Part shown: piece after piece, positions 1 to 31,857 of the stretch
Position numbering within the stretch: the stretch's first letter is position 1
Layout: every line of letters starts with the position of its first letter
Source of the DNA: Pseudovirgaria hyperparasitica
Taxonomy: Eukaryota
NCBI GenBank assembly: GCA_010093815.1
Contig: ML996573.1
Reading direction: 5' to 3' (one strand)
Length of the DNA: 31,857 bases
Translations under genes and position numbers: made by a program
The notes under the pieces: model-generated
What the model saw: the letters and a program-made list of their open reading frames with translations, nothing else
What the model was told of the DNA's origin: nothing
Database searches by the model: none

Positions 1-1541
1 ACGGTGTGGTCCCTGTAGAGTAACGCGTCGCGAAAACTCTATAACTATCTACCTAGCGACGACGAGGTCGCTATTAACGCCGCTCCGAACCTCTTACTAC
101 CTCTAAAGAGGCATTGCCTAGCTACGACAACGTGGACGCGGTTCGTAAGACTTCGCAGCCGTAGTATTTATATATAGTTATAATTAATATAGAATAAAGT
201 ATAGAAGGTAAGATTTAGATTTAAAAACTAAGATAAGTAGAGGAAAGGTTTATAGAAGTTTTCTTTTATAATATAGAGATAACTAAAGGAAGCTAAGATT
301 AATATAGGCTAAAGTAATAGTAGCTTAAGTAGTATATAAAGTAGGGTAGTATACTACTATTATATAAGTCTAGTAGCTTGCTAACTAAGTATATAGTATA
401 TTATAGAAGGCTATTAAATCGGGACTTAGATAAATATAGATATAAGTAAATAGTATTATATAAAAGTTTAGCCGTCCGATATACTAACGCTATAGATACC
501 GAGTCTATCTTCTAAATTCTATAGTAACTATCTCTTCTAGATAGTAAGATATTACTAGCTATATCTTACCTATTCTATTTATAGTAGAGATACTATATAT
601 CTATTAGTATACTAGCGTATGTATCTAACTACTACTTAAATATAACTTACTTTATACTATAATATGTACTATCGAGCTAATATTATACTAATATTTATAG
701 GTTCGTGTCTATAAACTTCTCTTCTATAATATTAAAACTAGTAATATTATCTAGTAATAGGACTATATAAGAAGGAGGCGGACTTAGTATATCTAGTTAT
801 ATATAGACTTCTACTATTATCTTAATAACTACTACGCCGGTAGACGCTTCCTCCCTAGCTCTAAATAGTATATAATATTAGACTTTTATATGTTTACTTA
901 AACTCTTAAGTGTACTAGTATTATATATTAATTTATAAGGCGATTAGATTATAATCGCTAGTATATTAATATTAACGGATAGAGTAGACGGGATAGTAGC
1001 GCTCGACTCTTCTAATATAATATTAGCTAGCTAATAATATAATAGATAAATATACTAGTCGCGTCGTTATTAACGTCTATTATTTAAGTAGATAAAGTAT
1101 TAACTACGTCTATATTAAGTAGACTAGGGCGTACCTATATACTATTAATAAAAGACCTAAATCTAGTAAGATATCTACTATATATATAACTCTATATATA
1201 ACCGATAACTAAAAACCTAAGATATATAAATAGTATTAGATCTACGGAAGAGCGACGGTATTATACCGGTATATACTAGATATACTAGTATATATTAGTA
1301 TATACCGCTTAGTAGTTATAATATATTAATATATACTAATATCTATTAGTATATATATATCTTAAGCTTATCTACGCGCGCTAGACGGAGGAATTCTACT
1401 ACTATACTTATAGCGCGACATTTCTATATAGTTAGATTATAGTTAATATATTATAGTAGACTTCTAAATATACCGTTTATATCGCCTACACGGAAAACCA
1501 CCTAATCTAGTCCTAAGTCTAGTACCTATTTAATAGCCTAC

Positions 1542-2070
1542 TATAATAAATTACTAGCTAGAGCCATAGAAGAATACATAGACTCTAGTATAAGTAGTAT
1601 AAGAAATAGTATAATACGTAGAAGAGGTGCCTATAATACGATAGATAACCTTAGATAATAACCTAAGGCCGAGATAGACATCTATAGAGAGAGCTAATTA
1701 TAGATACTTAGAATAGATATTCTAAGTAGTCTACCTAGTAATTAGAAATAGAATATTAGTATTCTAAGTAACGTACTAAATACTTAGAATAAGTATTCTA
1801 ATTAGAGGACCTTAGTAGAACTATATAGACTCTTTAGACCTAACCTCTAGAGATAGTTCTATGATAATTAATTTAAACTTATACTAATATAATTACTACT
1901 TTACTCGTCTACTAGCTAGTTACTATTTATACTCTATTAATACTTACTATAAACCTACTTATATCTCTCGGAGCCTTCTAAGTATCTTTATCTTTAGAAA
2001 AGCCGGAATACTCTATAGAATGAACTACTTTAGAGATAAGCCGTACTCTTATTAAGGAAGGTTTATTATA
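1542..2070 (+). repeat. 5' LTR of element A
   Basis: TATAATAAATTACTAGC...GGTTTATTATA (RIP form of TG...CA termini); colinear with 17603-18131 and, inverted, with 30913-31441. Confidence 0.96.
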
Positions 2071-2129
2071 GTTTAATTACTCGTCTTAGACTCTAAAGTA
2101 AGTATTTATACTATTTATTTAAACGTAAA

Positions 2130-3938
2130 ATAGTAAATAATAGATAATTCTTATCTTTATAAACTACCCTATAAGTACTAACTATAGAATAAGTTAGATA
2201 TCTTATTACTAAATTAGAGGAGTAAGTCGCGGAGCTCTAAAGAGAAAATATTAAACTTAGAAAAGCTAAAGAGAGCTTTAAAAGAAAAATTCTAGAACCT
2301 TTTAAAGGTAAGTAAAGCGAACTCTAAGGATTTCTAATATAGATTAGAATATACCTCTAGGCCTATTAAATTTAGGACCTAGAAGAATAAGTTATATTTA
2401 CCGCTAGACTACTAAAGGAAGATATACTTACATGGTTCGAGCTCTACTTAAGGGACTTTATAGAAAATAATCCGTAGAATTAATAGAATAATACTACTAA
2501 GGTCTTTAAACGCTTTAAAGAATTTAAGAAATATATTAAGATAACTTTTAGAGATATAGATAAATAAAGGATAGCTAAGAGATAGATCTAGTAAATAGTC
2601 TAGATAAAATCTACGTCTAACTACGCCTCTAAATTCTAATAAATCTCTAGTTAGCTAGGATAGGATAATAAACCCCTAATCCTCTAGTTCTATACTAGAT
2701 TATATAATAACATTAAGAACAAAATCTCTAGAGAGAGAGACTATTCTACTAACCTCTAGAAATATATTAAGCTTATAGTCTAGATTAATAACTAACTATA
2801 TAAGAGACGCTATAAGAAAAGAGGGAAGAAGGTCTTTTAACCTATACTTAAATAAGATATAAGGAAGGGCTATATTAATAAAGCCCTAAACTACTTATAT
2901 AAGAGATTCTATAACGGACCCGTATCTATAGAACTTAGCGCCTTATAGATAAAATAACTATCTAATAAAGAAAAGGAGTAACTAAAGAAGGAAGGTAAGT
3001 ATCTCTACTATAAGGAAAAGGGATACTATATACGCGAATACCTAAAAAATAAGAATAAGAAAAGTTAGATTAAAGACCCGGTACTAAGACGAGGGAACTT
3101 CACTATAGAAAAGAAAGAAGTACCTTATATAGCTATATTATAGACTAGTTATACTAATAACCTCTATTTTATATATAAGTTAGAAAAAGACGGTATAGAT
3201 TAGTATCTAAAGAAAAGAAATATCTTAATAGCTAGTAAATAACCCCTATTACTTTACGAAAAAGTAGAACTATAGAAATACTTAGAAGTAATAAGAAGAC
3301 CTAAACTAAGTAAAGAAATAGTATCTAAAGAAGTAATAATTAAAGGAAGTACTATAGAGGAGAATAGTAAGAAAGAAACCCTTACTATAGAAGAACTATA
3401 TAATAAGTTAATAATAATATAAGACCCTATTACTTACTATATTATCTATTACTATAGAAAGTATATAGATAAGAATAATAGAGACCCACCTAGAAGAGAC
3501 GTAGAAATCTAATTAGAAGATAACTAACTTATTTTAACCTACCACGAGGAACATAGTAAGACTTCCTAGGTTACTTATATCTATAATAACTATCTTCGCT
3601 ACCTCTATAAGAAGCGAACCTAGAAATAGTTTCTATAATAGTATTAAAATTAAGTAATTCTAAAAGCCTTTAGGGACGAAGATATATAATAGTATAAAAT
3701 AATTACTAAGAAAGCTAATAAAAACTACTTTATATTAAAACGGGTAGAAAATAAGATTTATCTAGAGAATTAATATATCTAATATCCGGACGTTACGTAC
3801 CGAACTTATTTAATATCTAAGGCTATTATATAGTATAATCTTTAAGTAGACTTAGATAAAATTAAGAAATAAGTTTAATCTATAATCTAACTTATATAAG
3901 AAACGGAATAAGAACTTAGTAAGCTACGAAAAAACTAG
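2130..3938 (+). pseudogene. gag: gag of element A (capsid, CCHC zinc knuckle, long C-terminal extension)
   Basis: De-RIPed frame reads PEPFKGKQSELQGFL...VIFAAGLLKGDALTWFEP; knuckle CLYCKEKGHYAREC at 3000-3041; ends AAA AAC TAG at 3930-3938; start inferred from ATA (ATG) at 2130. Confidence 0.85.
3929..3935 (+). promoter_or_regulatory. -1 ribosomal frameshift slippery heptamer A AAA AAC
   Basis: X XXY YYZ heptamer in the gag frame directly before the gag TAG; the pol protease motif lies in the -1 frame. Confidence 0.75.
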
Positions 3939-6459
3939 AAAGGCTAGATACCCTAAGAGAAATAGCTAAGCTAAAAAGAAAATCTCTCGTATCTATTAGT
4001 AGCTTAGATAATAAAATATAAATATCTCTTAAAATTTAGCTCTATTAAAAATACTCTATTAAAGTACTAATTAATAGCGGAGTATAGTCTAATTTTATCT
4101 CTCTAACTATAGTAGATAAACTAAAAATATCCTATAATAGTAAAGAAGAACTATATAAACTATCTACATTCAAAGGACTCAATATAGAATATACTAATAG
4201 AATAGTATACTTAGAAATAGAACCTCTAGATTTAGTCTTAATAGTAGAATACTAATAATTATAACTAGATATAGCGGAGCTAGAATAATATAACTTAATT
4301 CTAGGAATACTATAGCTCGAAGAAGTTAACTCTATAATTAACTAGAAAACTAAGAAAATTATACCCTAGGAAATATTAAGACCCTTAGAAACTATTAAAG
4401 AAGAAGTAGAGATTAATAAATCTATAAAGGCGCTAATAACCGGGAAGTCTATCTACTATATTTAGAAGCTTAATAATAAGTAAGGTAATATAAAGAGCGG
4501 ACCCTTATATAAGAAATATATAGTATAATAAAGTACGCCTATAGATAAATAGATTTAAAAAATAAACGACGTACTTATACTAAAGAAATACTACTAATAC
4601 TATATTATCTTTAAAGAAGAACTTAAGATAGAACTACTAAAGTATAGCCTATATAATTATATAATAATACTCTAACTAGAAATAGTATCTATATTTAAAA
4701 GTATATACTAACTTACTAAAAAATAACTAGAGATAACGTAATAATATATTAAGAAAATAGAAGTAAAGGGATATATCTAACTCTCTAAATTATCTATAGA
4801 ATATCTAATACTCTTTATACTAAAGAAAGATAGAAGCGAACGACCCTATATAGACTATTAATACTTAAATAATATTACTATTAAAAATAGATACCCTCTA
4901 CCCTAAATTAATAAATTATAGGACTAACTTATAGAAGCTTAGTACTTTACTATAATAGACTTATAAGAAGTCTATAACCTTATATATATAATAGAAGGAG
5001 ATAAATAGAAAATAGCTTTTTAGACTTAATACGGCTACTATAAATATCTAGTAATACTATTTAGACTAACTAATATACTAGCTATATTCTAAATACTAAT
5101 TAATAATATACTAAGAGAATACCTTAACTACTTTATAATAGTATACCTAGATAATATATTAATTTATTTAAGAAACCTATTAGAGTATAGAGAATATATA
5201 TATAAGATACTTTAGAAATTATAAATAGTAAATCTACTAGTAGAATTAAAGAAGAGTATCTTCTATATATAGAAAGTTATATTTTTAGAATTTAAAATTA
5301 TATCTAGAGAAATATAAATAGACCTAAAGAAGATTAAAGCTATTAAAAACTAGAAATAATCTAAGATAGTTAAGGAAATCTAAGGATTTACCGGATTTAA
5401 AAACTTTTATAGAAAATTTATATATAACTATTCTATAAAGACGGCCCTACTATATAAGCTTATAAAGAAAAATATAATATTTAAATAGAGACTAAAGTAA
5501 GAATAAGTATTTTAATAATTAAAAGAGTCTATTATAACTAAACCTATATTAAAGATATATTAAATAGGAAAACTCTATAAAGTTAAGATAGATATATTAG
5601 AATTTACTATTAGAGGGTAGTTAACCTAGATAGATAAATAAGGGAAAAGATATTCTATAGTATTTTACTCCCGAAAATTCTAAGGATTAGAAATAAATTA
5701 GCTAATCTATAAAAAAGAACTCTATACTATAATTAAGTATCTTAAGAAATAGAGAAGCTATCTCTACGGATTAGACTATATAGTAAAGGTATATACTAAC
5801 TATAAAAACCTAACTACCTTTACTATAATAAAGGAACTCCGAAAGAAATAAATTAGTTAGTATAAGCTTCTTATAGAGTTTAATATCTAAATTATATACT
5901 ATAAAGGATCCGAAAACGGAAGAGCTAATACCCTTAGCTAATAAGTAGAATATAAGCAAAAAGAACCTACTATAGAATAGACTATATTAGAAATTACTAA
6001 AGAAGGAAACCTTAAACTAATATAATACGTTATAGTAATATAGAAAGAATTTATATTTAAGAATTCTAAGGGAAGGAGTATAATCCTAAGGGACGAGGCC
6101 TATTATTTTATTAAAGAATTCTATAAAGATCCAATATATAGATATTAAGAAGAAATAAAAACTTATAAAAGATTTAAGAGATACTATATAACTTATAAGG
6201 AAAGATAAGTTATTAAGAAAGTTATATAGGACTATATTCTATATAGTAAAAGCTAATCTAATAGATATAAACTATATAGAGAACTTTAACCGATTCCCCT
6301 ACTATTATATACTTAGAAAATAATCTCTATAGACTTTATAATAGATCTACTACTCTTAAGAGAACTAGTTTTATAAGTATAGTATAATACTATACTAGTA
6401 GTAGTTAATAAACTTACGAAGTATACCTACTTTATACCCTATTAAAAGAATATAGATAT
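3929..6459 (+). pseudogene. pol: pol of element A, 5' part (protease, RT, RNase H, integrase N-terminus)
   Basis: Protease LI(D)SG at 4067-4081; RT YLD(D) at 5144-5155; RNase H VETDAS..AIGG ~5582 and NGRADALS ~5915; integrase HHCC ~6120-6245; cut by element B at 6459. Confidence 0.93.
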
Positions 6460-6609
6460 TGTTACAGCTATAGTAGTAGCACATACCATGTATAATCAAT
6501 GTAGGTAGTTGCGAACCGGTCGTTTGTATAAATACAACCGACTAGATGCGTATATAGAAAATAGTATACTTTATAACTAATATAACTTAACTTATTAATA
6601 ATCTTAATA
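6460..6609 (+). repeat. 5' LTR of element B
   Basis: Aligns without gaps to 15857-16006; I count 17 differences, all transitions. Confidence 0.96.
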
Positions 6610-6612
6610 AAG

Positions 6613-6625
6613 TGGTAGCTGAAAG
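6613..6625 (+). promoter_or_regulatory. Candidate tRNA primer-binding site of element B
   Basis: TGGTAGCTG begins 3 nt after the 5' LTR; TGG complements the tRNA CCA end; cognate tRNA not identified. Confidence 0.5.
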
Positions 6626-7017
6626 CTAGTACCTACTAGTTCGTATACTTCGAATACCAAGTCCTCTTTACTAGGCTATCTTAGTTAATATAATAATAAT
6701 AGAACGATCGCTAGTTTAAGCAACCTCCTCCTTACTATACTACCTATACCAACTACTTTATTATAGGCTAGTAAAACGTCCTCCTTCTAGTATACGGCAC
6801 GAGTAGGATAGACTTATTATATTACTATAAACTTAACTCTCTAGAGCTTAAGAACGCTCTATTTACCGGTTACGAAACCATATATAGATCGAACTAGGCA
6901 TCTACGACTCCGTCGCTTCCGTATCTTACTATTTAGCTTAAAGGTTTTCTGTCGTACACCGGACGCTAGCGATTTTATATTTTCTATACTCTTACTAGCC
7001 GCTTATAATAATAGCTT

Positions 7018-10000
7018 ATATTACTACTAGAGGACTTAGTTCTCCTAGGGCATTAACTATTTAGTTACGGATAAGTTAATCGATAGACGTTTAGAAATCT
7101 ACCGCTACTTAAGATAGTACTTAATTATCTTATTACTAACTATCTACCGCCCTCTACTCTAGAACGTTCCTCACGAAGTAGAAGGCTAGCTACCGAGCCT
7201 TTTCTACCGTAGTAGTTAATAAATCGCCTAGCGTTATAAGAGGCGTATAACTCGTTCCTAAATAACCCGTTAATTCGAGCTTAGTACCCTTTAACTACTA
7301 GGCTCCCTAGGGCTTTCTTAAGCTCGTTAGACTCGGTTAATTATATAGTAAGCTCTAGTATAGACGCTACTACATCCGACCGCCCTAAACGTGCTAGCAC
7401 TTTAGTAGAATATACTATACTACGTTAGGTAGACATAGACGCTAGTAATAGTAGCACGCTAGCTAGGGCCCTAACGACCGATAATAGGGACTTTACGGTA
7501 AGGTAGTAAGCTATAATTATAGCTATAATCTAGTAGGCTCTTACTTAGCGGGCGGGTAGTTCACGAGATAACGACTAAAACCCGATGGGTAGTAGTAAAA
7601 ACCTACCGTTTAACGATAACGAAGACGGTTAAGGGTTTAGAATATAAGAAATTAGATTCTTCTAACCCGACTTAGATTATAGCTTCGGAGACAGAGATAT
7701 TATTTTTACCGGTTAGGACATATATATATATAGCGTATATATTTTCCTTAACTAGATTAAAGACGCTACTACGGCTAGAGAAACCGAAACCATTAAGTTA
7801 AAAATCTCTTAGTATCTACGAGGATGTGCCCTCGAGTAGTTTATATTAGGTTTATCTAATCTCGAGAAGGAGGCGCTCCGTTACTTACCTAGTTTAGACG
7901 CCTAGACTACGGCCTTAATTAAGTAGTTTAAGTAGCCGTTATCCGACGCTCTATCGTCCCTTATAACGCGAAGATATACTCTCTAATAGGCCCGCTTCTA
8001 AACTAATATCGCTTTATACGTATATACTATAGCTTACGACTATAGTACCGTATAATTATTAGACCCTTCTAGCTAAAACGCTTAGACGTTCGCATAGAAC
8101 GGCATTAATATTCTCCTTTACTAGGGTCTACCTCCACTAATAGAATCCACGTCTCTAGCCTAATTTATATAAACTCTATAGGTAAAACGCAAAGAATAGT
8201 ACTAACTCGTCTACTATTATCTCGGGGGCGCGTAGCGTAATACTTTAAGTCGATTTACTTAATAAGGAAGAGAAGATAGTTAATATAACGGCTCTTATTA
8301 CTATAACTTACCTTAACCGTTTAGTAACTCTTAAGACTAGGGCTAGTCTAATAGCCGTTATCTTATAACCGATCGACCCGATCGACGCTATAACTTGTAC
8401 TAGCCCCGCCCTCTATAATAGTTCTAATAAGGGTCGGGAGGTTTAGATAAAGGCGGTCGAAAGGCATTAGCTAACGTATATTAGCTACTAGCTATAACCG
8501 GCGCTTCTATAGATTATCCTACTAGTCCTAGAACGACTAATAAGCCCTATACCGGCTAGCCTTAGTCTCTTAGTAATAATAGATAATTTACCTAACCGCT
8601 ACGACTATTCCACTAGGCGTATAATGTTTAGGAAGAATTATATAACCTAGATGTTAAAGATACTTACTATATAGGGGTCGAAGAAGCTTTCTTCTACCTT
8701 AGGCTAACTAATACGGATACTATTAAACTCGTGTAGTTTAGTAACGAAACCGGCCTCGCTAGCCTTAACCCGCCGCCTAGCGACATTAATAAGAGCCTAC
8801 CTTCGTAGTTCGTAGCGTGCTAAGTAACTAATATACATCCGGTATACTAGATCTAATATAACGTTTATAACGAGGTATTTCCGTCGCGAAATAAGCTATT
8901 CAAGTACCTTAAGGATAGAAAGCACCTTAAGACGACGGTAAAGGCTAAGGTTCCCCTATGTAATCGTATAGTCCTAAGATTAGACGTCGTATATTATAAT
9001 ATCTAGGGTAACGTAGTACTATTATTAGTTAGTAACCTACTAGGCACCGGCCGAGCGTATAAAGAATCGTACTATATCTAAGTTAAGGCCTCGCTTAGTC
9101 TTAACGGCCCCATCGAACGCATCTATCTAGATATAGAAAGCGTGGTAATACTAATTAACCAAGCCTTTCTTAAATAGTAGGACCCTAATACCTAAATACT
9201 TATCTAACTAGCTATTTCCATTTAAGGAGTAGAGGGAGTTAAGCCTATAAAGTCGACCGAGTTCGCGGTTATTACGCTATTCCTCCTAGGCCGAACGTCC
9301 GACGGTTTAACCGCTATAATTATAAAAGTAACATGCGAAGTATATATCCTCGACCGTCTATAGGTAGGTCTCCTTCTTAGAACCGACGTTATAGTACCTT
9401 AGAAGATAGATATCTATATAAGTACGTATATAATAACTATCGGCATATATAGCGGGATTACTATACTAACCTTTACTACTACTATTCGACTAGTAGTACG
9501 CTAGGGAGTAACTATTTTATAGTATACCGTCCTCTAGCTACGAATACTCACGCTAGTCCCGATTATAATCCGTCGCTAGTATAAATTAGTCATAGGAGAT
9601 TACGTGTTTACCCTAACGTATATAAGTATAAGGCTTAGTTAGGGCGGAGGCGTCTATATATATCTTACTAACTAAAATATAGCGTATATATTTATCGTAA
9701 ACCGTGGATTTAGATCGGTACGTATAAATAAAAATATAAGACTCGGTGTATTAACGGACGAAATGGACGCCCTCCACGCATTTTAGGCTAAAGTAGTCTC
9801 TTTAGATAGTATAGAGGGATTATCTATAAAGCTTACTTAGCTTAATAAAGTTAAATAGATAGGCGCGTTTAGTATAAAAATTTACGCTAAAGACAAAGCG
9901 ACTACCTAGATATTTAATAAGATCGTCCGAAGTTACGCTATCTTATTTTATAATACTAGACTTATAAATATCCTAGAGAAAGACTAGATACATATCCCCC

Positions 10001-12960
10001 TAGTAAGTAACTAGAAAACGGCTAGTATAAAGCTAAGCTACCGCATCTACTCGTTAGGAGCAAGTGGTAAGGCTATTATTAATAAGATATATAATAAGCT
10101 TTATATATAAGGTCGCATAGAATACCCGATATAGATAATACCGTTCGGTTTCCTAATATTCGTCGTATACTCTATAGTAAAGTTACTCACCTAGATATCG
10201 CGTAAGGACGCCGGTCGGGTAGTTAAAGATATAAGAGACCTAAACAAAATTAGTATTAAGAACTCCTATCTATTACTACTCTAGGGTAATATTATCTAAT
10301 ATACGGCCGGAAAGAAGTTCATATCCGTCGTTAATATAGCTAGCTTCTTCTACTAGTGGCCGGTCGCTAAGGAAGACTATTATAAACTAACGTTTATATC
10401 GTACTAGGGCTAGGAGTAGTTAAACGTTATTCTAATGGGTTTCTATAACTCTCTACCGTACGTATAGAGGTAGATCGATAAGATCTTACACGACGCTAGA
10501 TATAAGGCGTTCACCATGGCGTATATTAACGATATTCCCGTATTTAGTAAGGAACTTAACGAGTATCTTAACTACCTTTAGCGGGTGTTTACTATACTAT
10601 AAGTAAGAAACCTAACGCTTAAAGGTAAAAAGTATTACTTAGGATATCTATCTATTACCCTACTCGGTTAGAAGGTCGACGCTTATAGACTCTCTACTAT
10701 AGCTAAGAAATTAGTAGCTATACGTAATCTCTAGTATCCCGAAACGCTTGATAAGCTCGAATACTACCTTAGACTAACCGGATGGTTATAGTAATACGTG
10801 CTATATTACGCTTAGCTCGCCTAGGACCTATAGGCTAAGAAAACGCGTCTTCTTAAAGAAGCACCTTTAGCGGGATATACACGTATAGCGTACTATAAAC
10901 GAACAAAGATCGCTCGAATAGACTAGCTATTAGCGTTATAGAAGGGTATTTAGGCCGCCTTCGCGGACGAGACTAAGCTTGTCTACTATAATCTAAAACG
11001 ACGGCTCTACGTAGACATTAACGTATTAAAGCACGGCTTTAGAGTCTTCGCTTACTATATTAAAGGGGAAGTAGACGATATTATAAAGATTAGATAATTA
11101 GATATCGAGCCTATTCTATACCTTAGTAAAGAACTCTCTATAGCCGAGTCGCGGTACTAGCTAATAGAGCTAGAAGTGGTAGCGGTCGTGTAGACTATAC
11201 GCTAAATACGCTATATAGTCGACGGTTTAGACTAACTAACGATTGTTATTACCGACTATATAGCCACGCCGAGTATCGTTCGATAGATAGTACTTATAAG
11301 CTTATTAGTTAATAAGCTAAATCTCCAACTAGTACGGGCCTTATAGTATCTATTCTAGTTTAATCTAGAGCTTAAATATAGGCTAGATAAAGAATACGTA
11401 GTACCTAACGCTCTTTCTCGGCTCCGTTAGATCTATAATAGAGTCTAGCTAAGAGACTTAGACGTCCTTAAGAAGCTCTCGACGTTTAACATTATAATAG
11501 TTAAAATCGACCTAAAATTTATAAGGTAGCTAGCTAACGCATATAATAACGATAAGCACTAGGCAAGTATAAAAGCTATAGTACTAGACTAGGATAACGA
11601 TGTTACTCGACTAATTTCTTTTTAATTTACTAATAGTATAATTTATTACATCAATTAGCTTAACGGATGATATCGGATCTACGTGCTAAAATCGCTTAAT
11701 AGAGATATCTTCGCTTAATTCCATAATAAAAGCGCTTATATGGGATTTTTCCGAGCATACGATCGAATTCGCGTGGGCTACTTTATTTATCGGCTCGTAA
11801 AGCGCCTAAAGCACTATATTTAGTACTATCCTACCTATAAAACTTACTAGATATAAAGATATACGCCGTATAGCGAATTGAAGCTAGTCTAGTTACCGCT
11901 AATACCATTTTATACGGTTATAATAGACTTTATTATTAGACTACTAATATAGAATAGGCTTAACGCGCTACTTACTATAACGGATAAGTTTACTAAGCGA
12001 ATCTATCTCGTTCTAGGCCGGAATAACTAGACCGCCGCGTAATAGGTAACTGCGTTTAGGAGGAGTATACTACTAGAATAGAGAGTTCTAGCCGTAATTA
12101 TTTGCGATAGGGACCGAAAATTCCTATCGTCATTTTAGAAAGGAATTTTCGAGGGTATTAGTACTAAAATCCTAGCATTAACCGCTTATTATAAATAGAG
12201 TAACGGTTAAAGCGAACGTATAAACCAAACGGTAAAGATCGCCCTATGTTTTCTTATTTTAATATCGCTAGCCATAGGCTGGACAATCTATATCCTATTA
12301 GTCTAGCGGCTTATAAATAATTTACTAAACGCCTTAATATAAAAATCTCTAAATAAGATGGTATACGGCTTCTAACTATCTAAAGGCACCCTATTTAAGG
12401 AGACTAGTTCGATAGAAGCGAATAATTACGCCTAAAAGCGTAATATAAACCGGAAAGAGACGTTAGACGCGCTAGTATTCGCCTAGACGCGTATGAAGGA
12501 GCGTTTCGATAGGCGCTATACGTCTCTACTAGACCTCGCTTCTAGTAACTAGGTCTATATTCGACTATATAAAGGGTATAAGATTCTAGGCGCTTATTAT
12601 AAGCTTGGCTAATAACGAGTCGGACCGGTACTAATTAAACGCGTGGTAGGCCGTTAGGCGTACGAACTAGAGCTACCGGAGATATAGAAAATATACCTAG
12701 TAATATCTATCGAATAGTTAGAACCATTTCTAAAGGATCTCGACTATTTCGACCGTAGAGAAGATATACACCCACTTACTATTATAAATGAGTAGATGGC
12801 GATAGCTATCTATAATCGGCGCCATGTTCGAATCGGGTGTAATTATAAACTAACCGTTAAATACTAGGTAACGGTATATAGCGATGGTCTAGAATTCGGT
12901 TAGTAGATACGGCGAAGCATGCTTCTATTAGACTTAGTCGAAGAATACGACCTTAGATAA
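7018..12960 (+). pseudogene. gag-pol: Single-frame gag-pol of element B (gag, C2H2 finger, protease, RT, RNase H, integrase, chromo-like domain)
   Basis: All motifs in one frame: gag EIGFFQPDL and CLRGxALEWF (~7650-7845); C2H2 at 8857-8925; protease CLD(TG)S 9124-9141; RT YI(D)D 10522-10533; RNase H YVDIDAS ~11008 and VPDALSR ~11401; integrase HHCC ~11722-11838 plus DDE core; KLGQQRVGP 12601; chromo-like ~12790-12957. Start codon uncertain. Confidence 0.9.
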
Positions 12961-15813
12961 GTCTATAGGAATAGTCTACTAGGAGCCTAGCTAGGTCGAC
13001 GACTACTTAAAGTTATAATATCTATCCGCCCCTAGCCATTATAGATAGGGAGCCGTTAATATCTATTATAACGAGCGGCGTTATAATATATATATTTACT
13101 AAGCATTCTACGAATATATAACTATTAAGTACTTCCTTACGTTATTCGCTTAAAGATCGGTACTAGACCTAGATCTATTAACTAAAGACGACTACCATAG
13201 TTAAGCCGACCGCATAGCCTACTATTCGTAGTTACTAACCTATAAATATTCTATAATATCGACTAATTACTATATATAACTAGCTTTATCCTTACTAGAC
13301 CTAGTATATTAATTTAGTAGGCTCGTAATAGTTACACTCAATCTAAACTAACCGATATCCTCCTACGCCTACGTCTAAAGGTAGGCGAAAAGCACCACTA
13401 GTGGCCTATAGAAAAGATTTAGGCGCGAGCAAACATCGACCTAGCTAACCGACTATCCTATATAGCTCTACACGACGTGATAGCGAACTAGGTAGATTCT
13501 AAGAGTTTTCCTAGCTTGTTAAAAGCTTTCCTACTAATTCTTCTAGAATACATGGTAATAGGATACTCTTCGTCGTCGGCCCTACCCGTATAGGTCTCCG
13601 GTAATAGACCGGTAGTAGGTAATTTCTCTACGACTAAATAACGGCACCTATTAAAATACGATTTACAGCCGTTTTATATAGATTATCCTATTAATATTAC
13701 GGAGGACCGTATAACTTAGCCGCCTATGAACGTCTAGTAGTCCGACCAAGTAAAGTTACTAATTATTATAGTAATAGAGTAACGGATTATAAGGAAGGGC
13801 GAGGTCGGTATCTAATAGCCGGCCGTATTCTTAAAAGAAGGATGGTTTTAGGACGGTTGTCTCCCGCATGGAGCCCCTAGCGTTTTAAATAATAAGGTCG
13901 CGATTATCTTTAATCGATTTATACTCGGTAGAGTAGCGATATTACCACTATATTATTAGTAGATTCTAGAAAAGACTCGTTCTAAGCCCTAGGTAATTAA
14001 AGATAAGCCATTTATAGCGAATAAAACCGACCATTATACTTAGGCGGTACCCTTAGATATCGATCTAATATATAGGCACGAAGATGACGACGGCGGCATT
14101 TTAGCTAAGCGACTATTAAAGATCGTAAGCGCCGTATATCCGACTATAAAAAGTCTAGTAGACGATCTAATTTTAGCCCGATCGCAACGAGTAGGTTATG
14201 TATATACTACGTTACTTATATTACTAACCACTGCCGATAATTCGGACTTTAGCTCGCCGTATAGTTAGTTAAGTAGGTAGCGAATAAACTCGGGCAGCTT
14301 AGTACTAAACGTTAGTAATCTATCGCTATTCACGCCTAAATCGAGTCGGGTAATTAATTTTAAAACTAGCACGTAAAGATTTAACCTAATCACGATTCTA
14401 TAGAAAGATTAGCGGGATAATAAGGAAGTGACTATATTAGATATCTACGCGTATAACCTTAACGTAGTTAAAAGAATCGTCGACTAGTTAACCTAGGCCG
14501 ACGCCTATCTTACCGATGTCTACTAATAACTATACGATATAACCTCGTCTATTAAGGTAAATATAGTCGACTAGAGAACCATGGTAGCTATCTAGATATA
14601 ATTTTTAACGTCCGTTCTAATAGCTACTAGGAATAACCTACGCGTAATACTTCTTAAGTAAGCTAAAACTCTTTATAAACTTATCGGCAACGAAGGTATT
14701 AACTTAGTTAAAAATAGGCATAAGCGACCTATATTCGAGTATACTATTTTAATAACTAAAGACTCCTTCGAAGTTAAGAGTAACCTAGATATATATATTA
14801 CGTTATTCTAGGACTTTCGGTAGAAAGTAAGTACCGCTAAAAAGATATAGAGCCTTGATAGAGTAGTTATAGGAAGTCTAGTTTTTAAAAAACCGACTAT
14901 TAAGAGAGACCTCTATATTATCTAACCTAAGCTTATAAAGAAACGAGTCGTTATCTCATCCGATAAGGAAGAAATTAATAGTAATTTTACTATAGTATAG
15001 CCCCGCCTAGTTATAAAGACGACCTTAGCCGCCTTAAAAACGTTATCTTAGTTATTTTAATGAAAGCCTAAGTAGCCTAATTCGGTCGACCGCCTAGGTC
15101 TCCTACCTAGCCTAAGTAAGTTAGCTCGTCCTCTAGCCGACCGTAGAGAACTAGGACATTACTCGTACTAAATGGGTAAGCTAATTAAGCGACCAGGGCC
15201 TCTAGGGGAGGTAGTTAACCTCCTCGAGCCTATAAAGTTAATTTACGAGTACGGTAAATACGCTATAAGGTTATTTAATAACGAAATTAGCGAGTATATA
15301 TAGGAGTACCTAAACCGTACCCACGACGCTAAATATAAGTTTTATACTAAGGAGTTAAGACTAAAGTAAATGGTTAAATACTACTAGAACGTCTACTACT
15401 ATTATAGCTTTAGACTCGAAGACGCTACCACAACTACTTATGGTTACGAGTGGTACGAACCTTACCTTACCAAAATACTACTAAATAGACCGTTATATTA
15501 TAAGACGTGCTAAAAGGTTATAAAGCTAGTTTTTCTAGATAATAACTCTAATAGCGTATAAGGTAAGCCCGTAATAGCTTTACACGAACTAACTAGCGTA
15601 CTACCTACTAGCGAAGTATAGTAAGTCGACTAGGACGATAATAAAGACGTTAAGGTTACTAAGCTACTAGCCAAGCGACGAGGTCGCCCTAAGGGGACTA
15701 TAAAGCACGTCGCGCCCGCTAAGGAACTCCCTAGCGTCGGTTTAGCCGTAGGTCGACCGTGCCGTGGTGTCTATAAAGATATAAACCCGCGCCTAGCCAA
15801 GCGTCGCGCGTAA
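12961..15813 (+). pseudogene. Extra ~950-codon coding region of element B, in frame with pol; C-terminal RING-H2-like finger and AT-hooks
   Basis: Protein-like reading continues in the pol frame with stops only of the RIP-derivable kind; Cys/His-derivable codons at RING-H2 spacing 15394-15510; intact KRRGRPK at 15673-15693; TAA at 15811-15813 shortly before the 3' LTR. Confidence 0.75.
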
Positions 15814-15856
15814 AGCTACTAAGGGTAGTAGTAGGTTTTCTTAAATTCGGGCACCT

Positions 15857-16006
15857 TATTATAGCTATAGTAGTAGTATATACTATGTATAATTAATATA
15901 GGTAGTTACGAACCGGTCGTTTATATAAATATAACCGACCGGATACGTATATAGAAAATGGTATACTTTATAACCAATACAACTTAACTTGTTAATAATC
16001 TTAATA
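15857..16006 (+). repeat. 3' LTR of element B
   Basis: Direct repeat of 6460-6609 followed by TSD GATAT. Confidence 0.96.
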
Positions 16007-16011
16007 GATAT

Positions 16012-16977
16012 AGAAGAAATAGTCTATGTATTCCTACGAGTAGTTATAGTAAACTATAGTTTATCTAATAGTATTATATCTAATAGAGATAAGCTCTTTA
16101 TATTAAATTTTTAGAAAAGTCTAGTACGATAGCTTAGAACGAACCACTAACTATTAATAGTCTACTACCTATAGATAGATAGATAAATAGAGATTCTAAA
16201 TAGAATACTAGAATAATACCTCTAATACTATATTAATAAATAATAAGATAATTAGGTAGAACTACTACTACTAGCTTAATTCGTCTATAATAGTACGATA
16301 ACTTTAATAACTAAAACCTTACCGTTCTATGCGAACTACGGATTTAACCCTATAGCTAGCTATAATTATAAACTAGAATAGTCTATACTAAAAGTAAAGA
16401 TTAAGGCGGAATAGCTATATAAGCTATACTCGGAGCTATAGACTAAACTTTCTTTTATAAATAAAAGAATAATAAAATATATAAATTAAAAGAGAATAAA
16501 GAGACCATCCCTAAGGGGGGGAGACCTAGTATTCCTTATATAGAAAAATATTAAGATATAATAACTAAATAGTAAACTAGACTTTAAAAAGATTAGACCT
16601 TTCTAAATAAAATAAAAAATTTTAGAAGAGAATTATAAACTATCTTTACCTTAGAATATAAGGATATACCTAGTATTTTATATCTTATTACTAGAACTAG
16701 CACCACGTAATATAAAAATTAAAACTAATATTAAAGCTATAGATAAGGAATTCGAAGTTAAAAGGATTCTAGAATCTAGAATTAGTAATAAAATACTAGA
16801 ATATCTAATTAAGTAGAAGGGCTATAGACACGAATTAAATACTTAGAGACCTAGAGAATATTTAATAAACTACTAGTAACTATTATAGAAGTTCTATTAA
16901 ATAAACCTAGATTCGCCTAGTCCTCTATACTAAGCTAAGAATTATTAAAATCTAAGGGAGGATTCGGAGCCTTCTTA
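16012..16977 (+). pseudogene. pol: pol of element A, 3' part (integrase core, GPY/F, chromodomain)
   Basis: SDRDKLFTSxFW; HPQTDGQTE-like; KLDFKKIGPF ~16575; chromodomain EFEVERIL..EYLIKWKGY..ENTWEP-like at 16748-16900; end approximate. Confidence 0.92.
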
Positions 16978-17493
16978 ATAGTAACTCTCTATTATTATTT
17001 AAGTTACTCCTCCTTCTTCTTAAGATCTATTACTAATAGATTCTAATAAAGTATATTATTTTAACGACGCTCTAATAGCTTCTACTATTTCTCTAGGTAC
17101 TCTAGATACGTAAAGACGGTCTAAGCGTTCTACTAAGCTTTTCGCTAAGTAGCGGCTATATATTCTTTCTCTAACTTAAGACGAGCCTTTCTAGAATAAA
17201 TCTTCTTATCTAGAAATATTACTTACTAGCCCTAATAAAAGGAAAGAGAACTTATAAGATAATTTACTTAAAGCCTTAATCCTATACTTACTTACCGAGT
17301 AACTCTAATAAATATACTCTAAATACGTATCGGACTTTATAAATGCCACCCTATAAGTTAAACTATATTTCTTATAGAATAAGTAAGGGAAATATATCTT
17401 ATTACCCTTATAATTAATTAAAATAGATAAAGTAACTCTCTATTTTACTAGATTAGATTTAGAAGACTTAACTAATTTTATAACTCTAGATAT
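16851..17493 (-). pseudogene. Antisense ORF in the 3' region of element A: Zn2Cys6-like cluster plus coiled coil, one predicted intron (17267-17210)
   Basis: De-RIPed CSFCKKHGLTCRVAFTKSDxCSECIRQSRSVSEC (C-x2-C-x6-C-x9-C-x2-C-x9-C) at 17385-17284; a 58-nt GT..AG intron joins it in frame to KARLESEKE..FARLERLEKQQELLERR; conserved in the second copy. Confidence 0.7.
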
Positions 17494-17589
17494 AACGGAA
17501 GAAAAAGAGGAAGGGCTCCTTACCAAAGAAAGTTAGGATAACCTTCTACTTATAAGTAACTATAGAAGTACTTCGGGACGAAGTACCTT

Positions 17590-17602
17590 AGAAGGGGTAT
17601 TA
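17590..17602 (+). promoter_or_regulatory. Polypurine tract of element A
   Basis: AGAAGGGG(TATTA) immediately 5' of the 3' LTR; same tract, inverted, at 31442-31454. Confidence 0.75.
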
Positions 17603-18131
17603 TTTAATAAATTACTAGCTAGAGCTATAGAAGAATACGTAGACGCTAGTATAAGTAGTATAAGAAATAGTATAACACGTAGAAGAGGTGCCTATAATAT
17701 AATAGATAACCTTAGATAATAATCTAAGGCTAAGATAGACACCTATAGGGAGAGCTAATTATAGGTACTTAGAATAGGTATTCTAAGTAGTCTATCTAGT
17801 AATTAGAAATAGAATATTAGTATTCTAAGTAATGTACTAAATACTTAGAATAAGTATTCTAATTAGAGGACCTTAGTAGAACTATATAGACCCTTTAGAC
17901 CCGACCTCTAGAGATAGTTCTATAGTAATTAATTTAAACTTATACTAATATAATTACTACTTTACTCGCCTACTAGCTAGTTACTATTTATACCCTATTA
18001 ATACTTATTATAAACCTACTTACACCTCTCGGAGCCTTCTAAGTACTTTTACCTTTAGGAAAGCCGGGATACTCTATAGAACGGACTACTTTAGAGATAA
18101 GCCGCACCCTCGTTAAGGAAGGTTTATTATA
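17603..18131 (+). repeat. 3' LTR of element A
   Basis: 529-bp repeat of 1542-2070 followed by TSD CCTAC. Confidence 0.96.
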
Positions 18132-18299
18132 CCTACTATAATACCTAGTCTAAACTATCCTTATAAAGGATTATATTACTTAACTCGCTTAGTAGAATCG
18201 GGTATTCTAGGTAGACGCGACTATATCTATAACCGCCTACGTCCCCTAGTATATCTATAGATAAGCTAATAAATTCTAATAGTTTATTTATACTAAGAC

Positions 18300-19500
18300 C
18301 TACTATATCGTGTATTTTTATACCCTTAATATTTAATAGTATCGTGCCATTCTATATAGCCGTTATTAGTACTAGGGTAACCCGAGTATAATTATAGATA
18401 AGGACTATAGGTATATATATATAATACGGCGGTATAGCTACTTTAGAAGATATAGATACTAGTAGTCTAATAGTTAAATAACTAGGTTAGCTAGATATAT
18501 TAGGCGGGTTTATAGAGATATATAATATTATAACGGCTTGTCTAGCCTAGGGTATTATTTTAATATATATAATAGTATTTAGCTAACCGCCGCTAGTTAC
18601 ACGTAAATACTAAGAATATAGTATTAAGTTAATATATAGTATCTACCCGTGAAATAGTATAACTACTATTAATAAATATATATTTATCTACGACCGTCTA
18701 GAGATAATACTCTCGTTTTATATAGTAGTCCTTTACTTCCTTACTACGTAGGTTTAGTAATAGGCTAGTAAATTCCTCTTAAATTAACTCTTCTATATAT
18801 ACCCGAAGTTTCTACCTATTAGACGCCCTAAATATATAAAGTATGTTAAGACTCGCTTCTACTCGGCTATTTATTCGCGGCTAGCCGGACATGGCTATAG
18901 ATAGACGGAATAGAGAATAGGGTATATTACTAGGGTAATAGAGAGATAATATATATACTCTATATAATAGACGTAGGTATAACACGTACATTACGGCTAT
19001 ATCGACGCGAGTAGTCCGTATAGTTATCGGTAATAAGTTATTAATTTAATAGAGACGGGGAAATATATAACTAGTATCTAATCCTATACTAATATAGGGT
19101 ACGTGAAATAACGATATTAAATATATAATACTCTATATATAACGTTAAGTATAATAGGTAATAGCTCTACTCTAGTAATACTATCTATATATAATAAAAG
19201 AGTAGCGTAGTATATAGATACGATAGAATAGTAGGCCGTCTTTATAACTATATAGATCTACTACTAAAGAGGAATACTATAAGATCTAGTATATACTATT
19301 ATAAATATACTATTATCTATTATATTTAGGTATACTAACTCGGTATATACGAAATATAGATAACTACTAACCTATTATAGTTCGCTATCGTTCAAAGCCT
19401 AATAAGTAGAACTAAGGAATAAATAGTAGAAATAGTTAGATATAAGAGTTTCTAGTAATTAGGGAATAGTCTAGATAGCTTAAGAGAAGAATAGAGGACC
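18300..19500 (+). pseudogene. Degraded ORF of unknown function, probably part of the older host element
   Basis: Long protein-like frame (e.g. YVKTRFYSAIxSRLAGHGY at 18842) with RIP-type stops; no family recognised, boundaries approximate. Confidence 0.35.
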
Positions 19501-19910
19501 TCCATGAAGTATATACTTATATAATATTAATATATAAATATTTAAAAGAAGTACGTAATACTAACTATTATCTCTATAATAGATTATTATTAATTAGTAC
19601 TATTATTAAGAAGAGATAGACGAGTATAATAACGAATAATTATAGTAGTAAACCCTTATATTAAACACGAATAATACGACGTATTAGTATAGTATATTTA
19701 TCTATTATAAGAATGTATATCTAGTTACTATAGTTTCTAACGGTCTATATAAGAACGTATATATTACTAATATAGTAATATAAGTCTAACTATACTTATA
19801 AGGCTAGAGAAAGAATAAAGAAAGAGAAGAAGAAATATTAGAAGGGGAAGATACTTAAGAAAGACGTTTCCCTAGTAAGAGCGTTATATACCCGGTATAT
19901 ACTTATTTAT

Positions 19911-20010
19911 ACTTATTTATATAGACTCGTTATATATCTAGTACTTATTTATTAATAGACTTATTATGTATCTAATACTTACTTAACTATAGATTTATTA
20001 TATATCTAGT
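19911..20010. repeat. Three degenerate tandem copies of a ~33-bp unit
   Basis: ACTTATTTAT..TAGACTyrTTATrTATCTArT repeated three times. Confidence 0.6.
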
Positions 20011-20456
20011 ATCTAATAAGATATAAACACGGATAACGAAAACATTAGAATTAGGTATAAGCTAGGTCTAGTAGGCCTAGAGACATAGTTCGGATTTTAG
20101 GGTATTAATATATATAATCTATCTATATTAGATTAATACTATCCGTGTCTAGTTCTACCCGTAAATAAGAATTCTTTAAGTTCTATATGCCCCTTTTAGA
20201 GGCGTAGAGTTTTTATACTAGCTAGTAATTATTAGGTAATAAGGAGGTATATCCCTAGATACTCCTTAGCTAAAATTATAGATAATTATTAAATATAAGC
20301 CTTTTATAGAACCGATTATAATAAACTATAATTATTCCTTAGAGATATCCTAGTATAGATATAACTATCGAGTACTACTATATATAAACTATTACTTCCG
20401 CTATATACTAGTATATACTAGTATACTATAGTAGGCGGCGGTAGATAGTAATAGAC

Positions 20457-23400
20457 TTATAATACGCACCTATGTTTTAACGCTATGGTTATATTTCGTC
20501 TATTTATAGCCTAGAAGTCTAGATTATATACCTCGTTATAGATCCCCTAATTACTATATATATTTAACTAGAATAAACTATCTATAACTAACTAATAGAA
20601 TATAATATATATAGGGTATAGAATATACTCTAGCTCGTAGATACGGAACCTATCTATTATACGAGTCTTATTACTAGACCTTTAACCTACTATATATAAT
20701 AGTATAAGGCTACTAATGGTATTAATATTACCTCTATCTAAGTTATTAAGTAGTTTAACTAATATATCTAGGAATCGCGCTACTATACTACTAGTTATAT
20801 TAATACTCTCTATATTATATATCTCTAGAAATATATAGACTTTACTAACCCGCTTCCTATTAAGGTAGTTACTACCCTTATTAAACTTCTATACTATTAT
20901 ATAATTCTCCCTAGCCTTACTACTCTTTTACTAGTTATAGATATATCTTATCTAAATCGGGTTAAAGACCTCTATAGATATATCTCTATCTAGTTATATC
21001 GGCACGTATATAGTCTCGTATATATAGATAGAAAGGACCCGTACCTATGAAGGGTCCTTTTTAATATATTCGATATTTATATCTTTTAATATATTATCTC
21101 TAATAAGCTAATTATAATAGTTATATATAAAAGGTATAACCGTATTAAGTAATATAAAACTACTACTATATATATTATAGAGATTACTAATAGTAGTCTA
21201 GTAGAACGTAGATAGTCTATAACTCTATAAGACGTAGAGTATATATTTACTCTAGCGTGGCTCCTTTAGAATATACTACTAGCCGACTAGCTTATATATA
21301 TTATTAAGCTACTCTAGGCTAGAGACTACTAATATACTAGTACTAGCTGCTATCTCTATACTACTAGAGATTTTAGTATTTATTATACGTATATCTACTA
21401 CTAGCATCTACTATAGAAATATCTCTCTCTTATTTAAATCTTAATATAATTTCTTTACTATAATATAAGATTACTCTAGTAGCTCTACCGATATTAGATA
21501 TAACGAACTATAGTATTTAATAGTATTAACTAGATATAATAATATATAGAACTTTGGAAAGTTAAAATAATTATCCTCCGATTTATCTCTATCATATAGT
21601 ATAAACTAGTATTTTAGATTATCTAAGCGTAATATAGTCTCTTCTAAGTATACTAGTATCTATATATTATACGTATAGTACGCCGCTAATATATATATAT
21701 TAATAACCGCCCGTACTACGCTTAGAAAGTATTAATTATAATATAGAAGCGGTTTAAACGTGACTATAAATACTACTAGTATACGCTTAAATATTGCCCC
21801 CGTCTATTATATTACTAAAGTTATATATATAAGTAGGTTATAATAACTAAATACTCTAATAGACGCAAATCGCTTATTAATTACCTTCTTTACTCGTTCT
21901 ATAGAGGGTATACTAGTAAATATACCCTTTAACCTATATTCTATACGCTCTTAATTAATAATATATAAGACTATCTAATTAAACGTGTATTCTAATATAC
22001 CCTTATATAATTAATATAGAATGTCTAGAGCGACCACGCGGTATATATTAACTCTAGTAAGTAACTAGGCAAAATTATCTAATAGCTCTATCCACCTACT
22101 AGAATACTAACTCTTAACTAATTAGTAAATATAATAGTTCTATACTACTAGCGCAAAAGACGTCAACGAAAATAATAAGATACTAGGTATACTCGTTCTA
22201 TTATCTATCTTACTACTAGTATACTTACTACTATAGCTATTAGTTATTAACTCGCGATATATATAGTAAATCTATTTCTATAATAATAAGTATATATAGA
22301 ACTTCTATATACTAGTAATAGCTTCTTATAGATACTATCGTCTATTACTAGAGACTATATATATTAGATATATATACTAATAGGATATACCTATAATAAG
22401 TACCTACTCTAGAAAATCTATAATATATAAAGCTAAATATAGATAGTACTTACGTAAGCCGCTATTAGTATATAATACTAATACTCTAGTACTATATATA
22501 GCCTATAATACTATATAATAATTAGTATAGTTAACGACTCTATCATGGGCGGATATATAGGCTAGAACTTTACTTATAATCTAATAGAATATAAAGTAAT
22601 TCGCTACCGTTTCTAGCTTAACTACTAGTAATAGAGTAAGTAGTAGAAATAATAGTAGACTCCTAGATAAGCGGATGTTTAGTAGTAGATTATAAATAGA
22701 TAGATAGACTAGCTATACTACTCTATTACTACTATGGTTAGTAAGGTTTATCTTATCTAAAGATAAAATAATAGAGACGATAACGGTACTATCCGGAATA
22801 GTAGCGTATATATTCTACTAACTATCTACTATATAGACTTTACTATATACCTAGTCGCCTAAACTAGTAAATTATTATACTAGCTTAAATATAAGCTTAC
22901 TAGTAAATAGTTAGTATCTAAGGAGGAATTCTACTAACGTAAGCGGATCTCTATACTAGTATTGAACTATAGTAGTACTAAATATATTATAGCTATACTA
23001 CTAACTTTTATACGGTATCCCTTTAGAGTAGTATAATAACTACTTATATATAATATTAGATTTTAGTATAAAAAGGTTAGAGGGTATAGCGGAAGTCTAT
23101 TTAAGGATAGTAGTTAATTTATTATATACTATATTTAAAATACTAAACTAATTTATTTATATTATAAGGCGCTCTATAAACTTACTATTAAATTAACCGA
23201 AACGGGTCTACTAAATTAGTTACTACTATAAACCTAGACTATATATACTTACGTCGGATAGATTATTATATCTACTCTAGTCTACTATAATATATATACT
23301 ACTCTCTTCTTCGAATATTTTTATTAAATATATAGTACTAGACGCTCTCGTTACTATAGATATAGTATTTCTACTATATATATTAGACTAATATACTAAA

Positions 23401-23783
23401 TTAGTACTATAGCTACTAGTAACGCTATCTATAGATTATAGGTCTAAAATAGAATTAGAGAATATAGTAGTATCTTTATATAGGGCTATATTAGTAGTAG
23501 ATATATCTAATTCCATAGACTTAGACTTCTAATTAATACTTAATAGCTAAATACTAATAGAGTAAACTAAAGAGTTCTATTAACTAATATAACTACGAGT
23601 ACTAAAGCCGTGCTATAACCTAGTTAATAGTAGTAGCTATAGACCTAATAGTTATAATAATAATAGTAATATAGTAAGCCGTGCTCGTCTATATAGTTCC
23701 GAGTTATAGTACCTACGAATTATATAGTATATACTACTAATCTTTCTACTATAGTATTAGTAGAAGACTACGGCCTATAGTAT
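20457..23783 (-). pseudogene. Plavaka-type (CMC/CACTA-related) transposase, RIP-inactivated
   Basis: De-RIPed motifs in one frame: HRDPL..EFLL, RVYGEVHTADGWW, VPVILSSDKTNLTNHSGDRAAWPVYLSICNL (~22790-22690), CADGGLRKCHPCLASYIADFPEQ (DFPEQ 22418-22404), C-terminal FWLNTYSDWGIYNEVYDPDF; N-terminal CxxC..H; start and a possible short intron (~23252-23211) inferred. Confidence 0.88.
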
Positions 23784-24449
23784 CTTAAGGTATAGTTACT
23801 ATAAAGGAAAAATACTATAGTATAATTATTAGTAGATAGTAATAATACGGTATATAGCGGATATTCTAGGCGTATACTAGAAGAAGTTAGGTGTAAGCCC
23901 GTTAAAAGCCCGATATATACCTACTAACCCCTAACTTCTACCCGGCTCTTAGCCCCTTAATTTCTATATATACTTACTTAAAATTATTAATAATAATACG
24001 TAAGTATTACGCGTCTATAAAAATACTATATTAGTCTATATCTAAACCTTTATTATATCTACTAGCTAGTTATTATCCCGCTATCTAATATTATTACCTA
24101 GTAGATTACGAATCTATAGCTAATAAAAATATCTACTAATCTCTTATATATCTTCTCTATAGAACCTCTAACACGAAAGATAGTTAAGGAACTATCTAGC
24201 TACTATAGTAGTAATACTAATAGAAGATAATCTAGTAACTATAGTAAACTAAATAGAATAGGTAAATAAAGATATAATATAACGTAGATACGTATTAGTA
24301 TTAATAATAGAGACTTATATAATAGCTATCGATATAAAAAACGTATATATATATATATCTAGCTTATCTTAACGCGTTCGTTTACCTACTAATAACCTAG
24401 TAGTCTAGGTATACTAGTAGTAAATATAGTAGTAACGCCCTATATAGCT

Positions 24450-26057
24450 TAGACGTTATAGTAATATTCTACTATAATAGTAACTAGGGATATAACGGCC
24501 TTATATTCTCTCCTCTACTATATTAACTATCTAGCTTAATAGATAAAGATAGAGAAATAGTAGTAGAGAGGGAACTAACTATCCATGAAAAGAGGCGGTT
24601 CTATAGAGATAGTCTCTAGTCTTATAAACGAGACCATTACCTTATAATAATAGAGATTTTAATTACTATAACGTTTTTAGACTAGTTACTACTAGTATTT
24701 AATCGCCTTAATATATAGCTAGATAGTAGCCTAGATAGTTTTAGAATACTAGTATAATTAGCCTAGATAGCCGCTAGAGATATTAATCTTAGTAGCTACT
24801 ACCTTAATTATAATTTATAAAATATACCTCCCGTCTATATTATTACGCTAGTAAAGGAAGATATAATAGACTTCCGTTACTAACTCCTCTCTAGAGTTAG
24901 ATAGATAGTATCTAAATACTAGGACTAGAAGATAGCTAAGAAGAGAAAAGCTAGTATAAGTAACCTAATATATAATAACGCGTATATAGAAGTAAAGGTA
25001 TATTACTTATATTATATTAGATATATTACTAATTATTAGTATAATACTAGCGTAACTCGGAAAATATTTATAGGGCTAGTAGTAATTAAGGCTCTAAAGT
25101 TAGTTCTACTATAGTCCCTAAGATTCCTTAGATTAAAGGAGTACTATAGTAGTATATTCTAACCGATTCTACTATCTATAATTACTATTATATATATTAT
25201 AATAAGGTATACCCTTAATAAATATAGTAGTAGACGGGCGCTAAACTTATTCTTCGGTCGCTATAGATTTATATACTCTCTACTAATACTAGGTATATAT
25301 ATATACCTTTATCTAATCGCGTACTAAATTATATAGAGAAATAGTAAGCGCTAAGCCTAATATAGTCGAACTAGGCGCCCTACTATATTAACTATATTTA
25401 AAAATTACTAATAGTATTAGTATTTATAGTACTAATACTAATTAACCTAGATACTATATATATAAATCTATATAAAGATAACCTAGATAACTTCTCTAAA
25501 GTAGATATAGATAACTTAGATAAGAGTAAGAAGTCTAAGCTATTAGATAATATAAGTATATACTAAAGTTATAGAAGCTATATAGATACTAACTACTATA
25601 AAAAGAATAAGTCGGATACTCTAAACTAGTTAGATAAGTACCTTAAATTATCTTATATACTATTAGATATAGGTAAGAGTTCTATACTACTAGTAGTAGC
25701 TATAGATAAGATTATACTATCTTAGGTATTAAGTATAGACCCGCTCTAAGTAACCGCGGGAATAGTAAATAATAGTATATATATATATATAGTATAAATA
25801 AGTCTATTACTAACTTATTATCCCTAGTTATAGCTATCTTAACTAGTAGTCTATCTACTCTAACTAATACTTAAATTAAAATAAAGTTAGATAGTAGTAG
25901 ATATTTAAGTCGGGTCTTTAATCTATATATAAAGAGTATATACTTTTAAGAGAAGTCGGATATTAGTATATAACTAGGGAACTATATAGACTACTACGAG
26001 GCCGAATAGATAATATAAGAGAGAATAAAAATAGTAACTAGAAATATAGAGGGAAGT
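24450..26057 (+). pseudogene. Degraded, probably intron-containing ORF divergent from the transposase; likely accessory gene of the Plavaka element
   Basis: Clear protein-like frame 24542-24995 (ERELTIHEKRRF..PPVHI..LVKED..DFR); continues toward the gap; family not established. Confidence 0.45.
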
Positions 26058-26310
26058 NNNNNNNNNNNNNNNNNNNNNNNNNNNNNNNNNNNNNNNNNNN
26101 NNNNNNNNNNNNNNNNNNNNNNNNNNNNNNNNNNNNNNNNNNNNNNNNNNNNNNNNNNNNNNNNNNNNNNNNNNNNNNNNNNNNNNNNNNNNNNNNNNNN
26201 NNNNNNNNNNNNNNNNNNNNNNNNNNNNNNNNNNNNNNNNNNNNNNNNNNNNNNNNNNNNNNNNNNNNNNNNNNNNNNNNNNNNNNNNNNNNNNNNNNNN
26301 NNNNNNNNNN
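26058..26310. other. Assembly gap (253 N)
   Basis: Run of N. Confidence 1.
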
Positions 26311-26405
26311 TAGAGTAGATAGAGTAGATAGAGTAGATAGAGTAGATAGAGTAGATAGAGTAGATAGAGTAGATAGAGTAGATAGAGTAGATAGAGTAGA
26401 TAGAG
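26311..26405. repeat. Perfect 9-bp tandem repeat (TAGAGTAGA)x10.5
   Basis: Directly visible; abuts the gap, so the true array is probably longer. Confidence 0.95.
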
Positions 26406-26518
26406 AAGCTAAAATACTAGATACTATTTATTCTATAAGAGTTATTAGTATATAGTAAATAAGTAGTACTAGTAAGCTAATTAGTATTAAGAAAATAACT
26501 AGTACTAATTATCCCGTT

Positions 26519-26652
26519 AGTATAAACGGTACATTCGGTATAAACGGGACGTTTAGTATAACTAGTACGTTTGGTACTAATGGGACGTTTAGTATAACTA
26601 GTACATTCGGTATAAACGGGACGTTCGATATAAGCGGGATACTTAGTATAAA
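26519..26652. repeat. 18-bp tandem repeat, about 7.4 copies (consensus GGTATAAACGGGACGTTT)
   Basis: Units AGTATAAACGGTACATTC / GGTATAAACGGGACGTTT / AGTATAACTAGTACGTTT / GGTACTAATGGGACGTTT / AGTATAACTAGTACATTC / GGTATAAACGGGACGTTC / GATATAAGCGGGATACTT. Confidence 0.9.
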
Positions 26653-27099
26653 TTATATAAAGCCGTCCTATTAGGATAGATAGTAAGTAGGTCCGTCTAA
26701 TAAATATAATAGAATAAAAGAATACTTAGGGAGTACTTAGAAGTACTTGGGAGCGCCGTATCTTTTCTAATGTAGACTATATAGAAGTAGAGACGTATAT
26801 TAATACTACTCTCTCTTAATATAGCTAGTATATTTAATAAGGTAAACTATATAAGACTTATTTATAATCTATAATAATAATAATATTATATAACTAGATA
26901 GAGTAGTTTACTCTATAGATATATACCTTCTCTAGTCTAAGCTATTATATAAGAAGAAACCTTTATAAAAGGAAAAACTCTCTTCTCTCTATAACTATAT
27001 CTTATTAAGTCTTCGTGTTATCTTAAGTATATAGCTATTAGAAATATCTATAGACCTATAGTCTATAGTACTATTATTTTACCCTTAGATAGTATATAT

Positions 27100-30000
27100 A
27101 GAGTATATAGGTTATTAGATAAGAGCTACCCTTAACTAATAATTAGGGTTCTTCTAGAGTTCTTCCGGTATATACTAGGGCTTACCTAATATATATCTAG
27201 CTTCTTCTAGTATATATATCTAGGTCTACTAGTACTAAGAGAGTAGAAGATATATAAGTATCTACTAGGTAATCTCCTTAGAGTACTCGTTAAGCTAGTA
27301 TATAATATTAGAGGTCTTTATTATATAGATAAGTAATTATCTTTATATATAGAGGTTTATATATATTATAAGATAGTACTATATTATATCTCTTTAGCTA
27401 TATACTTTATACTATAGAGATATATTAGGGACGCCTCTCTAGTATAGATAGTATAGAAGTTCTATAGCTCCCGTTTAGACTTAGAGAAGAATAGATATCT
27501 AGGCTTTTATAAGTCTCTTATATATCTATTTACTTAGTTTCTTCTATAGTTCTTAAATCTACTCTAGATATCTATTCTATTAAGATATCTAGTAGATTTA
27601 GAGGGCCTCTCTCTATTTATTCTAGATCTATAACTTTATAGTCTATATAAGCTCTTAAGGGTTCTACTAGTCTAGAGAGATATCTAGATTATTCTCTATC
27701 TTCTATATAATCTAATTTAAGTCTATCTCTATTAGATACTTATATTATATCTAGGTTTAGTCTATATATAATAGCGCTTAATAGTAGGTACTAACTTATA
27801 TATATAGTATAGCGAATATATATTCTATATATCCCCTATATTTCTATACTTATTATTTAGTAAAGTATATTACCCTCTATATCTAGTAGAAGTTCTATAT
27901 ACTTATTACGTTTATCTTACGTTATAGTAGTACTATATTAGTAGCTTTATATATACTAGATATAAGGTAGAGTATATAGTTCTATATAGACTTAAGCTTT
28001 ATTATCTAGTTTATATAAGGGCTATATACTAGTACTTATATCTATATATAAAGGCGGGTCTTACTATAGAGATATAGAGCTAGCGCGTCTTATTCTAGGT
28101 GGTTCTCTATATAGAGGCCGTAATCTAGTATATAGTAGCTTCTATCTTAAGGGCCCTAGATATAGCGTATATAATCTATAGACTCTATTTAAGTTTATTA
28201 TTAATTATAATACTAAGTATATATATACTCTATATTAGTAGTTCGGTAAAGGTATCTATTCTAGAATATTACTCTCCCTTCTTAGTAGTCTATCTTCTAT
28301 AGTAGTTAATAAAGTATATAAGTTAGTATTTCTTAGAGGTGAACTTTACTCCATGGCGCTTTATCTATAGAATATATCTCTTATAGTCTTATTTAAGGTA
28401 TTTATATATTAAACTAGTATTATTATTAATAGCTAGGAGGTATATATTATTAGCGTATTCTACTACCTCTATATATTATATCTCTTATAGAAGGTCTATA
28501 GTTAAGAAGAGAAAGAGAATTAGAGAGATAGTACTTTCTTATAGAATACTATATATTATCTTCTTATATTTACTTTAATATCTAGAGATATATATCTAGA
28601 TAATTCTTTTAGTAAGGAAGGACTATATAAACTTTATAATCTATTCGGGTATATATCTCTTCTATAGATTATAGATAAGTCTTATATAGTTTACCTTATT
28701 AAATATACTAGCTATATTAAAAGAGAGTAATATTACTACGCGTCTTTACTTCTATATAGTCTAAATAACTTTAAGAATATATTAGATAGCGGTAACTAGA
28801 GAGCTTCTAGTCTTCGTCTTCTAGTTCGCTAGAAGAAGATTATATTCTTATACTATAGTACTTATCTTCTTTATAATTATAGTCTTAAGTATTTTACTAA
28901 GATAGAAGAGAAGAATAATTAGTCTCTATCCCTTTAAAGAGTTAGAATTCTTTTCTAGCTTTAGAAGTATAATAGTATAGATAGTCTAGAAGCTTTAGAG
29001 ATAGTATCTATTCTTAGCGTACGCCTAGAAGATAAGATAGATAAGTAGTAAGGTTATCTATATAGTATATTTAAGATATCTATTTAGTATTCTATCTAGT
29101 CTAGACGCTTTATTATTTAGAAGTACTTTAATAGTATTAAGTATATTTTTCTTTATAATCTCTACGGGGATATTAACCACGTCTAGATATATAGTATTAT
29201 TAATATCTAATAGATCTACTAGCTCTAGGGGGGGAATATAACTTCTTAGAGAATCTCTATCTTTTTAGGGCTTATAGTATATATTCTCCCCTAGTATATT
29301 ATAGAAGGTATTAGTAGTAGTAGTATTAGTACATCTACGCTCTTAGTCTACTTTACTATGTACTATAGCTCTATAGTCTATTATATATATTTATTAGTAA
29401 TTATATACTAGTATTTATATTATTTATTATAGAGAATTCTATTATAAGATTAGATTATCTCTTTCTATTTCTTCTACGCCTTAGCTATCTAGATATAGTA
29501 TATATATATATATAGTCTACGGGCTTCCTATCTACTTTTATATATTTAAGGTATACTTCTTATATCTAGGGGTTTATATATTTAGTATAGTATATATTTA
29601 TCTCTTAAGTCTTAGAAGACTTAAAGAAGAACTTATATAGCTCTATCTATAGCTAGGCTATTAGATATATTAACTATAGAGGGATCTAGAATTACTAATT
29701 CTAGGTTCTTTCTATACTTCTTCTAGTTAGTATCTTTCTATAGCTATCTTCTCTATTATTTATTAGATATAGATATATCTATTATAGTCTCTATATACTT
29801 ATAGTTAGAGTCTATCTATATCTTACTAGGGCGGTAGTATTATACTCTATAGCTTATATATTCTATAGTAAGGCAGAGGTCGAGTATAGATCTCTTCTTA
29901 TTCTATTTATATTTCCTCTATATAATCTATCTAACTAGTATAAGAAGATATAGAAGGTCTTAGTATCTTATATATAGTTCTCTTATTCTAAGCTCTTCTC

Positions 30001-30440
30001 TAATAACTATTAGATCTCTCTACTATCTATAGTAGAAATTAAAGTTACCTAGAAGGATATATTATTCTAGTACTATAATACCCTCTAGTATAGTATCTAG
30101 TATAAGTAATTCTCTCTAGTTATAGATATTATAGATATAGAGGGGCCCTATATTTATCTAGAGGTATAGTATTATTTAGAGGTTATCTTATTCTATATAG
30201 AACTATTCTAAGAGCGGGATTAATCTATATATATAGAATAGAACTCTTCTATCTAGGCCTAGAGAGTAGATAGTATAGTATCCTAGGTATATTATTAGTT
30301 TATTAGTTTAGTAGTATTTATATAGCTTCTAGATAGCTATTATTATAGTATCTATCTCTTCTAGAAGTATAGTCTAGTTTTCTTATTTGTATTATATATT
30401 TATCTATATAATAATAAGTATATCTTAGCTCCTTATTAGA
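27100..30440 (-). pseudogene. LINE ORF2: AP endonuclease, reverse transcriptase, C-terminal CCHC finger
   Basis: IxQxN ~30410, IAIQEP, LLGDFN 30049-30038, DSDH ~29810, WRPIVLLSCLGKILE ~28928, GIPQGS.ISPILF ~28550, YA(DD) 28457-28446, WAKRHGAKFAPEKYQL, QTGAIGL..CKACG..HYL..C ~27480-27360; 1-bp frameshift in the G7 run at 29228-29234. Confidence 0.92.
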
Positions 30441-30912
30441 TACTAGAAAATACTTAAGTCTATATACTAGTAGTATTAATGTATAACTATCTCTATACGG
30501 TAGCTACTTTAAGAATACTCTAGAGTTACTCTATCTTTCTCTATATAGTATACTATTATATATTAGTCCCGCCTTCTTATAGATTAGTTAGTATAGTTAT
30601 AGATAAGGTTAGAGTAGATAGTAGAGACCTTATAGTCTAGTATATCTATCTTATCTCTCTTACCTTTATAGTATTAATATACTTAGTAACTTATCTATAT
30701 TTTATATATATTACTAACTATAATAGATAGTTTCTATTATAGTTAGAGTACTTAGTAGTATCTTTATTATATATATAGTCCCCCTATCCTTTATATAGAT
30801 ATTTCTAGATATAGTAGTTCTATTAGTACTATCCATAGATAGCTTTCTAAGAGTATCTCTATCTAGTATATCTATATCTCTATTAGTTAAAGTATTAGAT
30901 TAATATCTATAC
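30440..30912 (-). pseudogene. LINE ORF1 (gag-like) C-terminal fragment with zinc knuckles
   Basis: De-RIPed QCFNx.RYGH....C..KAICG.C...H....CP, plus a third Cys/His cluster; cut by the LTR at 30913. Confidence 0.7.
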
Positions 30913-31441
30913 TATAATAAACCTTCCTTAATAAGGGTACGGCTTATCCCTAAAGTAGTTTGTTCCATAGAGTATCCCGGCTTTCCTAAAGGTAAAGGTA
31001 CTTAGAAGGCTCTAAGAGGTGTAAGTAGGTTTATAGTAAGTATTAATAGAGTATAAATAGTAACTAGCTAGTAGGCGAGTAAAGTAGTAATTATATTAGT
31101 ATAAGTTTAAATTAATTACTATAGAACTATCTCTAGAGGTTAGGTCTAAAGGGTCTATATAGTTCTACTAAGGTCCTCTAATTAGAATACTTATTCTAAG
31201 TATTTAGTACGTTACTTAGAATACTAATATTCTATTTCTAATTACTAGATAGACTACTTAGAATACCTATTCTAAGTACCTATAATTAGCTCTCCCTATA
31301 GGTGTCTATCTCAGCCTTAGATTATTACCTAAGGTTACCTATTATATTATAGATACCTCTTCTACATATTATACTATTTCTTATACTACTTATACTAGAG
31401 TCTATATATTCTTCTATAGCTCTAGCTAGTAATTTATTATA
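30913..31441 (-). repeat. 3' LTR of the second A copy (529 bp)
   Basis: Reverse complement of the A LTRs, with the PPT adjacent at 31442-31454. Confidence 0.96.
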
Positions 31442-31550
31442 TAATACCCCTTCTAAGGTACTTCGTCCCGAAGTACTTCTATAGTTACTTATAAGCGGAA
31501 GGTTATCCTAATTTTCTTTAGTAAGGAGCCCTTCCTCTTTTTCTTCTATT

Positions 31551-31856
31551 ATATCTAGAATTATAAAATTAGTTAAGCCTTCTAAATCTAATCCGGCGAA
31601 ACGGAGAGTTACTTTATCTATTTTAATTAATTATAAGGGTAATAAGATGCCTTTCCCTTACTTATTCTATAAGAAATATAGTTTAACTTATAGAGTAGTA
31701 TTCATAAAGTCCGATAAGTATTTAGAGTATATTTATTAGAGTTACTTAGTAAGTAAGTATAGAATTAAGGCTTTAAGTAAATTATCTTATAAGTTCTCTT
31801 TCCTTTTATTAGGGCTAGTAAGTAATATTTCTAGATAAGAAGGTTTATTCTAAAAA
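31551..31856 (+). pseudogene. Antisense Zn2Cys6-like ORF of the second A copy (partial)
   Basis: Same cluster at 31659-31760 and same predicted intron at 31777-31834. Confidence 0.68.
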
Positions 31857-31857
31857 G

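Follow-up and report, generated by a model that had tools for sequence, protein, structure and literature searches.

The window, that is, the whole stretch of 31,857 nucleotides of Pseudovirgaria hyperparasitica DNA that was analysed (contig ML996573.1 of assembly GCA_010093815.1), is RIP-mutated fungal DNA and harbours a Ty3/gypsy chromovirus, named here element B. The assignment follows from a pair of LTRs with a target duplication, the order RT, RNase H and integrase, and a chromodomain placed after the integrase. The features of the element, together with the patch that is the main subject of this analysis, are the following:

6455..6459, + strand: target-site duplication GATAT, left copy; the same 5 bases lie beyond the 3' LTR
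6460-16006, + strand: element B, Ty3/gypsy chromovirus with 150-nt LTRs, a 5-bp target duplication (GATAT) and one reading frame
6460..6609, + strand: 150-nt 5' LTR, starting with TG and ending with TA; the LTR pair has 89% identity
6610..12957, + strand: gag-pol, a single frame littered with TAA and TAG, with Pfam matches and relatives P0003-P0006 (E 8e-131 to 8e-123)
~10231-10674, + strand: RVT_1 (Pfam)
11107-11262, + strand: RT_RNaseH (Pfam)
11689-11835, + strand: Integrase_H2C2 (Pfam)
12553-12729, + strand: SH3_Tf2-1 (Pfam)
~12787-12957, + strand: chromodomain (alignment to relatives)
12958..15393, + strand: 3' extension ('tail') of ~810 codons in the pol frame, of no known family (stop density; match to P0002)
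15244..15390, + strand: second, weaker Tyr/His-rich patch, with 8 Tyr/Cys/His in 40, just 5' of the RING patch
15394..15510, + strand: Tyr-rich patch, spaced as a RING cross-brace, with TAY at seven codons and an intact TGC at 15508
15673..15696, + strand: AT-hook-like motif KRRGRPKG, in frame with the RING patch, at motif level
15751..15768, + strand: second GRP core, GRPCRG; other copies have C at 15760 (T>C), with which the codon would be Arg
15811..15813, + strand: TAA after KRRA, candidate true end of the frame, judged from the sequence
15822..15838, + strand: purine-rich tract 5' of the 3' LTR, predicted as a candidate polypurine tract
15857..16006, + strand: 3' LTR of element B (repeat alignment, with the ends read)
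16007..16011, + strand: target-site duplication GATAT, right copy, read from the letters

The RIP indices of element B are 1.87 for TpA/ApT and 0.19 for (CpA+TpG)/(ApC+GpT), and its frame of 3082 codons contains 216 TAY codons versus 10 TGY and 26 CAY. The differences among copies in a public sequencing run are distributed accordingly: the transitions are C>T (214 places), G>A (218), A>G (71) and T>C (68), against 29 places for transversions of every kind. The present copy is inert, since it carries 232 in-frame stops (230 TAA/TAG and 2 TGA) and Tyr at seven of the eight putative ligand codons of the patch. Counts of TGA were rejected as a frame marker, since RIP also acts on this codon.

The initial annotation had started from the premise that RIP converts TGY (Cys) and CAY (His) codons into TAY (Tyr). 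This premise holds within element B, where it was calibrated against the un-mutated relatives P0003-P0006, using the columns in which at least three of the four agree. Tyr occupies 19 of the 22 conserved His columns and 5 of the 10 conserved Cys columns, and stops are found at 18 of 21 conserved Gln columns and at 8 of 14 conserved Trp columns. The HHCC finger of the integrase reads H..Y....Y..Y in element B versus H..H....C..C in the relatives. Considered from the side of the product, the 65 Tyr residues of element B at conserved columns include 19 former His, 5 former Cys and 23 true Tyr, and thus any one ligand of the patch could be a genuine Tyr.

Downstream of the chromodomain, and within the LTR-bounded and duplication-flanked element, about 850 extra codons follow in the pol frame. 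Stops occur in this tail at 6.6 per 100 codons in the pol frame versus 11-12 in the other two + frames (7.0 in antisense frame -1), the pol frame having the lowest stop density over ~2.3 kb; in the first 300 nt 3' of the chromodomain the same frame holds 11 per 100. When the tail was compared with 1.84 billion representatives, the sole match was P0002 (E 5.9e-8), in the frame of the patch, a hypothetical protein of P. hyperparasitica that is alone in its cluster. The match covers only tail residues 300-380 (13882-14124), with the RING patch outside it. For P0002, searches found no relatives, either longer or of similar length, and no Pfam family, and nothing usable was obtained from the ESM Atlas. 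In a BLASTP comparison with the retrieved proteins and with the remainder of element B, the tail matched P0002 only and resembled no other part of the element. Of the pol relatives, the four closest (P0003-P0006) end 10-90 residues after the chromodomain, that of P0004 being followed by the C-terminus KRKRGRPSTK, and a RING Pfam domain is absent from all 10 matches listed.

As for other copies, none of element B was found within the window. The family is present in two public sequencing runs of one sample, in contigs that consist of hundreds of short pieces. In the contigs of the organism, all 30 of 30 bins from the integrase through the tail are covered at similar summed depth, depth not being equivalent to copy number, and no variant within 15394-15510 appears among the 40 variant places listed out of 639.

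The patch shares the gag-pol frame of element B and is translated as YYYYSFRLEDATTTTYGYEWYEPYLTKILLNRPLYYKTC*, with a TAA at 15511 directly 3' of its last codon. Direct reading of the letters bears out what had been proposed for this stretch, namely seven TAY codons, an intact TGC and their particular spacing. The putative ligand codons are TAC (15394), TAT (15403), TAT (15439), TAC (15445), TAC (15454), TAC (15463), TAT (15499) and TGC (15508), and these eight positions are separated by 2, 11, 1, 2, 2, 11 and 2 residues. The RING consensus C-x2-C-x(9-39)-C-x(1-3)-H-x(2-3)-(C/H)-x2-C-x(4-48)-C-x2-C is matched here by positions only, the occupants being seven Tyr and one Cys. In typical RING fingers, ligand 3 is followed by Gly and ligand 6 by a hydrophobic residue, and the residue preceding ligand 5 is aromatic.

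Nine spacing patterns were tried, and only the RING cross-brace, with its diagnostic C-x-H-x2-(C/H)-x2-C core, fits all eight positions. The spacings of PHD, RINGv, LIM, Zn2Cys6, GATA and CCHC fingers were discarded, having no local fit in the patch. The PHD finger, C-x2-C-x(8-21)-C-x(2-4)-C-x(4-5)-H-x2-C-x(12-46)-C-x2-C, which had been named as the alternative to RING, finds none even with Tyr as a wildcard. The earlier assignment to RING-H2 therefore stands as regards the cross-brace spacing, but not as regards the subtype: the codons of ligands 4 and 5 (15445 and 15454), which in RING-H2 would be those of His, are both TAC, and the fifth could derive by RIP from CAC (His) or from TGC (Cys), so that RING-H2 and RING-HC are undecidable from this copy and C3HC4 is equally possible. 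Similarly, the finger had been placed at the end of element B; it is indeed near the 3' end, but probably not at the very end of the protein, since two AT-hook-like motifs follow it in frame. The first of these, KRRGRPKG at 15673-15696, shows a GRP core with basic flanks, a likeness at motif level.

Several collections were searched for an intact finger. Pfam gave no family in 6 of 6 frames of the tail at E up to 10, and none, at the same limit, for the natural 41-residue patch peptide as it stands, which is to be expected if its ligands are mutated. In the PDB sequence search, the tail had no matches and the patch peptide no RING, its one match, a lipoprotein (E 0.53), being due to chance. 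The ESM Atlas returned nothing for the patch peptide, and a metagenome scan with the tail/P0002 alignment gave no match. A separate metagenome scan with a degenerate finger-core pattern retrieved one locus (L001), which lies in non-coding-looking DNA and was dismissed as a chance match. Thus, neither the 1.84 billion representatives nor the metagenome, viral and prokaryote collections yielded an intact homologue of the patch, and as no less-mutated copy was obtained either, the identity of the patch ligands stays inferred.

With these data in hand, the patch is probably the relic of a RING-type zinc finger, as judged from spacing and RIP context. More specifically, the reading towards which we lean is that of a RIP-mutated, eight-ligand, cross-brace RING-type relic located in a 3' extension, ~850 codons long, of a Ty3/gypsy chromovirus. 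It has to be weighed against the proposal that the patch is decayed sequence, truly rich in Tyr or of low complexity, with a RING spacing that is coincidental and selected by eye. With Tyr as a wildcard, a scan of the whole window in six frames finds the general RING consensus at 19 loci (34 matches, overlapping ones included), so that this loose motif by itself is not evidence; moreover, the YYYY and YY runs of the patch give extra freedom in the choice of ligands, more than a third of the calibrated Tyr are true Tyr, and the patch has neither profile nor homologue support. However, the compact RING pattern, treated in the same way, has a single occurrence in the window, all six frames considered; 2000 shuffles of the element frame yield it in none and the general consensus in 1.2%, both patterns having been defined post hoc, after the patch was seen. 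Shuffles that keep the local composition give 0.13% for the general consensus and 0.005% for the compact pattern when the 39-residue patch is shuffled (n=20000), and 1.1% and 0.1%, respectively, for its 52-residue context. Tyr and Cys make up 14 of the 39 residues of the patch, versus 8.2% Tyr+Cys+His across the element frame, a density with a binomial P of 1.2e-6 per position, or ~0.004 over the frame. Among the 40-residue windows of element B, the patch ties as the densest in Tyr/Cys/His with the integrase zinc-finger region (11/40 each), the one cluster that equals it being an established zinc finger. Coincidence is thus a quite unlikely explanation.

Little weight is likewise given to a real Cys/His zinc-binding module other than a RING E3, either a pair of small, separate fingers or an adaptor with a RING-like fold that only binds proteins or chromatin, as PHD fingers and chromodomains do in other elements. 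Ligands that are putative leave room for it, and the surrounding chromodomain and AT-hooks are binding modules, not enzymes. The Tyr/His-rich patch at 15244-15390, adjoining upstream, may represent another module that once had Cys and His, and the domain proper may thus extend beyond the RING patch. Locally, a C2H2 pattern of four positions fits as well, once, though it arises in 55% of shuffles. Against such a module stand the fit of eight out of eight positions to the cross-brace and the failure of the other finger spacings. A different objection, also considered unlikely, concerns the tail as a whole, which together with the finger could be passenger DNA without a role in the life cycle, derived from a piece of a captured host gene or from an earlier nested insertion and carried along as the family spread. 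The lack of such a tail in the four closest pol relatives is consistent with this, and so are the annotation of the sole tail relative as a solitary host protein, the stop-dense first 300 nt and the absence of resemblance to other parts of element B. Nevertheless, the pol frame is kept at the lowest stop density throughout the ~2.3 kb, AT-hook motifs lie in frame 3' of the tail, like the C-terminal one of P0004, and the tail is covered by contigs as the integrase is, although summed depth cannot prove linkage.

Returning to the RING-type relic, the following history is proposed. Of the eight metal-ligand codons, seven would have been converted by RIP from Cys (TGY) or His (CAY) to Tyr (TAY), the Cys TGC at 15508 having survived. 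The ancestral arrangement would be C-x2-C-x11-C-x-H-x2-(H or C)-x2-C-x11-C-x2-C, of either the RING-H2 or the RING-HC kind. Lying 3' of the integrase chromodomain and 5' of the two AT-hook-like motifs, the finger could have been fused to Pol or encoded by a subsequent reading frame that shares its phase. In the active ancestor, a C-terminal module formed by the chromodomain, a domain of no known family, the RING and the AT-hooks may have anchored the integration complex at AT-rich heterochromatin, and the RING would recruit a ubiquitin-loaded E2 to mark a chromatin protein, a host-defence protein or the proteins of the element itself. An E3 ubiquitin-ligase role of the putative RING is something that we only infer. 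A broader proposal, which is tentative and rather doubtful, is that a family of fungal chromoviruses had a RING ubiquitin ligase of its own, built into the same C-terminal module as the integrase chromodomain and the AT-hooks. With it, the element could ubiquitinate chromatin or host silencing factors at integration sites or tune the turnover of its own proteins, which would constitute a retrotransposon counterpart of the viral RING E3s.

Element B resembles the known chromoviruses (Tf1/Tf2-like) in the order of RT, RNase H, integrase zinc finger, SH3_Tf2-1 and chromodomain, in its short LTRs with a 5-bp target duplication, and in its closest proteins, P0003-P0006, which carry PF00385. It departs from them in the ~850 codons past the chromodomain, with the putative RING and the AT-hooks. 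With the RING E3 ligases, both RING-HC (C3HC4) and RING-H2 (C3H2C3), it shares eight positions at RING spacing, provided that the Tyr are former Cys or His. Unlike in them, seven of the eight ligands are Tyr, the patch as it stands has no profile match and is known here from sequence alone, and the domain belongs to a retrotransposon and not to a cellular gene.

Extra domains have precedents in mobile elements. REM1 of Chlamydomonas is an LTR retrotransposon with a PHD finger and a chromodomain. PMC9289625 describes orchid Ty3/gypsy elements with an ORF for an AlkB-type demethylase, and presents the fixation of extra domains in LTR retrotransposons as a rare event. Element B agrees with these orchid and algal elements in having an extra conserved domain 3' of pol, and differs from them in the type of domain, in a spacing that is not that of PHD and in being a RIP-killed fossil. 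In RAG1, according to PMC10799480, an N-terminal RING ubiquitin ligase is joined to a transposon-derived (Transib-type) recombinase. The likeness lies in a RING physically joined to a recombinase derived from a mobile element; the difference, in that RAG1 is a domesticated host gene of DNA transposon origin with its RING at the N-terminus, whereas element B is an LTR retrotransposon with a C-terminal RING. No description of a RING finger in the pol of an LTR retrotransposon was found in the literature searched, which is not proof of absence.

Accessory domains in LTR retrotransposons usually reveal how targets are chosen or how host control is fought. If the proposed reading is true, a RING beside a chromodomain and AT-hooks would suggest ubiquitin signalling at heterochromatin by a fungal chromovirus. 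The value of the case is limited by the fact that this copy is dead and its ligands putative. From the methodological point of view, zinc fingers in RIP-destroyed DNA can be recognised as Tyr clusters with a kept spacing, calibrated on the integrase finger of the element itself. Finally, chromoviruses reportedly prefer heterochromatin, an observation attributed to Gao et al. 2008, and element B is inserted into another RIPed chromovirus, which fits this preference.

A Tyr-rich stretch near the 3' end of the RIP-mutated element B, at 15394-15510, is rather probably what remains of a RING-type zinc finger belonging to a chromovirus C-terminal module. The initial annotation had described it as a cryptic RING-H2 finger whose Cys and His codons had become TAY, and the codons, the intact TGC and their spacing were all confirmed in the sequence:

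15394, plus strand: TAC
15403, plus strand: TAT
15439, plus strand: TAT
15445, plus strand: TAC
15454, plus strand: TAC
15463, plus strand: TAC
15499, plus strand: TAT
15508, plus strand: TGC, intact
15511, plus strand: TAA, directly after the TGC

The stretch translates as YYYYSFRLEDATTTTYGYEWYEPYLTKILLNRPLYYKTC followed by a stop, with gaps of 2, 11, 1, 2, 2, 11 and 2 residues among the eight chosen positions, and its core, Y-x-Y-x2-Y-x2-Y, is the expected product of C-x-H-x2-(C/H)-x2-C. The RING spacing fits; the narrower choice of RING-H2 over RING-HC is undecidable, since TAC 15454 may derive from either CAC or TGC. A first loop of 11 residues is no less typical of C3HC4 fingers. Directly upstream, a second Tyr/His-rich stretch (15244-15390, 8/40) may be another former Cys/His module, which would make the zinc-binding region larger than reported.

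Element B itself (6460-16006) has 150-nt LTRs of 89% identity, a perfect 5-bp target-site duplication (GATAT) and an interior that forms one 3082-codon frame interrupted by 232 stops, 230 of them TAA or TAG. Taking into account its Pfam order (RVT_1, RT_RNaseH, Integrase_H2C2, SH3_Tf2-1) and a chromodomain located at about 12787-12957 by alignment with relatives, B is a Ty3/gypsy chromovirus. The sequence TGGTAGCTGAAAGC (6612-6625), 2-3 nt downstream of its 5' LTR, looks like a candidate tRNA primer-binding site. B is nested in the integrase region of element A, another RIPed chromovirus, whose halves flank it and which shows heavier RIP and no long tail past its chromodomain:

1544-17961: element A
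4817-5863: RT/RNase H of element A
16520-16696: SH3 of element A
16751-16894: Chromo of element A
Starts at about 1544 and about 17605: repeat pair of element A

The premise that Tyr codons of B stand for former Cys or His is sound, because such changes are found by calibration inside the element and in its integrase HHCC finger, which reads H, Y, Y, Y where aligned relatives have H, H, C, C. The RIP signature extends across the AT-rich window (TpA/ApT 1.6-1.9; (CpA+TpG)/(ApC+GpT) 0.06-0.19). At columns where at least 3 of the 4 un-mutated relatives aligned to B agree, conserved His has become Tyr in 19 of 22 cases and conserved Cys in 5 of 10, the other five Cys columns looking like misalignments; stops occupy 18 of 21 conserved Gln columns and 8 of 14 conserved Trp columns. 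Certain assignment is impossible for any single Tyr of B, since the 65 that fall in such columns include 23 that are true Tyr, 19 that were His, 5 that were Cys and 8 that were Phe. The integrase finger region and the patch at 15394-15510 are the two stretches of B richest in Tyr/Cys/His (11/40 each). The gag-pol C-x2-C-x12-H finger, conserved in relatives (CQGC...FKH in P0005, for example), is a further internal case of zinc ligands turned Tyr:

8830-8910 (about residues 742-770 of P0001, the translation of B): Y-x2-Y-x12-Y finger, placed by eye, its first pair having been misplaced by MAFFT

Chance resemblance to a RING is an unlikely explanation of the patch. By itself, a match to the loose RING consensus is uninformative when Tyr counts as wildcard, because the window, which is rich in Tyr, has 19 loci (34 overlapping matches) that fit it across six frames. 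In B's coding frame it occurs only at the patch, and 1.2% of 2000 residue shuffles produce it; a compact pattern, with loops of 9-16 and 8-16 and an x1-x2-x2 core, has a single match across the six frames and appears in 0/2000 shuffles. When the 39 residues of the patch were shuffled, which retains local composition, 0.13% of shuffles matched the general consensus and 0.005% the compact pattern; for its 52-residue context the rates were 1.1% and 0.1%. All these figures are weakened somewhat by the patterns having been drawn up after the patch had been seen. Another zinc-binding or non-catalytic module is just as doubtful: PHD, RINGv, LIM, Zn2Cys6, GATA and CCHC spacings, again with Tyr as wildcard, do not fit. 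The peptide in its present form has no Pfam match, as is expected if its ligands have been mutated away.

It is also improbable, if a little less so, that the whole tail, the extension of about 850 codons from chromodomain to 3' LTR, is passenger DNA without a role, a possibility partly overlapping the previous two. The tail is coding-like in the pol frame, because stop density there is low (6.6 per 100 codons versus 11-12 in the other two plus frames); its in-phase antisense frame is likewise low (7.0). Stops are dense (11 per 100 codons) in the first 300 nt past the chromodomain, and therefore a separate same-phase reading frame may begin downstream. The closest relatives among the matches listed from a 5.8-billion collection, P0003-P0006 (E 8e-131 to 8e-123, 31-35% identity), all stop 10-90 residues past their chromodomains, and none of the 10 pol matches listed from it carries a RING Pfam domain. 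No Pfam family was found in six frames of the tail, and no PDB chain matches it. With phmmer against 1.84 billion representatives, the tail gave a single match (P0002, E 5.9e-8), a hypothetical protein of 234 residues from Pseudovirgaria hyperparasitica with 44% identity to tail residues 300-380, in whose alignment the stops of B coincide with Trp or Gln, as RIP predicts. Searches with P0002 turned up neither a relative nor a Pfam family, and nothing usable among Atlas neighbours. Within the tail, only 13585-14150 has a relative anywhere, namely this lone hypothetical protein (XP_033599784.1), whose gene model may itself be a fragment of a decayed element.

In contigs from two public runs of one sample, the bins from integrase through tail were covered in 30/30 cases at similar summed depth, which is not copy number, and the contigs are too short for linkage proof. 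They differ from this copy mostly by C>T (at 214 places) and G>A (at 218), with A>G at 71 and T>C at 68. B belongs to a repeated family, in which this copy counts as one of the less mutated. No less-mutated copy of the patch was found in these runs, with 0 of the 40 variant places listed (of 639) lying in it, nor an intact homologue in protein libraries or in metagenome, viral and prokaryote collections. The sole metagenome pattern match (L001) was rejected as a chance match in non-coding-looking DNA.

Downstream of the putative finger, its frame continues into basic motifs:

15673-15696, plus strand: AT-hook-like KRRGRPKG
15751-15768, plus strand: AT-hook-like GRPCRG, with a second GRP core at 15751-15759

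Other copies have C at 15760, which would give an Arg codon right after the second core. Further on come KRRA, then TAA 15811, and after it a purine-rich tract ahead of the LTR. P0004 ends, past its chromodomain, in an AT-hook-like KRKRGRPSTK, and a basic AT-hook terminus seems to be characteristic of the family. TAA 15511 may once have been CAA, in which case the finger would lie about 100 residues short of the true C-terminus, and not at the very end.

On the RING reading, the C-terminal module would comprise the chromodomain, a region of ~700 residues, the RING and the AT-hooks, and could tether to AT-rich heterochromatin, where the RING might recruit an E2, with chromatin, host control factors or proteins of the element itself as ubiquitination targets. 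E3 activity is something we only infer, and the RING-H2/E3 interpretation as a whole is partly supported. B would be a chromovirus whose accessory module is unusual, surviving only as a RIP fossil. Full-text literature searches found no description of a RING finger in LTR retrotransposon pol, a result that falls short of proving it unpublished. It is absent from the consulted passages of PMC10799480, PMC3248453, PMC8775202, PMC6101501 and PMC9289625, and the word RING does not occur in PMC3248453 or PMC8775202. Extra domains are rarely fixed in LTR retrotransposons, according to the abstract of PMC9289625.

Elsewhere in the window, a perfect 9-nt tandem array of 10.6 copies adjoins degenerate 18/36-nt arrays (26311-26405 and 26444-26639), in a stretch of strong GC skew (0.33).

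Follow-up and report, generated by a model that had tools for sequence, protein, structure and literature searches.

Element B, a Gypsy LTR retrotransposon in the window (the whole 31,857-nucleotide stretch of Pseudovirgaria hyperparasitica DNA that was analysed), carries at its 3′ end genuine coding remains that belong to the element. They form an accessory open reading frame (ORF) that was under purifying selection as strong as that on gag-pol and that travelled with the element. The ORF is probably a separate accessory gene with its own start near 13300, not a tail of pol. This reading is favoured because of the composition of the spacer in front of the ORF, a frameshift shared among copies, the early pol ends of relatives and the filling of the same slot in other families. 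B would then be a fungal chromodomain Gypsy with two genes, in which gag-pol stops within ~45 codons of the chromodomain and is followed by a spacer of a few hundred bases and a sense-strand accessory gene of ~835 codons. The frame common to both genes would be a one-in-three coincidence, and the accessory gene might be expressed from a subgenomic transcript of its own, through an internal promoter or splicing.

Table 1. Coordinates of element B and of related elements with long 3′ ORFs (window positions unless a locus is named)
Feature	Position	Strand	Remarks
GATAT target-site duplication, left copy	6455..6459		
Element B	6460-16006	+	Gypsy LTR retrotransposon, 9.55 kb
5′ LTR	6460..6609	+	150 bp
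Single-frame gag-pol	7582..12957	+	Gag, protease region, RT, RNase H, integrase, SH3, chromodomain-like end
Probable short pol tail and non-coding spacer	12961..13305	+	~115 codons
Accessory ORF	13306..15813	+	~835 codons from an approximate start; all copies seen are destroyed by RIP
Cys4 motif, C-x-C-x18-C-x8-C	15244..15336	+	Read from relics L050 and L029
C3HC4 RING finger	15394..15510	+	Relic L029; Cys mostly Tyr in the window
Two AT-hook-like basic motifs	15673..15768	+	RRGRP, and GRP then basic residues; after an acidic stretch; window and L029
3′ LTR	15857..16006	+	150 bp
GATAT target-site duplication, right copy	16007..16011		
Family S	G000:C1:2633321-2646174 (L051, L055, L059)		Copies on C3, C7, C10, C44, C32
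Long 3′ ORFs of four metagenome families	L085:8160-12797; L092:8300-11882; L099:7132-9154; L101:15715-21240; L105; L111		

The two LTRs of B differ at 17 of 149 positions, and every difference is a transition. The LTR ends are TG...CA, with the TG found in the 5′ LTR of the window and the CA in the copies C11, C8 and C7; the 5-bp target duplications across the B copies are GATAT, TAGAG, TATAG and TAGAT. DNA search of the host genome (G000) with the 3′ region gave 30 matches. The alignment of B, built from 16 ten-kb stretches and shorter loci, comprises 23 copy pieces, the window included; the distant relic L029 was left out of it. The 3′ region lies between the LTRs, is colinear in every long copy (16-20 copies per column), and C11 aligns with the window over 9,543 bp with zero gaps. 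The terminal stop sits at 15811-15813, which agrees with the sequence-only reading that coding extends to 43 bp before the 3′ LTR. Later insertions were seen in the copies, ~2.6 kb at the same site in C22 and C7 (window 13229-13245) and ~0.85 kb in C9b (window position 13919-13935), each with a 17-bp overlap, as left by LINE insertions. Subfamily markers swap along the B copies between 12700 and 15800, where C1, C22 and C7 change partners, a pattern suggestive of gene conversion or of subfamilies that recombined in the course of copying.

The gag-pol of B aligns to the intact relatives P0003-P0005 over 7582 to 12951. Its true start would lie somewhere upstream of 7582; the start at ~7018, from which a 2,930-codon frame had been counted, found no confirmation, and homology to the intact relatives begins only at 7582. 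RT_RNaseH scored above the Pfam cut-off on the pol of B, and RVT_1, RT_RNaseH_2, SH3_Tf2-1 and Integrase_H2C2 scored below it. Pfam positions together with the P0003-P0005 alignment give the domain order RT, RNase H and integrase. Pfam Chromo found no match on the window; the alignment spans the P0004 chromodomain to 12951, and P0003 scores Chromo. In Gag, window 8851-8910 aligns to a C2H2-like finger of P0003 that replaces the usual CCHC knuckle (Pfam zf-C2H2, E=0.024, below the cut-off), and this motif recurs throughout the clade.

The window is RIP-saturated fungal repeat DNA, with a TpA/ApT ratio of 1.5-2.5 and with CpA and TpG almost absent. The frame contains 60 stops between 12961 and 15810. 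TAA, TAG and TGA are each obtainable from a sense codon through C>T or G>A, so that the restriction to RIP-type stops, offered earlier as a sign of coding, is uninformative. The search for invariant stops among aligned copies, which had been proposed as a check, proved equally empty: all-copy stop columns make up 47 of 951 in the extra region, and the corresponding counts are 45 of 900 for PR-RT and 29 of 520 for integrase. With RIP saturated in the host genome, such a comparison cannot work. As coding evidence, stop density is slightly informative, with 0.085 in the ORF frame versus 0.139 and 0.157 in the remaining plus-strand frames, although one of the minus frames has 0.085 too. Since RIP yields transitions only, transversions were used to gauge selection.

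Between 13301 and 15813, 84 columns show a transversion common to at least two copies, and in 47 of them it affects codon position 3 (p=1.7e-5); the same measure gives 30 of 52 columns in gag-pol. In three consecutive blocks of the accessory ORF, the position-3 counts are 11/19, 18/25 and 18/40. Protein search further revealed un-RIPed short relics of older relatives at five host-genome loci, with coverage of 13711-13866, 13885-14121, 14698-15069, 15220-15345, 15298-15429 and 15421-15810. These relics span about half of the ORF from 13711 onward, at 41-70% identity, and have no stop in 467 aligned codon columns. Compared with the window, they place 83 of 140 transversions on position 3 (p=3e-10), and the relic residue opposite a window stop is Q, W or R in 21 of 28 cases. 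Evidence for coding is thinner at 13306-13710, where 11 of 19 changes are on position 3 and codon make-up is normal, and which no un-RIPed relic covers. A purine/pyrimidine frame model, a weak one that recovered the correct frame in 20 of 29 pol blocks, gives frame 0 no preference at 13381-13800. No intact copy of B or of the accessory ORF was found among the copies seen.

That the ORF is a captured host gene or a nested insert, carried as a functionless passenger, is very improbable. The combination of a RING and an AT-hook is an ordinary nuclear architecture and would suit such an origin. However, the position-3 bias among element subfamilies equals that of gag-pol, and this selection signal largely refutes the idea. 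The region is present in all long copies with no duplication of its own seen, which counts against a nested insert. The five un-RIPed matches in the host genome are short fragments, one of them attached to a related LTR piece, and no full host gene was found there.

The sequence-only reading had described ~2.85 kb, or ~950 codons, of coding in frame with gag-pol. The frame is indeed common to 7018, 12961 and 15811-15813, and the ~835 codons from 13306 onward were selected, whereas the first ~115 codons (12961-13305) are not coding-like and look like a spacer. At 12961-13300 no position-3 bias was found (3 of 8 shared transversions, over 8 columns only). Purine-A-N codons, which encode D/E/K/N, have a frequency of 0.090 in the spacer versus 0.206 for pol and 0.226-0.236 for the sequence downstream; with related copies pooled, the counts are 170/1,894 in the spacer, 2,473/11,978 in pol and 334/1,476 just downstream. 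This composition is not decisive alone as evidence for a separate gene, and the low value of the spacer (8/113) is equalled by one protease window (7/113). A 1-bp insertion at ~13101-13103 is shared by 6 of 16 copies (C1, C9b, C21a, C21b, C22 and C23a), and is the only frameshifting insertion within 7018-15813 that is common to at least two copies. Its carriers have different 3′ flanks and occupy several insertion sites, and C1 has its two LTRs as well as a TATAG duplication; C21a and C21b may stem from a single later duplication. The true pol stop would be one of the all-copy stops at 12958-13084.

These data bear on the alternative of a single ~2,900-residue Gag-Pol-X polyprotein, in which the accessory part would be fused via a low-complexity linker and either cleaved or integrase-borne, and would have been lost in cis by the +1 lineage. 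We regard this fusion as unlikely. The frame is retained across the junction in 10 of 16 copies, the most diverged and outlying ones included, so that in-frame is the ancestral state in B, and the composition dip of the junction has its equal inside gag-pol; both points are in favour of a fusion. Against it, the junction has no position-3 bias and contains the shared frameshift, and no unbroken selected frame could be followed across it (3/8 on position 3, the shared insertion and low D/E/K/N, over few columns). Changes private to the +1 lineage fall on position 3 in ~4 of 8 cases, as counted by eye. The lineage shows merely that fusion was unneeded in cis, and selection after the frameshift lacks support; a frameshift behind the chromodomain would also be tolerable if the fused part were dispensable in cis.

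Comparison with relatives revealed where pol ends elsewhere in the clade. The polyproteins of P0003-P0005 end shortly after the chromodomain in basic tails, and those of P0003 and P0004 end in RGRP motifs, as the accessory ORF of B does, which would be consistent with an insert placed in frame between the chromodomain and the tail and hence with the fusion. On the other side, among 73 metagenome loci, 46 of which reach the chromodomain end, 18 are stop-free over the last 1,000 codons, and in all 18 of these pol ends 5-76 codons past the chromodomain. No Pfam domains beyond gag-pol were found in the six long relatives from the pol search, and no fused protein was found among candidates of 1,664-4,750 residues, in a search that was weak. 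The choice between a fused polyprotein and a separate ORF, both offered by the sequence-only reading under a title that stressed the fusion, tips toward the separate ORF on the spacer, the shared frameshift, the pol ends of relatives and a pair of related families whose common 3′ ORF is in the pol frame in one and out of it in the other.

Five other families of the clade have long 3′ ORFs, none similar to that of B. Long 3′ genes occur in 4 of the 11 metagenome families with both LTRs, plus two host-genome families. The L085 element is intact, with LTRs 99% identical, and its 3′ region has ORFs of 414, 896 and 171 stop-to-stop codons in a frame other than that of pol; L092 has an ORF related to that of L085 and no 3′ LTR in its contig. 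The 3′ ORF of L101 is in the pol frame, and the ORF of L105 and L111, 56% identical to it from codon 134, is shifted by spacer indels, which may represent the same coincidence of frames as in B. Family S, in the host genome, is a 12.85-kb Gypsy of the gag-pol clade of B with 139-bp LTRs; it is lightly RIPed, and four copies share 91-94% mutual identity. Its 3′ ORF has ~1,375 codons in a frame that differs from that of pol. These families (S, L085/L092, L099/L104/L106 and L101/L105/L111) share the clade and the slot of B, with a spacer and then a long sense ORF, and differ from it in sequence.

The family-S ORF has no Pfam family at E<=0.05 and no PDB match, the ORFs of L085, L092, L099, L101 and L105 have no Pfam family at E<=0.05, and no RING pattern was found in the 3′ ORFs of S, L085/L092, L099/L104/L106 and L101/L105/L111. 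Homology between the ORFs of B and family S was considered and rejected (probability 0.05 and 0.1). Profiles of these two ORFs matched none of the 73 metagenome loci, and viral contigs gave no match to the family-S ORF or to P0003. Long elements intermingle with short ones in a quick tree, which puts B somewhere within the P0003 clade. A stop-free RT-like match was also seen in the host genome at G000:C36:52750-54120, on a small contig, with an open frame of 1,451 codons and 28% identity to P0003; it may be either an un-RIPed retroelement or foreign DNA.

A further alternative makes the ORF a 3′ exon, joined by splicing to a message whose start is in the leader, gag or pol, so that the protein would have an upstream part; it departs from the separate-gene reading solely in the mode of expression, and we hold it to be distinctly improbable. 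A pyrimidine-rich stretch and tandem NAG triplets lie at 13315-13320, where C22 and C7 have a 3-bp gain, and env genes, as well as the CERV gene of Cer1, would offer precedents in the available text of PMC10309623 and PMC7264820. Nevertheless, RIP erases GT/AG and branch signals, and an own start is available: all 18 copies have an in-frame ATA, the RIP product of a start codon, at 13276 and 13306, and two of the 18 still have ATG at 13552.

Homology searches with the accessory ORF of B returned only the host itself. The first ~750 codons have no match in Pfam, PDB, two word-based searches, a full HMMER scan or Atlas, and within these searches the earlier statement that the first ~800 residues belong to no recognised family holds. 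Pfam on the X-read extra region gave 0 families, and a PDB sequence search with a six-copy alignment gave 0 matches at E<=10. Word-based search of long proteins yielded no homologue, with or without the relics added. HMMER against 1.84 billion representatives gave 2 matches, P0001 and P0002, both labelled as hypothetical proteins from Pseudovirgaria hyperparasitica. The host genome encodes P0001 without a single mismatch, and P0002 corresponds to relic L048; they are not independent homologues because these gene models were built on relics. A metagenome scan with P0001 gave 102 pattern matches, none of them confirmed, the Atlas search gave no usable lead, and no foreign homologue of the ORF was found in the searches. 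AlphaFold models of the last 704 residues and of an 86-residue relic had a mean pLDDT of 22.9 and 47.3, respectively, which does not suffice for a fold search. The un-RIPed relic at L048:2802-3479 (G000:C9, minus strand) holds one piece that resembles the C-terminal end of the family-S ORF (E=1e-13) and another that resembles residues 308-387 of the region of B. The two pieces lie ~100 AT-rich bases apart and are spliced together in the gene model P0002; they may be two relics that lie side by side, or else a third accessory gene of mosaic make-up.

The C-terminal part of the ORF, as read from relics, carries three motifs (Table 1). The Cys4 motif resembles a GRF-type zinc finger; zf-GRF has no Pfam match at E<=1 on relics L050 and L029 and there is no useful PDB match, and Pfam on this region of the relics returned Pcf11_C alone (E=0.012). 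In L029, the RING finger has all eight ligands in the spacing C-x2-C-x11-C-x-H-x2-C-x2-C-x11-C-x2-C, and the C-terminal part of the relic scores 25.8 bits against Pfam zf-C3HC4 (cut-off 21, E=9.6e-6). Its two halves are separated by a later insertion. The basic motifs near the end are AT-hook-like; AT_hook has no Pfam match on the relics, and the RGRP-type motif is seen in both the window and L029. The majority of C3HC4 RINGs act as E3 ligases, and AT-hooks are motifs that bind to AT-rich DNA. For 13750-13870, a PWWP-like reading was dropped for lack of profile support. L029:1500-2586 (G000:C4, minus strand) is an un-RIPed, internally deleted derivative, in which ~125 bp of a related LTR is directly joined to the RING end. 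The insertion in its RING is palindromic, ~460 bp long, with an 8-bp duplication, and resembles a hAT-type MITE.

No transmembrane segment was detected: no 19-residue window exceeds a hydropathy of 1.9 in the ORF (maximum 1.78), the relics reach <=0.85, and the absence holds although RIP raises hydrophobicity. An env reading of the ORF was rejected on this ground, although its sense position after pol and before the 3′ LTR does fit, and an envelope role is unlikely. We tentatively suggest, with somewhat less than even confidence, that the product could be a nuclear, DNA-tethered ubiquitin ligase that targets for removal either a silencing factor of the host or one of the element's proteins, and so helps the element to copy. 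A broader proposal, that the clade has a 3′ cargo slot filled by unrelated accessory genes, here by a chromatin-tethered RING ligase that would destroy a host silencing factor in the manner of viral accessory E3s, is more doubtful. The main alternative function would be an RNA-export role by analogy with CERV, as far as CERV is described in the available text of PMC10309623.

Fungal Gypsy elements are usually drawn with gag-pol only, and extra ORFs are listed without function. According to the available text of a 2010 study (PMC2864245), fungal Gypsy elements range from 4.4 to >13 kb, many with a single fused gag-pol ORF and some with an extra ORF; this text gives no domain content. In the sections at hand of Vicient and Casacuberta 2020 (PMC7264820), additional ORFs that lie in sense orientation after pol and before the 3′ LTR of plant and insect Gypsy elements are called env-like. 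The ORF of B matches them in position, orientation, presence in most copies and gag-pol-like conservation, and differs in being without a transmembrane segment; the words RING and zinc are absent from PMC7264820 and PMC11963269. CERV of the Caenorhabditis elegans element Cer1 is described in the accessible part of PMC10309623 as having a C4-type loop, ring-shaped multimers and a demonstrated role in RNA export. By description, both are large non-env ORFs lying after pol and before the 3′ LTR, nuclear (for B, by inference) and lineage-restricted, with a cysteine-rich finger, but CERV has a C4-type loop and no RING domain. In the planarian giant Gypsy Burro/GYPSM1 (Arkhipova and Yushenova 2019; available text of PMC6431247), AIR1 RING-type, MATH-TRAF and BIR motifs are reported. 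These ubiquitin-related motifs lie inside a 4,873-residue ORF1 polyprotein of an animal element, whereas B has a 3′ gene in a fungus. The consulted portion of PMC3248453 covers chromodomains and nested insertions only. A RING-bearing fungal Gypsy ORF was not found in the literature searched, which lay largely outside subscription journals, and the RING plus AT-hook-like end on a fungal Gypsy accessory gene is one for which we found no earlier description.

A RING next to putative DNA-binding hooks suggests, in a form open to testing, how such elements might deal with silencing by the host. The B family was found in a single genome and is dead there; long 3′ genes are frequent across the clade and intact examples exist, of which L085 is the best subject for expression work.

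Other repeats were also seen in the window. Inverted repeats of 104 bp, 1.8 kb apart and 92% complementary, lie at 26770-28766 and probably mark a RIPed DNA transposon. Three related repeat pieces, in direct and inverted orientation and 92-94% alike, form another repeat family placed around B at 1542-2096, 17187-18131 and 30887-31857. At 26293-26650, an assembly gap precedes two arrays, a perfect tandem one of 9 bp and a decayed one of 18 bp.
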